DNA of 57,336 nucleotides, the filler included, from an uncultured Clostridia bacterium (GTDB taxonomy: Bacteria; Aerophobota; Aerophobia; Aerophobales; B3-G15), in assembly GCA_964482715.1 (NCBI GenBank). It is 8 parts of 8 records of this genome, joined end to end, with 100 filler letters (N's around TTAATTAATTAA, not from the genome) between each part and the next. Parts side by side here need not be neighbours in the genome. Positions count along the whole stretch, not along the records: positions 53,346 to 57,336 come from CAYZYX010000054.1; 7 more parts are not named here. One strand, given 5' to 3'. The position numbers and the translations under genes were made by a program. Positions 1-57,336 of this stretch are shown piece after piece. How positions within the stretch are numbered: position 1 is the first letter of the stretch; every line of letters begins with the position of its first letter. A model generated the notes under the pieces. It searched no databases. It saw only the letters and a program-made list of their open reading frames with translations, and was not told the origin of the DNA.

Positions 1-70
1 GGGAAACGGGATTCGAACCCGCGACCCTCAGCTTGGGAAGCTGATGCTCTACCACCTGAGCTATTCCCGC
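1..70 (-). tRNA. tRNA-Gly (CCC), 3' end cut by window edge
   Basis: Reverse complement GCGGGAATAGCTCAGGTGGTAGAGCA-TCAGC-TTCCCAA-GCTGA-GGGTCGCGGGTTCGAATCCCG; anticodon CCC, T-loop TTCGAAT. Confidence 0.95.
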
Positions 71-91
71 CCTTTAGGTAAGTCACATTTT

Positions 92-119
92 ATTATAAAA
101 ATTTGTTTTCAACTGACAA
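92..119 (-). promoter_or_regulatory. sigma70-type promoter of tRNA-Gly
   Basis: TTGTCA-16 nt-TATAAT on minus strand, 21 nt upstream of the tRNA. Confidence 0.6.
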
Positions 120-141
120 GGGGATAAGTTAAAAGAAAAGC

Positions 142-996
142 TCAGGACAGAATTTGAGTTCCAATTCCCCTATCAGTAAATATTTCCAGAAGAAGAGAAC
201 GGGGTATTTTTCCACTGATGATGTGAACTTTTCTTACCCCCATTTCCAGTGCTTTTTTGCAAGCTTTAACCTTAGGGATCATTCCTTTTTGAATTTTTCC
301 TTCCTTAAGCATGACTTCGATTTCTCCTAAGGATAGGGTTGAAATGAGAGTTTCTGGATCAGATGGATTTTGCATTATTCCTTCCACGTCAGTCAAGAAT
401 ATTAACTTCTCAGCGCGTAGAGCACCGGCAACCTCGGCTGCTACAACATCGGCATTTATATTGAGAGTTTCGCCCTCACTGCCTGTCCCTACGGGAGCTA
501 TTACTGGAATGAAACCTTCTTTTTCCAGAACCTCTATAAGTTGAGGGTTTATCTTTTCAACCTCTCCTACAAGCCCCAGTTTTTTTTCTACAGATCTTTT
601 TGCCAGAATTAGCTGTCCGTCTTTTCCTTCTAAGCCAACAGCTTTTCCTCCATATTGATTTACTAAAGCCACGATTTCTTTGTTTATTTTGCCAGCAAGA
701 ACCATCTCTACAATCTCCATCGTAGCCTGATCAGTAACTCTGTTTCCCTCTACAAATTTTGGTTTTATGTCTAACTTTTGCATCATTCGGGAAATAGCTT
801 CTCCTCCTCCATGAACCACCACCGGTTTTATTCCAACATAACGCATAAGAACAATGTCTTCAACAATTCCTTTTTTTATTTCCTCCTGATCCATAGTCCT
901 TCCACCAAATTTTATCACCACCGTTTTCCCAAAAAATTGACGGATGTATGGGAGAGCCTCAATAAGAACCTGTGCCCTTTTTATTGCTTTTTCCAT
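142..996 (-). CDS. argB: acetylglutamate kinase
   Basis: EALPYI..F.GKTVVIKFGG, VVVHGGG, NINAD, GMIPKV, LLLEIFTDRGIGT. Confidence 0.97.
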   Translation of the reverse strand: MEKAIKRAQVLIEALPYIRQFFGKTVVIKFGGRTMDQEEIKKGIVEDIVLMRYVGIKPVVVHGGGEAISRMMQKLDIKPKFVEGNRVTDQATMEIVEMVLAGKINKEIVALVNQYGGKAVGLEGKDGQLILAKRSVEKKLGLVGEVEKINPQLIEVLEKEGFIPVIAPVGTGSEGETLNINADVVAAEVAGALRAEKLIFLTDVEGIMQNPSDPETLISTLSLGEIEVMLKEGKIQKGMIPKVKACKKALEMGVRKVHIISGKIPRSLLLEIFTDRGIGTQILS

Positions 997-1265
997 TTTG
1001 TCACCCTCTGGTATTTGTACTTTTTAAACCTCTTTACAAAAAATTAAATTGGTTAAGTTGCCCTTTTATTTTATTCTCCTTTCTTTATTTTTCAACTTTT
1101 ATATTTAGTTTTTTGCCGGATGAGAACATGTCAAAGTGATGGGTTTTCTTTTTACCAACGCGGGAGTATCTTCTGATTCATACTTTCTACCTCACAGCCA
1201 GGAGTTGCGTGAACTTCTGAAAGAGAGATGGCCTTGCCTTTTCCAAATAATAATTTGTAGACAAA

Positions 1266-2102
1266 CTACTGTTTGACAGCTCCAGCAGATAGCCCTGTTA
1301 CTAAATGACGTTGAAGCAAAAGAAAGAAAATGACGGTAGGGATAGTGGCAACAACCGAAGCTGACATTACAACTCCCCAGTCAGTAGTGTATTGTCCAAG
1401 AAAGTTAGCTATCCCTACAGGAACAGTCTTTTTTTCAGTTTGTGTCATCAGGGTGAGAGCAAATATGAACTCATTCCAGGTTACCGCAAATGTATAGGCA
1501 AAAGTTGCCACCAACCCTGGCCAGGCCACAGGCAAGATTACCAAAAACATGGTTTTCGTAGCCGAACATCCATCCACAAGAGCTGCTTCATCTAAAGCCC
1601 TGGGAATGGTTTCAAAATATCCAACCAGCATGTAAATTGAAAAAGGAACGGTGATGGCAATATATACAACAATAAGACCTATATAAGAGTTTACTAAATG
1701 TAAAAACCAGAATATCATAAAAACAGGTGTTACAAGAATTACCCAGGGAAACATCTGGGTGAAGCCAATCAAAGCCATTATAGAAGTTCTTCCTGAAAAG
1801 CGATAACGGGAAATAGCGTAAGCAGCAGGGGCAGCCACAAGACCCACACAGATAAAAGTTGCCGTTGAGCAAACCAATATGCTGTTGAAGATGAAACGGA
1901 GAAACCCGGCTTCAAATATTCGGAAGTAATTATTAAGGGTGAATTGGCTTCCAATTAATTTCAGTTCCCTGCTTAAAAGTTCCATGGGAGTTTTTACAGA
2001 GCTTATGATCATCCAGAAAAAAGGAAAGAGTATGATTCCTATTAGAAAAAAGGTTAAAACAATTATAGATAAATCACGGATCTTTTGGATAAAGGGTCTC
2101 AT
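1266..2102 (-). CDS. carbohydrate ABC transporter permease (MalG-like)
   Basis: TM helices, EAA loop LDEAALVDG, WNEFIFALTL, C-terminal GLSAGAVK. Confidence 0.93.
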   Translation of the reverse strand: MRPFIQKIRDLSIIVLTFFLIGIILFPFFWMIISSVKTPMELLSRELKLIGSQFTLNNYFRIFEAGFLRFIFNSILVCSTATFICVGLVAAPAAYAISRYRFSGRTSIMALIGFTQMFPWVILVTPVFMIFWFLHLVNSYIGLIVVYIAITVPFSIYMLVGYFETIPRALDEAALVDGCSATKTMFLVILPVAWPGLVATFAYTFAVTWNEFIFALTLMTQTEKKTVPVGIANFLGQYTTDWGVVMSASVVATIPTVIFFLLLQRHLVTGLSAGAVKQ

Positions 2103-3041
2103 TTATGTCCCGCTTATACTTCTTTTGAAGAAGGTTTTAAAATAAGCTATGGCAAAAATCATCATTATTACAGTCATTATAACTCCAAAAGTGGCTCCAT
2201 AGCCTATTTCGTAATTGACAAAACTTTCAAAATATACTTTTGTCCCGAGTACATGGGTGAAATTTCCCGGCCCACCACGTGTGGTAAGCCAGACATAGAC
2301 AAAATTATTGAATGTCCAGATAGTAATCATGAAGGTGATGATAGTTATTACAGGTCTGAGAAGGGGTAAAGTTATATGAATAAGTTCATGTCTCCAGCTG
2401 GCTCCATCAATTCTTGCTACTTCGTATAGTTCCGGTGGAATGGACTGGAGTCCGGCAAGAAAGGTAACAACGGTAAAAGGCAGCTCTCTCCAGACAATTA
2501 TCAAGATAATAGAAAGCCACACAAAGGAAGTATCGGTCAAAAATGATATAGGCTGGCGGATAAGTCCTAATCTTTGAAAGATAAGATTAACAGCCCCATA
2601 TCTACTATGAAGCATCCATTTCCAGATAGTCACCGCAACAACAGGTGGTACTCCCCAGGGGGCAAATATCAAAATACGCGCTGGCCCAGCCAGATGCCAT
2701 TTTTTTAAGGGATACGAGTTTAAAAGCAATGCCAGGATAAAACCAAGAATCAGTCTTAATCCAACTGTAGCCAGCGTAAGCCACAACGCGGTGTTTTTTA
2801 AAGCATTGTAAAATTCAGAATCCTTTGCTAACTTTATAAAATTAGCCAGGCCAACAAATTTTCCTCCACCTCCAGCAGTTTGGAAAAGACTGATTTTATG
2901 GAGGCTGAGCTGTATGTTGTATATAGAAGGGATAAAGAAGAAAAAGATGAGGAGGGCCAGGGCGGGTAAGATAAAACTAAATCCACGAATCGTAATTTTG
3001 CTAAATGTGCCTCTACTTTTCTTTATTTTTACCTCACCCAC
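2103..3041 (-). CDS. carbohydrate ABC transporter permease (MalF-like)
   Basis: FVGLANF, LAGLQSIPPELYEVARIDGAS, LTTRGGP. Confidence 0.93.
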   Translation of the reverse strand: MGEVKIKKSRGTFSKITIRGFSFILPALALLIFFFFIPSIYNIQLSLHKISLFQTAGGGGKFVGLANFIKLAKDSEFYNALKNTALWLTLATVGLRLILGFILALLLNSYPLKKWHLAGPARILIFAPWGVPPVVAVTIWKWMLHSRYGAVNLIFQRLGLIRQPISFLTDTSFVWLSIILIIVWRELPFTVVTFLAGLQSIPPELYEVARIDGASWRHELIHITLPLLRPVITIITFMITIWTFNNFVYVWLTTRGGPGNFTHVLGTKVYFESFVNYEIGYGATFGVIMTVIMMIFAIAYFKTFFKRSISGT

Positions 3042-3060
3042 CTATGGCCCTTTATCTACT

Positions 3061-4383
3061 CTAAGATTCTTTAAGAGCTTCCTCCAGTGCTTTCCTGATC
3101 TTGGATATAAGCTCTTTACTGGCTTCTTCAATGGATTTTTGGCCGGAATAAACCGCTGCAAATTCCCTGTTAGTTAAAGCCCACATAGTCTGGACTCTCA
3201 CAGGTGAGATGATATAGGTGTAAAAAGTCTGAGCTTGAGGGATAAGCTTTACGTAACCTTCGTATTCGGGTCCATATTTAATCTTTTTTAATAGAGTTTT
3301 CTGGGCAGAAAACTGTTGTCTGTAGTATGTTTCAAATACATATTCTGAACACATCCATTTTAACAGATCCCAGGCTTCTTTTATGTGCTTGGTATTTTTA
3401 TTTATAGCCAGAGTCCGTCCACCTAAGTGGGTTCGTCTGGTTACTCTTCCTGCGGGAACCTGTGCAGAGAATAAAGGTGCCTCTGGGTTAGCATTCATCG
3501 CTGCTCGGAATGATGCAGGAGGCATAAATCCCATAGCGAAGTCGCCCTTGGCGAGTCCATATATTAGTTCAGGATCACCCCAGGAATCCACAGCAATTAG
3601 TGAACGCGGAGTTATACCTTCTTCAAAGAAACTGTTAAAATAACGCATCGTTTCCGCTATAGCCCCCGCATCTACACCGATTTGCCACCCCCCTTCTGAA
3701 CTTTGTTTTATGAATGTGTATCCGTTACTCCATATAAAGTAATTCACCAGGAACCACATCCCACCAGTTGATCCGCTTCCAGCAGGAAAGGCAAAGCCGT
3801 ACTGATCAATTACTCCATCTCCATCACGATCCTTGGTCAACTTACCAGCTACTTCTTTGAAATGTTCCCAGGAGTCATCAGGAAAAGGGGCAATACCTGC
3901 TTCTTCAAAGAAATCCTTTCGGTATATCATGGCAAAGGTATCTGTTGTCCAGGGAATACCATAAATTCCCTCATCCAGTATACCTAATTCTACAGCTACA
4001 AAATCTTCTATACCATAGGGGAGTGGATATTGCTTAATGAGAGGGTTTAATTTTACTAATGTTCCAGCTTTGGCCAGATCACGTGTCCAGACAAAGGCAA
4101 GTTGCAAGACATCAGGTCCAGTTCCAACTCCCGCTTCCCGAATGAATTGATTGAGGGCGTCTGACCAGGGAACTGATTCGTACTTTACTTTGATGTTAGG
4201 GTGGTTACGGTCAAATTCTGCTACAGCCTGAGGTAAACCTGCAGCATCAGCAGGAGGATCATTTTGTCGGAAAATGAGGGTAATTTTTTCTTGTGTTAAT
4301 CCCACACCACCAACCAAAAGAGCCAACATCAAAACAAAAAGAAAAAACGCTATTTTTTGCCTCAACTTACCTCCTATCTTCAT
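3061..4383 (-). CDS. sugar ABC transporter substrate-binding protein
   Basis: Signal peptide, HPNIKV, GPDV, YRKDFFEEAG, DGDGVIDQYGF; upstream of two permeases. Confidence 0.92.
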   Translation of the reverse strand: MKIGGKLRQKIAFFLFVLMLALLVGGVGLTQEKITLIFRQNDPPADAAGLPQAVAEFDRNHPNIKVKYESVPWSDALNQFIREAGVGTGPDVLQLAFVWTRDLAKAGTLVKLNPLIKQYPLPYGIEDFVAVELGILDEGIYGIPWTTDTFAMIYRKDFFEEAGIAPFPDDSWEHFKEVAGKLTKDRDGDGVIDQYGFAFPAGSGSTGGMWFLVNYFIWSNGYTFIKQSSEGGWQIGVDAGAIAETMRYFNSFFEEGITPRSLIAVDSWGDPELIYGLAKGDFAMGFMPPASFRAAMNANPEAPLFSAQVPAGRVTRRTHLGGRTLAINKNTKHIKEAWDLLKWMCSEYVFETYYRQQFSAQKTLLKKIKYGPEYEGYVKLIPQAQTFYTYIISPVRVQTMWALTNREFAAVYSGQKSIEEASKELISKIRKALEEALKES

Positions 4384-4477
4384 TATTAACCTCCTTTAAC
4401 TTATAGGGATTATTTTTTATCACCTCCCTCCTTTAAAATTACCCGGTTTGCAAGAATATTTCTACAGGTGTTCCTTT

Positions 4478-5407
4478 TTATAAAACGAGTTGAGTTACTC
4501 TTAACTCAAAAGATCCATCTTTTCTTGCAGCCTCATAATAAAAAAGAATTTTATTGTTTAAAACAACATAATCTACATACCGAACAGTGGAAAATTTTTT
4601 TCCTGTTGAAGAAAATAACAAAGGTTCTGTAATTGTCAAATCCAGGATATTTTTCAAATTAAGGGTAAAGCCAATGCCAATATTTAGATTAAAATGAGGC
4701 TCATACCAGCCCGTGGATGAACCTTCGTACAGACACAGGAATCCTTTTGCAACAGGCATGAGGCAGCTCATCCGGGTGTGATAATCATGCCAGTGACTTC
4801 TTGATAAAACTCTCCCCATTCGTATCCATCTTGTCCCATCCTGGGAGATAGCAAGATAGACCTCTTCTTGAGGTTCAGGACCTGATCCTGAATAAAACAT
4901 AAACCAGGTATTTAAAAAATTAAAGATGTAAGGGTCCTTTACTTTCCTGCTATCTTTATTCTGAATGGATGGACTAAAGACAATTTTTGCTGTTGAGGGG
5001 TCAAAGTTTTCAGGAGAGTGAGTGTCTTCTAACTTGTAGATGTACCATTTTCCCTCTTTTTCTGCAGAAAGATAGAGCCTGTATTTTCCGGTAAAGGGAT
5101 CTTGCAAAAGGGAAGGTCTTTCTAAGGAAATGATTCCATCAAAGTCATCTTTAGATAGATTTTTCAAAACCTGGAATCTAAATCCATCAGTAGAGACGGC
5201 GATACAGACTTTGTGTCCTCTTTTTTCCGGATTTCTCAGTCTGTAGGCAAGCCAGATTTTACCTTCTTTATCCCTTAAAGAGGAGCATCCTCCCGCCCAG
5301 AAACCTTCATCTTCACCTTCTGGACTGGCGATTACCTGATAGTCCTTTAAGTTGGGAACAGAAAGAAAAGAAAAAATCTTGCTCTCTCTTAAGTCACATG
5401 TTACCAC
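4478..5407 (-). CDS. five-bladed beta-propeller glycoside hydrolase-like protein (GH43/32/130-type fold)
   Basis: WAGG, S.DG repeats, SLERP, VKDPY; inside the sugar locus. Confidence 0.65.
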   Translation of the reverse strand: MVTCDLRESKIFSFLSVPNLKDYQVIASPEGEDEGFWAGGCSSLRDKEGKIWLAYRLRNPEKRGHKVCIAVSTDGFRFQVLKNLSKDDFDGIISLERPSLLQDPFTGKYRLYLSAEKEGKWYIYKLEDTHSPENFDPSTAKIVFSPSIQNKDSRKVKDPYIFNFLNTWFMFYSGSGPEPQEEVYLAISQDGTRWIRMGRVLSRSHWHDYHTRMSCLMPVAKGFLCLYEGSSTGWYEPHFNLNIGIGFTLNLKNILDLTITEPLLFSSTGKKFSTVRYVDYVVLNNKILFYYEAARKDGSFELRVTQLVL

Positions 5408-6810
5408 CTTATTCCTCCATAAACCTTGTATTTAGGCCAGTTTTGAACGTAATCAGGGATAGAACCTCCTGCATCCTGAAGAGCAAGACCATGTAATTTT
5501 TCACAGATATCCCTCTTTCCAGGGGCGATGTTTGATTCAAATTCGGGGTCATCCGCGAGGTGAAAAAGGAGTTCTTCAGATCTATCCAATCTTCCTACAT
5601 ACCAGAAATCTTGAGTTTTGACCATTACGTTGTTTTGCCAGCCCACGGTGACATGATCTCTTTTTGTCTTTTTTTTACCCTCTATTACAGGAATAAGATC
5701 TATTCCTTCCATTTCTTCAGGGACTTTTATCCCCAGGAACGATAGGATCGTTGGGGCAAGATCAAAATTGTAGACAAAATCATTAATCTTCTTTCCGGCA
5801 TATTTTCCTTCCGGGTCCTTTATAAAAAGGACAAGATCTGCAACTTCAGGTAAGATAGGGTAGGGAAATTTGCCAACAAGGTTTTTCTCTCCCACATGAT
5901 GACCATGATCTGATATAACTATCAATAACGTATTTTTGGCCAAATTCATATAATCAAGAGAATCTAAAAAATACCCCAGCCATCTGTCAACCATGGTCAC
6001 CTCACCTGCATAGTTTGCCCTTAACCTCTTTATTTGCCTTTGATTTAGGAGGGACGCAGAAGAATAGGTGGGCCAGATTATATCTTTTTTCATATCATCA
6101 TCTGGATCATAGATTTTTCTATAATAGGTGGGTGGGTCCCAGGGTTCATGAGGATCAAAACAGTCAATAGTCAGAAAGAATTTATCTACATCTTGATTCT
6201 GGTAGAGCCATTTAACTGCCTCCCTGAAGACTTTTGGGGCAAAGTAATCCTCTTCACTTTCTCTTTTAGCTGTGTTCTTAAAATACCTCTCATGCATGTA
6301 GACTCTGACTTTGTTTCGGGTAACTGTATCTTCGCCTCCTTCTCCGGAAAGTTCTACGTAATAGTCCTGTATTTTTCTAACTCCTGGGAGAAAGCCACTT
6401 ATCCAGGCATCATCTTCCTGACCTCTGATGAAGGTGAATTGATCAAATCCTCGATGAAAATTTTTGCCAGGTTTGAATTGATGATAAGCATCAGTTATCA
6501 GGGCTGTTCTGTAGCCTTCTTGCTGAAGGATTTCAGGTAGTGTTATCCACTCTTCCGGCACAGGACCCCATCCAGGCTGAACAACTCGGTCACCTTTTTT
6601 CATTAAATTTTCTCGAAATGGAAAAAGCCTTCTTCCAGAATAAAGGGCAACTCTTACCTGTAGGGTAGGCAAAGATTCAGGATAGGCATTGTTAAAAATA
6701 CAACCCTGTTTTGCCAGTCTGTCAAGATTTGGGGTTCTTATCCATTTATTTCCGTATGCACCAACATAGTTTTTCTGAAGACTATCAATGATAATCAGCA
6801 CTACATTCAT
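5401..6810 (-). CDS. sulfatase-like alkaline-phosphatase-superfamily hydrolase with Thr at the nucleophile position
   Basis: NVVLIIIDSL, TPNLD.LA, SLPTLQVR.ALYSGR, FDPHEPW, SDHG, D..PTIL. Confidence 0.88.
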   Translation of the reverse strand: MNVVLIIIDSLQKNYVGAYGNKWIRTPNLDRLAKQGCIFNNAYPESLPTLQVRVALYSGRRLFPFRENLMKKGDRVVQPGWGPVPEEWITLPEILQQEGYRTALITDAYHQFKPGKNFHRGFDQFTFIRGQEDDAWISGFLPGVRKIQDYYVELSGEGGEDTVTRNKVRVYMHERYFKNTAKRESEEDYFAPKVFREAVKWLYQNQDVDKFFLTIDCFDPHEPWDPPTYYRKIYDPDDDMKKDIIWPTYSSASLLNQRQIKRLRANYAGEVTMVDRWLGYFLDSLDYMNLAKNTLLIVISDHGHHVGEKNLVGKFPYPILPEVADLVLFIKDPEGKYAGKKINDFVYNFDLAPTILSFLGIKVPEEMEGIDLIPVIEGKKKTKRDHVTVGWQNNVMVKTQDFWYVGRLDRSEELLFHLADDPEFESNIAPGKRDICEKLHGLALQDAGGSIPDYVQNWPKYKVYGGIRW

Positions 6811-6846
6811 TTTAACCTCCTGAAAAAAGAAATCATCCGGTCAATT

Positions 6847-8049
6847 TCACTCAAATCTTCCATACTTGATCCCCGATTCGATAAACTGGATGTAATTATC
6901 CCTCATTCTGGAAGATACTGGAGATACAGGTCCTTCAGTGGTAGCCAGGATAAATTTTTCTTTTCCACCGGATAATATAGCCTCTTTTACTTTTTTATCA
7001 ATCTCCTCAGGGGTACAGGTTTCCATATCCCCAAACTGGATATTTCCCACAAGAGTTATTTTACCTTTAACTTTTTTCTTGGCCTCTCCTATTTCAATAT
7101 CTCCACTCGGGGGAGCTTCTACAGGATCAAGAAGGTCTACCCCCATTTCTACGAGCTTATCCAAAATGCCCTTTACCCTCCCATGACAGTGTACTGCTAC
7201 CAGACCACCGTGACTGTGTACTAAATCAAAAAGCTTTCTGTCATATTTTACCACAAATTCATCGTAAAGTTCTGGAGACATCATGGGAGGAGTTGCCTGT
7301 TCTGAACCTCCAAAATGAAATACAGGTCCTGCTCCCTTTTGAAGAAGATACTTAAGTTGCTTGTATATTCTCTCAAAGGCAGTTTCAATTAGACGAGTAA
7401 TGGTATTTTTTTCCGTTATACACCACATTAGAAATTTCTCAAATTGAAAAAGTTGAGATACACACACCATAGGAGTACTTACAAAAATATACATTAAACC
7501 TCCTGCCTTTTCTATTTTGTCTTTATATTTGAAAAAATCCTCAACATCTGGTTCTGAGAACGTATAGGGAACAGAAAGTATCTTGTCTACATCTTTTTTA
7601 TCTTCAATTAATGGTTTTCGATCCCAGACTGTGGAGATATTTTTTCTTTTTTCACAGATGTACTCTAATTTGCCTTTAGGGGTTTTAACCTGGTATGTTA
7701 TCAAAAAAGAGGAGTTTTTTTCTTCAATTTTAGCTACTTTTATAAATTCTCTTGGAATAAGGAGGAACCTTCTATCAAGTTCAGGAAAGCCATAAGTCCA
7801 TACCTTTTCACACTTCTCTTCAGCTAATCTAACAATTTCAAGATAATTGAGGTCTTGGGTTATCCATTCATCAAAAGCTGGAACATTATCCATCAAAAGA
7901 TAGGCAACCTGAAGACCTACAGGGATTCCACAGGGATTAATTATCCTTCCTGTGACACAGGGTGCATAAATAGGGACTCTATCAACTTTTTCACCTTTTA
8001 CTGTTTTTAGGATTCTTTCTCGGGATGTCATGATCTCAGTCATTTTCAT
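6847..8049 (-). CDS. uroporphyrinogen decarboxylase-like / MtaA-CmuA family protein
   Basis: MTSRER..DRVP, TPKG.L, PPMMSP..YDEFV, HCHG, DPVEAPP.GD, GNI. Confidence 0.82.
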   Translation of the reverse strand: MKMTEIMTSRERILKTVKGEKVDRVPIYAPCVTGRIINPCGIPVGLQVAYLLMDNVPAFDEWITQDLNYLEIVRLAEEKCEKVWTYGFPELDRRFLLIPREFIKVAKIEEKNSSFLITYQVKTPKGKLEYICEKRKNISTVWDRKPLIEDKKDVDKILSVPYTFSEPDVEDFFKYKDKIEKAGGLMYIFVSTPMVCVSQLFQFEKFLMWCITEKNTITRLIETAFERIYKQLKYLLQKGAGPVFHFGGSEQATPPMMSPELYDEFVVKYDRKLFDLVHSHGGLVAVHCHGRVKGILDKLVEMGVDLLDPVEAPPSGDIEIGEAKKKVKGKITLVGNIQFGDMETCTPEEIDKKVKEAILSGGKEKFILATTEGPVSPVSSRMRDNYIQFIESGIKYGRFE

Positions 8050-9667
8050 CTCCTTTTACTTTTATCCACACCGGGCTTGACCAGGCCATCTGACCATTTA
8101 GCTGAAAAACACGGATATATAAGTAGTTAAAGCCGGCACCAAGATGAGATATCTCGAAAAATCCTTCTGCTTTAAGCTCGCTTGAAATGACGGCTCTATG
8201 TAATTTAATCTTTGGGGCATTAAAATAATATACCTCATCATTAATAATTTTGTCCTGTCTAATTCCAAACTCACTTTCAATTAGCTTACTCGTTTTGTCC
8301 TCTAAGGCAATTACTTCACTTTTGTATAATAGATCCCGAAGTTTTTTACTAAAATCGTATCCTTCTCCTGAAAATTTAAGCACTGTCTCGCTTGTCCCCT
8401 TTACAGTGAATATAATACTCTCTTTGATCTCTGACTCCCTGTCTCCATTTCTATAAGGAAGTCTTATTTGCCAGTTTGCCAGGTTACCTGATGTCTTTAG
8501 CCTTTGGCCACGTCTTCCAAAACACCCAAGAGCAGAGAGAAGTTCTCCTTTTTTAACCTCCAGGCAACCGTCCCATATGGTTGTTCCATCAGAAAAACCA
8601 TAATGCTTTGCGGGACCCCATCCAAAATCAATTCTAATATTGCAAACTACTTCTCCAATCAGGGCCTCTTCTCTTTGAGTATCAGCGTAATAATGGCAAG
8701 CCACTCGTCTGCCGTTATGAATAAGTTCAACACGATCAAGTTTATCGAGACATGAGACCTTATATCTAACAATAAGTGGACGAACATTGGTATTTAACAC
8801 TCCTCCCATAAAAGTGTCATTTACCCAGAACATGAGTTCAATCCTGTCTCCTGTAACAGCGTATGTCCTTCGATGTTGAAATGCGTCCCATAAACCTTCC
8901 CTGGTAAACGAAGTCACCCAAACTCCAGCAAGTCCCTTGTTCCAGCTTCCTGGAAGACCCCATCCATCATTACTTGCTATGGCGCCAACGCGTAATCCCT
9001 TATTAAGAGCCAGTTGCCAAGATCCTTTAGAACACCCGGGACCCATTGAATAGTTATTATTGAGAAACATTGGGAAGGAATCTACCTCTGAGGCACCATG
9101 GGAACTGTAGATTTCTGCTACAGGACTCAGCTTGCTATCCCAAATATTCCAGTCTTTGCCTCTTCTTCTTATCTTATATGCTGTATGATGTGGAATCACT
9201 AATACCCTTTTTCCTTTTAGCTTTTTGTAAAGGATTGGAAGTTCAGATTCATCCTCAAAGGGAAGATCTATGTCGAAAAAAATTATATTGTGATCACCGT
9301 ATTTTTTTCTATTTCCGTGCCATTCGTAGCCTAAGAGTGTCACAAATTCTTCTTCTTTGTTATGTTCTTTAGCAGCTTGACGCAACTTTGCTTCCCACCT
9401 CTTTATTTCTTGTGCTGGAGCAACAGACTCTACCAACAGACATCCATCCTTATTGACTTCGGAAAAGACACTATGTAAATTTACCGGGTGTCCCAGCCAC
9501 CGTATCTTCCCTGAGCGGCTTTGGAGATACCAGACAAAAGGATAGCAGAGGAAAGCATAAAAATCGAGATTTTTCTTGGCATCTTCTGCTAATTCATCGA
9601 GCCTATCCATATCATTCACATGAACATGCTTGTGAAGATCTCCCCAGACAAGCCTTAATTTTTCCAT
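8036..9667 (-). CDS. DUF3604-like PHP-fold metallohydrolase
   Basis: WGDLHKH, LGYEW..GDHN, IPHH, EIYSSHG, RRTYAVTGDRI, NGQMAWSSPVW. Confidence 0.75.
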   Translation of the reverse strand: MEKLRLVWGDLHKHVHVNDMDRLDELAEDAKKNLDFYAFLCYPFVWYLQSRSGKIRWLGHPVNLHSVFSEVNKDGCLLVESVAPAQEIKRWEAKLRQAAKEHNKEEEFVTLLGYEWHGNRKKYGDHNIIFFDIDLPFEDESELPILYKKLKGKRVLVIPHHTAYKIRRRGKDWNIWDSKLSPVAEIYSSHGASEVDSFPMFLNNNYSMGPGCSKGSWQLALNKGLRVGAIASNDGWGLPGSWNKGLAGVWVTSFTREGLWDAFQHRRTYAVTGDRIELMFWVNDTFMGGVLNTNVRPLIVRYKVSCLDKLDRVELIHNGRRVACHYYADTQREEALIGEVVCNIRIDFGWGPAKHYGFSDGTTIWDGCLEVKKGELLSALGCFGRRGQRLKTSGNLANWQIRLPYRNGDRESEIKESIIFTVKGTSETVLKFSGEGYDFSKKLRDLLYKSEVIALEDKTSKLIESEFGIRQDKIINDEVYYFNAPKIKLHRAVISSELKAEGFFEISHLGAGFNYLYIRVFQLNGQMAWSSPVWIKVKGDEND

Positions 9668-9768
9668 GTTTTTTATGGGTCACAATTTTAAGTATTTATT
9701 TCTGAGTTACTCGGGTTTAAGCTACAACTATATTGTTTGGCAATCTTTTTACCACAAAAGAGCCTATG

Positions 9769-10003
9769 TTATTTTTCCACTTGTATTGAGACTCCCTGTA
9801 AGAAATATTTTTGGAGAAAGAAAAAGATCACGGTCATAGGTAAAATAGTTATAATGGTAACAGCCAGTACCAGTTCAGGACGATAATACCAGGCACTCTT
9901 AAATTGCTGCAGGGCAAGTGCAACCGTTTGCATCTCCTCTGATCTTACAACTATCAAGGGCCAAAGTAAATTGTTATAAAACGCAGTAAAGGCAAGAATG
10001 AAA
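9769..10003 (-). CDS. carbohydrate ABC permease, C-terminal part (contig-truncated)
   Basis: YNNLLWPLIV, FFFLQKYFLQGV; runs into the linker. Confidence 0.85.
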
Positions 10004-10103
10004 NNNNNNNNNNNNNNNNNNNNNNNNNNNNNNNNNNNNNNNNNNNNTTAATTAATTAANNNNNNNNNNNNNNNNNNNNNNNNNNNNNNNNNNNNNNNNN
10101 NNN
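10004..10103. other. artificial contig linker
   Basis: N44-TTAATTAATTAA-N44, giving stops in all six frames. Confidence 0.98.
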
Positions 10104-10503
10104 GTTGTAGAGAAAATTAACGTTTAGTATATACGCAAAAATTGTCTATGATTAGCTTCTGGTAAGCATCTTCAAATTTAGCGTAGTAAACTCACGCTAG
10201 TGCATAGTAATATTAATAAGTGTTATTAAAATAAAAGCATATCTACTAAGAAAAAAAGCTGTAGAAGTGACATCAAAAAATTCTAAGTCTGGTTATTTTC
10301 GTCTCATTTAAGTTACGGAATTTATGTTACAAAGCACTAACCATTTTGGATCTCCTTTTTTTATTATTGTCTTTACTGTAGGGGTTTTTAAGCATGTAGT
10401 CGTATTTTTTGTCGTCAGCTGCAAGCCAGCTTTATTTTTGATTTAAACTATTTTTCAGTATAAAGCAACTTCACTATTTTTCAAGCAGATAAGTTCAATA
10501 GAT

Positions 10504-10848
10504 ATGAATAACCTATTTGCCAATGTTGATGCAGGACATCTTGCCATTACCCGAGAACCTCCAGTAGCTTTAGAGAAATTAAGAGGAAGGGTTTTGCACG
10601 TCCATATATCAGACAACAATGGAAAGATCCATGCTAACTACATTATCGGTAAAGGTGTTACCTGTATTCCAGGTTATATAAAAAAGCTTATCGAGATGGG
10701 AATAGATGAAACCTGTGCTCAACATGGAGAAGTTGCTGTGGCAAGTATGGAATTAGGAGAAATAGGGCAAGAAATTAAAGATCCAGATGAATATGTTAGG
10801 GAAAGTCTGGAGTACATGGAGAAGAATGTACCGGAACTTCCAAAATAG
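10504..10848 (+). pseudogene. C-terminal fragment of a sugar phosphate isomerase/epimerase (xylose isomerase-like TIM barrel)
   Basis: NVDAGH, HVHISDNNG..H...G.G and SMEL are second-half motifs only; upstream DNA is AT-rich and not coding in frame. Confidence 0.7.
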
Positions 10849-11147
10849 AAATTAGAACAATTGTCAGTAATATGAACTTTTTATCACTACAGTTTTTAAT
10901 AGTACACAATTAACTTCGTATATACGTATCCCACCAGTTAATCTTTCAATTAGTCACAGATAAATCAAAGCCTCTTGACTACTTCTTAAAAAGTTCACCT
11001 TTATCGCAAGAAGCTTTCTCCAGCTAACAAGGCATATCTATCATAGAAAAAAATCAATGTCAACTTGTGGGAGAAGCATGTAGCACAGTACTCTTTTTTC
11101 GATGCAAGAGTCTGGGGAAAATGATAAGTTAAACTATACAGCTCTTC

Positions 11148-11175
11148 TTGACAAATTTTCAAAATTTGGTAATTT
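11148..11175 (+). promoter_or_regulatory. promoter of the polyol operon with a palindrome in the spacer
   Basis: TTGACA-16 nt-TAATTT; spacer contains the palindrome AAATTTT-C-AAAATTT. Confidence 0.5.
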
Positions 11176-11213
11176 GACCAAAAGAAAAATAAAATAAGGA
11201 TTTTGTCATTTTT

Positions 11214-12164
11214 ATGGAAAAAGAAAGTATGGGGAGTGACCTTCTGGTTAGGATAGCCTGGCTTTACTATGAGGAGGGATTGACTCAGGATCAAATTGCT
11301 CAGAGGTTTTCTCTTTCAAGATCCAAAGTGGTGAGACTTTTAAAAAAAGCAAAAGAGGAAGGGATAGTTACCTTTCATATAAAAAATCCAGAAGGGAACT
11401 GTCTTGCCCTGGAAAAAAAGCTAGTTTCTCTTTTTAATTTGAAAGATGCCATGGTAGTTCCTCTGGTTAACCAGGAAAAAGTAAGAGATACATTGGGAAA
11501 GGCTGCAGCACAGTATCTGGAACGTCATCTTAAAGATGGGCAGCTCCTGGCTATAGGTTGGGGAAGAACGATCTACAAGATGGCTGGTTATGTAAGACCT
11601 GGTCAATTCAAAAACTTAAGAATAGTAAATCTGATGGGAGGTTTAACTACTTCTCTCTCGCTGAATCCCTACGATATAGGAGGAAGGCTTGCCTCAGTAT
11701 GGGGGGGCGAGTGTTACTATGTTTATGCTCCAGCTATTGCAGCCTCGGAAAAACTCTGTGCATCTTTTAAATCCGAACTTACGGTAAAAACGGCTCTTGA
11801 TATGGCAAGATTTGCCGACTTTTCCCTTGTCGGGATTGGCGAAACTGGTAGAGAAAATACTTTGACTCAGATGGGATATATTAGCCTACCAGAGACAGAG
11901 ATACTTTTAAAACGAGGAGCAGTTGGCAATATAATGGCCCAATTTTTTGATATTGAAGGTAAAAAGGTAGACTGTGAACTTCATCGCCGGATTGTAAGCC
12001 TGCCTATTGAGGAACTTAGAAAAATGGATAATGTTATAGGAGCTGCTGGTGGAGAGAATAAGGTTAAGTCCATTCTGGGAGCCCTACGAGGAGGATTTAT
12101 AAAGATACTGATTACCGATGAGAATACAGCAAATGCCATTATTAAAATGCAGGAGGAAAACTGA
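11214..12164 (+). CDS. SorC/DeoR-family sugar-binding transcriptional regulator
   Basis: AWLYYEEGLTQDQIA..SRSKVVRLL HTH; GWGRT, GAVG, LITDE. Confidence 0.93.
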   Translation: MEKESMGSDLLVRIAWLYYEEGLTQDQIAQRFSLSRSKVVRLLKKAKEEGIVTFHIKNPEGNCLALEKKLVSLFNLKDAMVVPLVNQEKVRDTLGKAAAQYLERHLKDGQLLAIGWGRTIYKMAGYVRPGQFKNLRIVNLMGGLTTSLSLNPYDIGGRLASVWGGECYYVYAPAIAASEKLCASFKSELTVKTALDMARFADFSLVGIGETGRENTLTQMGYISLPETEILLKRGAVGNIMAQFFDIEGKKVDCELHRRIVSLPIEELRKMDNVIGAAGGENKVKSILGALRGGFIKILITDENTANAIIKMQEEN

Positions 12165-12619
12165 TGAAGATAGCTATTGGCTGTGACCATAATGGACTTG
12201 AGTTAAAAAATATAATTTGTGAGTTTTTAAAAGAAAAAGGGGTTGAGTTTAAAGATTTTGGGACAATGACTAAAGATCCCATTGACTATCCTGATATAGC
12301 CAAAGTAGTGGCGGAGGCTGTTGTCAGGGGCGAATTTGACAGAGGAATTTTAATATGTGGCACAGGTCTGGGAATGGCTATAGCAGCTAATAAGGTAAGA
12401 GGTATACGGGCTGCTACTTGCCATGATGTTTATTCTGCCGAAAGAGCAAGAAAATCCAACAATGCCCAGATAATGACAATGGGAGCTCAAGTTATAGGGC
12501 CTGAACTTGCCAAGATGCTTGTTGATGCCTGGCTTCGTTCCGAGTTTCAGGGTGGGCGTTCCGCACCCAAGGTGAAAAAGATAATGCAAATTGAAGAGGA
12601 AAATTTTTCCAGGAGCTAA
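12164..12619 (+). CDS. rpiB: RpiB/LacA/LacB family sugar-phosphate isomerase (probably the D-erythrulose-4-phosphate isomerase, DerI-like, subgroup)
   Basis: IGCDH.G, DYPD, CGTGLG, ERARKSNNAQ, GGRSAPKV. Confidence 0.9.
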   Translation: MKIAIGCDHNGLELKNIICEFLKEKGVEFKDFGTMTKDPIDYPDIAKVVAEAVVRGEFDRGILICGTGLGMAIAANKVRGIRAATCHDVYSAERARKSNNAQIMTMGAQVIGPELAKMLVDAWLRSEFQGGRSAPKVKKIMQIEEENFSRS

Positions 12620-12622
12620 AAA

Positions 12623-13261
12623 ATGCAAGATAAGATCAGCTTTTCTCAGGTCTTAGGATCCCTTAAGGCTGTTTTAGGGAAGCTTGAAGAGAAAAGAAAA
12701 GAGCTTGATAGGTTGGACTCTCCTATTGGTGACGGAGACCATGGAAGGACAATCAGTAATGCTTTCCAGAAACTAACCCCTCTTTTTGAATCCTCGGAAG
12801 AGGATATTGGAGTACTTTTAAAGAAAGTTGGCAGAACCCTGGCTTTATCAGCAGGTGCTGCAGCAGGTCCTCTCTATGGCACAGCTTTTATGGAAGCAGG
12901 TAAAGTAGTGGAAGGAAAAAAAGAAATAGATCTTGGAGATATGGTGAAAATGGCACAGGCCTTTGAAGAAGGTATAAAAAGGAGAGGAAAAGCTGAGGTA
13001 GGTGAGAAAACCATGCTGGATACTGTTCATCCAGCAGTGGAAAGTTTAAAAAAATCTCTCTCTGAAAATCTCTCCCTGGAAGATGCCCTTAAAAACATGA
13101 AAGAAGAAGCTAAAAGAGGGATGGAATCTACAAAAGACCTCATTTCTCAAAGGGGGAGGTCCTCCAGGCTGGGAGAAAGGACCAGAGGACATATAGATCC
13201 AGGAGCCGCTTCTTGTTACTACATTATAGAAGCTATGGTTGATTTCTTATTAAGCAGTTAG
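12623..13261 (+). CDS. dhaL: dihydroxyacetone kinase family subunit DhaL
   Basis: LD..IGDGDHG, GPLYG, GEKTMLD, GRSSRLGER..GHIDPGA. Confidence 0.93.
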   Translation: MQDKISFSQVLGSLKAVLGKLEEKRKELDRLDSPIGDGDHGRTISNAFQKLTPLFESSEEDIGVLLKKVGRTLALSAGAAAGPLYGTAFMEAGKVVEGKKEIDLGDMVKMAQAFEEGIKRRGKAEVGEKTMLDTVHPAVESLKKSLSENLSLEDALKNMKEEAKRGMESTKDLISQRGRSSRLGERTRGHIDPGAASCYYIIEAMVDFLLSS

Positions 13262-13270
13262 GAGGAAAAA

Positions 13271-14269
13271 ATGAAAAAGTTTATTAACGATCCCAACAAG
13301 GTAGTGGATGAAATGCTGGAGGGGTTTTTAGCTGCCCATTCTGATGTGGTAGAAAAACTTCCTACCTCAAGGGTTGTGGTTAGAAAAGGTGCTCCTTTTA
13401 AAGGTAAAGTAGGGCTTGTTACCGGAGGAGGTTCCGGACATAAACCTGCGTTTATAGGATACGTAGGAGATGGGCTTGTTGACGCAGTTGCTGTGGGCGA
13501 TATCTTTTCTTCTCCTTCTGCCCAGCAGATATACGAGGCTATCAAGGCTGTTGATTCTGGAAAAGGGGTTCTTTGTATGCTGGGTAATTACTCAGGAGAT
13601 ATAATGAATTTTGATATGGCTGTGGAAATGGCAAGAGATGATGGGCTCAAGGTGGAACAGGTAATTGTAAATGATGATGTGGGTTCTGCTCCTAAAGATA
13701 AAATGGAAAATAGGAGAGGTGTTGTGGGTGAGGTAATTTTATGGAAAGTAGCGGGGGCTAAAGCAAAAGAAGGTGCCTCTCTTGAAGAACTTAAAGAGAC
13801 TGCTGAAAAAACGATATTTAATACCCGGAGCATGGGCGTTGCTCACACACCCTGTACTGTTCCAACTGCAGGAGAACCTACCTTTACCCTGGGTGAGAAT
13901 GAAATGGAAATTGGAGTGGGACACCATGGAGAACCAGGTGTAAAGCGCATGCCAATGAAATCAGCTGATGAGACAACGCAGATGCTCATGGAAAAGATTC
14001 TGGAAGATCTTCCTTTTAAATCAGGAGATGAGGTAATTGTCAACGTCAATGGACTTGGTGCAACTCCTCTACTTGAACTTTACATAGTATATAGAAAAGT
14101 ACACGAGATCCTGAAAGACTCAAACATCAAAGTTCACAGGGCTTATGTTGGAGAATACTTTACTTCACTGGAGATGGGAGGATTTTCAATTACCTTAACC
14201 AAACTTGATGAAGAGCTAAAAAGATTAATTGATGCTCCAGCAAGAGCTCCTCTTTTTGTTCAGATGTAA
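13271..14269 (+). CDS. dhaK: dihydroxyacetone kinase family subunit DhaK (possibly an erythrulose kinase)
   Basis: MKKFIN.P, GGGSGH.P, NYSGDIMNF, RRGV.G, G.GHHGEPG, TSLEMGG. Confidence 0.93.
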   Translation: MKKFINDPNKVVDEMLEGFLAAHSDVVEKLPTSRVVVRKGAPFKGKVGLVTGGGSGHKPAFIGYVGDGLVDAVAVGDIFSSPSAQQIYEAIKAVDSGKGVLCMLGNYSGDIMNFDMAVEMARDDGLKVEQVIVNDDVGSAPKDKMENRRGVVGEVILWKVAGAKAKEGASLEELKETAEKTIFNTRSMGVAHTPCTVPTAGEPTFTLGENEMEIGVGHHGEPGVKRMPMKSADETTQMLMEKILEDLPFKSGDEVIVNVNGLGATPLLELYIVYRKVHEILKDSNIKVHRAYVGEYFTSLEMGGFSITLTKLDEELKRLIDAPARAPLFVQM

Positions 14270-14289
14270 AAAAGAAAAAGAGGTGTTAA

Positions 14290-15339
14290 ATGAAAGCAGT
14301 AGTTATTCATGGTAAGGAAGATTTTCGTTACGAAGATATTGGTGACCCCAAACCAGGGGAGGAAGAAGTTGTGGTTAAAGTAGGGAAATGTGGGATATGT
14401 GCTGCTGATCCTAAGATTTTTCACGGAAGTGCCTATTTTGCCGAGGTGGCTTATAGTCACGCTCCCATTGTCGCTGGGCATGAGTTCATAGGAGAAGTTG
14501 TGGAACTTGGAAAAGGAGCAGCGGAAAAGTATAAACTCAATGTTGGAGATAAAGCCATAGCTGAACAGATAGTTCCTTGCTGGGAATGTTATTACTGCAA
14601 GCGGGGAATTTACAATATGTGTGATGTTCACGAGGTTTTTGGTGTATCCGGTCCTGATGGAGGGTGGGCAGAATACATGAAATACCCCAAGGGTTCAATT
14701 ATCTGGAAGGTTCCGACAGAACTCTCCTACGAGGTGGCTGTAGCTATAGAACCTTTAGCCTGTGCTATTCATGGAGTTGAAAGGGCAGATATAAAACTGG
14801 GAGATACGGTAGTGATAACCGGTGCTGGGGCCATAGGACTTTTCATGCTTCAGGTGGTTTTACTGAAGCATCCTCATCTTGTGATTGTTTCTGATCCTGA
14901 TGAGCACAGGCTTCAAATAGCTAAAGACTTAGGAGCTGAAGTAACCGTAAATCCTGAAAAAGAGGATTTAGTGTCCAGGGTAAAGGACTTAACTTCTGGA
15001 ATTGGTTCGGATGTAGTTCTTGAGGCAAGTGGACATCCTAAAGCTGTCCAGCAGGCCATAGACATGCTTCGAAGAAGAGGGAGGCTAATGGAATTTGGTG
15101 TTTTTGCTGAGAAGACCTGTATTGATTTTAGTATAATAAGTGACATCAAAGAACTTGAAATTGTCGGAGGACATCTTGGAGCTTACACTTATCCCCTGGC
15201 TATCAAGTATCTCGCTCAGGGTCTTGTGAAGACGGACAAGATTATAACTCATGATTTTTCTCTCAAAGACTGGAAAAAAGCAATTGAAACATCCGAAAAA
15301 CGTTTAGAGAATGCTATAAAGGTTACCATGACCCCGTAG
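14290..15339 (+). CDS. eltD: Zn-dependent polyol dehydrogenase, erythritol/L-threitol dehydrogenase-like
   Basis: CGIC, GHEF, EQIVPCWECYYC..G.Y.MC, EASGHP, IISDIKEL...GGHL. Confidence 0.75.
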   Translation: MKAVVIHGKEDFRYEDIGDPKPGEEEVVVKVGKCGICAADPKIFHGSAYFAEVAYSHAPIVAGHEFIGEVVELGKGAAEKYKLNVGDKAIAEQIVPCWECYYCKRGIYNMCDVHEVFGVSGPDGGWAEYMKYPKGSIIWKVPTELSYEVAVAIEPLACAIHGVERADIKLGDTVVITGAGAIGLFMLQVVLLKHPHLVIVSDPDEHRLQIAKDLGAEVTVNPEKEDLVSRVKDLTSGIGSDVVLEASGHPKAVQQAIDMLRRRGRLMEFGVFAEKTCIDFSIISDIKELEIVGGHLGAYTYPLAIKYLAQGLVKTDKIITHDFSLKDWKKAIETSEKRLENAIKVTMTP

Positions 15340-15341
15340 CC

Positions 15342-16886
15342 ATGCAGGAAAAATTCCTTTTAGGTATAGATGCAGGGACTTCGGTTGTGAAAAGCGTTGT
15401 CTACAATCTTGAGGGAAAGCAAATATCCCTGAGTCGGAGAAGGGTTGCTATTGAAACTCCTAAACCGGGATGGGCTGAACAGGATATGAATAAAGTTTGG
15501 GAGATGGTTAGACAAACCATAGTTGAGGTGGTAAACAAGGCGAAAATATCACCCTCTTCAATTGCTGCTATTGGAGTTGCCGGTCAGGGGGATGGTTGCA
15601 GACTTCTGGATGAGAAACTCAGGCCTGTCAGACCTTCTATTCTCTGGCTTGATGGCAGAGCGGGAGAAATTGTTACTCAATGGGAGAAAAAAGGCATTGA
15701 TAGGGAGGGCTTCAGAATAAGTGGTTCTACCATTTTTTCTGGAGCCCCTGCGGCTATAATAAAATGGTTAAGTTTGAATGACCCGGACAGTTTAAAAAAA
15801 GCTAAATGTTTTCTCTTTGCCAAGGATTGGATAAAATTTAAGTTAACCGGAAAAATATGTACAGACCCATCCGATGCCTCAAGAGCCCCTATTGACCTGA
15901 AAAAATTAACTTACTCTGAAGAGTTGTTTGAACTTTTTGAGATATCACCTTACTTATCTATTTTCCCTGAGATTACTTTCTCTGGAGAAATAATTGGTGA
16001 AACAACCAGGAACATAGCCAGTGAGTGTAATTTAAAAGCAGGAATCCCTGTGATTTCAGGCATGATAGATGTGGTGGCAACTCCTGTTGGACTTGGGATT
16101 CTGGAGAAAGGTGAGGCTTACACAATTGTAGGAACTACCTGTTTTAGTGCTGTACTTTCTTCCAGACCTCTTTTTGAGCCTCCTGGAGTAGGAATGAATT
16201 TAGCTTATGCTTTTCCCGACAGGTACGTCCGGGCTATGCCCAGCATGGCCGGGACCCCCAATCTCGACTGGTTTGTGGATAACTTCTTTTTAAATGAAAA
16301 GAAAAGATTTAAAGAAGAAAAATTTTATGAATTTTTGGAGGAGAACGTAAAAAAGATATCCCCTGGCTCAGAAGGGATTCTTTATCATCCTTACATAAAT
16401 CCGGGTGGGGAAAGAGCCCCTTTTGTTAAACCTTCAGCTAAAGCTCAATTTTTCGGAATAAGCCTTCGTCATACAAAGTGGCATCTTTTAAGAGCGGTTT
16501 ACGAGGGAGTTGCTCTTTCTGTACTTGATTGTTTCAGTCATATTCCTGTAGAGGTTGCCGAAGTAAGAATATCAGGTGGAGGAGCAACAAGTTCCCTGTG
16601 GTGCCAGATCCTTTCTGATGTTATTGGGAAACCTATACATGTTTCCTCTGCTCAGGAGCTTGGAACATTGGGAGCAGCAATAGCAGCAGGTGCTGCTGTG
16701 GGACTTTATCCTGACATAAAAGAGGCGGCAAAAGAGCTTGTTAAGTTTTCCCATTTTTATAAGCCAAATATGGAAAATCACTCTAAGTACCTGGAAATTT
16801 ATAGGCTATATAGAAGTATCTATAATCATCTCTGGAATGATTGGGATGAAAGAAGATCACTTCTTAGAAAGCTACAGGAGGTATAA
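15342..16886 (+). CDS. FGGY-family carbohydrate kinase (erythritol kinase EryA / L-xylulokinase-like)
   Basis: GIDAGTSVVK, GQGDG, LWLDGR, KDW...LTG...TDPSDAS, GERAPF, RAVYEG. Confidence 0.88.
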   Translation: MQEKFLLGIDAGTSVVKSVVYNLEGKQISLSRRRVAIETPKPGWAEQDMNKVWEMVRQTIVEVVNKAKISPSSIAAIGVAGQGDGCRLLDEKLRPVRPSILWLDGRAGEIVTQWEKKGIDREGFRISGSTIFSGAPAAIIKWLSLNDPDSLKKAKCFLFAKDWIKFKLTGKICTDPSDASRAPIDLKKLTYSEELFELFEISPYLSIFPEITFSGEIIGETTRNIASECNLKAGIPVISGMIDVVATPVGLGILEKGEAYTIVGTTCFSAVLSSRPLFEPPGVGMNLAYAFPDRYVRAMPSMAGTPNLDWFVDNFFLNEKKRFKEEKFYEFLEENVKKISPGSEGILYHPYINPGGERAPFVKPSAKAQFFGISLRHTKWHLLRAVYEGVALSVLDCFSHIPVEVAEVRISGGGATSSLWCQILSDVIGKPIHVSSAQELGTLGAAIAAGAAVGLYPDIKEAAKELVKFSHFYKPNMENHSKYLEIYRLYRSIYNHLWNDWDERRSLLRKLQEV

Positions 16887-16887
16887 G

Positions 16888-17271
16888 ATGGGAGTTATTC
16901 ATAGATTTACCGGATCCGAAGAGAAGTTTGAGTGGGAAGAAGTTTCTATGGAAAGATATGAGGCTTCTGAGGCAAAAGGAGTTACAAAAAGAGTTTTGAT
17001 CGGTGAAAAAGATGGGGCTCCTTATTTTGTTATCCGTTATTTTGAGGTTGAACCCGGAGGCTGGACCATGCTTGATCAGCATTCCCACGATCATGGTGTG
17101 GTGATACTCAAAGGTGAAGGTAAGGTTCTTCTTGGAGATAAAGAACACGGTGTCAGATTTGGCGATGCAATATATATAAGCTCTAATGAGCGGCATCAGC
17201 TTAAAAATACAGGATCTTCTCCATTTGGTTTTATCTGTGTGATTCCAAATAAGAAAATAGTTAAAGGTTAA
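16888..17271 (+). CDS. cupin domain protein
   Basis: ATG at 16888 after AGGAGG; RYFEVEPGG...H.HDH, G.G, HQL.N, FICV. Confidence 0.88.
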   Translation: MGVIHRFTGSEEKFEWEEVSMERYEASEAKGVTKRVLIGEKDGAPYFVIRYFEVEPGGWTMLDQHSHDHGVVILKGEGKVLLGDKEHGVRFGDAIYISSNERHQLKNTGSSPFGFICVIPNKKIVKG

Positions 17272-17284
17272 AAGGACCAAAAAG

Positions 17285-18310
17285 ATGAAGGCTGCTCTTT
17301 ACTATTGTAACGATGACGTAAGAGTTGTGGATGTGCCGGTGCCCGAAATTGGTCCCGGAGAGGTTCTGGTGGAGATGAAGGCGTGTGGTATATGTGGAAG
17401 TGATGTTCTGGAGTGGTACCGAAAACCGAAAGCACCTATGTACTTTGGTCATGAGCTTACCGGGGTTATAAAGCAGGTAGGAAAAGGTGTAAATAATTTT
17501 CAGGTGGGAGATCGCGTTTTCGTGCATCATCATGTTCCCTGTTTTGTCTGCCATTACTGCCAGCGAGGAAGCTACACCATGTGTCCAACCTATCATGCAA
17601 CTCATCTTGACCCTGGAGGTTTTGCTGAATTTGTACGGGTTCCGGCTATTAACGTGGAAAGAGGGATGTTAAAATTGCCCCCTGAAATATCTTTTGAGGA
17701 GGGAACACTTATTGAACCTGTTTCCTGTTGTTTGAGAGGACTTAAAAAATCAGAAATGCGGGAAGGAGATACAGTTCTTGTTATAGGAGCTGGAGCAAGT
17801 GGTTTAATTCACGTTCAGCTGGCAAAACTTCTGGGTGCAGGGGTGGTAATAGTTTCTGATTTAATTGATAATAAGCTTACCATTACCCGGGAGTTTGGGG
17901 CAGATTATACTGTAAATCCTCAAAAAGAAGACCTCGAAAAAAAATTACGTCAGATAAATGAGGGAAGACTGGCTGATCTGGTAGTGATAACTCCGGCAAA
18001 TACTGCTGCCATAAAACAAGGCATTTATCTTGCCGACAAAGGGGCTACCGTTTATATATTTGGTCCAACGTCCCCTGAGGAGGCTTTTTCTTTAGTTCCC
18101 CATCATTTATTTTTTTCTGAAATAAAATTAATGGCAAGCTATTCTTCATATATTGCTGAAACTAAAGTTGCTCTTGATTACATTAAGAGAAAAAAGATAA
18201 ATTCGGCTAAACTTATCACCCATAGATTCAGTCTTGATGAGATTGGCAAAGCTATGAAGCTCGTGGCAAAAGCTCAAGAATCACTCAAGGTAGTGATTGT
18301 TAGAGATTAA
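17285..18310 (+). CDS. Zn-dependent alcohol/polyol dehydrogenase (L-iditol 2-dehydrogenase-like)
   Basis: CGICGSD, GHE, HHVPC..C..C.....MC, GAGASG. Confidence 0.9.
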   Translation: MKAALYYCNDDVRVVDVPVPEIGPGEVLVEMKACGICGSDVLEWYRKPKAPMYFGHELTGVIKQVGKGVNNFQVGDRVFVHHHVPCFVCHYCQRGSYTMCPTYHATHLDPGGFAEFVRVPAINVERGMLKLPPEISFEEGTLIEPVSCCLRGLKKSEMREGDTVLVIGAGASGLIHVQLAKLLGAGVVIVSDLIDNKLTITREFGADYTVNPQKEDLEKKLRQINEGRLADLVVITPANTAAIKQGIYLADKGATVYIFGPTSPEEAFSLVPHHLFFSEIKLMASYSSYIAETKVALDYIKRKKINSAKLITHRFSLDEIGKAMKLVAKAQESLKVVIVRD

Positions 18311-18347
18311 ACTTTTAAAAATCAGAGAATAAAAAGGAGGCTAATTA

Positions 18348-18510
18348 ATGGTTAGAGAGATTGTTGTATTGCCCGATTTTACCCCGAGATTTACCCGAGT
18401 TAAAGACAAAATACCCACATTTCAATACCAGAAATCTCTGAGAGAAGAACTTGAAGAAGGAAACATCACCCAAAAAGAGTGTATAGACCTTTTAAGGTGT
18501 ATGCTTTTTA
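18348..18510 (+). CDS. N-terminus of a contig-truncated protein, possibly a fused TPP-dependent dehydrogenase E1 alpha/beta
   Basis: AAGGAGG RBS; IP.FQY..SL.EE....IT......LL..M resembles E1 fusion N-termini. Confidence 0.45.
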
Positions 18511-18610
18511 NNNNNNNNNNNNNNNNNNNNNNNNNNNNNNNNNNNNNNNNNNNNTTAATTAATTAANNNNNNNNNNNNNNNNNNNNNNNNNNNNNNNNNN
18601 NNNNNNNNNN
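18511..18610. other. artificial contig linker
   Basis: N44-TTAATTAATTAA-N44. Confidence 0.98.
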
Positions 18611-18675
18611 CCAAGATAGAAAAACTTGTGGGAGATGAGGGGTGCTGGCTGGGTGAAAGATAAACATGCTTATTT

Positions 18676-21492
18676 TTAAAACACTCCTCCCAGGGCGAGG
18701 AAAAAACGTCCCTTTCTGTCATAGTCAAAAGGCCAGGCCATTCCCATTCGCAATACCAGAGAAGATTTACCAAAGGGAAGCATTCTGAAGCGAAGCTCAA
18801 ATCCTGCACTCCTTTTGATTTTATTTGTATCCAGTCTCGCCTCTTCTCTCCAGCAAGACCCTGCATCAAAAAACAAGCATCCCCCTACTGAATCAAAGTA
18901 AAAAAAGGAAGAACCCCCAATTCTCCTCCACCAGTCAAATCGATATTCAGCTGAAGCAAAAGCAAGATTTTCTCCGACAAGATAGTCTTCAGGATAACCT
19001 CTCAAATCACCCCATCCTCCAAGAGAGAAAGCAAGGCGGGGCTCTCTCTTTGTGTTTTCTACCCTTCTTCCGGTAAGACGCAGGGCAAACCCCTGCTTTT
19101 TATTGATAAACCAGTAATTTCTAAGATCAAAGTATCCAGCTCTGTAACCAAGGTCACTTTTGACCTCTTCACCTGCCCATTCAAGTCCAAGATAAGCCTG
19201 TGTGCCTCGAGGAAGAAGCTCTGGTTCTCGCACCAGTAGTTGATTAAAATAAAAAAGTCCCATTCCTGCTCCTCTCACCATTCCTCTCCAGGGAACAAGG
19301 TCCAGGGAATAGTTAAAAAGCTGAGTGTCAAGTTTTTGAGAAAAATAGAAAGTCTCCAGGGCTATACTGTCATTGAGGAAGTAGGTAAATCCAGCTGTCC
19401 CCCCGGAAATGTAGGTGAGGAATACCTCATCTTGAAAAGAAGACCACCCTCTTAAATGATAAAGATCCATCCAGATGGTAGGTTCCAAAAAGTGGTTGAG
19501 GTAAAGCATTTCGAATTGAAAATCTTCAGATAAATAGGCAGAACCAGCTACCTGGTGTTTTTCCAGAATGTCCGAAGCATAAAAGTCCAGTGAGAAAAAA
19601 GATTCTTCCTCACTGACAGAGAACCAGGGGAAAATATAGTTAAGGTTTAATTCTGGTCGGTAAGGATAGGTTTTTAGCTTGGAGAATTGTGATTTTCCCT
19701 CCCATTCGCCTATAATTTCTTCTTTTTCCTCTTCGATTTTCCATTTCTTGTTTTTCTTACAGGTTTTGCCAGAAAGTTCCCGAAGAGAAAAAAGATACAG
19801 AGAAAAGGTTTCCTTTTCAAAACCAGAAAAAATTATTTTTTCCCCGTCAGGAGAAATCCGGGGTTCAAAAATGCCCCCTTTTACCTGCAAATGGCAAATG
19901 ATCTCGCCATTTTTTAAGTTATAAGAAAAGAGGTTGAAGCTCCCTTTTTCTCTATTAGAGACAAAAAAAACTTTTTCCCCGTCAGGAGAAAATACAGGAG
20001 ATCTGTCGTCTGCCAGATCCCGGGTTAAGGCTTTTAATTTCTTTCCCTTTATTTCCAGGAGATAAATGTCCCTTTTTCCCTTTTCAAAACGAACAAAAGC
20101 AATTTTATCTCCCTCAGGAGAAAAAGAAGGAGAGAAGTTCTGGGACAGTCCATCGTGACTGAAGGTGAGGGCGGTTTTACTTCCTTTTTTCAGGTCTAAA
20201 AGGTAAAGATTAGAATTTCCTCCTTCTGATTTCACAAAAACTATACTCTTACCATCGAGTGAAAAAACTGGCTGAGAAGCCCTTTCTCCCCAGGTTAATC
20301 GTTCAATTTTACCGGTTTTAATATTCACCTTATAAAGATCAGACAGAAAAGCTCTTTTTGGAGAATAAAACTGTGTTTTAGAATAAACAATATATTTTCC
20401 ATCAGGAGAAAAAGAAAAGTAGGGATCTATTCCAGTGGCTATTTTTCTAACCTTTCTATTTGTAAGCTCCATAAGATAAAGGTCAAAGATAGCAAAATCG
20501 TAACCTTTATCAGAGGCAAAAGCTACTTTTTGTCCATCAGGAGAGAAAACCGGGTGTCTTATTCTTCTTCCCCAGGAAAGAAGGAGTTTCTCTGAAGGCA
20601 AAATATTTCCCCTTTCCCCCTTGTACTTTTTTATGATGTGCTCTCTCCATTCTCCGTATAATTCCAGGCTGTTTTTACCCAGACATTCCTTCAATGCCTG
20701 ATCAAAGTTGGGAAATCTGGGGATAGGATATAGAAAACCATTTCCTGTCAGATCTACAACCCCAATTAACCTTATTAAAGGTTGCCTTCGCAGATTGAGG
20801 AGAATCCCGGCTATTTTATCTTTTCCGTAGGTGTCAAATATGTAGCGGACAAAACTATCTGATTGATAGTAACCACTCATTCTCCCCCAGCCGTCAAAGA
20901 AGTAAAATGAGCCAAGTTCTCCTTCTGACATTATTCTGTTTTCTCTTGCCTGCTCTCCCACAACCATTTCTTTGAGCGAATGCCATTCTTCGGCAAGATA
21001 TTGGGCCAATCCTTCGACAAACCACATGGGCATAATCATATTGACCATTGCTTTTCGAAGAGGAACAATGGATTCATCTATAGCGGCAAAGCTGAGGTAG
21101 TGAACTAATTCATGCCCCAGTACCTCTTTTATCCAGTTTAGAGTTCCTGCAGTCTGAAAAGGGTCAGATTGAGCCTGAATTACTATTTTTCGAGTAAAAA
21201 TGGAGGTATATCCCCCGGTGGTGTCGTTATAGTTTTCTATTATCACAGGAATTTTAAATCGAGGAGAGTAACCAATATACTGGACTTGCTTCTGATAAAG
21301 CTCTTCAGCTATACGGGCAGTATTTCTGGCAAAACTTTCCTCATTCTGGTGATAATGGATTAAAAAATGGGGAGTTTCGATTACTTTCCAGGTGAGTTCC
21401 GGATGGTTAAACTGAGGATAAGCATCTGGAGTGGTAAGAAAGACAAAAAGCACACAATACAAAAAAATATACTGCCACTGCCATTTTCCCAT
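18676..21492 (-). CDS. gluzincin-like peptidase + PD40/TolB-like beta-propeller + Omp85-type beta-barrel fusion protein
   Basis: Signal peptide; HELVH...WFVEGLAQY; repeated FSPDG; LGG..DLRGY, EYRF, FFDAG, terminal GGVF. Confidence 0.85.
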   Translation of the reverse strand: MGKWQWQYIFLYCVLFVFLTTPDAYPQFNHPELTWKVIETPHFLIHYHQNEESFARNTARIAEELYQKQVQYIGYSPRFKIPVIIENYNDTTGGYTSIFTRKIVIQAQSDPFQTAGTLNWIKEVLGHELVHYLSFAAIDESIVPLRKAMVNMIMPMWFVEGLAQYLAEEWHSLKEMVVGEQARENRIMSEGELGSFYFFDGWGRMSGYYQSDSFVRYIFDTYGKDKIAGILLNLRRQPLIRLIGVVDLTGNGFLYPIPRFPNFDQALKECLGKNSLELYGEWREHIIKKYKGERGNILPSEKLLLSWGRRIRHPVFSPDGQKVAFASDKGYDFAIFDLYLMELTNRKVRKIATGIDPYFSFSPDGKYIVYSKTQFYSPKRAFLSDLYKVNIKTGKIERLTWGERASQPVFSLDGKSIVFVKSEGGNSNLYLLDLKKGSKTALTFSHDGLSQNFSPSFSPEGDKIAFVRFEKGKRDIYLLEIKGKKLKALTRDLADDRSPVFSPDGEKVFFVSNREKGSFNLFSYNLKNGEIICHLQVKGGIFEPRISPDGEKIIFSGFEKETFSLYLFSLRELSGKTCKKNKKWKIEEEKEEIIGEWEGKSQFSKLKTYPYRPELNLNYIFPWFSVSEEESFFSLDFYASDILEKHQVAGSAYLSEDFQFEMLYLNHFLEPTIWMDLYHLRGWSSFQDEVFLTYISGGTAGFTYFLNDSIALETFYFSQKLDTQLFNYSLDLVPWRGMVRGAGMGLFYFNQLLVREPELLPRGTQAYLGLEWAGEEVKSDLGYRAGYFDLRNYWFINKKQGFALRLTGRRVENTKREPRLAFSLGGWGDLRGYPEDYLVGENLAFASAEYRFDWWRRIGGSSFFYFDSVGGCLFFDAGSCWREEARLDTNKIKRSAGFELRFRMLPFGKSSLVLRMGMAWPFDYDRKGRFFLALGGVF

Positions 21493-21511
21493 TTACTTTT
21501 TGCTTTCCTGT

Positions 21512-22033
21512 TTAGAGGATTTTTCCTACTTTAACCCTGATCTCTCTAACGTTTTCAATACCAACTGTATTTTTGAGGTAATTCTTGACAACAGTTTGGA
21601 GTTCATCGATTAATCTGGGTATCTCTCCCTGGGCATGAGCAGAAAGTGTGAGATCTACATCAATTCCCTCTTCTTCAGATTTAACTTTTGCCTTGAGATC
21701 TTCAACTCCCTCAACTTCTTTGCCCACTCGTTGAATGAAATCGCAGATTGCTCTCTGCGATACCTCAACTTCCCCCAGGGGGTTTCTCAGAGATATGGAG
21801 GTAGTTTTTCTTTCTGTCCAGGTCATCAAAGGAAGATAAACACTTAAAATCAAGAGAAACAGGAAAACGATCGCTACACCAATCCTTATAAATATGTTAA
21901 GTTCCAGTCCGGTTAAAGCACTGAATAGAACAATTCTGGGCAAAATTTCAGTGGTCGCCAGAAATCCTCCCAGAGAAAGTGCTCCCAGAGCAACCAATCC
22001 TATTACCCACAGAGCTTTTTGATAAATTTTCAT
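21512..22033 (-). CDS. amaP: alkaline shock response membrane anchor protein AmaP-like
   Basis: Two TM helices, GEV.VS..AI, LQ..VK.YL...VGI...EI.VKV; next to asp23. Confidence 0.75.
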   Translation of the reverse strand: MKIYQKALWVIGLVALGALSLGGFLATTEILPRIVLFSALTGLELNIFIRIGVAIVFLFLLILSVYLPLMTWTERKTTSISLRNPLGEVEVSQRAICDFIQRVGKEVEGVEDLKAKVKSEEEGIDVDLTLSAHAQGEIPRLIDELQTVVKNYLKNTVGIENVREIRVKVGKIL

Positions 22034-22054
22034 AACAGACCTCCTCAGCTGAGG

Positions 22055-22360
22055 TTAAGATGAGGACCTAATCCCCTTTATAGTTACATTTATTCTTTCT
22101 ATGGGGGTACCAAGAGTTGTTTCCAGCTCCTGTTTTAACTTCTTCTGGATTTCTTCAACCACTATGGGAATAGAAACCCCTCTTTTTACCACCACTCCTA
22201 AAGATAGAATTTTACCTTTTCCACTATTTTTTATCTTAATCTCTTTTCCTAAAAGACCCTTTTTGATAGAGTGAACATCACTTACCTCAGAAATTAACTC
22301 TTCAATCAACCCCACCAGAGCCTTTTTCTCTACGTGGTAACTTTCATCCTTTTTTGTCAA
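22055..22360 (-). CDS. Asp23/Gls24 family envelope stress response protein
   Basis: TTG start after AAGGAGG; G.SIP.V.EEIQ..LK..LE..LG.....INVTI.GI. Confidence 0.82.
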   Translation of the reverse strand: MTKKDESYHVEKKALVGLIEELISEVSDVHSIKKGLLGKEIKIKNSGKGKILSLGVVVKRGVSIPIVVEEIQKKLKQELETTLGTPIERINVTIKGIRSSS

Positions 22361-22370
22361 AAAAGCCTCC

Positions 22371-23726
22371 TTATTTTTGCTGGAATTTTTGCAATTCCTC
22401 ATCCACAAAGGTTGTAAAGAATTCTCCCTTTACAAATTTTTCATGCTCAATAACCCACTGATGGAAGGGAATAGTTGTTTTTACACCCTCGATAATAAAT
22501 TCTTCCAGAGCCCTTTTCATCCTGCTCAGGGCCTCCTCTCTATTCAATCCCCAGCTGATTAACTTGGCAATAAGAGAATCATAGCAGGCAGGAATGGTGT
22601 AACCAGTGAAAACATGGGTATCAACTCTTATGCCAGGGCCACCAGGAGTGTGAAAACTCGTAATTTTTCCTGGACTGGGAGCGAAGTTTTTATCCGGGTC
22701 CTCTGCGTTAATCCTGCATTCAATTGCTGAACCTTCTATCTTTATATCTTCCTGGGTGTAGCCGAGTGGTTCTCCTCCAGCGAGTCTTATCTGATCTTTT
22801 ACCAGGTCTCTACCAGTAACCATTTCCGTTACTGGATGTTCTACCTGCAGTCTTGTATTCATTTCCATGAAATAGAAGTTTTTGTTTTCATCCATCAGAA
22901 ATTCTACGGTTCCTGCTCCAGTATAACCAAGCTCTCTGGCCACTTTTACAGCCACTTCCCCCATTTTTTGTCTTAACTTCTGATCAATGAAGGGTGAAGG
23001 AGATTCTTCTATCAACTTTTGATACCTTCTCTGAACGGAGCAGTTTCGTTCACCAAAGTGAACCACTTCTCCAGAGTGGTCCGCCAAAATCTGAAATTCA
23101 ATATGTCTTGCCCTGACAATGTATTTTTCCACATAAAGATCAGGTCTTCCAAAAGAAGATTTAGCCTCTTCTCTGGCCAGTGGAAATAGGGTTTCCAGAT
23201 CTTCTTTTTTCCAGATCACCCTCATCCCTCTTCCACCTCCACCCATAGTGGCTTTTAATATAACCGGATATCCGATTTCCGCGACTATTTCTTCCACCTC
23301 CTCCTTACTTTGCACCACCTTCGTCGAACCTGGAACTACAGGGATTCCTGCTCTGGCCAGAGTATTTCGAGCCTCTAACTTGTTTCCCAGTTTTCTCATT
23401 ACTTCATGACTTGGTCCGATGAATTCCAGTCCAGAACTTCTACAAACCTCGGCAAACTGTTCATTTTCAGCCAAAAATCCGTAGCCAGGGTGAATAGCAT
23501 CAACACCGGCAATTTCAGCAGCGCTTATTATTCGGGGAACATTAAGATAACTCTCCGCTGGTTCACGAGGCCCGATGCATATGGCTTCATCAGCTAAAAG
23601 AACAGGCAATGACTTTTCATCCTCTTTGGAAAAAACTACAACTGATTCTATTCCAAGTTCCTTGCAAGCTCTGACAATCCTTAGAGCTATCTCCCCGCGG
23701 TTCGCAATAAGAATCTTGGTAAACAT
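22371..23726 (-). CDS. accC: acetyl-CoA carboxylase biotin carboxylase
   Basis: KILIANRGEIA, HPGYGFLAEN, GGGGRG, EMNTRLQVEHPVTE, ECRINAED. Confidence 0.97.
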   Translation of the reverse strand: MFTKILIANRGEIALRIVRACKELGIESVVVFSKEDEKSLPVLLADEAICIGPREPAESYLNVPRIISAAEIAGVDAIHPGYGFLAENEQFAEVCRSSGLEFIGPSHEVMRKLGNKLEARNTLARAGIPVVPGSTKVVQSKEEVEEIVAEIGYPVILKATMGGGGRGMRVIWKKEDLETLFPLAREEAKSSFGRPDLYVEKYIVRARHIEFQILADHSGEVVHFGERNCSVQRRYQKLIEESPSPFIDQKLRQKMGEVAVKVARELGYTGAGTVEFLMDENKNFYFMEMNTRLQVEHPVTEMVTGRDLVKDQIRLAGGEPLGYTQEDIKIEGSAIECRINAEDPDKNFAPSPGKITSFHTPGGPGIRVDTHVFTGYTIPACYDSLIAKLISWGLNREEALSRMKRALEEFIIEGVKTTIPFHQWVIEHEKFVKGEFFTTFVDEELQKFQQK

Positions 23727-24169
23727 TACTCTTTCTCAATGACAAAAAGTTCCTGGTCGTATTCTACCGGATGACCGTTTTCAACCAGTATTTTTTTCAC
23801 CCTTCCCGAGACTTCAGAAGTTATCTCGTTCATCACCTTCATAGCCTCAATAATACAGAGAGTCTGCCCGGGATGAACTATCTGGCCAATTTCTACAAAA
23901 GGTGGTTCTCCAGGTGAAGGTGAACGATAGAAAGTTCCCACCAGAGGTGATCTTATTACAACCTCCTTTTCATCCGGTTTTTCTTCTCCTTTCTCCACCG
24001 CTGGAAGTGCTTCTACTGTTTCCATTTCGGGAGTCCGGTATTCTGTGGCCACAGAAGGAGTGGCCTTTTTTACCAGGCGAAGACGTACCCCCTTTTCCTC
24101 TATTTCAAGTTCAGACAGCGAAGAAGATTCAAAAATACCGATTATCTTCCGCAGGTCTTCAAGGTCCAT
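23726..24169 (-). CDS. accB: acetyl-CoA carboxylase biotin carboxyl carrier protein
   Basis: [22 protein letters not shown]. Confidence 0.97.
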
Positions 24170-24178
24170 CTTTTTGTC

Positions 24179-24736
24179 CTATTTTTTACCTATATATTCC
24201 CCCGAACGGGTATCAATCCGGATAATATCACCTTCTTTCACAAAAAGTGGAACCTGAACTGTGTAACCTGATTCAACAGTTACAGGTTTAGTTGCAGAAC
24301 CCACAGTATCCCCTTTAACTCCTGGCTCAGCTTTAATAACCTTCATTTCAACAACAGTGGGAAGCTCAAGACCTACCACCTTTCCCTCGTATATCTGAAG
24401 GCTCACTTCCATATTCTCCTTCAAGAAGGGAAGCTTATCGGTAATCTGATCCTTAGAAAGTATTCTCTCCTCATAGGTCTCAAGGTCCATAAAATGAAAA
24501 TTATCTGCCTCACGGTAAAGATACTGAGCAGGTTTTTGTTCAATAAAAGCATCCTTTATTTTTTCCTCAGGTTGGAATATCTTTCTTATAACCTGGGAGG
24601 TGAAAAGGTTTTTAAGTTTAGTTCTAACAAAAGCACCTCCCCTTGCTCTTTTCACATGTTCAAATTCCTCAACAACATAGAGGGTCCCATCCAGTTCTAT
24701 CTTGGTTCCCTGTCTTAAATCATTGGCGGTAATCAT
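24179..24736 (-). CDS. efp: elongation factor P (non-canonical KRARGG loop)
   Basis: AFVRTKLKNL, QYLY, PGVKGDT, VPLFV..GD.IRIDTR.GEY. Confidence 0.96.
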   Translation of the reverse strand: MITANDLRQGTKIELDGTLYVVEEFEHVKRARGGAFVRTKLKNLFTSQVIRKIFQPEEKIKDAFIEQKPAQYLYREADNFHFMDLETYEERILSKDQITDKLPFLKENMEVSLQIYEGKVVGLELPTVVEMKVIKAEPGVKGDTVGSATKPVTVESGYTVQVPLFVKEGDIIRIDTRSGEYIGKK

Positions 24737-25755
24737 GGTAAAACTTTACCTCCTTCGTTGGTTATCAGTACCATTTCTTCTAATCTGATTCCTCCCTTTC
24801 CGGGAAAATAAACTCCTGGTTCAACTGTAATAATCATTTTTTCTTCCAGGACATCATCGGAGTTTCGGGTGAGAGAGGGATACTCATGAATTTCAAGACC
24901 CACTCCATGACCTGTACCATGCAGAAGATTGTCTTTAAAGCCAGCTTTCTCAAATTTCTCTCTCACTCTACCATCAATCTGGGAACATTTTTCACCGGGT
25001 GTTATAGATTGAATTGCTTTTTGCTGGATTTCCTGAACCAGGGCTTTAATTTCTTCCCATTTGGTGTTTTCTCCCCAGATAAATGTCCTGGTAAGGTCCG
25101 CACAGTACCCGTTAAATTTTGCCCCTATATCCACAAGTACAAGATCGCCCTTTTTCAGGCTACGAGAACTACAGGAGCCATGCGGAAGGGAAGTTCGTTC
25201 ACCAAAGAGAACAATAGGGAAAAAGGAAAATCCATCAGCCTCCTTCAAAAGGTATTTTATAGCCTCTCCAACTACCTGTTTCTCACTGATCCCTGGTTGC
25301 AGGATTTCCTTTATATAATCAAGAGCTTGTAAGGTCAACTTACAGGCTTTTGTCAAAAACTCAATTTCTGAGTCCTCCTTTTTTGCTCTTATTTTCTGTG
25401 TAAAACTTGTCTGAGGAATAAGTTGTCCTTTAAATTTCACTGATATTTTCTGGTATTGATCAAAAGGGAGGTTACTTGCTTCAAAACCGCATCTTCTTAT
25501 TTTCACCTTCTGGCTTAACTTTCCCAAAATATCTTCCATGGTATCTTCTCTTATGATGACCTCCCAGTCACCCCTGAGAGATTCTTCTCGATACATGGGG
25601 GTTGTAATGATGAATCTGTCATCGTTAGTAAAAAGAACACAGCCTTTGGTCCATATCCCCGAGAAGTAAAAAATATCAGCCTCCTTTGTAATAAGAAAGG
25701 CATCCAGATTTTCTTCCTCCATCTTCCTTCTCAGTTTTTCCCAGCGTAAATTCAT
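24733..25755 (-). CDS. Xaa-Pro aminopeptidase (M24)
   Basis: PHG, D.GA...GYCADLTRT, HGTGHGVGLEIHE, TVEPGVY, GIRLEE. Confidence 0.93.
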   Translation of the reverse strand: MNLRWEKLRRKMEEENLDAFLITKEADIFYFSGIWTKGCVLFTNDDRFIITTPMYREESLRGDWEVIIREDTMEDILGKLSQKVKIRRCGFEASNLPFDQYQKISVKFKGQLIPQTSFTQKIRAKKEDSEIEFLTKACKLTLQALDYIKEILQPGISEKQVVGEAIKYLLKEADGFSFFPIVLFGERTSLPHGSCSSRSLKKGDLVLVDIGAKFNGYCADLTRTFIWGENTKWEEIKALVQEIQQKAIQSITPGEKCSQIDGRVREKFEKAGFKDNLLHGTGHGVGLEIHEYPSLTRNSDDVLEEKMIITVEPGVYFPGKGGIRLEEMVLITNEGGKVLP

Positions 25756-25759
25756 CTTT

Positions 25760-26839
25760 TTACTCCAGATATTTTTTCATTTTTTCATCTTGTAGCAGGC
25801 TATCCACAAGGCCTTTTACTTCCTGAGATAGCTCTTTTGAAACCACCAAAAGACCCTTTTCCGAATTTACCACAATAACCTCAGACAACCCGATAATCCC
25901 CATGATTTTATCTTCTCGATTAATCAAAGTACAGTTTTTTGTCTTGATCTCTTTTACCAATCCTTTTATAATGTTTCCGTTCTCATCTTTGGGAAAGATT
26001 CTTTCCACTGCATGCCAGTCACCGACATCATCCCAGTAAAAGTCGGCTGGAATTACCACCGCTCTTTTGGTTTTCTCCATAACCGCATAATCAATAGAAA
26101 TTTTGGGAAGTTGAGGGTAAACTTCCTCTAATACTTTTTTTTCCTCAGGTGTATCCAGAGATTCCCTTATTTTTAACAGTCCTTTATAAAGGGGTGGAAG
26201 ATATTTTTTTATTTCCTGCAAAATCACACTGGGACGCCAGGCAAATATCCCGGCATTCCAGAGAAAATTTCCACTTTCAACAAATTCTTTTGCCTTTTTA
26301 TGAGAGGGTTTTTCTGTAAATCTTTTTAAATTATACAGAGGGATTTTCTTGTATTCAGCTATTTTCTCCCCGACCTCTATATACCCATATCCGGTTTCTA
26401 TTCGAGTTGGTTTAATACCAATGGTAACAAGATAATCCTTTTCTGCCTGATGGATAGCCGCTTCTATTATCAAATTAAATTTTTCATCATCTTCAATCAG
26501 ATGATCCGAGGGTAAAACAGCCATGGGTAAATTTCCCAGTTTTTTTTCAATCCAGACAGCAGCAAATCCAATACAGGGTGCGGTATCTCTTCCCACAGGC
26601 TCGGTCAAGATTTTATCAGGAGAAATTTCAGGAATATCTCGAAGTATTTGTTCTTTCAGTTCACTCCTTGTAACAAAGAGAGTATTACTGGCACCAAAAA
26701 GACGAGAACATCTTCTGTACGTTTGTTGAATGAAGCTCTCCCTGTTTTTGATTTTCATGAATTGCTTGGGATAACTAACCCCGCTTTCTGGCCAGAGTCT
26801 CTTTCCAAAACCTCCTGCCATAATTACACCAATACCCAT
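25760..26839 (-). CDS. manC: mannose-1-phosphate guanylyltransferase
   Basis: IMAGG.G.RLWP.S...PKQF, EP.GRDTAP, PSDH, ETGYGYI, ISIDYAVMEK, WDDVG.W. Confidence 0.93.
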   Translation of the reverse strand: MGIGVIMAGGFGKRLWPESGVSYPKQFMKIKNRESFIQQTYRRCSRLFGASNTLFVTRSELKEQILRDIPEISPDKILTEPVGRDTAPCIGFAAVWIEKKLGNLPMAVLPSDHLIEDDEKFNLIIEAAIHQAEKDYLVTIGIKPTRIETGYGYIEVGEKIAEYKKIPLYNLKRFTEKPSHKKAKEFVESGNFLWNAGIFAWRPSVILQEIKKYLPPLYKGLLKIRESLDTPEEKKVLEEVYPQLPKISIDYAVMEKTKRAVVIPADFYWDDVGDWHAVERIFPKDENGNIIKGLVKEIKTKNCTLINREDKIMGIIGLSEVIVVNSEKGLLVVSKELSQEVKGLVDSLLQDEKMKKYLE

Positions 26840-26872
26840 TAAACCCCCTGAAAGATTTATTTTTACTACTGA

Positions 26873-26901
26873 ATAATAATTAAAAAATAGTGTTCTGTCA
26901 A
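26873..26901 (-). promoter_or_regulatory. sigma70-type promoter of the manC-efp-acc operon
   Basis: TTGACA-17 nt-TATTAT on minus strand. Confidence 0.6.
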
Positions 26902-26974
26902 TTTTTCTGTCCTGATTGTAGCTATAATTTTATAAGCTTCACTTAAAACTTCAGTGTAGGAGACTTAATATTTT

Positions 26975-27074
26975 NNNNNNNNNNNNNNNNNNNNNNNNNN
27001 NNNNNNNNNNNNNNNNNNTTAATTAATTAANNNNNNNNNNNNNNNNNNNNNNNNNNNNNNNNNNNNNNNNNNNN
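26975..27074. other. artificial contig linker
   Basis: N44-TTAATTAATTAA-N44. Confidence 0.98.
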
Positions 27075-27092
27075 AAGTAAAATAGTAAACCT

Positions 27093-27114
27093 TTGTGACC
27101 ATATTGTGACTATA
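27093..27114. repeat. tandem 11-bp direct repeat, candidate tyrosine-integrase arm-type sites
   Basis: TTGTGACCATA-TTGTGACTATA, ~115 bp from the tRNA-Lys breakpoint. Confidence 0.5.
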
Positions 27115-27228
27115 ATTTGCACAAAATGGCATAAAATAACGTAACTAATGTAAATAATAAAATCTTGAAAATGAGGATCTGGAGAAGATTTTGGCTTTTA
27201 GGGTAGGTTTTAGAGAATTAGCTGGATT

Positions 27229-27269
27229 GGATTAAGAGTCCGTTGCTCTACCAGTTGAGCTAACAGCCC
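27229..27269 (-). pseudogene. 5' half of tRNA-Lys (CTT), interrupted in the anticodon stem
   Basis: GGGCTGTTAGCTCAACTGGTAGAGCA-ACGGA-CTCTTAA-TCC then unrelated AATCCAGCTAATTC; no T-arm and no 3' acceptor strand. Confidence 0.88.
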
Positions 27270-27273
27270 GTAG

Positions 27274-27349
27274 GGTGAGCGGGGGGACTTGAACCCCCGA
27301 CCACTGGGGCCACAACCCAGTGCTCTAACCAGGCTGAGCTACGCTCACC
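27274..27349 (-). tRNA. tRNA-His (GTG)
   Basis: G-1 + GTGAGCG acceptor, CTGGG-TTGTGGC-CCCAG anticodon arm, GGTTCAAGTCC, C73; CCA not fully encoded. Confidence 0.96.
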
Positions 27350-27375
27350 ATAAATGAATTATTTCGCCGTTTATT

Positions 27376-27403
27376 ATATTATTGAATTTACACCGGAAGT
27401 CAA
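27376..27403 (-). promoter_or_regulatory. promoter of the tRNA-His/tRNA-Lys operon
   Basis: TTGACT-16 nt-TAATAT on minus strand. Confidence 0.5.
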
Positions 27404-27955
27404 TATTACATAACTCCAGTTTCGGAAAAAATTCCAGAATACCTTGAGGTAAGCTCATCTTATTGATTTAAAATTGGTAAAAGTGGATTTAAGAGGTGAC
27501 AAAGAAGAAAAAATATGATAAAAAGGGTCACGGAGAAAAGAAACTTCATGAATTTTTCTGGAGGTTTTTAAGTAGATGGCTGACAGTAAAAAAGAGAATA
27601 TCCTGGGAAAATCCATCACCCTCCTTGGTGGTATATAGTTAGGAGAGTTTTCCATAGAAGGTAAAAAATATTTTGGGTCCAAAAGAAAAACCCTTTAAAA
27701 GATGTGCTTCTTGATATATTTGGCCTTCCTCCCTTTAATTTCGTAAAGGATAAGAGGGTTTGTAGTATACAACAAAAAATAAAAAATTTTTCTGATGTGA
27801 ACCTTCAGGTCCCACTCGGGAAATTAGGTAAAAAAATATTTCAGTATACCTGGACTATTGAGAAATTATATGGGGTAAAGTATTAAATTTTTTGGAGAAG
27901 TGTGCCCCAAAAACGGGCTTTTTTATGGTTTTAACTTTCTTAATAACATAGACCC

Positions 27956-28189
27956 TTATGTCTCCAGGATTTCTACTATTACCCTTTTGTTTTGTCTGTT
28001 GGCAACCGCTCCCATGAGAACTCTTAAAGCATTGGCTATTTTTCCGTTTTTTCCTATTATTTTACCCAGATCCTCACGTGCAGCCGATATTTCCAAGATC
28101 ACCGTACCCCCACCTCTTACCTCTCTCACCTCAAGCTCATTAGGGCTATCTACAATATGTCTGAGGATACGTTCCACCAATTCACGCAT
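27956..28189 (-). CDS. khpA: KH domain RNA-binding protein KhpA
   Basis: IVD.P..., D.GKIIGKNG..A.ALR; 77 aa. Confidence 0.9.
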   Translation of the reverse strand: MRELVERILRHIVDSPNELEVREVRGGGTVILEISAAREDLGKIIGKNGKIANALRVLMGAVANRQNKRVIVEILET

Positions 28190-28289
28190 TTATTCCTCCT
28201 TTTACCAAAATACAATTTTTCAGAACCATTTTCCATGAGGAATAAACCAGTATCTTTATTTTCTCCTGCTTAAAGGATTTGAGGTGTAA

Positions 28290-28320
28290 ATTATACTACC
28301 AAACTTTACCTCCATGTCAA
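28290..28320 (-). promoter_or_regulatory. promoter upstream of khpA
   Basis: TTGACA followed by overlapping TAGTAT/TATAAT (16/19 nt spacing) on minus strand. Confidence 0.5.
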
Positions 28321-28331
28321 CTTGCCGCATT

Positions 28332-28564
28332 CTGACATTGGGACAGTTTTTACCTATACCTTTCGCTTTAGACTCCCGGGTATCTCCCAGGAAGTGTCCC
28401 TCGCAAGAGGTTTATTTCACCTATTATTTTAGTGCAGCAGGTCTTTCCTTTTTGTGAGTGCAAAAGTTTCTACTATGGCGAAGCTTTCTGCTCGCCAAAA
28501 AAGCTTGCTTGCAAGGTATCTCCGGGAGCCTTTGTCTTCATGAAAAAAAGTGTCCCAATTTCAG
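28332..28564. mobile_element. MITE-like element, copy 1 (233 bp, longest)
   Basis: TIRs CTGACATTGGGACAGTTTT / AAAAGTGTCCCAATTTCAG (17/19); flanks GCCGCATT / GCCACATT (7/8 direct repeat); homologous to 42763-42932. Confidence 0.8.
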
Positions 28565-28584
28565 GCCACATTTTGTCAGAAAAA

Positions 28585-29829
28585 TCAATATTTGCCATAT
28601 TCATAGGCAGCTTCGAACATGGCAATCACATTTTCAGGAGGAACATCGGCAAGAACATTATGAATCTGATTAAATACAAATCCTCCATCCTTTGCAAAAA
28701 TCTCAATTCTCCTCTTAACGTCGTCTTTTACTTTCCCGGGAGTTGCTTTGGCCAAAATCTGTTGGGTATCACATCCTCCTCCCCAGAAGGTAACATACTT
28801 ACCAAACTCTTTTTTAAGTCTTTCCGGTTCCATATTTGCTGTCTGAGTCTGAACCGGATTTAATATATCAACTCCTGCATCTATTAAATCAGGGATCAGT
28901 TCATAGATAGATCCACAGGAATGAAGAAATACTTTACAGCTACTGTTTTGATGTACATAATCCCACATCTTTTTATATCGCGGTTTGAAAATCTCTCTGA
29001 AAACCTCGGGAGACATGAATGGACCTGTTTGGGAACCAAGATCATCACCAAACTGTAGAATATCAACCCATTCACCCACTCCCTTTACCACCCTCTCCAG
29101 AAGCCTTAAATTCCGCCCAACGAGAACATCAAGTAACCTTTTTACCCCCTTCTTATCAACATAGATATCACACAGAAAGTTTTCCATTCCCCGTAAAAAA
29201 GTCCCTGTTTCAAACAAATTACAACCAACTGCCAGCATAACAGCGCAGTCAGTTGTCTCGTAAAGCTGTTTTATAGTATCAATAAACATTTTGTAATCAT
29301 TGTCATTAAATATGTCAAGATGCCAGGGAGGGGTGGGAATTGCCCACATGTGTTTAACCACATCTTTTTCGTCAATCTTCTCTGGAATTGCATCAAGATC
29401 TCCATATACCCAGAAAGTCTGATCAACATAAAGTGAACTTTTTGGTTTTTTGCCCAGAACTAAACCATCTCTATTTTTTAGTAAAACTGTTGAATTTTCA
29501 TCGATCTCAATGTTAAGATATTTCGGAATTAAACACTTTGAACCATCATTAAGAGTCCATTCTCGCCAATCATCTTCAGATTTTAGAAAGGCCTGTCCTG
29601 CATCAATAGCATCCACATGAAAAAGATCTCGAATTTCCTTTTCGGGGTAAGCAAGCTGTTGGACAAAATCATACATTCTGGCAAGTCCTCGATTTACACC
29701 CAATTTTTTGCGTAACTTGTTGTAGGTTATGGTAGCAATACCGGTGGAACGCATTGCTCCGAAGTCAATGGGAACCCTATCCGGTTCTTTGTGTTCAATA
29801 GCCATTTTTATTCTTTCTCTTGAGGTCAT
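28585..29829 (-). CDS. uroporphyrinogen decarboxylase-like / MtaA-CmuA methyltransferase family protein
   Basis: MTSRER...H.EPDRVPID, LRGMENF, GDDLG.Q, LHSCG, NPVQ, FWGGG.DTQ, HNV..DVPPEN. Confidence 0.88.
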   Translation of the reverse strand: MTSRERIKMAIEHKEPDRVPIDFGAMRSTGIATITYNKLRKKLGVNRGLARMYDFVQQLAYPEKEIRDLFHVDAIDAGQAFLKSEDDWREWTLNDGSKCLIPKYLNIEIDENSTVLLKNRDGLVLGKKPKSSLYVDQTFWVYGDLDAIPEKIDEKDVVKHMWAIPTPPWHLDIFNDNDYKMFIDTIKQLYETTDCAVMLAVGCNLFETGTFLRGMENFLCDIYVDKKGVKRLLDVLVGRNLRLLERVVKGVGEWVDILQFGDDLGSQTGPFMSPEVFREIFKPRYKKMWDYVHQNSSCKVFLHSCGSIYELIPDLIDAGVDILNPVQTQTANMEPERLKKEFGKYVTFWGGGCDTQQILAKATPGKVKDDVKRRIEIFAKDGGFVFNQIHNVLADVPPENVIAMFEAAYEYGKY

Positions 29830-29879
29830 AACCTGTCACCTCCTCAAAATGAACTCAAGTAATTTATAAAAATTATAAT

Positions 29880-30329
29880 TTAGCTACCTTCATCATAAAT
29901 TCTTTTTTCGCCCTCGAGTTTCTTTATTCTGGTGACATCCTGCGTAACTTCAACACATCCAAGATATTGACCATTTTTATTTCTCACCGGGAAATACTTA
30001 ATATAAACTAATTTTCCCTCATAATTTATCCAGAATTCGGCTGAATCCCTTTTACCATTTCTAAAATCCTGAAGAATTTTATTGACAATGTGTACACTCT
30101 TTTGAGGGTGGCATTGTTGAACTTTCCTACCAATTATGGCTTTTGCTCGAGGGAAGATTCTTCCTTTAGTCTGGCTAAAATACCTTACTTCATCTTTCTT
30201 ATCCACAAAAGTAATGTCCACAGGAAGAGTGTTAAAAATTGCCTCTATCTCCTCCTTCGTGAGAGAACCTGTCTCAAAAGAAATTAAATCCTTTTTATTG
30301 TTCTCTTCTCTACCAAAAATCTCGCTCAT
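29880..30329 (-). CDS. PAS domain protein (DUF438 C-terminal type)
   Basis: TG.L...EI.AIF.TLPVDITFVD..D.V.YFS, CHP.KS, FWI, EVTQD. Confidence 0.85.
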   Translation of the reverse strand: MSEIFGREENNKKDLISFETGSLTKEEIEAIFNTLPVDITFVDKKDEVRYFSQTKGRIFPRAKAIIGRKVQQCHPQKSVHIVNKILQDFRNGKRDSAEFWINYEGKLVYIKYFPVRNKNGQYLGCVEVTQDVTRIKKLEGEKRIYDEGS

Positions 30330-30915
30330 TTTTTTCCTCCTTTTTAACTGCTTCTCCAATTCTAAAGCCCAGTTTGTGACTGAGTTCAAGGATTTCTGGA
30401 TGTTCTAAGATTTCTCCTTTTTGATCAATTCCCTTAATGAGAAGTTCCTCTTTATAATCAATATCAATAACTTTAAAGAAAGACTTAATGGTTCTTACAG
30501 CCCCGTCAAAAAGATAGGAAAATGTTGTTCCTCCAAGTGACAAAAAACCACCTATTCGGTGTTTTTTTTCAAAAGATTTCTCCTTAATAAGATACTTTTT
30601 TGCCCAGAAGGGTTGACATCGATCAATAAATGCCTTTCCTTTAGCAGGTATCCCCATAAAAAATATAGGGGAGCCGATGATAAGGCCCTGGGTGGTAATA
30701 AGTTGAGGATAAAAACCCTGCATGTCATCATTTATCACGCATTTCCCGGTTATGTGGCAGGAAAGACACTCTCTGCAGGGTTCAATATGAAATTCCTGTA
30801 ATCGAACAAATTTACCATCTACATTAGCGTCGGCTAAACCTTTTAAACAATGCTCAAGAAGCAATTCTGTATTACCATTTTTCCTTGGAGAACAGGAAAT
30901 TACTAAAACGGCCAA
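30310..30915 (-). CDS. flavodoxin family / iron-sulfur flavoprotein (NADPH-dependent FMN reductase)
   Basis: SPRKNGNT, CRECLSC...G.C.I.DDMQ, SPIFF, FIDR.Q. Confidence 0.9.
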   Translation of the reverse strand: MAVLVISCSPRKNGNTELLLEHCLKGLADANVDGKFVRLQEFHIEPCRECLSCHITGKCVINDDMQGFYPQLITTQGLIIGSPIFFMGIPAKGKAFIDRCQPFWAKKYLIKEKSFEKKHRIGGFLSLGGTTFSYLFDGAVRTIKSFFKVIDIDYKEELLIKGIDQKGEILEHPEILELSHKLGFRIGEAVKKEEKNERDFW

Positions 30916-30946
30916 TATTTATCTCCCTCTTAACTAAATTTGCCGT

Positions 30947-31921
30947 CTAACTCAAATTTAGTTTCCTGTTTCTTTCTTCAAGCAAAGTATCAATAGCCTC
31001 GATATCTTCTTGAGAAAGCACCCAATCACCGGCCGGCGCGGTTTCTTCAATTTGTGAGGGATGTCTGGCACCAACAATGGCTGCTGTTACCTCAGGTCGT
31101 CTTAAAACCCAGGCAATTGCAAGCTGAGCCAGGGTTTTGCCGTTTCTTTCAGCAATTGAGCGAAGACTCTCCACCAACTCCAGATTAATACTTAATTCCG
31201 GCTCTTGAAAATGTGGATCCTCTCTTCTATGATCATCTACAGGCAAGTTTTCCATCCGTTCTCTGGTAAATTTTCCGGTTAGAAGACCTTTATACATAGG
31301 ACTGTAAACAATTACACCAATATTATTTTCTGAACAGAAATTGAGAAGTTCTTCTTCAACCCCACGATCAATCATGTTGTATGGTGGCTGAAGGGAAGCT
31401 ACAGGATGAATAGGCTGAATACGTTTTAGCTGTTTTACACTAAAATTAGACACCCCTGCATAACGGATTTTACCTTCTTTAACCAGATCCGCTATAGTTT
31501 GCCAGGCTTCTTCAATATCTTTGTCCGGTATGGGCCAGTGAATCTGATAAAGATCAATAACTTCAATATTCAGTCGCTTCAAACTTGCCTCCACTTCCCT
31601 TAGAATACTCTCCCTTTTAAGACAGTTTGATATCTTCCTTCTTTTATTCCATACAAGGCCACATTTGGTAGCAATAATTGGCCTTTCCTTCATCCCCTTT
31701 ATCGCCCTGCCCACTATTTCTTCTGAGTGACCAAGTCCATACACAGGTGCTGTGTCTATCCAGTTAACCCCAAGGTCAATGGCTCGGTAAATGGCAGCTA
31801 TTGACTGTTCATCATCTTGAGGTCCCCAGCTAAACTCCCATCCACTTCCTCCAATAGCCCAGGTTCCAAGCCCAATAGTAGTGAGGTTGAGGTCTGTGTA
31901 ACCTAATTTTTTTGTTCTCAT
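30947..31921 (-). CDS. aldo/keto reductase
   Basis: GLGTWAIGG, DTAPVYG.G.SE, IDLYQIHWP, GVSNF, YSPM..GLLTGK. Confidence 0.95.
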   Translation of the reverse strand: MRTKKLGYTDLNLTTIGLGTWAIGGSGWEFSWGPQDDEQSIAAIYRAIDLGVNWIDTAPVYGLGHSEEIVGRAIKGMKERPIIATKCGLVWNKRRKISNCLKRESILREVEASLKRLNIEVIDLYQIHWPIPDKDIEEAWQTIADLVKEGKIRYAGVSNFSVKQLKRIQPIHPVASLQPPYNMIDRGVEEELLNFCSENNIGVIVYSPMYKGLLTGKFTRERMENLPVDDHRREDPHFQEPELSINLELVESLRSIAERNGKTLAQLAIAWVLRRPEVTAAIVGARHPSQIEETAPAGDWVLSQEDIEAIDTLLEERNRKLNLS

Positions 31922-32031
31922 TATTCATCTCCTTCACATAATATCTTCCTTGGCAATTCTCCTATTTATGCTTATCCAAACCATTATCTGGAAACATTTT
32001 AATAACAGAAGTAAAGGTGATACTGATTTTA

Positions 32032-32816
32032 TTAAAGCTTACTTAAATACTCAAAGGCGGAAAGAATGGCTTTTGCTCCTTCGCCACAAGCTACGATGAT
32101 CTGTTTAGCTGGTAGAGAACCTATCTCAATAAAAACTCCGGCTACTGCAAAGTTTCTTTCTTTTCCTTTCTTCAATACGGTGATACCTTTAACAAATTTA
32201 TCACCAAATATTCTTTTAACCTCGGTTTCAGTGAGAAAAACTACTTTACCACTATCTAAAGCCCTTTCCACCATTACAGGATCAGCACTAAGTTCAGGAA
32301 GAATCTCGATGACATAGATCTTCCTGGCAATTTTTTATAAGCTGAAGTGTGGCATCTAACCCCGCATTCCCACCTCCTACGACAGCTACATCCATTCCAG
32401 CAAAAAGAGGTGCGTCACAGGTTGCGCAATAAGTTACACCTCTATTTTTAAATTCATCTTCTCCCTGCACTCCTAATTTTCGGGGTATCCTTCCGGAGGC
32501 AACAATCACGGCTCTGGATTCATATTCCCCTCTATAACCTGTAATCTTGAACCTGTTATTTTCCTTTTTTGACCCGAGTTACAGTCTCTCCTTCTATTAT
32601 CCTGACACCAAACTGTCTTATGTGGTCAACAAACTTCTTAACAAGTTCTGAACCAGTGATAAATTGATATCCAGTGTAATTTTCTATATCCGAGCTTAGG
32701 GTTGCCTGTCCCCCGATATCTTTGGTGATTACCAGAAGGTCCATTTTTTTCCTGGCTGCATATATACTAGCCGTAATTCCGGCAGGCCCTGCACCTATTA
32801 TTATCAAATCTTCCAT
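32032..32816 (-). pseudogene. trxB: thioredoxin reductase / AhpF-like pseudogene
   Basis: GAGPAG, CATCD, GGGNAG and KQI..A.GEG spread over three ORFs; +1 frameshifts at 32565-32570 and 32331-32336; T..PG.FAAGD segment missing near 32110. Confidence 0.88.
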
Positions 32817-32830
32817 TTCAAAAAAATCCT

Positions 32831-33074
32831 TTAAGATGGTATTCCCAACTCTTTTGAAATGGCCTCTCTATCAAATCCAACTATTATCTTTCCTTCAATA
32901 TCAACTACGGGAACTCCCATCTGTCCCGGTTTTTTTATCATTTCGCTTAGAGCATTCCTGTCCTTGCCGACATCCAGCTCCTCAAAAGGAATATTCCTCT
33001 CCCTAAGAAAATTTTTTACCATAGCACAGTAAAGGACAGGTTGAAGTAGTATAAACTTTTACACTTTTTGTCAT
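32831..33074 (-). pseudogene. glutaredoxin (NrdH/YruB-like), frameshifted in the CPYC motif
   Basis: MTKSVKVYTTSTCP / YCAMVKNFL...GQMGVPV..I.GFD; one extra T at 33031-33033. Confidence 0.85.
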
Positions 33075-33095
33075 ATTTTCTCCTTTTTTACAAAG

Positions 33096-33585
33096 TTAAC
33101 GCTCACCAAGCTGACGATCAAGCATAAGTAATCCTCCACCGGCATCGCCTATAAGTCTTAATTTTTCCACAATTTCGTTGGTAGAGGCTTCTTCTTCCAC
33201 CTGTTCATTGACAAACCACTGAAGAAAAACTTCGGTAGCATTATCATCTCCTTCTTTAGCTACACGAATAAGTTCATCTATCATCCGAGTTACTTTTCTC
33301 TCGTGTTGATAAGCATCTTCAAAAGCTCTGAGAGGAGATTCCCACTCAGATGGAGGAGTTTCTATCTCAGAAAGTAAAACTCTACCACCTCTGGAAACAA
33401 GATAACTGTATAGTTTCATTGCGTGCTCAATTTCTTCTTTTGCCTGCTCCTGCATCCAATGAGCGAAACTTTTTAGATTTTTGGATTCAAAATAGGAAGC
33501 CATAGACAGATAAAGATAAGCCGAATAAAAACTCTCTGTTTATCTGTCTATTTACCACCTGCGCCATCTTTTCTTTTATAGTCAT
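33096..33585 (-). pseudogene. ftnA: non-heme ferritin, frameshifted near the N-terminus
   Basis: MTIKEKMAQVVNRQINRE / FYSAYLYLSMASYF, EE.EHA, LQWFV.EQVEEE; one extra T at 33527-33531. Confidence 0.88.
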
Positions 33586-33615
33586 TTTACATCCTCCATT
33601 GTAGCGATTTTTTGG

Positions 33616-33645
33616 AGTTCAGGAGGAGAAAACTCCCCCTGAACT
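33616..33645 (-). promoter_or_regulatory. 13-bp stem-loop between dfx and ferritin
   Basis: Minus strand AGTTCAGGGGGAG-TTTT-CTCCTCCTGAACT (one G-U pair), no U-tract after it. Confidence 0.55.
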
Positions 33646-33655
33646 TTCTCCCTGA

Positions 33656-34030
33656 TCAACTCTTCCATAAACCATGAATATTGCAGTATTCTCGAACAAC
33701 TATATTTTCAGTTTCAACGGTAAACTCCACTTCTGGTTTCTCGCCTGGCAAAAGAAATTTTCGTTGAGCAACAGCGTCTGCCATAATTTCAATCCATTCA
33801 ATGTAATGGTCTTCTTGCATAGGATGAGGAATAGAACCCACTTTAACTCTTGCCTTTTCCTTTGATCTCTCCACGACTGGGACATGCTTTTCTTTTCCCT
33901 GATCTTCAGTCTTCTCTTCCATGAGTATCATGGGTTTTCCGCAACAGACAAGCTGTCCCTTTCCGCTGTGGATTACCTCCACCATATTTCCACAAATTTC
34001 GCACTTATAAACTTGAAGTTTTTCGGTCAT
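33656..34030 (-). CDS. dfx: desulfoferrodoxin (superoxide reductase)
   Basis: [23 protein letters not shown]...HYIEWI, YCNIHG. Confidence 0.96.
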
Positions 34031-34117
34031 TTAAAAACCTCTTCTTTATTTTTTCCACATTTTCCAATAAAGTCTAAAGATCTTTTTTCTTCTACTTGAT
34101 CTGTCAAAATCTGCAAA

Positions 34118-34176
34118 CTGAGGTTAGGACACTTTTTTGCCTATATCTTCACGAGAAAAAAATGTTCCGATTCCGG
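34118..34176. mobile_element. MITE-like element, copy 3 (59 bp, degenerate, ends only)
   Basis: CTGAGGTTAGGACACTTTT...GCCTATATCTTCACGAGAAAAAAATGTTCCGATTCCGG aligns with both ends of copy 1. Confidence 0.55.
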
Positions 34177-34253
34177 TTACAAGAGCTAAAAACTAAGCCT
34201 GATCATTGAAAATTACCCTTACTTCTTTCACATCCCAGAGAGGCTCAAGCCTT

Positions 34254-34353
34254 NNNNNNNNNNNNNNNNNNNNNNNNNNNNNNNNNNNNNNNNNNNNTTA
34301 ATTAATTAANNNNNNNNNNNNNNNNNNNNNNNNNNNNNNNNNNNNNNNNNNNN
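34254..34353. other. artificial contig linker
   Basis: N44-TTAATTAATTAA-N44. Confidence 0.98.
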
Positions 34354-34445
34354 TTTTTCAGATTTTTCAAATTGATTAAAAATGGTATAATAAAACAGTG
34401 ATTGACCTTAAAGATGATAGTGATAAAGGAGAAGATGGAGTTTTC

Positions 34446-35186
34446 ATGAGAAAGCGATTGATTTTGATAAATCACATTATTTTACTTCCTCTTATAGTTT
34501 TAGGTATTGGTCTTGCCGATTCCTTATTGATGAAAGGTAGTTTTTCTGAAGCCATATCAGGCAAAAAATATAACCTAAAGGAGATAAAACTTCCTCAACC
34601 CAGTTATAAAGGTGAAATTTCCGTGGAGGAAACTATCTTCTACAGGAGAAGTATAAGAGAGTATAAAAGGGAGCCCTTGAGTATAAGAGAGATTTCACAG
34701 ATTCTCTGGGCAGCTGCTGGATCTAATATTGATGGGATAACTGGTGCTACCAGAGTAGCTCCTTCTGCTGGAGCTTGCTATCCTATAGAAACTTATCTTG
34801 TTGTAGGTGAGGTTAAAAAGATTTCTCCCGGTGTCTATCACTATGATTGGCAAGAACATAAACTGACTCTTTTAATCCCGGGTGATTTACGTCAGGAACT
34901 TGCTAAGGCTGCTCTTGGACAGAAGATGATTCAAAAAGCACCAGCCAGCCTTGTTTTTGCTGCTTTATATCCTCGAACTTTGAGACGGTATGGTCAGCGG
35001 GGATTTCGTTACGTTCACATAGATGTAGGATGCATGGTTCAAAATGTTTATCTTCAATCTCAGACTCTGGGTCTGGGAACCGTAAATATAGGAGCCTTTT
35101 TTGATGAGAAAGTCAAGGAAATTTTAGACTTAAAGGATGAACAGCCTCTTTGTATAATGCCTTTTGGAAAAATTGGGGAAAAATGA
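34446..35186 (+). CDS. SagB/ThcOx family nitroreductase-like dehydrogenase
   Basis: RRSIREY, R.APSAGA.YP, GVYHY, YG.RG.RY...D.G...QNVYL, IGAF; hydrophobic N-terminus. Confidence 0.9.
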   Translation: MRKRLILINHIILLPLIVLGIGLADSLLMKGSFSEAISGKKYNLKEIKLPQPSYKGEISVEETIFYRRSIREYKREPLSIREISQILWAAAGSNIDGITGATRVAPSAGACYPIETYLVVGEVKKISPGVYHYDWQEHKLTLLIPGDLRQELAKAALGQKMIQKAPASLVFAALYPRTLRRYGQRGFRYVHIDVGCMVQNVYLQSQTLGLGTVNIGAFFDEKVKEILDLKDEQPLCIMPFGKIGEK

Positions 35187-35234
35187 ATTCTATCTAAATT
35201 TTTTCGGGTTTTCCTGAGAGTAAGGAATGAACTT

Positions 35235-36245
35235 TTGAAAGAGGCGAAGTTTTACCTTAAGCTGGAAAGTGAAAAAGTAATCTGTCAACTTTGTCCGCAT
35301 CAATGCGTCATTAAGGAAGGAAAAAGAGGCATCTGTCAGGTCAGGGAAAATAGAAAAGGTATCCTTTACTCTCTTGTTTATGGAAATCCTTGCACTGTAA
35401 GTATTGCACCAGTAGAGAAAAAACCTCTTTACCATGTGATTCCAGGACACTGGCGTCTTACCCTGGCCACAGTTGGATGTAATTTTAGATGTAAATACTG
35501 TCAGAACTGGCACATCTCTCAAAGAGGTTTAGAATCAGAAAGCTGGTCTGAAATTTCAGCAGAAGAGGTTGTATTGGAGGCTTTAAACCAGGGTGTAAAA
35601 TCTATTTCCTTTACCTATACCGAACCTACCGTATTTTACGAATATATGTATGATATTTCAATAATAGCTAAAGATCGAGGTCTAAAAGTTTTGCTTAATT
35701 CTAATGGTTTTATAAATCCTGAACCTTTAAAGAATTTACTTCCCCTGATTGATGCGGTAAATGTTGACTTAAAGGGATTCAGCGAGGAATTTTATCATCA
35801 GGTATGTTCCGCAAAACTTGAGCCGGTGCTTGAGAGTTTGAAGACAATAAGAGAAAGCAAAATTCATCTTGAAATTGTTAATTTAATTATTCCAACTGTT
35901 AATGACGATTTTAACCAGATAGAGAAAATGTGTAGGTGGGTCGTAAAAAATCTGGGAGAAGATACACCTTTACATTTTACGAGATTTTATCCTGCTTATA
36001 AGTTTATCCATCTTCCTTCAACTCCTGTTCAGACACTTGAAAGAGCAAGGAAGATAGCCCGGGATGCGGGACTGAAATATGTTTATATAGGTAATGTTCC
36101 AGGACATGAGGCGGATAATACTTATTGTCCTGCTTGCGGAAAGTTACTTATCAAGAGATTTAACTTTAACATTCTGGCTAACCATGTGATAGGGGGAAAA
36201 TGCAAATTCTGTCAGGAAAAGATTCCTGGAATCTGGGAGGGTTGA
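35235..36245 (+). CDS. amrS: AmmeMemoRadiSam system radical SAM enzyme
   Basis: C.LCP..C...G..G.C.VR, PVEKKPLYH, GCNFRCKYCQNW.ISQ, FTYTEP, YVY.GNV, CP.C. Confidence 0.93.
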   Translation: MKEAKFYLKLESEKVICQLCPHQCVIKEGKRGICQVRENRKGILYSLVYGNPCTVSIAPVEKKPLYHVIPGHWRLTLATVGCNFRCKYCQNWHISQRGLESESWSEISAEEVVLEALNQGVKSISFTYTEPTVFYEYMYDISIIAKDRGLKVLLNSNGFINPEPLKNLLPLIDAVNVDLKGFSEEFYHQVCSAKLEPVLESLKTIRESKIHLEIVNLIIPTVNDDFNQIEKMCRWVVKNLGEDTPLHFTRFYPAYKFIHLPSTPVQTLERARKIARDAGLKYVYIGNVPGHEADNTYCPACGKLLIKRFNFNILANHVIGGKCKFCQEKIPGIWEG

Positions 36246-36316
36246 CATATATTGGTGATATATTAAAATCACCCCACAACAAAAAGGCTATAAATTTAAT
36301 TTTAGGGGAAGGTTAA

Positions 36317-37216
36317 ATGATTGAGGAACCAGTTTTGTCGGTAAATTTACCGGATTTCAAACTTTTCAAGAGAGGGAAAGTTAGAGACATTTATGAGGTT
36401 AATGGAAAACTCTTAATGATAGCAACTGATAGAATATCAGCTTTTGATGTGGTTATGCCTAACGGTATCCCGGACAAGGGGAAAGTCCTCACCAAGATTT
36501 CGGTATTCTGGTTTAAATTTACAAGCAACATTATTGATAACCATCTCATAACCTCTGATTATAAGAAAATAGTCTCATTTTTTCCTTCCCTGAAAAAATA
36601 CCAGGAGTTACTTGAGGGAAGATTGATGCTGGTCAAGAAGGCGGAACCTCTCCCTGTAGAGTGTGTGGTGAGAGGTTACCTGGCGGGTTCTGGATGGAGA
36701 GAATACAAGAAAACAGGTTCAATATGTGGAATTAAACTTCCTGCCGACCTAAGACAAAGCGAGAAGCTCCCTCAACCCATTTTTACTCCCGCTACCAAGG
36801 CCGTTTATGGACACGATGAGAATATTACTGAAAAACAGGCAAAAGAAATTGTGGGTGAGAGAATTTATGAAAAAATAAAGACTTTCAGTTTGCACATATA
36901 CGAGAAGGCAAGTGAGTATGCCGAAAAAAGGGGGATTATCATTGCTGATACAAAATTTGAATTTGGAAAAATAAACAGTGATATAATTCTAATTGACGAG
37001 GTTCTCACACCTGACTCTTCCCGTTTTTGGCCCAAGAAGGAGTATGAAGTGGGGAAATCGCAGAAAAGTTTTGATAAGCAATTTGTCCGTGATTACCTGG
37101 ATAGTCTCAGCTGGAATAAGACTCCCCCTGCTCCTCGTCTTCCCGAAGAAGTCGTTAAGAAGACAAGGCAAAAATACCTTCAGGTTTTAAAAATACTTGC
37201 TATACCCTTTCCTTAA
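36317..37216 (+). CDS. purC: SAICAR synthetase
   Basis: [47 protein letters not shown]. Confidence 0.97.
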
Positions 37217-37228
37217 AACAGGAGGTAA

Positions 37229-37828
37229 TTGATGAACCAGGTCAAGATTTTAAGCTGGTTTTTAGAGGTAGGGAAAAGAGAAATAGTTGTTAATAGAGTT
37301 TTTTGTTGTTTAATAGGGGTAGTGGGCTTTATCTTACTTACAGCCCTTGGAGCCTTCGTATGGATTCCTTTGCCCTTTACCCCCGTTCCCATTACCCTGC
37401 AAACCTTTTTCGTTTTATTAGCTGGAGCAGCTCTTGGAGGTAGATTTGGATTAATCTCTCAAGCAGGATACGTCACCTTAGGAATATTTGGGCTTCCAGT
37501 TTTCGCTGGTATATCTGGAGGATGGATGAGAATTTTGAGTCCCACAGGAGGGTATTTACTGGGATTTATCCTGGCAGGCTGGATTGTGGGTAGATTGATA
37601 ACATTAAAAAAAAGAACAAGTTTTTCCTGGGTGATTTTTTCAATGCTGATCGGATCTTGCGCTATCTACCTTCTTGGGACGCTTCATCTGGCCCTGGTTA
37701 CCGGCTGTGGAATAGAAAAAGCGATTTATATGGGAGTTTTACCTTTTATCCCGGGGGATATGTTGAAACTCATAGGTGCAGCCTCTGTTTATTATAAATG
37801 CCAAACAAGATGGAGAGAAATCTTCTGA
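37229..37828 (+). CDS. bioY: biotin transporter BioY
   Basis: PFTPVPITLQT, G..GLPVFAG, PTGGYLLGF, PFIPGD..K. Confidence 0.95.
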   Translation: MMNQVKILSWFLEVGKREIVVNRVFCCLIGVVGFILLTALGAFVWIPLPFTPVPITLQTFFVLLAGAALGGRFGLISQAGYVTLGIFGLPVFAGISGGWMRILSPTGGYLLGFILAGWIVGRLITLKKRTSFSWVIFSMLIGSCAIYLLGTLHLALVTGCGIEKAIYMGVLPFIPGDMLKLIGAASVYYKCQTRWREIF

Positions 37829-37858
37829 AGTTTTACTTAGATTGATGAGGAGTGGAAT

Positions 37859-38206
37859 GTGGTAAATCGGAAAAGAGAGAATCTAAGGGTAAGAGTTGAG
37901 ATTTTAAATTCTGCATCGGGAGAAATAGAAATTCATTATTATGATGACCCTCATGCCGAATCTTTCCTTGGATGGAAACTGCCGGAAAGTGTATTTCGAG
38001 ACGTCATGAGGTGGTGGAAAAAATTTAAACTGCATAGCGACCCGAAGTTTCCCATAACTGAGAGGACAACCAGCTGTAAAATTACAATGTACACTCCCAA
38101 ATATGTTGACATTAGACCGCTTGATAAATTCGGTCGATTAAAAATGGGGGGATGGAGCCTACCAAGGTTGGTTTTAGAAGAAATGGAGAAAATTGACAGA
38201 GATTAA
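37859..38206 (+). CDS. hypothetical protein
   Basis: 115-aa ORF with RBS (GAGGAG); internal GW.LP..V repeat. Confidence 0.65.
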   Translation: MVNRKRENLRVRVEILNSASGEIEIHYYDDPHAESFLGWKLPESVFRDVMRWWKKFKLHSDPKFPITERTTSCKITMYTPKYVDIRPLDKFGRLKMGGWSLPRLVLEEMEKIDRD

Positions 38207-38289
38207 TCAGGAGATTTCTTTTATTAAGAAATAAAAGACGGGATGAATGTAGATCAAAGAGGCTAAGATCCAGATGCCGGCTAATGGCT

Positions 38290-39450
38290 TTAATCAGAAA
38301 AACTTAACCTGTTTATCCTGTAGAAAACAATCTGAAGAAGAATACCCGTTGCTATTATAAAGCCGGTTACCAGATAGGGAGTTCTGAGGGAAAAGTTCTC
38401 GGCTATAATTCCCCCTAAAAGAGGTCCAAAAATTCCTCCAGTTCCCAAAACTGTCTCGTGAAGTGCAGCACTTGGACCCCTGTGAGAGATTATATTTACA
38501 CTATAAAAGAGACTGGAAGTATGTGTCATACCGATACTTATTCCAACCAGAACAAAGGCAAAAAGAAAAAGCCAGGGAGAGGTGGTTATAAATATTACCA
38601 AAAAACCTGTTACTCCTAACAGTTGAAAGAAAATAAGAGGAAAGACCCGGTAGTGCCATCTTTGAGTAATCCCCAGAAGGTAAAAAGTTAAAGTCTGGGA
38701 AAGGGAAAAGATGAACATTAGAAATCCCAGTCGAGAAGGAGAAATTCCAAGTTCTGTCCCCAGTTTGGGGAATATGTATCTAATTACGCCAAGAGAAAGC
38801 CAGAGAGTAAAATTGGCTATTCTTGAGATATTGATATAAAGACTGTGGTTTTCTGGAGGGTCAGGATTTAAACTTATTTCAGAACGGAAGGATTCTTTCC
38901 GTTTGGGATGGGGAGTTAATCTCATTAGAAGTAGAAAAACCACTAAGCTTACCACAAGAGAAAAGTAAAAAGGTATTTCAAAGCTGATGGTAAACAAAAT
39001 GCCCCCAATCAAGGGACCCAAAGTTAAGCCAGCACTCCAGGATGTATTAAAAAATGCCATTCTCCGAACCAGAGGTTTTTGACTCTCTATTTCAGCAAGC
39101 CAGGATTCAAGAATGGGCCAGAACATGGCTGCTCCCACTCCAATCATGGCCATGGAAAGATAAAGGTGTAACATACTTTTAGACAGAGTTAAGATTAAAC
39201 AAGCTAAAACATAAAAAAGTGAGCCGGAGATTATGATTTTTTTCTTTGATCTTTTTTCTGATAGCTTTCCAAATAAAAAACAAAGAGATATATATACTAT
39301 TCCTGGAGTAAATCCCAAAATTCCAAGTCCAATTGAAGATTCTCCCAGTGAAATTGCCAGAAGAGGAACTGCTATCATTACATTTCCCATGGCTACATCT
39401 ATTAAAAAGGGTGTTAAATAAAAAACTGCCTGCGGACTTTTATCTCTCAT
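38290..39450 (-). CDS. MFS transporter
   Basis: About 12 TM segments, G.LSEK..KK, GP..GG twice. Confidence 0.88.
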   Translation of the reverse strand: MRDKSPQAVFYLTPFLIDVAMGNVMIAVPLLAISLGESSIGLGILGFTPGIVYISLCFLFGKLSEKRSKKKIIISGSLFYVLACLILTLSKSMLHLYLSMAMIGVGAAMFWPILESWLAEIESQKPLVRRMAFFNTSWSAGLTLGPLIGGILFTISFEIPFYFSLVVSLVVFLLLMRLTPHPKRKESFRSEISLNPDPPENHSLYINISRIANFTLWLSLGVIRYIFPKLGTELGISPSRLGFLMFIFSLSQTLTFYLLGITQRWHYRVFPLIFFQLLGVTGFLVIFITTSPWLFLFAFVLVGISIGMTHTSSLFYSVNIISHRGPSAALHETVLGTGGIFGPLLGGIIAENFSLRTPYLVTGFIIATGILLQIVFYRINRLSFSD

Positions 39451-39545
39451 TTTTTAATTTACTCCCTGGACGAGGAAAATAAAAAGAAGAAAGCCATCAC
39501 TTCTTATAAATTTATAAAAATGGGTAAACTCAGGATTAAAAAGGC

Positions 39546-40484
39546 TTATACAGTTTCATTAAATCCTCTGTAAAGTCCCCATTTTTTAGCCATGTTTATC
39601 ACCTTTGCATATTCAAGAAAGGAGGGTTGTCGATTTAGTTCTTCGTAATCTCTGGCTCTGTATTCTGGGCGATACTGAGCCATTATATTAACATAGGTAT
39701 CCCTGGATATTTCCTCAGCAATAAATTTAAGAATCTCCTCGCTTCCAGCAAGGTCATTAGGAAGTACAAGATGTCTTATTAAAAGTCCCTGATAAGCAAT
39801 TCCTTTTGAATCTATTTTTAAGTCGCCAACCTGACGATGCATTTCCTTAACCGCTTTTTTGCACTGTTCAAAATAATCGGGTGCATTGGAGTATTTTTCA
39901 GCCACTACAGGATCAGAATATTTAATGTCTGGCATGTAGATATCAACAATCCCTTCCAGAAGTTTCAGAGTTTCTACTTTCTCGTAACCACCACAATTGT
40001 AAACAACAGGTAGATTGAGACCTTTTTCCGTAGCTACCATTAAAGATTCAACAATTTGGGGGACAAAATGTGTTGGTGTAACCAGATTAATATTGTGACA
40101 TCCTCTGTTTTGAAGATAAATCATACCTCGGGCGAGTTCATCACAGGTTAACTTTTCTCCCTGCCGTAGGTGACTTATCTCCCAGTTTTGACAGTAAACA
40201 CAGAGAAGATTACATCCAGCCAGGAAGATGGTTCCCGAACCCCCTCTTCCTCCCAGTATGCCCAGCATCCTGTTTCCTACAAGTTCTGGTTCTTCTCCAA
40301 AGTGAGGATGGATGGAAGAGATTACGAGTTCCTTTCCCATCCCGCAGTACCCTTTCTCACCTTTTAACCTGTTTTTTTTACACTCGCGGGGACACAGAGT
40401 GCAGCTTTCCAGGATTCTGTAAAGTTTCTTTATTCTTTCTCTCAGTTCTCCGCTCTTGTAAAGCTTGATATACCCTGGCTCCAT
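39546..40484 (-). CDS. radical SAM protein, PflX-like
   Basis: C.LCPR.C...R, HFGEE, GSGTIF..GCNL.CVYCQN, HNINLVTPTH, RHLVLP. Confidence 0.92.
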   Translation of the reverse strand: MEPGYIKLYKSGELRERIKKLYRILESCTLCPRECKKNRLKGEKGYCGMGKELVISSIHPHFGEEPELVGNRMLGILGGRGGSGTIFLAGCNLLCVYCQNWEISHLRQGEKLTCDELARGMIYLQNRGCHNINLVTPTHFVPQIVESLMVATEKGLNLPVVYNCGGYEKVETLKLLEGIVDIYMPDIKYSDPVVAEKYSNAPDYFEQCKKAVKEMHRQVGDLKIDSKGIAYQGLLIRHLVLPNDLAGSEEILKFIAEEISRDTYVNIMAQYRPEYRARDYEELNRQPSFLEYAKVINMAKKWGLYRGFNETV

Positions 40485-40485
40485 A

Positions 40486-40884
40486 TTACTTGACTTTCTC
40501 CCAGGCTTTTTTTAATCCGGGCACAGTTAAGTATCTTGATAAATGAGAAGGTTCAATCCATCTAATTTCCGTATGTTCCCAGTCTATTTTTATTTTTTGG
40601 GGGTCTTTTATTTGCCAGCGATAAGGATGAACCACCCACTTTCGATTGATTTGTCTATCAAAGACTACTACAGGCTCACCTTTTTTTATCAGGGTTAAGT
40701 CCTTTTCTGTGAGACTCGTTTCTTCATTTATCTCTATAATTGCCTGTTTGTCAACATTTTCCTCTATGTATCCGCTTACTCCTGCCCATCTTCCTCGATA
40801 AGTCCCCACTTTTTTGCTTCTCCTCAAAATAAGTATCTTACCTTCAAACTCCAGAAAGTTTGTCACGACATGTTTTTCTTCCAT
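40486..40884 (-). CDS. NUDIX hydrolase
   Basis: ILILRRS..V.TY.G.W.GVSGY.E, A..EI.EET.L, WEH.E..W. Confidence 0.88.
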   Translation of the reverse strand: MEEKHVVTNFLEFEGKILILRRSKKVGTYRGRWAGVSGYIEENVDKQAIIEINEETSLTEKDLTLIKKGEPVVVFDRQINRKWVVHPYRWQIKDPQKIKIDWEHTEIRWIEPSHLSRYLTVPGLKKAWEKVK

Positions 40885-40893
40885 GTTACCTTA

Positions 40894-40967
40894 AATCTAA
40901 TCAAAATTAAATTTAAGGCAAGAATATTAGAAGTTATTCTTGCCTTTTTATGAGTCGGTAGTAGAAT
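40894..40967. promoter_or_regulatory. putative back-to-back divergent promoters built on a 12-bp inverted repeat
   Basis: AAGGCAAGAATA-8 nt-TATTCTTGCCTT (40915-40946); TTGCCT-16-TAGAAT on plus and TTGCCT-16-TAGATT on minus. Confidence 0.5.
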
Positions 40968-40976
40968 TAAGAAGAA

Positions 40977-41076
40977 NNNNNNNNNNNNNNNNNNNNNNNN
41001 NNNNNNNNNNNNNNNNNNNNTTAATTAATTAANNNNNNNNNNNNNNNNNNNNNNNNNNNNNNNNNNNNNNNNNNNN
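40977..41076. other. artificial contig linker
   Basis: N44-TTAATTAATTAA-N44. Confidence 0.98.
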
Positions 41077-41150
41077 CTGATCCTCTGGCAAAAGATTATA
41101 TTCAAAATATGCGTAAAATTACTAAAGTTCTGGGAAAATACCTGAATTGA
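41077..41150 (+). CDS. C-terminus of a metal ABC substrate-binding protein (contig-truncated)
   Basis: DPLAKDYIQNMRKIT; directly upstream of the metal ABC ATPase. Confidence 0.65.
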
Positions 41151-41151
41151 C

Positions 41152-41919
41152 ATGGAAGAAATAATCAGTTTAAAAGATATATGGGTGTACTTTGACAGCG
41201 TGGTTGTACTTCAGAATATCAACCTCACAGTCAGGGAAGGGGAATTCCTGGGGATAATTGGTCCTAACGGTGGCGGGAAAACTACACTTTTAAAAGTAAT
41301 TCTGGGTCTTATTAGGCCTGCCCAGGGCGAAGTTAAGGTATTCGGTAAAGATCCTGCTAAAGCAAGAGGTTTAATTGGATATGTACCTCAATATAGTTTT
41401 TTTGATCTTTCGTTTCCCATAAGTGTTTTTGATACAGTCTTAATGGGAAGATATCAGGGGATTTTAAAGAGATATTCCATAGAAGACAAAAAAGCTGTCA
41501 CCGATGCTCTCAAAGCTGTTGATATGTGGGAGTTAAAAGATGAACCAATAGGTCAGTTATCTGGAGGACAGCGTCAGAGAGTCTTTTTGGCCAGGGCAAT
41601 TGCCAGGCAGCCAAAACTGCTTCTACTGGATGAGCCAACCACGAGTATTGATCCTCAAATACAGGAGTCATTTTATAAAATGCTTCTTGAACTTAAGAAA
41701 AAAATGACCATTGTGATGGTAACTCATGATATAAGTGCTGTTTCTGTATATGTTGATAAAGTTGCCTGTCTTAATCGGGAATTATTTTATCATGGGTCTA
41801 AAAATAAGATTCTGGAAGAGCTTAAAAGGACGTATACCTGTCCTATAGATCTTATTACCCATGGGATTATCCACAAATTTCCGCAAGGACACGAAAAAGA
41901 TGGAAATTCTTCAGTTTGA
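41152..41919 (+). CDS. Zn/Mn ABC transporter ATP-binding protein (ZnuC-like)
   Basis: GPNGGGKT, GYVPQ, LSGGQRQR, LLLDEP, VTHD. Confidence 0.93.
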   Translation: MEEIISLKDIWVYFDSVVVLQNINLTVREGEFLGIIGPNGGGKTTLLKVILGLIRPAQGEVKVFGKDPAKARGLIGYVPQYSFFDLSFPISVFDTVLMGRYQGILKRYSIEDKKAVTDALKAVDMWELKDEPIGQLSGGQRQRVFLARAIARQPKLLLLDEPTTSIDPQIQESFYKMLLELKKKMTIVMVTHDISAVSVYVDKVACLNRELFYHGSKNKILEELKRTYTCPIDLITHGIIHKFPQGHEKDGNSSV

Positions 41920-42742
41920 ATTCATAAGAAACAGTCTCATTGCTGCAGTACTGGTAAATGTGGCCTGCGGTATTGTAGGAAGTTACATTGTCATAAAAAG
42001 GATAACTTTTATCAGCGGAGGGATTTCTCATACTGCCTTTGGTGGTGTGGGGCTCGGGCACTTACTTGGGATTAACCCTGTTTTGACTGCTCTCCCTTTT
42101 AGTGTTCTTGCTGGAATTTTAATCGGAATTCTTAGTAAAAAAACAAAGGTTAATGAAGATACAGCTATCGGGATGCTCTGGGTTGTCGGTATGGCTCTGG
42201 GTATAATATTTATCAATTTAACCGCGGGTTATGCTCCTGATCTTTTCGGTTATTTGTTTGGAAGTATTCTCACAGTTACACCTTTTGACCTTTACATGAT
42301 GTTATGTCTTAATCTGGTAATAATTCTCATGACTGTTTTATTTTTCCGGGAATTTTTATTTATCTGTTTTGATGAAGAATTTTCTACGGTGGTTGGCGTT
42401 CCTGCAACTATTTTATATTTTGCCCTTTTATGTTTAATTTCCCTTAGTGTAGTAATACTGATTAGAGTTGTGGGCGTTATTCTGGTCATCGGTCTTTTGA
42501 CCATTCCCGCTGTGATAAGCAGAGGATTTACCCATAATATAAAAAAGTTAATGCTGCTTTCCATAGTAATAGGAATTTCTCTGACTGTGGGAGGACTCTT
42601 CCTTTCCTATATGGTTGATTTAGCCTGTGGACCTACCATAATTCTCGTGCTGGGAGGTGCTTTCCTCGTGTCTTTACTTTTTAGACGTATTAAGGTCCTC
42701 AGGGAAGGTCACGTGCCTAAGAAAGTTAAAAAAAACGGTTAG
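41900..42742 (+). CDS. Zn/Mn ABC transporter permease (ZnuB-like)
   Basis: ISH.AFGG, EDTAIG, YLFGSIL, FDEEF, VVGVILV..LL.IP. Confidence 0.93.
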   Translation: MEILQFEFIRNSLIAAVLVNVACGIVGSYIVIKRITFISGGISHTAFGGVGLGHLLGINPVLTALPFSVLAGILIGILSKKTKVNEDTAIGMLWVVGMALGIIFINLTAGYAPDLFGYLFGSILTVTPFDLYMMLCLNLVIILMTVLFFREFLFICFDEEFSTVVGVPATILYFALLCLISLSVVILIRVVGVILVIGLLTIPAVISRGFTHNIKKLMLLSIVIGISLTVGGLFLSYMVDLACGPTIILVLGGAFLVSLLFRRIKVLREGHVPKKVKKNG

Positions 42743-42762
42743 TGCATTCGCTTTGATTATGC

Positions 42763-42932
42763 CTGAGTCTGGGACAGTTTATTTTGTTTTCACTTTTCAG
42801 GCTGCCGGGTATCTCGCAGGAAGTGTGCCTCGCAAGAGGTTTATCTCGCCTATCATTTTAGTGCAGCAGGCCTTTTCTTTTTATGGATGCAAAGGGAGTC
42901 TTTATCTTCATAAGAAAGTGCCCCAATTTCAG
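42763..42932. mobile_element. MITE-like element, copy 2 (170 bp)
   Basis: CTGAGTCTGGGACAGTTT...AAAGTGCCCCAATTTCAG; core CCGGGTATCTC.CAGGAAGTGT.CCTCGCAAGAGGTTTAT...TTTTAGTGCAGCAGG shared with copy 1. Confidence 0.8.
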
Positions 42933-43018
42933 GTTATCAAGATTGACCCTGTCTCCTATCCGTGTTATTAATTATATAAAGGGTTCTCCTAAAAATTTAC
43001 CTTATCGGGAGGAAAAAA

Positions 43019-43621
43019 ATGGAAAAATGGGAAGAAAAATTACCACCAAGAGCAAGAGAGAGACTGGCAAAGATTACAATAACTCCCGAAGATAGAGAGA
43101 GAATAAAGAACCTGGAAAAGTTAAAGACTTACCTTGCTGATTTTTATCGTGAAAAGTTAAGTCCGGATGATCTGGTGAATAAATTAAGGGAGCTTAAATC
43201 AAAAGAAAGAGATTTCCTGATTAAAGAGGCTCAGTTAAGGTTGATTAATTCCCTTAACTTGCAGATTTCTTCTCCCGATTTTAAAAAACGAGGAAAATGT
43301 ATTCTCATGCTGGAAAGACTGAAGCCTAAAGGCAAGGATCTTTTAATGAAAACAGAACTTAACTCCCTTGGCGTTATAATAAAAAGATACCTGGAGGAGA
43401 GGGAAAGGGTATATCAGCAAATAAAAAAGGAGGTGGAAAGTAATCCAGAATTAAGAATTAGACAGGTTAAAACTGAGGAGGGAGATGTAATAATTCATCT
43501 GTCAGTGGATGAAGCTGTAAGAAATACGTCTCAGTGGAAAGACTTTATTTACCAGCACGAGTCTCTCTGTCAATCAGAATTTGCAAAGTCAATAGAAAAG
43601 TTAAAGAAAATAATATCCTGA
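43019..43621 (+). CDS. hypothetical alpha-helical protein
   Basis: 200-aa ORF with GGAGG RBS, charged helical composition. Confidence 0.75.
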   Translation: MEKWEEKLPPRARERLAKITITPEDRERIKNLEKLKTYLADFYREKLSPDDLVNKLRELKSKERDFLIKEAQLRLINSLNLQISSPDFKKRGKCILMLERLKPKGKDLLMKTELNSLGVIIKRYLEERERVYQQIKKEVESNPELRIRQVKTEEGDVIIHLSVDEAVRNTSQWKDFIYQHESLCQSEFAKSIEKLKKIIS

Positions 43622-43685
43622 CTTTGAAATGGAAAAGGTAAAACTTTGATGGAGAAATCTCTCCTGGAGACTTTCATAATTTAAA

Positions 43686-44156
43686 TTAACTCTTAAATTT
43701 TTTTAATCTTTCTTCACGGCGAAGTTTGGCTTGTTCGTATTTCTGCTTTTCTTCCTCGGTTTCAGGAATAAGCTGAGGAACAGGGGCAGGCCTGCCTTCT
43801 TCATCAAGAGCTACCATGGTTAAATAAGCTGTTGCAACTGAAAGAATCTCTCCTGTCTTAATCTTTTCTGTTTGCACTTTAACCTCAACTTCCATACTGG
43901 TTCTTCCCACAAAGGTAATCACAGCTTTTAAAGTGACGACATCACCGATGTGAACAGGATTTTCAAAATTCAGGGAATCTATACAGGCTGTGACAATATT
44001 TCGCCGGGCATGACGGGATGCCGCTACATAAGCCACCTCATCTACAAGCTTCATTATAACTCCACCATGAACATTGCCATAGTGACTTGCATGGTGGGGC
44101 ATCATCACCTGAGAAAGAGTGGCAACTGAATCTTTTACTCTTTTTCCCTCCTTCAT
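43686..44156 (-). CDS. acyl-CoA thioesterase (hotdog fold)
   Basis: P.H...YG.VHGG.IMKL.DE.A, VTA..D...F, VGRTSMEV, VALD..G.P..VP. Confidence 0.93.
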   Translation of the reverse strand: MKEGKRVKDSVATLSQVMMPHHASHYGNVHGGVIMKLVDEVAYVAASRHARRNIVTACIDSLNFENPVHIGDVVTLKAVITFVGRTSMEVEVKVQTEKIKTGEILSVATAYLTMVALDEEGRPAPVPQLIPETEEEKQKYEQAKLRREERLKKFKS

Positions 44157-44403
44157 ACAACTTCCCTTTTAAGTCTAAATTTTCTGATTTATTTTTACTT
44201 TTACCAGAGCTATTCACCAGTTAAGGGCTGTTTTATCTCTAATAGTCTGGTATCAGTTATTTTTTAAAATAAAGTCCGGGTGTTCATGACCATATTACTT
44301 TCCATTTCATCAAATTTTATACCTTATATTCCTCTCCCTTATAATCTTGTTCATCCATTACTGCTGACTTAAAACTTTTTTGACCTCTCGGAAAAGATGG
44401 TGT

Positions 44404-44734
44404 TTAAATTCTAACAGATTTTATCTCTTTGTAAAGCTCTTTCCGTAATTTTTGACCAGATAATTGTAAACCTGACAGCCCAATCTGGTGGAAAAAATAA
44501 ATCTTTTCTTCTCAATAACGTATCTTCGAGCAAATAATTTCTGTATAATGGTAGCCTAAGTTGAAGGTCTGCCTGGGTAGGGGGGTAACCCTCTGGCAGA
44601 AAAGCCGTCTTTTTCTTTTGTTTGAACTTTTTCTCTTGAGAGTGTTTTGAAACTTTTCTTTTTCTTTCAATTTCTTGATGAGTTAGATCCTGTCCACATA
44701 TCTGGCATAAATTCTCGTAAATAACCGGTATCAT
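44404..44734 (-). pseudogene. rgy: reverse gyrase remnant (N-terminus fused to C-terminal segments)
   Basis: MIPVIYENLCQICGQDL...EIE; TQADL; then in other frames GRPST*ATIIQKLFARRYVIEK....STRLG.QVY.YL...YGK and ELYKEIKSVRI*. Confidence 0.85.
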
Positions 44735-44736
44735 TG

Positions 44737-44836
44737 NNNNNNNNNNNNNNNNNNNNNNNNNNNNNNNNNNNNNNNNNNNNNNNNNNNNNNNNNNNNNNNN
44801 NNNNNNNNNNNNNNNNNNNNNNNNNNNNNNNNNNNN
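44737..44836. other. scaffold gap (100 N, no stop linker)
   Basis: Plain N run, distinct from the contig linkers. Confidence 0.95.
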
Positions 44837-44922
44837 ACTTTGTTTTTAACTTTCCTTCTTTAAATAACTTAATGCAAACAACAATTATTATAACATATTC
44901 ACCCATGTCAAATCTTCAAGAG

Positions 44923-45014
44923 CTGAAGTTAGGATAGTTTTACTTATATCTTCTCCCCCAGGCTCCCGGGGGCCTTATCCTCATGAGAAAATATAAAAAC
45001 TGTCGCAACTTCAG
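44923..45014. mobile_element. MITE-like element, copy 4 (92 bp)
   Basis: CTGAAGTTAGGATAGTTTT / AAAACTGTCGCAACTTCAG ends; perfect 8-bp flanking direct repeat TTCAAGAG (44915-44922, 45015-45022). Confidence 0.75.
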
Positions 45015-45152
45015 TTCAAGAGCTGAAAATTAAGGGTATCAGGATCATTAATTTTACTTTTTATCCTACTTTGTATATGATAAAAAGGTCACATATACGA
45101 GTTTTTGTCATAAATTTTAATTTTCACTACCTCTAAAAATAAGGGTTTATCT

Positions 45153-46319
45153 ATGAAAAGCAGCACATACCTGAAAGGTATCAGCATAAATATACTCCTG
45201 TTAGGTATTGTCAGTTTTCTGAATGATTTAAGCAGCGAGATGATAATGCCGATTCTGCCCATGTTTATAACAGCTCTGGGTGGTACCGGTCTTGTTGTTG
45301 GACTGATTGGTGGATTGAGGGATAGCCTTTCAAGTATTCTAAAGATTTTCGCTGGCTACTGGTCTGATAGAACAGGAAGAAGAAAGGTATTTGTATCTTC
45401 TGGTTACCTAACCTCTTCAGTATTTAAATTATTCCTGGCTTTTTCCAGAACATGGGAGCATATCTTAGTTTTTGCCAGTCTGGAGAGGGTAGGCAAAGGA
45501 TTAAGAACTGCTTCAAGAGATGCTATTATTGCCGATTCCATGCCAGAAGAAAAAGGCAGGGGTTTTGGAATTCATAGAGCCTTAGATACTTCCGGGGCAA
45601 TTTTGGGTTCGGTTGTTGTTTTTCTTTTATTCTGGTTTTTAAATTTTGATTTAAAGACAATCATATTCATCGCTGCAGCTGTTGCATTTACTTCTTTGAT
45701 CCCTCTGTATTTTGTGAAAGAAGAGAGGAGAGAACCACAAGATATAACTCTAAAAATAGGCTTGAGTAATCTTCCTTCATCCCTAAAATTGTTCATTTTG
45801 GTTTCCGGTATATTCTCTCTGGCAAATTTTAGCTATATGTTTTTTATCCTCAGGGCTCAAGAATTTTTTGCAGGTAAATTATCCCTTGGTGTACCAATTC
45901 TTCTATACGTTCTTTTTAACATATTTTACGCTATTTTTGCCATTCCTTTCGGTAGCCTTTCCGACAAAATAGGGAGGAAAAAAGTTATTGTTTTTGGTTA
46001 TTTATTATTTTCCTTAACCTCTCTTGGATTTGCATTTTTCAGCTCATTACAAGCTTTTGTGGTTTTATTTGCTCTTTATGGCATAACTCATGCAATAATA
46101 GATGGCAATCAAAGAGCTTTTGTTGCCGATTTGTCCTCAGAGAAGTTGAGGGCTACAGCTCTGGGAACATTTCATACCACAGTTAGCTTAGCGGCTCTAC
46201 CAGCTGGTTTAATCGCTGGCATCTTATGGCAAATTAATCCAAGTATAACCTTTATATACGGGGCTGCGGTTAGTTTCATCTCGGTCAGTCTATTCATTGT
46301 TAAATTTATTTTAAAATAA
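45153..46319 (+). CDS. MFS transporter
   Basis: VSFLNDLSSEMI.P, G.WSDR.GRRK, ERVGKGLRT..RDA.I, G.LSDKIGRK. Confidence 0.93.
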   Translation: MKSSTYLKGISINILLLGIVSFLNDLSSEMIMPILPMFITALGGTGLVVGLIGGLRDSLSSILKIFAGYWSDRTGRRKVFVSSGYLTSSVFKLFLAFSRTWEHILVFASLERVGKGLRTASRDAIIADSMPEEKGRGFGIHRALDTSGAILGSVVVFLLFWFLNFDLKTIIFIAAAVAFTSLIPLYFVKEERREPQDITLKIGLSNLPSSLKLFILVSGIFSLANFSYMFFILRAQEFFAGKLSLGVPILLYVLFNIFYAIFAIPFGSLSDKIGRKKVIVFGYLLFSLTSLGFAFFSSLQAFVVLFALYGITHAIIDGNQRAFVADLSSEKLRATALGTFHTTVSLAALPAGLIAGILWQINPSITFIYGAAVSFISVSLFIVKFILK

Positions 46320-46362
46320 AATTATGTAGCCTGACATTGAAAGTAGCGGTGGAGGTGAGAAA

Positions 46363-46850
46363 ATGGGCAGATGTTTAATCTGGAAAGTTACACTTTTTAT
46401 AGTGGCAATTCTCCTTGTCTCCGGGTGTGTCCAACATAGCAGATTATTAGAAAAACATGAAGAGCAGAGAAATTCCCCGGGTAAACCCGGCTTTCTTCCC
46501 TCTCTCCAAACCTGTACCGAAAAAATACATGGAGTATAGAAATTTTCCAGGAGCAGAAAGGTTCGGTTTTGTCTGTATGGATCTTCTTGCTATACAAGAT
46601 TTAAACCTGGGTTGGGTTAGACCATATCCCGGCCCTTTCATATGGGGAAAAATTGAACCAGCAAAAGGAAAATACGATTTTAGCCAGGTTGATGAAGTGG
46701 TTAGAAAAGCACAGGCAATGAACCTTACATCCTTGCAATCATCTGGCCATATGCAAAATGGGATCAGGAAAAGTGGGGAAAGAATTTGTTAAAACCTGGT
46801 AGAAAGATATGACGGAGATAGGATAGATGATATGCCTGGATTAAAAAAAA
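46363..46850 (+). pseudogene. decayed secreted/lipoprotein clan GH-A glycoside hydrolase-like gene
   Basis: GGAGGTGA RBS; LLVSGCV lipobox-like; WVRP.PGPFIWG.IEP.KG.YDFS..D; IWPYA.WDQ and LVERYDGD.IDDMPGL in shifted frames; truncated. Confidence 0.65.
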
Positions 46851-46925
46851 TGTTCAGTCCAAGCATAACTACTGTTTTAACATTCATTAAATTTAATGAA
46901 CTATTTTGATTTTCACTACCCTTTC

Positions 46926-47285
46926 TCAGTCAAACACATCACACAGAGGACACCGCCAATCTTTCCCTTCTGGACGTTGAGGATGCTGGTTATTATCTAA
47001 CCTTTCCGATCCACCAAAATCGTGATAATTTTTACATTCCTTCTCAAAAGCATCCTTAGGAGATGTTGCATAACTAAAGCTAAAATACTCATACTTATCT
47101 GTTTTTCCAGCCCAATATTTTAATTGGCTATTCAAATCATCATCAGAGCGTCCCACATAACTCACAGCAAAAGAAATTTTAACCATTTTCCCTAAAGCAT
47201 AATTCCCGGGAGATTTCCTTGTAACAACCTCATCAATTTTTTCAGCTGTGAGTTTATAAGGCCCCTTCATATTCAACCATGTCAT
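46926..47285 (-). CDS. hypothetical protein, GIY-YIG-like
   Basis: PGNYALG...YVGRS..DL...L, AF.KEC..YH, N..HP, C-terminal CPLC. Confidence 0.6.
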   Translation of the reverse strand: MTWLNMKGPYKLTAEKIDEVVTRKSPGNYALGKMVKISFAVSYVGRSDDDLNSQLKYWAGKTDKYEYFSFSYATSPKDAFEKECKNYHDFGGSERLDNNQHPQRPEGKDWRCPLCDVFD

Positions 47286-47574
47286 CTTATTGCCTCCATT
47301 TATGTGAACTTTATCACCAGTTGTTTTCCTTTGAGCAGAGCAAAAATAAAAAATTCCTTCATCTTTTAAACCAGAAAGAGCACTCGGAATAGCGAGATAA
47401 GAATATCAGTTTGAAAACAAACTGTCAAATTGTTTATGCGTTTGGCTATAATGGTGAGGAATTTTAGAAACACACAGGGAAATTGCCGTTTTTAGTAAAT
47501 TTATTCGTTTTTTAGAGACCTTGATTCTGAAATTAACTTTAAACGTTTATCTTTTTGTAATCTAACATTTGAAA

Positions 47575-47674
47575 NNNNNNNNNNNNNNNNNNNNNNNNNN
47601 NNNNNNNNNNNNNNNNNNTTAATTAATTAANNNNNNNNNNNNNNNNNNNNNNNNNNNNNNNNNNNNNNNNNNNN
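47575..47674. other. artificial contig linker
   Basis: N44-TTAATTAATTAA-N44. Confidence 0.98.
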
Positions 47675-48082
47675 ACCTGCTATGAAGGTGTATCTTCAGA
47701 AGATACTGAGTCAACCACCATTCGCTCAGCTCCCCAGCTTACCCTGACCAAATCAGATTCCCCAGACCCGGTTCAGGCAGGATCATCTCTTACCTACAGT
47801 TTAACCTACTCCAACCAGGGAAATGGCAATGCCACTTCCGTTACCCTTGTGGATAATCTTCCCCAGGAGGTAGATTACCTATCAAGCACCCCTTCTGGAA
47901 ACTATGATGAGCAAACTCACAGCTTAACCTGGGATATTGGAACTTTATCTCCGGGAGAAGAGGAAACTGTAACCGTAAATGTTCTTGTCCACTCACCCCT
48001 TGCCAGTGGAACAACCATCACCAACTCTGCCAGCATAACCTGCTATGAAGGTGTATCTTCTGAAGATAGTGAATCTACAACA
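47675..48082 (+). repeat. 363-bp (121-aa) tandem intragenic repeat unit
   Basis: ACCTGCTATGAAGGTGTATCTTC at 47675 and 48038; 47732-47786 is identical to the reverse complement of 53346-53400. Confidence 0.85.
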
Positions 48083-49186
48083 GTTACAGGAGCTCCTCAT
48101 CTGGAAATTTCCCTTAGCGCCGACAAAACCCTGGTGAAGACCTGTGACATAGTCACCTATAGGATAACTTACGGAAATGTGGGTGATCAGGATGCCACCG
48201 ACGTTGTTATCCATCTGGATATTCCTCCCTATGCCACTTACGTGCCGGGAAGTGGTGGTGATAAGGCAGTCTTAAGTAATAATGGAAGAACTATAACCTG
48301 GAAGCTGGGTTCTCTGAAAGCAAGAACAACAAACAAAATATTAAACTTCAAACTTCAAATTAATGAAGTAATTCCTGTAGGTATCACCGAACTTTCTACT
48401 TACGCCACTATCCAGTGTAAGGAAATAGATTCTGCAGATAGCAATGAAGTTACACTGCGCACGGTGGTTCCCTGTCTTAGTATCATTAAGATATCAAACA
48501 GGAGAGAGGTGGAACTGGGAGATTTCTTAACTTACACTATAAGGGTTGGAAATATAAGTTTAGATGACGAGATTACAGATCTAAAAATCACCGATATATT
48601 ACCCCGGGGATTTAAGTATGTTGAGGGAAGTACCCGGGTAAACGGGGAAGAATTTTCTGACCCTGAAAAAGGTGAGGGAGGCAAGAGAATCTGGAAAATA
48701 GATTCCCTATCACCTGGGTCTACGCTTGATCTTGCCTACGAGACTGTGGTTTGTGCCGGTGCCAAAATAGGAGAAAATATAAATAGTGCCAGGGTTGAAG
48801 GGCTAATTTCTGTTCCCGGTGAACCAGCTGTTTCCATATCAGCAGGTCCCGCTGTGGCAATTGTCAAAGTGGTAAGAGGAATCTTTAGTGACAGAGGTAG
48901 AATAATTGGAAAAGTATTCATAGATTCCAATCAAAATGGTATTCAGGATAAGGGTGAGGAGGGATTTGGAGGTATAACCTTAATTCTGGAAGATGGGACC
49001 CAGGTTATCACTGACGCTGACGGGATGTTTTCTATCCCGGCTCTTTCTCCGGGTGATCATCTCCTGAGCATTGATGTTGCTACTTTACCGGCCGATATAA
49101 AAGTTCTATCACCAAAATCCCAGTATGTCTATGTCCCTGCAGGAGCTACCGTGAAGGTCAACTTCACTGTGGTCAAAAAGAAATAA
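47675..49186 (+). CDS. C-terminal part of a large DUF11-repeat surface protein ending in an SdrD-B/Cna-B-like domain
   Basis: Open from contig start; repeated K......V..G..LTY.(I/L)...N.G...A..V...D.LP...Y; GKVFID.N.NG.QD.GE.G, TD.DG.FS. Confidence 0.88.
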   Translation, partial: TCYEGVSSEDTESTTIRSAPQLTLTKSDSPDPVQAGSSLTYSLTYSNQGNGNATSVTLVDNLPQEVDYLSSTPSGNYDEQTHSLTWDIGTLSPGEEETVTVNVLVHSPLASGTTITNSASITCYEGVSSEDSESTTVTGAPHLEISLSADKTLVKTCDIVTYRITYGNVGDQDATDVVIHLDIPPYATYVPGSGGDKAVLSNNGRTITWKLGSLKARTTNKILNFKLQINEVIPVGITELSTYATIQCKEIDSADSNEVTLRTVVPCLSIIKISNRREVELGDFLTYTIRVGNISLDDEITDLKITDILPRGFKYVEGSTRVNGEEFSDPEKGEGGKRIWKIDSLSPGSTLDLAYETVVCAGAKIGENINSARVEGLISVPGEPAVSISAGPAVAIVKVVRGIFSDRGRIIGKVFIDSNQNGIQDKGEEGFGGITLILEDGTQVITDADGMFSIPALSPGDHLLSIDVATLPADIKVLSPKSQYVYVPAGATVKVNFTVVKKK

Positions 49187-49288
49187 CCGTTATTCTTTTT
49201 CCCTGTTCCATTAGAAATTGCCCTCCATTTTTTCAACACTTTACCTTTGAGGAAAATCTTGTATCATTATAAACCAAAAAGGTGTAAA

Positions 49289-51166
49289 ATGAAGCAGAGG
49301 GTTTTTTTACTCCTCGGATTGGTTGGTGCCTATTTTATTTTTATTTCGACTTGCTGGGCCGGGAATGTGGCTGGGCCACCTTCAATAGAGGAAGTAATTG
49401 TTATATCAAAGTCAGATTCAAGTTCTGTACCGGATGATCAGAGTAAACTTGTGCGATATGGGGAGAATGTGACTCTTTATGCAACTGTAAAAAGCGAAAA
49501 TAGCTACTATCTTGGTTATACAGGGTCTCGTCTTCCGGACAGGGTAAAAATAAGGGGTAAAATATATTCTATTGAAAACGGTCTTCTCAAAAGGTGGAAA
49601 AAAGACTGGGAACCTCTTAAAATAAATTGGTTCAAAATAATGCCCCGTCCACAGCCTTCCTATGCGCCAGGTGAATACAAGTGGTATTCCAATGTGATTA
49701 CCGAGGGTGAATTTGAAGGAGGCTGGAGAGGATTTGATATAATTGAATATGAACAGTTTCCACTATCCCGGGAAGGCTGGACTTGTAAGCCAGAAAGAAA
49801 AGTAGGAACGGTGAGATTTAGAGCAGAAGTCATCTACAAAGGAAAGGTTTTTTCTTCACCTGGTAAACCTGATCCAGATCATCCAAGCGGTATCTCAGCC
49901 GAGGATTACGATAAAGGTATAAAGGATACAGTCCACCGAATAAGCCGTCTTTCCAATCATCCCAATCCTCTGATAAGATATGTGGAGGCATTAAAAGGAG
50001 TTCCCTGGTGCTGGGGAGTGGACTACCGGGATCCTCCAAAAAATACACCTTCCCGGCATCAAGCTGATCTTTCCAATCCAGTTGCTATTGAATGTTCAGA
50101 TCTTGTCATATCTGCTTTGAGAGCCATGGGAAATAAAAATCTTGTCTATACTTCAGCTCAAGATCTTGTAAAGGGAAGATATACACTTCCTGTTGGTAAA
50201 AATGAAGTTTATAGCCTTCAGCGCATCAGTTTATTTAAAAACTGGATTCCCAGGGGGATCCTTTGGTTTGATCACAAATTTTATATTTTTGGAAATAAAA
50301 AAATTCAGATAAGAGATGAAACGTTTTTGAAGCTTCTCAGGGAGATTAAAATTGAAGATTCCCGCTATGAAATTGTGGATATTGCTCTATCTCAAAAAGG
50401 TGAAATTTACTCTATCTTACAAAAAGATTTGGACAGGATTATCTGTCTGATAAGAGAAGGGAAAGTAGAGGAGATTTTTAAACCCGAGATTGAAAAAAGG
50501 ATAAAATTAAAGGGGACAGAATATTCCTGTAAGATTAGCATAAATCCAGGTAGTTTGGATGTTGATTCTGGAAAATTTTATCTTCTCGAATCTGATACAA
50601 TTCATGTATTTTCTATTGAGGGAAGATATTTAAGTTCTATTCTACTTGAGGGACTTTATGAAAATTATATTCCCACCGGACCTTTCTCTTTTAAAAAAGG
50701 ACTGTTTTATGTTCCCGTTGATAACAAGAGAATTGTTGTTTATAATGCCATCGGTAAGTTGGTTAAAAAACTAAATATGCAGGAAGATTTTATACAGGCT
50801 ATAGCGGTTCAGGAAGATAAGATCGCAGTTCTTTCCCTTTTTCCCTCCAGAATTCAGCTTTACAATCTTGATGGCTCATTTTTATGGGATTACAGTGACA
50901 GATGGCTTAATCAACAGGGTAAAGAGGTGAAAATAAGGATAGGTTCAAACAAGGATGATTTGCAGCTGGGTGATTTGATCATAACCATTGATCCAAGTTA
51001 TCACACCTTGCTACTTTACGAGGACAATGGGAATGGTTTTTTTGACAGTAAGGACAAGGTTATCTGTGCCGGGCACAAAGGGGTGGAAATAAGAGAAGCC
51101 AGTTATTTTGAGGGCAGAAAATTTGTGCTGAGGAAACTTAAACCCCAGATAAAAATTTCTCCTTGA
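49289..51166 (+). CDS. secreted protein with NlpC/P60-like catalytic motifs and an inserted beta-propeller
   Basis: Signal peptide; GVPWCWG...ECSDLV; propeller-like I.V(F/Y)...G..L repeats; LQLGDLI...HTLLLY. Confidence 0.6.
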   Translation: MKQRVFLLLGLVGAYFIFISTCWAGNVAGPPSIEEVIVISKSDSSSVPDDQSKLVRYGENVTLYATVKSENSYYLGYTGSRLPDRVKIRGKIYSIENGLLKRWKKDWEPLKINWFKIMPRPQPSYAPGEYKWYSNVITEGEFEGGWRGFDIIEYEQFPLSREGWTCKPERKVGTVRFRAEVIYKGKVFSSPGKPDPDHPSGISAEDYDKGIKDTVHRISRLSNHPNPLIRYVEALKGVPWCWGVDYRDPPKNTPSRHQADLSNPVAIECSDLVISALRAMGNKNLVYTSAQDLVKGRYTLPVGKNEVYSLQRISLFKNWIPRGILWFDHKFYIFGNKKIQIRDETFLKLLREIKIEDSRYEIVDIALSQKGEIYSILQKDLDRIICLIREGKVEEIFKPEIEKRIKLKGTEYSCKISINPGSLDVDSGKFYLLESDTIHVFSIEGRYLSSILLEGLYENYIPTGPFSFKKGLFYVPVDNKRIVVYNAIGKLVKKLNMQEDFIQAIAVQEDKIAVLSLFPSRIQLYNLDGSFLWDYSDRWLNQQGKEVKIRIGSNKDDLQLGDLIITIDPSYHTLLLYEDNGNGFFDSKDKVICAGHKGVEIREASYFEGRKFVLRKLKPQIKISP

Positions 51167-51205
51167 TACATTTTTTAAATAGATTTGAAAAGAGGTGATT
51201 CAACA

Positions 51206-51622
51206 ATGAGCAAAAGGGAATTTCTCTATGTAATTATGGGATTTTTTATTTTGCTTAATTTTTTGAGTTTTGCTTTTGCAGAGGAACAATGTGAAAATCA
51301 AACTTCCCGGGAAGAGGTTTCCATGGAAGTTAAAGTAAATATTGTTTCTAAAGAAATAACCTTTTCTGAAAGGGTCTTTAAGGAGCTACAGAATATTGTT
51401 ACCGAAATGATAAAAACACACTTTCCTGTTGAGTACACAAAGAGTGGAAAAATAACTGCGGAGATAAAAGTCCTGGAAAGGACTGAAAATGGTTATCTCT
51501 GTGAAAGTATTATTGGATTTTTATATAAAGAGACTTTCACACTGGTTTTAGTTCGAGTTGAATTTGAATACATTCCGGCTCAGATAAAGAACGTAAAGAT
51601 TCAGCGTAACTATTCACCATAG
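51206..51622 (+). CDS. hypothetical secreted protein
   Basis: GAGGTGA RBS; signal peptide ending AFA. Confidence 0.7.
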   Translation: MSKREFLYVIMGFFILLNFLSFAFAEEQCENQTSREEVSMEVKVNIVSKEITFSERVFKELQNIVTEMIKTHFPVEYTKSGKITAEIKVLERTENGYLCESIIGFLYKETFTLVLVRVEFEYIPAQIKNVKIQRNYSP

Positions 51623-51646
51623 ACATTTTTGATTGAAAATGTATCC

Positions 51647-52090
51647 ATGAGCTCGGATAAGAAATTTAGAGTTTATGCTGATGAAAACATCCCTTTCAAG
51701 GTGGTGAAGTTTCTGAGAAATACTTTGAACTGGGATGTCAAATATGTTTGTGAGGATAAAAACTTAAAAGAAAAAAGCGATCTTTATCACCACAGAGCGG
51801 CAAGAAGAAAAAAGAGAGTTCTTTTAACCCGTGATAGAGGCTTTCTTGATACCCATTGGTTCCCTTTTCATAGAACCGCTGGTGTGATCGTGTTAGAGGA
51901 GAGAAATACCAAGAGAATTATCTCCAGTCTCCTTTTATTGGCTCGCTTCATGGATAAATACTGGAATGAAAATTCAACCTGCCTTTCCTCAATAAAATTA
52001 AAAGTGGATTTAAAAGGAGTTACTGTTGTTGATCAGGGAGTCAAAGGTGAAAAAAAGGAAAAATTTTATCCCTGGGAAGAGAAGTTTTAG
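51647..52090 (+). CDS. DUF5615 / Mut7-C family PIN-like protein
   Basis: YADENIP..V...LR....DV..V, D......A....RVLLTRD..F. Confidence 0.8.
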   Translation: MSSDKKFRVYADENIPFKVVKFLRNTLNWDVKYVCEDKNLKEKSDLYHHRAARRKKRVLLTRDRGFLDTHWFPFHRTAGVIVLEERNTKRIISSLLLLARFMDKYWNENSTCLSSIKLKVDLKGVTVVDQGVKGEKKEKFYPWEEKF

Positions 52091-52188
52091 TTTACCCTTG
52101 CGGAACTCTGAAAAAATCATTCGTTCAAAAATTATCTCATTCCAATTTATTTTAAGATCTCTTTAGGGATAGACCGTAAAAACATTCT

Positions 52189-52947
52189 TCACTTTTCGGA
52201 TAGCATTTTATCAAGGAAATCTACTTTCTCTTCAAGTTGATTTATTTCCATTTTCAGGTGCTCAATCTTTTCTTTTAGTTCCTTAATTAATTCAAGAATT
52301 TTCTCCTTTTCTCTTTTAGCTTTAGTGTATACTACCACATTATCCCAATATTGATCTGACGGATAATAAAGATAAAGTGCAATTTTTCCTTCCGGGAATT
52401 CTTTAGTTTTAAGTGTAGTTCTTAGCTTTCCATTTACAAAGGCTTTGAACTGGTCATCTTTTACTTCAACTCTTATACGCAGGTTCTCTCCGGGTTTGTG
52501 TCCCAGTTCCTGTCTTTCTAACATAAGCCCCCAATTTCCATTTTTTCTTATATGCCAGTAAATATCGTTATAGACAGGGCGAATTATTAAGGCAATACCA
52601 TTGTTATGATCCTGTGCTCTAACCAACAGTCCACCATCTTTTGCATTTATGAAGTCCGCCTCTATAGTATAGTTCCTCCAGCTTAAATCACCTGCAGTAG
52701 AAAATCTGAGTGTCCCCGTAGTCGCAGTATATTTACCATCTACTATTTTCCAGTTTCCCACCTCATTTCCAAAACCTTGGGCAATAGAATCATTGAAATC
52801 TTCCTTAAGTAATATCTTCTTTTCTCTCTCTTGTGCCCCTACCCAAGATACAAAAAGAAGAGAAATTGTAAGAAAGCCCAGAATAAAAAATAATACAAAA
52901 CTTTTTCTTCCAATCATACAGAAAATATGTTTTTTTCTCTTTTCCAT
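52189..52947 (-). CDS. secreted DUF1080/LamG-like beta-jelly-roll protein with a C-terminal coiled coil
   Basis: EDF......GNW.I.DG, W.NY..E.D, FVNG, G.I.L......WDNV.V. Confidence 0.7.
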   Translation of the reverse strand: MEKRKKHIFCMIGRKSFVLFFILGFLTISLLFVSWVGAQEREKKILLKEDFNDSIAQGFGNEVGNWKIVDGKYTATTGTLRFSTAGDLSWRNYTIEADFINAKDGGLLVRAQDHNNGIALIIRPVYNDIYWHIRKNGNWGLMLERQELGHKPGENLRIRVEVKDDQFKAFVNGKLRTTLKTKEFPEGKIALYLYYPSDQYWDNVVVYTKAKREKEKILELIKELKEKIEHLKMEINQLEEKVDFLDKMLSEK

Positions 52948-53245
52948 TTTCCTCCTCCTGTTACAAATTTTTGCTTGAGAAAGAAGCCGTAGATTCAGTT
53001 TATTAGTATCAAGTCCATCAAAATACTGTCTTAAAGTACCTCAAGTTGTGTCTGGCTTTATTTATTTTTATTATATTATAATATAATTTTTTCAAGAAAT
53101 TCTGGATGTATAATAAAAATTGTGGTAAGAAAATGTTTGGTAAGAGGATATATCCTGCTCCAGGAGGGAATTTGATGAATCCAGTGGTTTTCAAAAATAT
53201 GGGTGGAAAAATGACAAAATTTATGTTAAAATGGGTACCCACCCC

Positions 53246-53345
53246 NNNNNNNNNNNNNNNNNNNNNNNNNNNNNNNNNNNNNNNNNNNNTTAATTAATTA
53301 ANNNNNNNNNNNNNNNNNNNNNNNNNNNNNNNNNNNNNNNNNNNN
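53246..53345. other. artificial contig linker
   Basis: N44-TTAATTAATTAA-N44. Confidence 0.98.
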
Positions 53346-53871
53346 ATGATCCTGCCTGAACCGGGTCTGGGGAATCTGATTTGGTCAGGGTAAGCTGGGG
53401 TTGACGAACCAGAATCCCGGTAGTCTCCGTACCCGTAATCAGAGGGCGGGTGGGTGACATCTCCAGATCCCAGACCTCAACATTATTACTTAAAGTCCCT
53501 TGAGCATTGCTTTTAACCCTGACAACCAATTCGGCTTCCCAGGTTTCACCTGGGTAAAGCCATATGTTACCATCCCATTCAACATAATGACCTGCCGCAT
53601 TGTAACTTCCCCCACTTACCCAATCAACCTGAGAATCCAGATAACTTCTCACCATTCCAGCATAGATTTGCTCGTCGCCTGCAGTAAAACTAATCGTATA
53701 GGTGAGCTGTCCCCCGGGAGATACTGGATCGGGATTATCGGTGATATTTAAAGTAATTGCCCAGAGCGGATTTGTGAAAAAAAATATACTGATAAAAACG
53801 ATAACAATAAACCCTGCAATCAACCACCACTTTGAAATTTTCTTCAGGTTATCTATGGAAGATTGAACCAT
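53346..53871 (-). CDS. N-terminal part of the DUF11-repeat surface protein (contig-truncated)
   Basis: Signal peptide/TM; DNPDPVSPGGQLTYTI; ends in LTLTKSDSPDPVQAGS, identical to the repeat in contig 7. Confidence 0.88.
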
Positions 53872-53910
53872 ACCTTCTCCTTAAGATTTCATGAAATAAT
53901 AATGATATTT

Positions 53911-56541
53911 TTAGAGCTGACACACAATCCTCGCGTAAGGACCTCGAGCTTTCCATTCATTCTCTCCAGCCTTGAGGTCTTCGTATTCCTGAAAATTGTA
54001 GCCTGCTATCACCTTTAAATAGTGGGTTAACCTGTATCCTACCTCAACAGAAGTACTCACCCTTTGATCCTGTGTCTCAATGTGACGCAGGATCCGATAC
54101 TCCGTAGCAACATCGAACTTAAGTCCTATTTTATACGCCGGCCTTATCACAAACATATCACTGGTAGTTTCCTCTTCCTGTGAAAATCTTTTCTGTGCGT
54201 ACTTACCAAAAAGTGAGAGCCTATCTGTAAGATCATAAATTCCCTCACCTGCCAGAAGAATGGTAGTTGAAGTGGGAATATCGGATGTCCAATCCTCATC
54301 GGTTTTTATCTCACACTTTAAAAGCCCATTAAATCTGTCAAAATAAAGCGGTCTATAGGCAAGAGCAAGTGTGGTATCAGTTGAACGAGTCAACATTTTA
54401 TTAGTGTGGGCGTCCTGGTAACTCTCCTGAGAAAAACTCCCACTAAGAGTTATATTCTGGTGAGGTTTACCCTCGAGAGACAGGGATAAATTTTGAGATA
54501 TTTCGTCTTCACCTTGTTCCACTGTTGCTGCCAGAGAAGCAGAAAAATCAGGATGAGGAACATAATCTGTGGAAAAATCATATACGTAGGTTACTTCTGA
54601 GTCATTCTCAAATTTTTCCTTTCTCATCTCGTAGCCACCTTTTAAATTCAGCACCTCAAAAGGCGAATAATCAAATCCCAGGGAAAATGTATCAGAAATA
54701 GAATAATCAGAGTTATCAGTTAGCTGCAGCTCATACCCAATCTGGGTGGTCAGTTTTTCAGTAAGATCACCATCAAGAGTCAGCGTAGCTGTATGAATCC
54801 TGGTTTTCTCCATGTCCAGAAAAGACAGAGAGTCCTCGAAAGAGTAACTTCCCGCAATAGACCATCTCGCACCAAGCTGGGTTTCCCAGCCCAGAGTGGT
54901 CTTATGTGACTGACTTAGTTTATCAGACGTCTGTTTTTCTTTCTCCAGCTCGTATTCCTGTGTCAAAGAGGCTTCAATTAACTCGCCTATTTTAAAAGGT
55001 AAAGTAAGGGCCGCCCCTAACTTAGAGGTGTCACTACTGTAACCTGTATGATCAATGGAATCTTCCATGCTAAGTTCGAGAGTGTAGGTAAAACCACCTT
55101 TCTGGTTATCAATGGTTAAAGACAGTCCCTGATCGGTAGTATCGGTGACAGAAAAAATATCACCACCTTTTTCTTCTTTATTTTCCATATTAAAGCCAAG
55201 CGTTATTTCTGGAAATTTTTCACCTGCATAAATTAAACTAACCCCATAATTGGTGGTAATAGCTGTAGATCTTGCTGGATCACGAAGAACATTATCTCTT
55301 GATCTTTCAACTGTAGCCGAGAAATCAAAATCGGGGCTTAAACTGAAAGTGCCCTCCACTGTGTACTCTTCCACATCACTTTCCGTATCGGCAAAATCCA
55401 TAAAATTGGGTCTTACCTGTTTATAAGTACCCTTGAACTGGAGACCGGGCAAGGGAGTATAGTTCAAAACTAAACTACTGGCACTATCCTCCTCTTCCTG
55501 AGAGCTTCTGGCATATTCAGCTTCCACGCCAAGAAACTCACCCATGCCAATACTGGCATTAAAATCAGTCAGATTATGTGAACTATCGGAACGCTCATCC
55601 TGAAGATAGGTAATACCAAAGGAGGCATTTTCTCTAAGCTGCAAATTTATTTTTCCTCCAATTATTGTGGTTTTAGGAACTTCCTCAGGAGAAATGGCCT
55701 CATACTTTACCACAATAAAAATGGGATTTCCCTCCGGGGTCCAGCTTGGAACAAAACGTGAAAACATAATTCTTCCTCTTGTGTAATCAATAGTGTAATC
55801 AGTATCCTTAAACTGAGGAGTAGACTGCAAAACCTCATCCAGATCATCCTTGTCACGGACCTCAATGGTAACTCTTTCTGTTCCTTCTATTACTGGTTTG
55901 TGAGAAAGATAGTAGGGACCCCTGCTCCCCAGCCGACGGTTTCCATCGTCCTCACATATACCCCCCAAACATCTTTCTTCAGGAAACTCGTCCTCTGCAT
56001 AGATCTGATTGGTTCTGACATTAAAGAGAGTAAAACTGTGTTTTTCGCTTTCGTAGTGAATTTTAGCCCCTCTTAAAATCCGATCATAGGTGGCGAACTG
56101 AGTATCATTAAATTCAGTAGAATAACGTCCGTAAAGAAGGTAGGAGGTATCCTTCTGGAGCATAACGTAAAGTTTTCCCTGAGAACTTACATCAGTGGAA
56201 AGCTGACTTTTATCACCATAAACAGGATAGTATTTCTCAGGTTCAATGAATGCTTCTGCTGTTTCCAGAGCCGGCTTATCAGAATCAAAGGCCAGTTGAA
56301 GCAGATATTTTCCTTTTATTTTCCCTTTAAGGTAAAAAGCCACTCTTCCCTCAGAGTAAAATCCAGGAGTAAATTCATCTTCAGGTGCCGGTCCCTCTAT
56401 TTCAACATCACCCAGTTCCTGAACACCAAGACCCACCATAATAAGGTCGGTCCCTTCATCGGTAACAAGATGAATTATGCCCCATGCGGGAAAGTTGAGC
56501 AAGAAAAAAACCAGTATTGCAAATAAGAACTTCTTAGTCAT
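53911..56541 (-). CDS. large outer-membrane beta-barrel protein
   Basis: Signal peptide MTKKFLF...AWG; GRVAFYLKGKIKG, YYPVYGD.S, DYTIDY..GRI.F; about 550 aa of alternating amphipathic strands; acidic. Confidence 0.78.
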   Translation of the reverse strand: MTKKFLFAILVFFLLNFPAWGIIHLVTDEGTDLIMVGLGVQELGDVEIEGPAPEDEFTPGFYSEGRVAFYLKGKIKGKYLLQLAFDSDKPALETAEAFIEPEKYYPVYGDKSQLSTDVSSQGKLYVMLQKDTSYLLYGRYSTEFNDTQFATYDRILRGAKIHYESEKHSFTLFNVRTNQIYAEDEFPEERCLGGICEDDGNRRLGSRGPYYLSHKPVIEGTERVTIEVRDKDDLDEVLQSTPQFKDTDYTIDYTRGRIMFSRFVPSWTPEGNPIFIVVKYEAISPEEVPKTTIIGGKINLQLRENASFGITYLQDERSDSSHNLTDFNASIGMGEFLGVEAEYARSSQEEEDSASSLVLNYTPLPGLQFKGTYKQVRPNFMDFADTESDVEEYTVEGTFSLSPDFDFSATVERSRDNVLRDPARSTAITTNYGVSLIYAGEKFPEITLGFNMENKEEKGGDIFSVTDTTDQGLSLTIDNQKGGFTYTLELSMEDSIDHTGYSSDTSKLGAALTLPFKIGELIEASLTQEYELEKEKQTSDKLSQSHKTTLGWETQLGARWSIAGSYSFEDSLSFLDMEKTRIHTATLTLDGDLTEKLTTQIGYELQLTDNSDYSISDTFSLGFDYSPFEVLNLKGGYEMRKEKFENDSEVTYVYDFSTDYVPHPDFSASLAATVEQGEDEISQNLSLSLEGKPHQNITLSGSFSQESYQDAHTNKMLTRSTDTTLALAYRPLYFDRFNGLLKCEIKTDEDWTSDIPTSTTILLAGEGIYDLTDRLSLFGKYAQKRFSQEEETTSDMFVIRPAYKIGLKFDVATEYRILRHIETQDQRVSTSVEVGYRLTHYLKVIAGYNFQEYEDLKAGENEWKARGPYARIVCQL

Positions 56542-56606
56542 TCTTTTACACAGAGTCTCCTGAGTTTTTCTTAACCACACACAAAAACTTTCCCAAGGTC
56601 TTAAAA

Positions 56607-56915
56607 CTAATCATTTTCCGAAGGAGGCTCGGGTGGCTCTCCTAAGTCAGGCTCTGGTTTAGCTCCACCACCTCCCCCTCCACCAAAGCATCCAGATGAG
56701 ATTGCAGGAATTAAACTTACCAGAACTCCAAGAGGTCCTGCCACAAGGTATGCTCCTACCACAAGTGTGGCATAAGAGCCTATCATGAGATATCTTTTCT
56801 CATGATCCTGAAAAGTAAAAGCAGGTGATAAGGAAAAGGTGATAAGGAAAATTAAGGATAAGAGGATCATAAAAATTCCCCAGCCTCTTTTTGATAGTCT
56901 TCTTCTAAATACCAC
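56607..56915 (-). CDS. small membrane protein with a Gly/Pro-rich tail
   Basis: AAGGAGG RBS and GTG start; hydrophobic segments; SSGCFGGGGGGGAKPEPDLGEPPEPP. Confidence 0.7.
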   Translation of the reverse strand: MVFRRRLSKRGWGIFMILLSLIFLITFSLSPAFTFQDHEKRYLMIGSYATLVVGAYLVAGPLGVLVSLIPAISSGCFGGGGGGGAKPEPDLGEPPEPPSEND

Positions 56916-56926
56916 TTAAACCTCCT

Positions 56927-57336
56927 TTAGTCTATAAGGGCAATTTTACCCTTTTTAACAACAACCTCTTTAGAGGCCTTTGCCTTTATAAGCATAAGAT
57001 ATATTCCACGGGCTACTTTTTCTCCGCGATTGTTTGTCAAATCCCACACCTCTTCATTCTGACCTTCAGGACAGAGCTTTTCCTGGACAAGGGTTCTGAC
57101 AAGTTCTCCCGAGATGGTATAAATCTTAATGGTAACTTGAGCTTCTTTTCCAAGATAAAAAAGAATGGTTGTTCTATCACTATGGACGGGATTGGGGTAG
57201 TTTCCAACATCTTTCAGGGTAAGCTTTTTATAAGAGGACTCTTTCTTTGTAGCTACAATCTTAAACCTTGCCTTTTCCTCCTGCATGGCATATGAGTAAG
57301 AGGAAACCTCTCTCATATTGGCAAGGATATTTTCAT
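56927..57336 (-). CDS. C-terminus of a protein ending in a FlgD-Ig / T9SS type A CTD-like domain (starts beyond window)
   Basis: NYPNP....T.I.F.L.....V.IKIYT.SG.LV..L......G.....WD..N..G..V..GIY, terminal K.ALID. Confidence 0.82.
   Translation of the reverse strand, partial: ENILANMREVSSYSYAMQEEKARFKIVATKKESSYKKLTLKDVGNYPNPVHSDRTTILFYLGKEAQVTIKIYTISGELVRTLVQEKLCPEGQNEEVWDLTNNRGEKVARGIYLMLIKAKASKEVVVKKGKIALID

Follow-up and report, generated by a model that had tools for sequence, protein, structure and literature searches.

A broken tRNA-Lys(CTT) gene in an uncultured bacterium of the phylum Aerophobota is, judged by its sequence, very probably one end (attL) of a site-specific tyrosine-integrase island, or of what remains of one, and the family to which this island would belong appears to be common in the phylum. 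In this study, we analyzed a stretch of 57,336 nucleotides (the window), which consists of 8 contigs chained with N44-TTAATTAATTAA-N44 linkers. The broken gene is at the beginning of the contig that spans positions 27075-34253. Homologous junctions behind other tRNA genes, a recurring order of integrase, repeat motif and tRNA, matched broken and intact copies and one complete island suggest that the window holds the attL of an island whose attP carries the 5' half of the tRNA.

The neighboring UroD-like protein had its best genome match in a Candidatus Aerophobetes MAG (76% identity), and the comparison set of 30 genomes of the phylum Aerophobota was centered on that MAG. All of the comparison loci come from fragmented metagenome-assembled genomes.

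A tRNA-Lys gene broken next to its anticodon loop

The contig begins with a host tRNA pair and the sequence that interrupts it (Table 1).

Table 1. Features at the start of the contig and the basis on which each was assigned.
Feature	Position	Strand	Basis
Promoter-like TTGACT-16-TAATAT, ~27 nt upstream of tRNA-His	27376..27403	minus	score 9 of 12
Genome-encoded G-1 of tRNA-His	27349		
tRNA-His(GTG), intact, host	27273-27348	minus	ARAGORN; Rfam tRNA model, 66.6 bits
4-nt spacer CTAC between tRNA-His and the tRNA-Lys fragment	27273-27270		
tRNA-Lys(CTT), displaced 5' fragment (positions 1-41), putative B-side of attL	27229..27269	minus	sequence reading
Anticodon loop CTCTTAA, probable strand-exchange (overlap) region	27232..27238	minus	inferred
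Tail, probably island-derived, 118 nt, core-proximal P' arm	27111..27228	minus	homology to tails behind other tRNA halves
Putative arm-type site cluster	27093..27124	minus	TTGTGCAA (inverted imperfect copy), TT, then ATAGTCACAATATGGTCACAA
Third repeat copy TTGCACAA, inverted, imperfect	27117-27124		
Direct repeat TTGTGACTATA, 11 bp	27104-27114		
Direct repeat TTGTGACCATA, 11 bp	27093-27103		
Start of a further conserved P' arm segment, cut by the contig end	27075..27092	minus	homology to L038, L040, L036

An earlier note on this DNA had described a tRNA-Lys(CTT) that lies 4 nt after tRNA-His and is canonical for 41 nt, and the reading is correct. The acceptor strand, the D arm, the 5' strand of the anticodon stem, the loop and the TCC of the 3' stem can all be recognized. 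The tRNA reading then breaks off, 3 nt past the anticodon loop, and the sequence goes on with AATCCAGC. ARAGORN called no tRNA in the fragment, and the score of the fragment with the Rfam tRNA model (20.3 bits) is under the gathering score of 29. Over the same stretch (window-query positions 82-122), the fragment is 90-95% identical to the 5' half of the intact tRNA-Lys(CTT) genes that lie beside tRNA-His in relatives. We therefore regard it, from its sequence, as the 5' half of a real gene and not as a tRNA gene itself.

The promoter-like site ahead of tRNA-His is likely the promoter of the host His-Lys tRNA pair. The site itself is weak evidence since such sites are no more numerous in the region than in shuffles. 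A comparable site, TTGACT-17-TATACT, precedes tRNA-His in the relative G023 (L021). No terminator-like site was found from the tRNA-Lys half to the contig end.

The relatives carry all or part of a native tRNA operon that reads Pro-Arg-Gly(TCC)-His-Lys(CTT)-Gly(GCC)-Leu(TAG). The closest relatives (G021, G022 and G023) are 92-94% identical to the window over tRNA-His and the tRNA-Lys half, and tRNA-Lys(CTT) is intact beside tRNA-His in all three. Their His-Lys(CTT) pairs are empty sites, the uninterrupted targets in related genomes that Islander looks for. No other family member targeting Lys(CTT) was found in the 30 genomes.

The tandem TTGTGACYATA repeats, which had been placed about 115 bp further on, lie 114 nt from the break. 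On the minus strand, ATAGTCACAATATGGTCACAA is made up of two GTCACAA direct repeats at a spacing of 11 bp; these read TTGTGACYATA on the plus strand. The contig ends beyond the repeats at 27075, as had also been observed. The segment that is cut there goes on for about 110 nt in L038, L040 and L036, and a Logan contig of run X5 extends beyond 27076 with the same letters as L040. From this shared continuation, the contig end appears to fall inside a repeated module.

The same tail behind other tRNA halves

In the 30 genomes, a homologous tail with the repeat motif comes after 17 other broken tRNA 5' halves, which represent 11 tRNA species. The break falls at position 39-43 of the tRNA in all 18 junctions, a count that includes the window and three same-sequence contigs of G016. 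The tail (154 nt past the break) recurs behind a Lys(TTT) half in G021 with 82% identity over 193 nt, and its last 77 nt are 94% identical to G025. It is also present behind Met(CAT), Phe(GAA) and Ser(TGA) halves in G016, Phe(GAA) in G018 and Gln(TTG) in G021. When eight junctions were aligned, six aligned from the tRNA start to the repeats, while the G018 Phe tail was shorter and the Gln row was truncated. The first ~20 nt past the break vary between these junctions. With a break at position 39-43, a homologous tail and the same motif at 17 other sites, the window site can be taken, as first proposed, for a junction of an integrated element.

The 20-nt repeat motif is more frequent than chance. 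With at most two mismatches it gave 27 matches in 10 of the 30 genomes, against none for the reversed control. A sister variant, GGACAC-N5-GGACAC, in which both half-sites have changed together, gave 53 matches in 21 of the 30 genomes (control, 2). The census covered 72 distinct motif sites in the fetched loci and the window. Of these, 44 are without an integrase, and a tRNA 5' half ending at position 39-43 accompanies 18 of the 44. Sixteen of the 18 junctions have 116-121 nt between the end of the half and the motif (118 nt in the window); the exceptions are 66 nt in L036 and 107 nt in L154.

These data point to the anticodon loop as the probable region of strand exchange, because identity to the intact gene stops 3 nt past the loop, all 18 junctions break at 39-43 and Islander lists an anticodon-centered class of attP sites (PMC4383910, Table 1). 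Islander also looks for an end fragment whose break lies at an established crossover sublocation, either anticodon-centered or in the T-stem, and the window fragment, with positions 1-41, is broken in this way.

It could be argued that the His-Lys contig was misjoined during assembly to a repeated island arm from elsewhere, particularly as the contig end lies inside a multi-copy module. However, the join is found at the place that defines the family, at tRNA position 41 and 118 nt from the motif. The first ~20 nt of the window tail are specific to this junction and unlike the tails behind other tRNAs, and we see no common word of a length that could lead an assembler astray. An assembly chimera is thus highly improbable. 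Contigs from four public runs were compared over 27075-28400. Positions 27165-27209 are uncovered in X2, X3 and X5, and the depth in X1 is 1.8 there. Loose ends at 27229 in the public-run contigs bear a tRNA-Lys 3' half, which probably belongs to other organisms because its acceptor strand is unlike that of this gene.

Bacterial group I introns sit next to the tRNA anticodon loop, and the break in the window adjoins this loop. A group I or group II intron, or a split tRNA with its 3' half elsewhere, would place the break where it is found. The earlier note had judged both to be less likely, and the data bear this out. Rfam intron models had no match in the window tail (E up to 10) or in the full homologous tail of L038 (E up to 1), and ARAGORN found no tRNA in the 4,160-nt locus L038, which contains and outruns the tail. 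A near-identical tail stands behind at least five tRNA species, the same genomes also contain these tRNAs in uninterrupted form, and the tail ends in direct repeats of a protein-binding type that are common to integrase gene ends. We find an intron or a split tRNA scarcely conceivable here.

Some members of the family differ from the general pattern. The Gln junction of G021 is decayed, with its tail cut within the motif and its integrase internally deleted. Behind the Lys-TTT tail of the same genome come an aminotransferase and a glycine-hydroxymethyltransferase-like gene, and not obviously mobile genes.

The integrase end and a complete island

The motif also extends over the final codons of a tyrosine integrase gene, whose protein ends in ...VTIWSQ or ...DTIWTP. 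The integrase matches Pfam Phage_integrase (PF00589 type, E 2e-41) and has Int_N/SAM-like domains at its N terminus. We extracted 27 integrases with the motif over their C-terminal codons, 25 of them with at least 120 nt of downstream DNA; the downstream sequence of the other two (L071 and L164) was too short. In 20 of the 25, an intact tRNA in the same direction begins 53-79 nt after the motif and leads into its partners in the native operon, such as Met-Val-Asp-Phe-Thr or Lys-Glu-Val. Downstream of two integrases (L054 and L092) there is instead a tRNA 3' piece in reverse orientation, as in the classical polarity. Behind the remaining three (L045, L091 and L079), no recognizable feature was found downstream. 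Decayed integrases lie ahead of His in G022 and ahead of Ser in G020 and G018. Unintegrated contigs from a virus collection (L120, and L129/L130, which are the ends of one 9.9-kb contig) have the same attP layout with a reversed tRNA 3' half.

In nine genome/tRNA pairs, the broken half is accompanied by an intact copy that stands behind an integrase: Leu-CAA in G001 and in G004, Met in G008, Gln in G021, and Met, Phe, Ser-TGA, Gly-TCC and Arg-CCG in G016. The broken and intact copies of Lys(TTT) in G021, of which the intact one stands at a contig start, have 60 nt upstream in common, one letter apart.

Contig G016:C183 bears both ends of an island. A Gly(TCC) half (35510-35470), a 118-nt tail and the motif are followed by 22,726 bp, and then by an integrase, the motif, a spacer and intact Gly(TCC)-His-Lys(CTT). 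The genes between the ends are mostly codirectional with the tRNAs. The cargo includes an XRE regulator, an HsdR_N-like nuclease, a Schlafen/AlbA_2 protein, a HerA-like ATPase, a D12 methyltransferase, an Eco57I/MmeI-like restriction-modification enzyme, an SNF2-PLD helicase and ParA. By its gene content and its two ends, this 22.7-kb element is a complete defense-type island. The configuration that Islander looks for, a fragment codirectional with and upstream of the full tDNA, is thus seen in the nine pairs of the relatives, in one of them on a single contig, and the window holds a 5' fragment.

The earlier note had also assigned the junction to the rarer polarity, in which the native position is left with the 5' half. 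This agrees with the 20 of 25 integrases that are followed by a codirectional intact tRNA and then by its operon tRNAs, with the two ends in G016:C183, and with the Islander census, in whose Table 1 only 159 of 3919 islands have this arrangement (PMC4383910).

Insertion of a transposon, an insertion sequence or a MITE into the tRNA gene would also leave a broken half, and the motif has multiple copies, often located at the ends of contigs. However, the motif is found in the ends of integrase genes and not in transposase ends, and the insertions always occupy one tRNA sublocation in one orientation. The borders of the complete relative are a tRNA half and an intact tRNA with an integrase, not inverted repeats, while the window shows one end. 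The transposases in L040 and L063 do not own the arms. Such an insertion is extremely improbable as the source of the window junction.

The fate of the tRNA-Lys gene in the window genome

The earlier note had left two outcomes: either the island rebuilds the tRNA at its far end, or it simply inactivates a dispensable CTT isoacceptor. The pattern of the family favors the former over mere inactivation. The 57-kb window itself contains no second junction, no intact tRNA-Lys(CTT) and, by tblastn, no integrase, including the 1.2 kb upstream of tRNA-His. These 1.2 kb also have no similarity to the integrase remnant that precedes tRNA-His in G022. An exact search of a collection of genome contigs with the 41-nt tRNA-Lys half gave 0 matches. 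The viral contigs gave 0 matches to the exact 21-nt junction and 0 to a pattern for the far junction (the motif, 45-75 nt and the first 14 nt of tRNA-Lys). The latter pattern had a single match in JGI metagenome contigs, which was rejected as due to chance since it lay in a Lys(TTT)/Lys(CTT) pair without an integrase.

It is possible that the island and the rebuilt tRNA have been lost or scrambled, and that the window holds a dead remnant of tRNA-Lys(CTT), with AAG read by tRNA-Lys(TTT). Fossil members do exist, as seen in the Gln tail and integrase of G021 and in the decayed integrases of G022, G020 and G018. Housekeeping-looking genes follow the Lys-TTT tail of G021, and in the window the island is visible for only 154 nt. 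Against this, the tail and motif of the window are well preserved by the identities to G025 and G021 given above, an intact copy behind an integrase is present in nine genome/tRNA pairs, and the close relatives G021, G022 and G023 keep the intact gene, which suggests that the insertion is probably recent. A relic of this kind appears quite unlikely to us. We infer instead that the window genome would still carry the island, its integrase and the rebuilt tRNA-Lys(CTT).

A model of attP and of the exchange

To reconstruct attP, we combined the integrase flank of the intact copies with the tail flank of the broken ones. The circular form would read from the 3' end of int through an arm-site motif, a spacer of 53-79 nt, the tRNA 5' half up to the anticodon loop and a tail of ~118 nt to the second motif. 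The integrase-side motif lies at 53-79 nt plus 41 nt from the break. Short direct repeats common to the members stand in this reconstruction on both arms at ~100 bp from the core, as in an attP of the lambda type. The suggestion that the repeats are arm-type sites is consistent with this layout, in which they flank the core of the reconstructed attP on both sides at ~100-120 nt, one of them over the last codons of the integrase. By analogy with arm-bearing attP sites and with the anticodon-centered site class of Islander, the direct repeats may be bound by the N-terminal domain of the integrase, the anticodon stem-loop may serve as the core and strand exchange may take place in or beside its 7-nt loop.

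An exchange with the host tRNA gene in or beside the anticodon loop would produce two junctions. At the first, the host's own 5' half would be joined to the tail, in the order promoter, tRNA-His, tRNA-Lys 1-41, tail and motif. At the second, an intact tRNA composed of the 5' half of the island and the 3' half of the host would stand directly behind the integrase gene.

Comparison with known systems

The polarity proposed here belongs to a known minority kind, since 5'-fragment islands have already been documented. In its Table 1, Islander assigns a 5' fragment to 159 islands and a 3' fragment to 3760, and its configuration filter admits a 5' fragment upstream (PMC4383910). Another paper cites Zhao and Williams 2002 and four archaeal studies for the 5' polarity, the latter (Krupovic and Bamford 2008, Krupovic 2010, Gaudin 2014 and Cossu 2017) on elements recombining with the tRNA's 5'-distal region (PMC6563490). 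The Phage_Finder paper describes the usual 3' case, citing Zhao and Williams 2002 (PMC1635311), and the SNJ2 paper describes 3'-distal integration (PMC5861418).

The 5'-fragment islands of Islander (Hudson, Lau and Williams), a class to which Zhao and Williams 2002 also belongs, are termed islands of 'reversed target gene orientation'. They resemble the present family in their tyrosine integrase, their upstream 5' fragment and the regeneration of the gene at the integrase end; tandem arrays occur (PMC4383910). In contrast to those islands, the 5' polarity is here the rule for one integrase clade of an uncultured phylum (20 of 25), and in the window the target Lys(CTT) is the second gene of a tRNA pair. 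The archaeal 5'-distal elements, as the citing paper presents them, have the same minority polarity; however, their hosts are archaea and their integrases belong to different families, whereas the present family is bacterial and of the PF00589 type with an Int_N/SAM-like domain.

The classical tRNA-integrating phages and islands, which Reiter et al. in 1989 and Williams in 2002 are said to have described, reportedly have an attP with the 3' part of the tRNA and include an anticodon-loop sublocation. The present family is similar to these in its probable crossover at the symmetric anticodon stem-loop, in the arm-bearing attP of ~250 bp beside int and in the varied tRNA identities within one integrase subfamily. 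The members with classical polarity, namely L054, L092 and the IMG/VR contigs L120 and L129/L130, share the attP layout and the GTCACAA motif. The difference is that the tRNA piece of the attP is otherwise the 5' half, forward relative to int, instead of the reversed 3' half. With a forward 5' half in attP, the island comes to lie upstream of the regenerated gene and would have to provide its transcription.

A maximum-likelihood tree was built from 26 integrases (27 were extracted and one, too short, was omitted) and rooted at the midpoint; three long branches are unsurely placed. The two Aerophobota integrases with classical polarity and one of unknown polarity form a subgroup with support of 94/80, which in this midpoint-rooted tree is nested among members with the 5' polarity (enclosing nodes 91/94 and 86/89). 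Both polarities thus appear, from the sequences, to occur within one clade of 55-65% identical integrases. We claim their co-occurrence and not the order of events, because the root is a midpoint root only and the three long branches are unsure.

In comparison with the literature considered, the new details are the clade-wide 5' polarity, the fixed geometry of the arms and the arm site in the last codons of the integrase; the motif and the islands of this phylum lay outside the literature search.

Transcription of the regenerated tRNA

The rebuilt tRNA would be transcribed from the island side. The mean score of the best sigma-70 match in 20 spacers was 7.95 of 12, compared with 7.63 in shuffles, and a clear sigma-70 pair was seen in tRNA-Leu spacers only.

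A further idea, which we offer tentatively and consider rather unlikely, is that the clade has flipped its polarity in such a way that the tRNA supply of the host is tied to the island (addiction). The host tRNA promoter would read through the displaced 5' half into the in-line island, whose genes are mostly codirectional. The regenerated tRNA and the tRNAs downstream of it would need transcription from the island; this dependence is suggested by the 16 of 20 spacers without a recognizable promoter. Symmetry of the anticodon stem-loop core could allow the polarity to switch within the clade.

The 5' polarity is a minority of 4% in the Islander census, as its Table 1 gives it, and a clade that shows it as a rule, with two nested members of classical polarity, may serve well for studying what sets the polarity and how a regenerated tRNA is transcribed. 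The model explains a puzzling half-tRNA as the normal product of site-specific integration. It also offers a concrete attP for an integrase family of an uncultured phylum, with an anticodon-loop core, arms of ~120 nt and a GTCACAA or GGACAC direct-repeat motif. Junctions of this kind may be used to delimit islands, including defense islands, in the fragmented assemblies of Aerophobota, and they would explain contig breaks there. Two transposases were met in the loci, an IS630-like one in L040 and another in L063, and both interrupt arms.

Integrase genes and proposed arm-type repeats

The C-terminal peptide of the integrases, VTIWSQ or DTIWTP, is the translation of the proposed arm-site repeats that lie over the last codons of the gene (comparison loci L064, L066, L067, L049 and L070-L078). 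Between the two peptide variants both DNA half-sites switch together, from GTCACAA to GGACAC, and this joint change argues that the DNA repeat rather than the peptide is the conserved entity. The layout and motif of the Aerophobota family are also found in the attP of a 9,928-nt IMG/VR contig (L129/L130), but there with a reversed tRNA 3' half, that is, in the classical polarity. This contig encodes a distant integrase (26% identity) and is probably circular since its two ends overlap.

A mid-gene truncated integrase precedes the tRNA 5' half in five rows of the set of 18 broken-half junctions to which the window also belongs, and all five (L039/L062, L060, L063, L068 and L174) come from a single relative, G016. 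The gene breaks off near the SK.G..R.IP region, at a point 0-25 nt before the tRNA begins, and these five junctions lack the catalytic half of the integrase, the arm motif and most of the spacer. They look like the products of recurrent deletion within tandem arrays. The same truncation was observed in G021 (L082), there ahead of an intact tRNA-Ser.

Contig C183 of G016 carries two of the sites listed in the table. At the first, the motif repeats begin 84 nt past the intact tRNA, and the stretch between the tRNA and the repeats finishes in a partial tail and the inverted copy. No integrase was found in the 12 kb downstream of this site, which may be a remnant, or a family member with another crossover site. 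The second is an island in which a D12 methyltransferase is accompanied by a HerA-like ATPase; the rest of its defence-type set is made up of an Eco57I/MmeI-like enzyme, an SNF2-PLD helicase, a Schlafen/AlbA_2 protein and ParA.

Coordinates of the sites and genes discussed
Location	Feature	Remarks
G016:C183 12405-12600 (L065/L023)	intact tRNA-Lys(CTT) with CCA, then two direct motif repeats	
G016:C183 12743-35470 (L177, L174)	complete 22.7-kb island	defence-type gene set
Window 27350-28584	gap from tRNA-His to UroD-like gene	~1.2 kb
Window 28585-29829	UroD-like gene	
Window 1-70 (-)	cut tRNA gene	anticodon TCC
G025:C188 1-900 (L040)	interrupted island arm	IS630-like transposase gene

Other features of the window and the islands

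The gap upstream of tRNA-His in the window contained no convincing ORF and no integrase remnant, and showed no similarity to the relatives' DNA upstream of tRNA-His.

The window opens within a tRNA gene, whose T arm and 3' acceptor strand agree with the tRNA-Gly genes of relatives and whose anticodon loop is CTTCCCA. ARAGORN makes no call there because the window start removes the final few bases of the gene.

An IS630-like transposase gene interrupts one island arm in G025. Just within another island (L063, G016:C137) there is a group II intron-type reverse transcriptase, together with an IS-like gene.

Follow-up and report, generated by a model that had tools for sequence, protein, structure and literature searches.

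Remains of a reverse gyrase gene and two KaiC-related neighbours, very probably decayed in place, in an uncultured Aerophobetes bacterium

The gene for reverse gyrase (rgy) is widely taken as the mark of an organism that lives at very high temperature. What is to be made of a stretch of a few hundred bases in which pieces of both ends of this enzyme can be recognised, but no gene? Was a working gene lost on the spot, did broken pieces come in from elsewhere, or is the assembly at fault? The stretch in question lies on the minus strand of the window, by which we mean the whole DNA analysed here, 57,336 bases in eight draft contigs of 10.0 to 4.0 kb with about 39% G+C. The contigs are joined by linkers of the form N44-TTAATTAATTAA-N44 at 10004-10103, 18511-18610, 26975-27074, 34254-34353, 40977-41076, 47575-47674 and 53246-53345. 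The window is a pseudomolecule of chained contigs, so adjacency across the linkers means nothing; the remnant lies within the piece 41077-47574.

An earlier note, made from the sequence itself, had picked out four peptide strings at 44404-44734 and read them as a collapsed reverse gyrase. All four are found where it placed them, on the minus strand and in three frames. MIPVIYENLCQICGQDLTHQEIE begins at 44734 and LPEGYPPTQADL occupies 44599-44564, both in frame 0; GRPST*ATIIQ...NYGK runs in the second frame from 44573 to 44439, with a TAG at 44556-44558; and ELYKEIKSVRI* follows in the third frame at 44439-44404. The note had taken LPEGYPPTQADL and GRPST as separate strings. Both are present, but they overlap by 10 nt in two frames, and the G-R of 'GRPST' comes from the QAD codons, which the second frame reads out of register at the joint of a 37-nt deletion.

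Do these strings come from reverse gyrase, or from a related topoisomerase? The first 25 residues of the open frame match aa 1-25 of the Archaeoglobus fulgidus reverse gyrase (1gl9) with E 0.0028, and this is the sole match below E 0.8. The GRPST piece, searched with X in place of the TAG, matches aa 971-1016 of the same protein with E 8e-9, while its matches to TopA are weaker (E 0.0032 for Thermotoga maritima and 0.26 for Escherichia coli); it also passes the Pfam model Topoisom_bac with 37.1 bits (cut-off 35.1). Both termini of the enzyme are represented, as the earlier note had expected, and the choice between reverse gyrase and TopA falls the way it had proposed. The matches go beyond chance, and the sequence at 44404-44734 descends from rgy, not from TopA or Topo III.

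Is there an intact counterpart for comparison? The phylum was covered by 30 species genomes reached through one of them (G002), and rgy scored above the TIGR01054 cut-off in two (G020 and G021). The G021 protein is the C-terminal 550 residues of a gene cut by a contig end. It matches the three C-terminal pieces in the window, namely LPEGYPFTQADL, a stretch with 69% identity over 45 residues from GRPSTY, and KKALEELYKEIKSV. A metagenome scan with this protein gave 35 loci, of which L110 (100%) and L111 (99%) represent the G021 species. These two hold the whole locus: an MFS gene on the opposite strand, an rgy of 1063 aa that starts MVPVIYQNLCSICGKDLTYREIEKK, and open reading frames of 212 and 295 aa. 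The NCBIfam models identify the three L110 genes as rgy (TIGR01054, 1093 bits, cut-off 471.7), near_KaiC_dom (the 212-aa gene; TIGR03879, 109.5 bits, cut-off 65.1) and thermo_KaiC_2 (the 295-aa gene; TIGR03878, 444.1 bits, cut-off 232.2). The two KaiC-related families are associated with thermophiles. Pfam agrees on these genes (DEAD, Toprim, Topoisom_bac, KaiC) and places the DEAD, ResIII and Toprim domains of the L110 reverse gyrase at aa 56-667. The earlier note had suggested looking in sister genomes for an intact rgy in the same place, and L110, L111 and G021 provide it.

The comparison also bears out the Archaeoglobus type that the note had recognised. The intact orthologue scores 1214.5 bits against A. 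fulgidus 1gl9 and 669.9 bits against T. maritima 4ddt, and the A. fulgidus enzyme (PDB 1gku/1gl9, TIGR01054) is the closest solved relative of the remnant and of the orthologue alike. Aa 1-1061 of the L110 protein align with aa 1-1053 of the A. fulgidus protein, and with 1063 and 1054 aa the two are of the same short class.

The same searches brought up other rgy-like sequences. G020 (L089, G020:C39:6048-9596) carries a full-length reverse gyrase of 1198 aa whose identity with the G021/L110 type is just 31%. Two unrelated lineages of rgy are thus present in the phylum, as would be expected if they were acquired separately or if a bin is contaminated. Two weak matches of the rgy model in G021, on C177 and C13, were dropped as further fossils, as they are the C-terminus of another topoisomerase I and a Toprim protein. 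A protein search with the G021 reverse gyrase found no other rgy-like stretch in the 57-kb window.

How much of the intact gene is left? DNA and protein alignments resolve the minus strand of 44404-44734 into five collinear rgy pieces, which correspond to aa 1-25, 734-749, 957-969, 981-1022 and 1053 to the stop in the numbering of the 1063-aa orthologue. Block A (44662-44734) starts with the ATG at 44734 and holds codons 1-25 with the first CxxC of the N-terminal zinc finger. It is identical to L110 2663-2736 at 48 of 73 nt, and 17 of its 25 differences fall on third codon positions. An A-rich filler of 23 nt (44639-44661) then marks an in-frame loss of 2103 nt, that is, of the helicase-like and Toprim parts of rgy. 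Block B (44592-44638) keeps the frame of block A and holds codons 734-749 (QEKKFKQKKKTAFLPE; 77% identity over 47 nt with L110 4862-4908, E 1e-5). Block C (44564-44601) holds codons 957-969, the string LPEGYPPTQADL (87% over 38 nt with L110 5532-5569). Blocks B and C overlap by 10 nt (TTCTGCCAGA), a microhomology at a 633-nt in-frame deletion whose two ancestral sites are alike at 8 of 10 positions in L110. Block D (44444-44567) overlaps block C by 4 nt (CCTT) and is shifted in frame by the 37-nt deletion; it holds codons 981-1022 (PST*ATIIQKLFARRYVIEKKRFIFSTRLGCQVYNYLVKNYG; 124 nt, 77% with L110 5603-5726, E 4e-25), and the TAG at 44556-44558 stands for the Tyr of GRPSTY. Block E (44404-44439), preceded by an 88-nt deletion, holds codons 1053-1063 in the third frame together with the original stop TAA at 44404-44406 (36 nt, 86% with L110 5819-5854). 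Blocks A-C share one frame because the first two losses are multiples of three, and the pieces are spread over three reading frames because the losses of 37 and 88 nt shift the frame. The joints B/C and C/D look as deletion between short repeats would leave them.

The decay does not end with rgy. The limits 44404-44734 given in the earlier note are right for the rgy part, but the internal piece QEKKFKQKKKTAFLPE and the stretch down to 44220 had been overlooked. The whole decayed block spans 44220-44734 on the minus strand and runs past rgy into the remains of the two downstream genes. After a loss of 601 nt, block F (44335-44392, minus strand) holds the last codons of near_KaiC_dom (..REVKKVLSQQ*) and the first 8 codons of thermo_KaiC_2 (MDEQDYKG), with 76% identity to L110 6468-6524 (E 3e-6). 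After a further loss of 736 nt, block H (44220-44292, minus strand) holds thermo_KaiC_2 codons 269-292 (NTRTLF*KITDTRLLEIKQPLT), which a TAA at 44264-44266 interrupts in frame; it is 74% identical to L110 7305-7376 (E 1e-8), and 68% at the protein level (E 0.001). Against G021 a weak extra block, 44323-44289, reaches no better than E 0.07. The intact locus can be followed down to 44220, about 10 nt short of the KaiC stop, and homology ends there. Where L110 has intact TIGR03878 and TIGR03879 genes, the window retains KaiC codons 1-8 and 269-292 and the last codons of the partner, end fragments with a TAA that give no full-length match to either family.

In sum, seven window blocks follow the L110 locus in conserved order and orientation in the DNA alignment, and the net losses between them are 2103, 633, 37 and 88 nt inside rgy and 601 and 736 nt downstream. 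Loss through several deletions had been proposed from the reading of the sequence, and the count is now four within rgy and two beyond it. The 4714 nt (about 4.7 kb) of L110 correspond to 515 nt in the window; for rgy alone, 3192 nt have become 331 nt, and some 107 of its 1063 codons (about 10%) are left. In about 435 nt of aligned blocks there are only two in-frame stops, and the lesions of the rgy remnant are two frameshifting deletions and the TAG at the Tyr of GRPSTY.

Could this still be a gene for something like reverse gyrase? Codons 26-733 are absent from the window, and with them the helicase-like (SF2, DEAD/ResIII) domain that is fused N-terminally in reverse gyrase (TIGR01054). No complete Toprim plus topoisomerase IA domain stands in one open frame, the pieces being scattered over three frames with a TAG, and the catalytic tyrosine would presumably have lain within the deleted region 750-956. 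No enzyme can be made, because the helicase-like part, the Toprim part and most of the topoisomerase domain are gone. Unlike the A. fulgidus gene, which has all of these, the window copy with its two frameshifts and stop is a relic. A relative has the orthologue intact at the corresponding locus, and the decayed block here bears six deletions and two in-frame stops, besides at least two frameshifts within rgy; by the usual definition it is a pseudogene.

Where did the pieces stand when they were genes? To the left of the remnant, the MFS transporter gene (45153-46319, plus strand; Pfam MFS_1) is transcribed divergently from it and serves as a conserved anchor. It is 75% identical to L110 1225-2331 over 1107 nt, and 80.3% at the amino acid level over 386 codons, in the same divergent orientation. 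We hold it very probable that 44220-44734 on the minus strand is the wreck, in situ, of a block of reverse gyrase, near_KaiC_dom and thermo_KaiC_2 that formerly stood next to this MFS gene. Homology, collinearity, synteny on one side, reproducibility across sequencing runs and allelic variation are matters of direct observation.

Some points count against this account. The first is the right-hand flank, where an acyl-CoA thioesterase (4HBT) gene (43686-44156, minus strand) has no synteny with the intact locus. It is 73-75% identical in amino acids to its four closest relatives, which share nothing else with the locus and have no rgy in any of the four. No right-flank synteny was found in L111, over 10 kb downstream of the intact block, or in G021:C29; in L111 the KaiC gene is followed by a SHOCT protein, a P-type ATPase and others, with no thioesterase next to it. 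The non-syntenic flank implies further loss or rearrangement there, which decay in place leaves unexplained. The second point is G004, which has the MFS gene (78%) and no adjacent rgy or KaiC trace better than E 0.05; it was considered as an 'empty site' for the rgy block and dropped. The third is that a close sister is absent among the 30 phylum genomes, where accC identities of 74-82% to five genomes leave the ranking unsettled. With the window DNA, no remnant was detectable in the other 29 of the 30 genomes.

Might the collapse be a product of assembly or scaffolding instead, with a full-length rgy squeezed by misassembly or partly hidden inside a gap? The assembly is indeed a draft in many pieces, with contigs of 4-10 kb strung together by linkers, and a 100-N scaffold gap (44737-44836) begins only 2 nt from the start codon at 44734. 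This gap, however, lies upstream of the ATG, outside the rgy gene. The segment 43000-44736 is present in 19 public runs from 18 studies of hydrothermal vent, marine sediment and sediment metagenomes, and Logan contigs of four runs (X1-X4; four samples and four studies, X1 possibly being the source) were compared with the whole contig. In all four, a single, separately assembled contig covers the remnant, with 44284-44736 unbroken, and crosses the N gap, which is filled by 12 (X1), 1 (X2), 1 (X3) and 3 (X4) nt. The gap therefore hides no gene. Three further copies from other assemblies (P0002-P0004) have the same or a more reduced structure. The earlier note had named misassembly among the results that would refute it; the collapsed structure is seen again in contigs of four runs, and we give an artefact next to no chance.

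Some other features of the contigs came to light in the same comparison. A 76-nt repeat, 91% identical between 42805-42880 and 28376-28451 on two different window contigs, is a place where contigs break in all four runs and where summed depth is 3-6 times that of neighbouring bins; it is neither a tRNA nor an Rfam family and may be a short dispersed repeat element. The tRNA and Rfam scans of the remnant's contig gave no match. At 47014-47078, within the ORF 46926-47285 (minus strand), summed depth is raised and contigs break in X1-X3; nothing else in the window repeats this stretch, and the ORF, of 119 aa, matches no Pfam family. A 111-aa frame at 46457-46792 shows a weak match to the N-terminal part of Glyco_hydro_42 (aa 59-91 only; E 1e-4) and may be another truncated gene on the remnant's contig. 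In run X4 the letters CT are inserted at 46499, and a replacement of 909 letters lies near 46849.

Does anything hold the remnant in its present shape? An open frame of 107 aa (44411-44734, minus strand) carries blocks A-C in the ancestral frame and the remainder out of frame. It might be asked whether this is a newborn small protein, made from the old rgy promoter, or whether the remnant serves as regulatory DNA for the thioesterase or MFS gene. It is true that the 107-aa frame runs uninterrupted from the ancestral ATG, and that the deletions of 2103 and 633 nt left it in frame. Variation among the runs tells in the same direction at first sight. The homopolymer at 44574-44579, G6 or, as read along the gene, C6, is 6, 7 or 9 long between runs and assemblies, with +G in X4 and +GGG in X3, and X4 also has a 49-nt deletion (44608-44656); the indels of X3 (+3) and of X4 (-49, +1) both leave the frame open. 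Substitutions among runs occur at 44444 and 44572, and no run-to-run difference is listed at the TAG 44556-44558 in X1-X4. That the first two deletions and these indels preserve the frame could hint at constraint and so counts against neutral decay, but we rate it as coincidence, to be expected by chance about 1 time in 9 for each pair.

A search with the 107-aa frame found only three related proteins among 5.8 billion, all from the remnant locus itself. One of them (P0002, ENA-derived) is extended upstream to 135 aa, since the closed gap fuses a start at 44906 to the frame, and this lengthening could be taken as favouring a new protein. Another (P0003) needs 7 C, and its +1 frameshift breaks the frame after about 58 codons; in the third (P0004) a larger deletion has removed blocks A-C, the whole N-terminal half. 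The product of the frame would be half a zinc finger, a lysine-rich stretch and a tail that is topoisomerase sequence read out of frame, and it matches no Pfam family. We judge the 107-aa frame to be accidental, and a new protein or regulatory role for the remnant to be most unlikely. The homopolymer varies, one allele lacks 49 nt, another has a +1 frameshift and yet another a larger deletion; the remnant is thus without visible constraint and still shrinking in some populations.

When did the block cease to work? Freely drifting sequence comes to differ at similar rates at all three codon positions. Against L110, the blocks differ at 24/139 first, 11/139 second and 60/135 third positions, while the functional MFS gene differs at 17.1, 11.1 and 51.3%, respectively. 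Because the differences lie mainly at third positions, as in the MFS gene, inactivation would have come late in the divergence of the two lineages, which is a relative statement and gives no date. A choice of the best-kept parts cannot explain the codon pattern, because the blocks cover about 85% of the remnant. The earlier note had called the loss recent, and in this relative sense the word is apt: the differences by codon position are like those of a functional gene, and alleles decayed further coexist in other assemblies.

Could the pieces never have been a working gene in the window lineage, having arrived already degraded by transfer or recombination from a G021-like neighbour? The block is patchy, with this type of rgy in one of the 30 genomes and thermo_KaiC_2 in one of the 30, and the pieces are 77-87% identical in DNA to G021, when some other shared genes, which may be paralogues, reach 53-62% in amino acids. 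The MFS gene, however, with 80% identity to L110 and 78% to the rgy-less G004, behaves as a vertically inherited gene in the same place and orientation, and accC, with 78% identity to that of G021, is about as close as the remnant. Stepwise deletion in place, too, would leave what is seen here, seven collinear blocks that keep the original start and stop. We regard an arrival in pieces as very improbable and prefer the decay of a resident block.

The course of this decay can be sketched as follows. An intact block of three genes would have adjoined the MFS gene, as it still does in the related Aerophobetes lineage, and would have stayed functional in the window lineage for most of its divergence from that of G021. 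Six or more deletions, from 37 to about 2100 nt in size and at least two of them with short identity at the joint, would then have cut about 4.7 kb to 515 bp, and what is left would now be decaying neutrally through deletion bias. The loss may have been tolerated because reverse gyrase would be dispensable at moderately high temperature. Mira, Ochman and Moran reportedly described in 2001 a deletional bias in the decay of bacterial pseudogenes. The picture here is the same: the gene goes through numerous deletions, from tens of bases to thousands in size and in part at short repeats, and not by point mutation alone. The locus offers a well-resolved example, as the intact orthologous locus lets each joint be mapped.

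Is it by chance that the two KaiC-related genes went down together with rgy? The order rgy, near_KaiC_dom, thermo_KaiC_2 is found in L110 (2663-7389) and L111 (172-4895), and the reversed order, with KaiC first and rgy last, in L114 (2775-7130), L117 (4820-9162) and L122 (1-4550). The last three are the cases of trio adjacency among the 33 other rgy loci (L112-L144, many with short flanks); they are unrelated metagenome contigs with rgy 52-56% identical. The two gene orders, the same distribution over one of the 30 genomes and the joint decay in the window suggest a functional module. It is conceivable, though rather doubtful, that the three genes form one heat-adaptation module that is transferred, kept and lost together, with a KaiC ATPase acting with or on reverse gyrase. 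The excerpts returned by a literature search on both terms gave no link between KaiC genes and reverse gyrase. The recurrent neighbourhood may be taken as a lead toward such a link, obtained as a by-product of this work.

Where did the block come from, and does its loss tell of a change of temperature? Reverse gyrase of the A. fulgidus type occurs in one of the 30 phylum genomes, and thermo_KaiC_2 in the same genome; this patchiness, together with the close match to the A. fulgidus enzyme, would be consistent with a block transferred from an archaeal-type source. The earlier note had offered a hot-adapted ancestor as one possible history. As a crude temperature proxy, the share of IVYWREL residues in long ORFs was converted by a linear formula that Zeldovich et al. 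reportedly published in 2007. The fraction is 0.427 over 36 window ORFs, or about 65 C, a value from a small sample with crude ORF calling and without an error model; on equally small and crude samples G021 and G020 both come out at 64 C, G002 at 54 C and G003 at 51 C. All that can be read from this is that the window organism appears no cooler than its relative with rgy. Neither a hot-adapted ancestor nor a move away from heat need be assumed, because by this crude proxy the organism seems as thermophilic as that relative; of the history proposed at first, the loss of rgy at this locus is supported and the hot ancestor is not needed. The loss would fit the view that reverse gyrase is optional below hyperthermophilic temperatures.

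Is such a loss without precedent? In Thermus thermophilus, rgy is a pseudogene in strain HB27 and an intact gene on the megaplasmid of HB8, and the decay in HB27 was read as the ongoing elimination of an acquired hyperthermophile marker (PMC1274311, PMC2588523). The window resembles this pair in being a bacterial lineage with a decayed rgy whose relative has the gene intact at the corresponding place. Unlike Thermus, it shows decay that has gone far further, with 10% of the codons left, at least four internal deletions and two neighbour genes included; the comparison here is between species (about 80% in amino acids), it concerns an uncultured Aerophobetes, and alleles at several stages of decay are found across assemblies. 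For Aerophobetes or Aerophobota together with reverse gyrase, the literature excerpts seen contain no substantive link, the Aerophobetes passage of PMC7203096 not being about rgy. A decayed rgy beside an intact relative is thus already known from Thermus, and the present locus is a clear but not unprecedented case of the loss of a heat marker.

What does it mean for the phylum and for the use of the marker? At this locus of an uncultured phylum a reverse gyrase gene can be watched in the course of its loss: each deletion joint is mapped against an intact orthologue, and sediment samples differ in how far their alleles have decayed. Presence and loss of rgy serve to infer habitat switching in archaeal lineages, as excerpts of that literature indicate, and its presence or absence in metagenome-assembled genomes is used for habitat shifts in the same way. 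The locus calls for caution in such uses, as the loss of the gene need not mean a move to the cold.

Follow-up and report, generated by a model that had tools for sequence, protein, structure and literature searches.

A predicted giant outer-membrane barrel with a SprA-homologous module, paired with a DUF11 fibre protein in an Aerophobota gene cluster

SprA, the translocon of type 9 secretion (T9SS), is described as a barrel of 36 strands, and the C-terminal domain (CTD) of T9SS substrates as binding inside its cavity (PMC10994853). For D. radiodurans, three 38-stranded barrels have been reported as predictions (PMC9388160). According to a preprint (bioRxiv 10.1101/2025.04.25.650565), DUF11/CLIPPER domains form the stalks of fibrillar adhesins on the cell surface. 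Here, a barrel and a DUF11 fibre protein are encoded side by side in an uncultured bacterium of the Aerophobota lineage, a pair that recurs in many bacterial phyla and for which no description was found in the literature searched.

The window, that is, the entire analysed stretch of 57,336 nucleotides, consists of eight contigs and seven artificial linkers (N...TTAATTAATTAA...N), one of which (53246..53345, strandless) precedes the single 4-kb contig that carries the four genes of interest (53346-57336). ORF calling placed all four on the minus strand in the order CTD-protein tail, 102-aa membrane protein, 876-aa barrel and DUF11 protein, with intergenic gaps of 11, 65 and 39 bases (the second shrinks to 26 bases with the GTG start of the barrel gene), in line with the tight co-orientation described in the initial annotation. 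The first gene (56927..57336, minus strand; ORF 57334..56927) has lost its 5' end at the window end, and the remaining C-terminal 135 aa carry a T9SS type-A-like C-terminal sorting domain. The proposal of a T9SS-CTD or FlgD-Ig-like terminus is borne out by Por_Secre_tail (29.9 bits, cut-off 27) and FlgD_ig (30.4 bits) in Pfam and by TIGR04183 (31.9 bits, cut-off 23) in NCBIfam. A 99%-identical metagenome contig (L089) lengthens the protein to 205 aa, and a clostripain (Peptidase_C11) with a CTD holds its position in the relatives L001 and L100.

The second gene (56607..56915, minus strand), whose GTG start is preceded by an AAGGAGG site, encodes a lineage-specific, small hydrophobic protein of 102 aa that contains a Gly run and has a tail rich in Pro and Glu, for which no Pfam or NCBIfam family scored below E 0.07. 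The protein is also present in L089. It is missing from L001 and L090, where a PorV-family gene sits instead, and from L100, where a 156-base gap separates the called ORFs. It is not a PorV remnant, and the window contains neither a PorV gene nor a remnant of one.

The third gene (53911..56541, minus strand) encodes a protein of 876 aa from its ATG codon, or 889 aa from a GTG further upstream, with an N-terminal signal-peptide-like segment and Porin_4 as the sole Pfam family over cut-off. It is predicted to form a giant outer-membrane barrel of about 40 strands, a count read from the DSSP string of the AlphaFold2 model (pLDDT 80.6, pTM 0.65), which contains 33 consecutive long strands between residues 291 and 875 and a further 7-8 N-terminal strands. 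This model agrees with the earlier reading as a large barrel and does not resemble a TonB-dependent receptor or an ordinary porin. The best structural matches are SlpA, SprA, MtrB and LptD, with D. radiodurans SlpA as the top Foldseek match (E 1.2e-8, TMq 0.34). The VIA alignment with SprA (8gl6_A) covers 614 residues over model positions 30..876 (Z 17.4, rmsd 12.2); this Z does not rise above the level of MtrB (17.1) and TonB-dependent transporters (about 16), and SprA yields the longest structural alignments among the PDB matches (614-631 residues). Judged by its profile, the barrel belongs, as a stand-alone protein, to a large, widespread and unnamed outer-membrane family, for which 2006 cluster representatives were counted at E<=1e-10 and which occurs in Pseudomonadota, Desulfobacterota, Omnitrophota, Planctomycetota and other phyla. 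Its cultured carriers include Psychrobacter immobilis, Geomonas limicola, Leucothrix arctica and Rivihabitans pingtungensis. Conservation within the family is highest in the YYPVYGD loop (residues 104-110; 56212..56232, minus strand), and P101, Y105, P106, Y108, G109, D110 and S112 are invariant in an alignment of 48 family sequences. In the monomer model, the loop has a pLDDT below 50.

A relationship to SprA, proposed in the initial annotation for the segment DTDYTIDYTRGRIMF...VVKYE...GGK...ITYLQDER, is supported at the profile level. The homologous module comprises residues 205-350 (55492..55929, minus strand) and combines a small inserted beta domain (GSRGPYYL...GTERV...DYTIDYTRGRIMF) with the next barrel strands. 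HHalign aligned the family profile A1 with that of 15 short Aerophobota SprA homologues at 97.3% (E 2.7e-11, 128 columns), and two weaker, collinear alignments were also obtained (69%, E 4.4e-5; 13%, E 0.002 over 477 columns). The barrel-family HMM matches 14 of the 15 SprA homologues (E 3e-13 to 3.5e-5, Z=15), the barrel segment 190-330 has positions 619-686 of TIGR04189 as its sole NCBIfam match (E 1.2e-5), and, reciprocally, the Aerophobota SprA-homologue profile finds nothing but these barrels in the genomes G001 and G017. The homology spans only about 130-150 residues. An assignment as SprA orthologue was rejected, since the full-length barrel has no TIGR04189 match at E<=0.1 and profile A1 retrieved no SprA chain from the PDB at E<=10. 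Among 12 equivalent segments from other phyla, four match TIGR04189 weakly (E 0.0054-0.092) and eight do not. Part of the SprA signal may reflect a common small domain, because the inserted domain also weakly matches a phage tail-tube model.

The fourth gene, directly downstream of the barrel, runs to the contig end (53346..53871, minus strand), and its first 175 codons specify a signal peptide and a first DUF11/CLIPPER domain (Pfam DUF11, 23.4 bits, just below the cut-off of 24.6). On the preceding contig, 47675..49186 (plus strand) encodes the C-terminal 503 aa of a protein with three DUF11 stretches (Pfam, E 1.3e-42) and an SdrD_B match (2.3e-8). Because the two contigs overlap exactly by 55 nt (53346-53400 on the minus strand equals 47732-47786 on the plus strand), the DUF11 gene probably continues into 47675-49186; the overlap could equally connect two paralogous DUF11 genes. 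Its neighbour at 51185-51622 has a homologue next to the L001 locus (E 8e-17).

The last 104 aa of the 47675-49186 product form an SdrD_B-like beta-sandwich (48872..49183, plus strand), and the initial annotation had suggested co-folding this terminus with the barrel. The complex prediction docks the domain on the barrel with ipSAE values of 0.75, 0.73 and 0.75 in three runs, against 0.00 for each of three controls, values which express the model's own confidence in a contact that may be learnt from fused homologues. The partner pLDDT is 82, and at least 88% of contacts are shared between runs. Among solved complexes, 58 of 80 attain the docking mark, compared with two of 110 mismatched pairs. 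In the predicted interface, every other residue of the first three strands and of the last eight or so takes part, together with residues 106-119; residues 106-116, in the YYPVYGD loop region, lie within it. Partners elsewhere likewise end soon after an SdrD_B-like domain, with 28 aa left in L010 and 10 aa in L101. In fused proteins, a median of 183 aa separates this domain from the point equivalent to the barrel start, and the docking geometry may differ there because about 180 residues intervene.

Across genomes, the barrel is fused to or adjoins DUF11/SdrD_B repeat proteins in 69 of 80 loci, and this pairing is conserved across phyla. N-terminal DUF11/SdrD_B-like domains are part of the barrel ORF in 54 cases, and the partner gene is adjacent on the same strand in 15 more, which matches the initial annotation, where the GRxAFYLKGK/YYPVYGD module was described as a usual part of DUF11/OmpA giants and as a separate gene here; the fused giants are of the DUF11/SdrD_B type, sometimes with OmpA. 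Adjacent giant partners measure up to 2584-3321 aa, and partners that are fused or adjacent reach 2500-4200 aa and include adhesin-type domains (CshA-repeat, Big_9 and cadherin-like). In Aerophobota, all six loci that have downstream sequence show a DUF11 gene after the barrel. OmpA domains are fused to the barrel C-terminus in Geomonas (L004) and to the N-terminus in Rivihabitans (L031); these fusions at both ends show that the extension is at least partly periplasmic.

By contrast with the fibre pairing, CTD and PorV neighbours of the barrel were detected in Aerophobota loci only, and none of the 78 non-Aerophobota loci has a CTD or PorV gene beside it. The order CTD protein, PorV-family gene, barrel and DUF11 is found in L001 and L090, with overlapping PorV and barrel ORFs in L090, while L100 shows CTD clostripain, barrel and DUF11, and L087 a CTD subtilase divergent from a barrel paralogue. 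Genome G001 contains five CTD matches and three PorV-family genes over cut-off; on its contig C85, CTD and PorV genes are paired in the absence of a barrel. A true, shorter SprA homologue (185.8 bits) was identified in 21 of 30 Aerophobota genomes, and consequently CTD cargo of this phylum need not use the barrel; G029 and G030 possess both proteins. In G001 and G017, both incomplete bins, no SprA orthologue was detected by TIGR04189 or by the phylum's own SprA profile. A search of the relatives for GldM and C25 PorU found none, with its controls also silent. Of the minimal two-partner translocon suggested earlier, the barrel, its SprA segment and the DUF11 pairing stand; the barrel is not a SprA orthologue, and the proposed CTD link is confined to Aerophobota.

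Taken together, sequence relationships and predicted structures make it somewhat probable that the SprA-related barrel serves a DUF11 surface fibre as both conduit and anchor. The family would act together with Sec-exported fibre proteins composed of DUF11 (CLIPPER) and SdrD_B-type Ig-like domains. The fibre protein would enter the periplasm via Sec, and its C-terminal SdrD_B-like sandwich would bind one face of the wall of the barrel, where the first and last strands meet, against the invariant YYPVYGD loop. If this face is the lumen, as we infer, the DUF11 stalk might thread the wide pore to be displayed on the surface, the direction of transport and the exposure being part of the model. Fibre and barrel form one polypeptide in most organisms and are encoded by neighbouring genes here and in some others; in the Aerophobota lineage of the window, the pair shares an operon with a CTD protein, which two relatives have as a clostripain protease, and relatives add a PorV-family barrel. 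Any role of the barrel in the export of CTD cargo is one that we infer.

A structural role in the envelope is unlikely: the barrel might be an outer-membrane anchor or plugged porin like SlpA/OmpM, with Ig-like and OmpA domains that stay in the periplasm or plug the lumen and link outer membrane and cell wall. The SlpA Foldseek match, the Porin_4 match, the fused OmpA domains and a weak SlpA_C match in a G001 paralogue (Pfam, E 9.6e-7, under cut-off) are consistent with this role, and, provided that the lumen is the contacted face, the docking suits a plug no less than a threaded anchor. The absence of an SLH domain or coiled coil from the barrel, the adhesin-type domains of the large partners, the description of DUF11/CLIPPER as an extracellular stalk domain and the sequence homology to the translocon SprA argue against it. 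A little less probable still is a minimal type-9-like translocon in those Aerophobota without a SprA orthologue, in which the barrel would export its CTD neighbour, with a PorV-family carrier where present, and DUF11 would be a second cargo or surface scaffold. The gene orders of L001, L090, L100 and L087, the CTD and PorV-family complement of G001, and G001 and G017 as bins without a detected SprA orthologue point in this direction; however, the missing SprA may reflect gaps in incomplete bins, most genomes of the phylum have a true SprA homologue, two of them alongside the barrel, the C85 pair has no barrel, the 78 loci of other phyla have no CTD or PorV gene beside theirs, and the window has no PorV gene. 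This arrangement is compatible with a conduit and anchor for the fibre. That the protein is an ordinary unannotated porin, TonB-dependent receptor, usher or two-partner-secretion transporter with neighbours by chance is very improbable: apart from Porin_4, a relative is labelled 'TonB-dependent receptor' in one database and structural matches to TonB-dependent transporters and FimD are generic, but Plug, TonB_dep_Rec, Usher, POTRA and ShlB are not matched in Pfam or NCBIfam, about 40 strands compare with 16-26 in those families, and fusion or adjacency to DUF11/SdrD_B proteins recurs in 69 of 80 loci.

Four known systems come closest to this arrangement. The barrel shares its very large size with SlpA/OmpM proteins (D. 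radiodurans SlpA, PDB 7ZGX, 8AE1), and some family members also carry a peptidoglycan-binding OmpA domain, whereas it lacks an SLH domain and coiled coil, the TMq is just 0.34 and SlpA has 28-30 strands. Like chaperone-usher systems (FimD/PapC), it would be a large outer-membrane barrel holding a fibre of Ig-like units, but Usher and PapD-like chaperone matches were not found, about 40 strands contrast with 24, and the units are DUF11/CLIPPER domains rather than pilins. Type V secretion (Va, Vb and Ve) likewise has a repeat passenger with its barrel, either within a single polypeptide or encoded by adjacent genes, and the N-terminal passenger and C-terminal barrel of type Va match the order of the fused forms. 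The resemblance is one of logic only: type V barrels have 12-16 strands rather than about 40, no Autotransporter, POTRA or ShlB match was obtained, and the sequence relative of the barrel is SprA. With SprA/Sov (F. johnsoniae, PDB 6H3I, 8GL6; TIGR04189), the protein shares a giant barrel made of a single chain with a similar number of strands, the homologous module (about 130-150 residues, accompanied by two weaker collinear alignments), an adjoining CTD protein and PorV-family gene in Aerophobota, and a partner beta-sandwich predicted to bind the wall of the barrel, probably on its lumen side. It differs in its length (876 aa versus about 2400 aa), in its short loops, and hence the lack of a large extracellular cap, in missing the TIGR04189 cut-off by far, in its family lacking PorV or CTD neighbours in other phyla, and in its partner, which is a DUF11/SdrD_B fibre, often fused N-terminally, rather than a CTD-tagged cargo.

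The locus at 53346-57336 is the last of eight contigs, which are separated in the window by seven linkers of the form N...TTAATTAATTAA...N (positions 10048, 18555, 27019, 34298, 41021, 47619 and 53290). As contigs of a binned genome were joined artificially, adjacency across these linkers is not evidence of linkage. The initial annotation had described a row of four genes for a C-terminal sorting domain (CTD)-like protein, a small protein, a beta-barrel and a DUF11 protein, and this anatomy was confirmed by the open reading frames (ORFs), all of them on the minus strand, and by Pfam and NCBIfam scores. [quoted passage not shown] It is followed by a hydrophobic 102-aa protein (56915..56607) whose gene has a good ribosome-binding site. 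This protein contains two hydrophobic segments, a run of six glycines (GGGGGG) and a tail rich in Pro and Glu, and no Pfam or NCBIfam family match was obtained for it below E 0.07. The barrel (56541..53911) comprises 876 aa with a signal-peptide-like N-terminus, and Porin_4 was its sole Pfam family over cut-off, located at residues 304-429 of the 889-aa ORF that begins with GTG. The DUF11 gene (53871..53346) starts 39 bases downstream of the barrel and is truncated by the contig end, with a Pfam DUF11 score of 23.4 bits, slightly below the cut-off of 24.6.

A word-indexed search scored 7987 candidates, of which 585 qualified as barrel relatives at E<=0.001; the nearest with a name, at 57% identity, belongs to Candidatus Aerophobetes, and full-length relatives span 57% to about 22% identity. 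An HMMER scan of 1.84 billion representatives yielded 2598 matches at E<=0.001, a number that falls to 2006 at 1e-10 and to 684 at 1e-30, and a metagenome scan added two loci only. In an alignment of 48 full-length relatives with the window barrel as the reference row (A1), residues D86, P101, Y105, P106, Y108, G109, D110 and S112 are invariant in all 48 sequences; the alignment contains the invariant motif P..YYPVYGD.S and a conserved GR.AFYLKGK hairpin. The window barrel carries this N-terminal module (GR.AFYLKGK...YYPVYGD.S) and aligns with family members over its full length. Neither Pfam nor NCBIfam holds a model over the YYPVYGD module, and in the ESM Atlas the relatives fall in unnamed clusters only. 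At least 600 stretches with YYPVYGDxS were found in the genome collection and 599 were confirmed as barrel relatives; the 80 loci kept include cultured Geomonas, Psychrobacter, Leucothrix and Rivihabitans and bins of Omnitrophota, Planctomycetota, Nitrospirota and others.

In almost all of these 80 loci, the barrel module forms the C-terminal portion of a protein of 1200-4231 aa. DUF11/SdrD_B-like domains are present within the N-terminal extension of the barrel ORF itself in 54 loci and in an adjacent ORF on the same strand in 15 more, so that the two are fused or adjacent in 69/80; the remaining 11, some of them truncated at contig ends, exhibit neither arrangement. For example, Psychrobacter and Geomonas show the order DUF11, SdrD_B, barrel (with an additional C-terminal OmpA domain in Geomonas), a 2584-aa DUF7933/SdrD_B/DUF11 protein abuts an OmpA-plus-barrel protein in Rivihabitans, and CshA-repeat and DUF11-OmpA proteins precede the barrel in Leucothrix. 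In bin L016 the barrel stands alone (949 aa), and the ORF of a DUF11 protein at least 3321 aa long overlaps it. Within Aerophobota, the phylum of the closest relative, the DUF11 gene follows the barrel in all six loci with downstream sequence (the window, L001, L087, L090, L100 and L101), the L090 gene being assigned by eye from its motif. A neighbourhood conserved across phyla, a point that the initial annotation proposed to check, exists for the barrel with DUF11/SdrD_B, but the barrel with a CTD gene is not a conserved unit. DUF11 has been renamed CLIPPER and described as a stalk domain of surface fibrillar adhesins (bioRxiv 10.1101/2025.04.25.650565). This survey includes an OmpA-anchored Acinetobacter adhesin and does not contain the word barrel (bioRxiv 10.1101/2025.04.25.650565).

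The barrel contig ends in 55 bases that recur without mismatch at positions 47732-47786 of the preceding contig, an overlap of the kind left by a k-mer assembler at a repeat. From there the reading frame continues into a protein with three DUF11 domains and an SdrD_B-like domain that ends at 49186, and partner proteins elsewhere likewise end soon after the SdrD_B-like domain. The two contigs probably join at this point; the overlap could instead link paralogous genes. Further along the preceding contig, a 145-aa secreted protein (51185-51622, plus strand) without a family match shares homology (E 8e-17) with the N-terminal region of a 375-aa protein (L001:532-1659) upstream of the barrel locus in L001, the relative with 57% identity. 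Directly after the DUF11/SdrD_B protein lies a gene for a 639-aa signal-peptide protein (49247-51166, plus strand) with no family over cut-off and no similarity to a 385-aa neighbour in L001. A 1000-aa protein (L087:3487-6489) in G001, the genome of the closest relative, has a Porin_4-like stretch and two SdrD_B domains besides a domain similar to the N-terminal domain of copper amine oxidase. Encoded upstream of the paralogous barrel locus, it ends 19 aa past the last SdrD_B domain and may represent another barrel partner.

Barrel residues 26-876, with A1 as alignment, were co-folded with the C-terminal 104 aa of the DUF11 protein ending at 49186. This pairing of the barrel with the C-terminus of 47675-49186, proposed in the initial annotation, returned ipSAE values of 0.75, 0.73 and 0.75 in three runs, compared with 0.00 in all three controls. 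The partner had a pLDDT of 82 and at least 88% of contacts agreed between runs. In the reference set, 58 of 80 solved complexes and 2 of 110 mismatched pairs attained the ipSAE mark used; these counts apply only roughly here, because our own alignment (A1) was supplied. The predicted interface consists of alternate residues of strands 34-40, 66-70, 84-88, 730-740, 766-800, 812-818 and 871-876, together with residues 106-119, a stretch that covers most of the invariant YYPVYGD motif. Contact with alternate residues would place the fibre C-terminus against a single side of the sheet, for which the lumen is the simplest interpretation. The co-fold supports predicted binding between barrel and fibre; the model may have learnt this contact from fused homologues, in which about 180 residues separate the SdrD_B-like domain from the point where stand-alone barrels start.

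An AlphaFold2 model of the barrel built with A1 (pLDDT 80.6, pTM 0.65) exhibits 33 consecutive long strands over residues 291-875, seven to eight more between 32 and 186, and a small inserted beta domain at about 187-272, while the YYPVYGD loop (90-116) is of low confidence. The total of about 40 strands (38-42) was counted from the DSSP string of the model rather than from coordinates. In the co-fold, one small docked domain contacts the first three and about the last eight strands, which would fit a closed seam. For comparison, the 36-strand SprA has been called the largest known single-chain barrel (bioRxiv 10.64898/2026.03.07.710327), and another paper mentions three predicted 38-strand barrels in D. 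radiodurans (PMC9388160). Foldseek ranked D. radiodurans SlpA at the top (E 1.2e-8, TMq 0.34), followed by LptD, MtrB and SprA. The best VIA-align match was SprA (8gl6_A, Z 17.4, rmsd 12.2, 614 residues aligned across model residues 30..876), level with MtrB (Z 17.1) and TonB-dependent transporters (about 16), and on account of this tie the structure alone indicates a "very large barrel" and nothing further.

Several known barrel classes were rejected. A TonB-dependent receptor, a class of 22 strands, is contradicted by the lack of Plug and TonB_dep_Rec matches in Pfam/NCBIfam at E<=0.1, and a type V or two-partner transporter by the lack of Autotransporter, POTRA or Omp85/ShlB Pfam matches and by about 40 strands as opposed to 16. 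An SlpA/OmpM connector (28-30 strands with a coiled coil) was dismissed since no SLH match was obtained and the structural likeness is limited to the TMq of 0.34.

The initial annotation had likened a segment of the barrel to SprA, the type 9 translocon, and this likeness was pursued in profile searches. A search with TIGR04189 identified proteins of 1500-1660 aa in 21 of 30 Aerophobota genomes, three of which, scanned whole, scored 135.7-185.8 bits against the equivalog cut-off of 200; judged by their sequences, these proteins are true but short SprA homologues. A family HMM of the barrel matched 14 of 15 such homologues, at the same two places every time (full-sequence E 3e-13 to 3.5e-5, Z=15). 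HHalign comparison of A1 with an alignment of these 15 proteins (A2) gave 97.3% and E 2.7e-11 over 128 columns, pairing barrel residues 205-350 with residues 420-570 of the SprA homologues through the motifs GS.GPYYL, GSE.V, DY.IDY..G.I.F, V.YE, GG. and GGT.L...R. Two weaker stretches are collinear with this match, one with 69% and E 4.4e-5 and the other with 13% and E 0.002 over 477 columns reaching both C-termini. When the window barrel segment 190-330 (141 aa) was searched separately, TIGR04189 was the sole NCBIfam match (22.7 bits, E 1.2e-5, model positions 619-686), and the barrel paralogue of another Aerophobota genome, G029, surfaced in the genome search for SprA itself (E 9.3e-6). The reverse search with the A2 profile over five SprA-less genomes retrieved barrel-family genes only (three matches, E 1.1e-12 to 2.1e-5).

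Other searches delimit this relationship. The full barrel did not match TIGR04189 at E<=0.1 and so falls below the 200-bit cut-off; the A1 profile, searched against the PDB at E<=10, retrieved none of the SprA chains and gave weak matches to KdgM and an OmpA-like protein (YfiB) only; and Pfam SprA_N did not match the window barrel segment at E<=10. When the corresponding segment was taken from 12 members in other phyla, four matched TIGR04189 weakly (E 0.0054-0.092) and eight had no match to it. The inserted domain also weakly matches a phage tail-tube model. The DY.IDY..G.I.F domain, at about residues 205-272 of the barrel (window 55726-55929) and in the SprA homologues of loci L107 and L117, recurrently matched NF052337 (E 0.0005-0.1). 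This small domain may be one common to phage tail proteins. An SprA orthologue was rejected, as the whole protein lacks a TIGR04189 match and homology is confined to residues 205-350 and the two weaker stretches. On the evidence of these profiles we conclude that the barrel is a distant relative of SprA, with which it has one module or more in common, about 140 residues long. The short Aerophobota homologues seem to act as the intermediate through which this relationship becomes apparent. The proposed resemblance withstood HHalign, TIGR04189 and the reverse search, but as a distant and modular homology and not as orthology.

In Aerophobota, the genomic context of the barrel includes type 9 components. 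L001 and L090 (54% identity) show the order CTD protein, PorV-family gene, barrel, DUF11, with the L001 PorV-family gene scoring 175 bits for NF033709 (cut-off 90) and the PorV-family and barrel ORFs of L090 overlapping. L100 has the order CTD clostripain, barrel, DUF11, a CTD subtilase is divergent from the barrel paralogue of G001, and L101 is a barrel locus without a CTD gene. No PorV-family or CTD gene was found beside the barrel in any of 78 loci from outside Aerophobota, and a PorV-family gene is absent beside the barrel in the window and in the 79 genome loci other than L001. The 102-aa gene of the window occupies the PorV position of the relatives and was seen elsewhere only in a 99%-identical metagenome contig (L089). 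A decayed PorV gene was ruled out here, no PorV remnant being detected at this position: the N-terminus of the 102-aa protein is weakly similar to that of PorV, but not significantly so (BLASTP E 0.26), and the best tblastn match had E 0.069.

Genome-wide counts were made in G001, the closest relative, and in 30 genomes of its phylum. G001, an incomplete bin of 1.8 Mb, contains five CTD matches and three PorV-family genes over cut-off; no SprA orthologue was found in this incomplete bin by TIGR04189 or by the A2 profile. Candidates for PorU and GldK in G001 were rejected, as they matched through the CTD part only and through the sulfatase-modifying-enzyme-like part only, respectively. A GldM search of G001 gave no match, and the controls for the GldM searches were silent. 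Across the phylum, PorV-family genes occur in 28/30 genomes and barrel-family matches at E<=1e-10 in 6/30, with strong matches in four: G029 and G030 possess both barrel and short SprA homologue, G001 (two copies) and G017 the barrel only. GldM and Peptidase_C25 (PorU) matches were found in 0/30 genomes, which is not evidence of absence since the search controls were equally silent. In some genomes (G009, G011 and G028, among loci L103-L117 of genomes G003-G030), no more than 10 kb separates the short SprA homologue from a PorV-family gene. This gene content suggests that Aerophobota have a reduced type-9-like set although they lie outside the Fibrobacteres-Chlorobi-Bacteroidetes (FCB) group. 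Type 9 secretion and SprA are described as specific to Bacteroidota or to the FCB group (PMC10994853).

The function we regard as most likely, with odds somewhat better than even, is that the barrel would serve as conduit and anchor for a CLIPPER-type surface fibre. The main rival, a purely structural, periplasmic role, appears improbable to us. A type-9-like role for CTD cargo would be an addition to the conduit and anchor function and does not exclude it; we rate it slightly less probable still. The CTD/PorV context of the Aerophobota loci speaks for it, but Aerophobota also possess real short SprA proteins (21/30 genomes). In addition, another G001 contig (C85; L085, 4368-8435) carries consecutive genes for an Ig-domain CTD protein, a CTD subtilase and a PorV-family protein with no giant barrel nearby, and thus the pairing of CTD protease and PorV exists independently of the barrel. 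The initial proposal of a minimal two-partner translocon for Ig-repeat fibrils is favored by the tests that were run, with three corrections: SprA is related only distantly and in modular fashion, what is conserved is the barrel together with a DUF11/SdrD_B fibre rather than with a CTD protein, and the phylum possesses a genuine short SprA of its own.

These elements can be combined into a wider reading, which we consider rather unlikely. The family would be related to the type 9 translocon as a compact form of ancestral type and would work without the PorKLMN motor. It would export and hold its own fused or neighboring CLIPPER/DUF11 fibre in many phyla through a pore of about 40 strands, the C-terminal beta-sandwich of the fibre being CTD-like. 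In SprA-less Aerophobota, including the lineage of the window, barrel and PorV would form the sole exit for CTD-tagged proteases. If true, this would constitute a distinct secretion and surface-display system that links autotransporter-like logic with type 9 secretion.

Literature searches on DUF11 barrels, strand number, SprA-like proteins and SprA outside Bacteroidetes yielded no publication on the giant barrel family, and nothing was found on type IX secretion in Aerophobetes. The family offers a candidate answer to a question unaddressed so far, namely how Gram-negative CLIPPER/DUF11 fibrillar adhesins cross the outer membrane and stay on it, and its occurrence extends to cultured Psychrobacter, Geomonas, Leucothrix and Rivihabitans. 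This locus contributes the tested homology to SprA, an operon context with CTD and PorV genes, and a docking prediction that involves the YYPVYGD loop. The SprA-related barrel is predicted to reach a similar or larger strand number with only about 870 residues and is widespread (2006 cluster representatives). Whereas SprA, at about 2400 aa, forms a capped 36-strand barrel that opens laterally, the window barrel of 876 aa has short loops and about 40 predicted DSSP strands.
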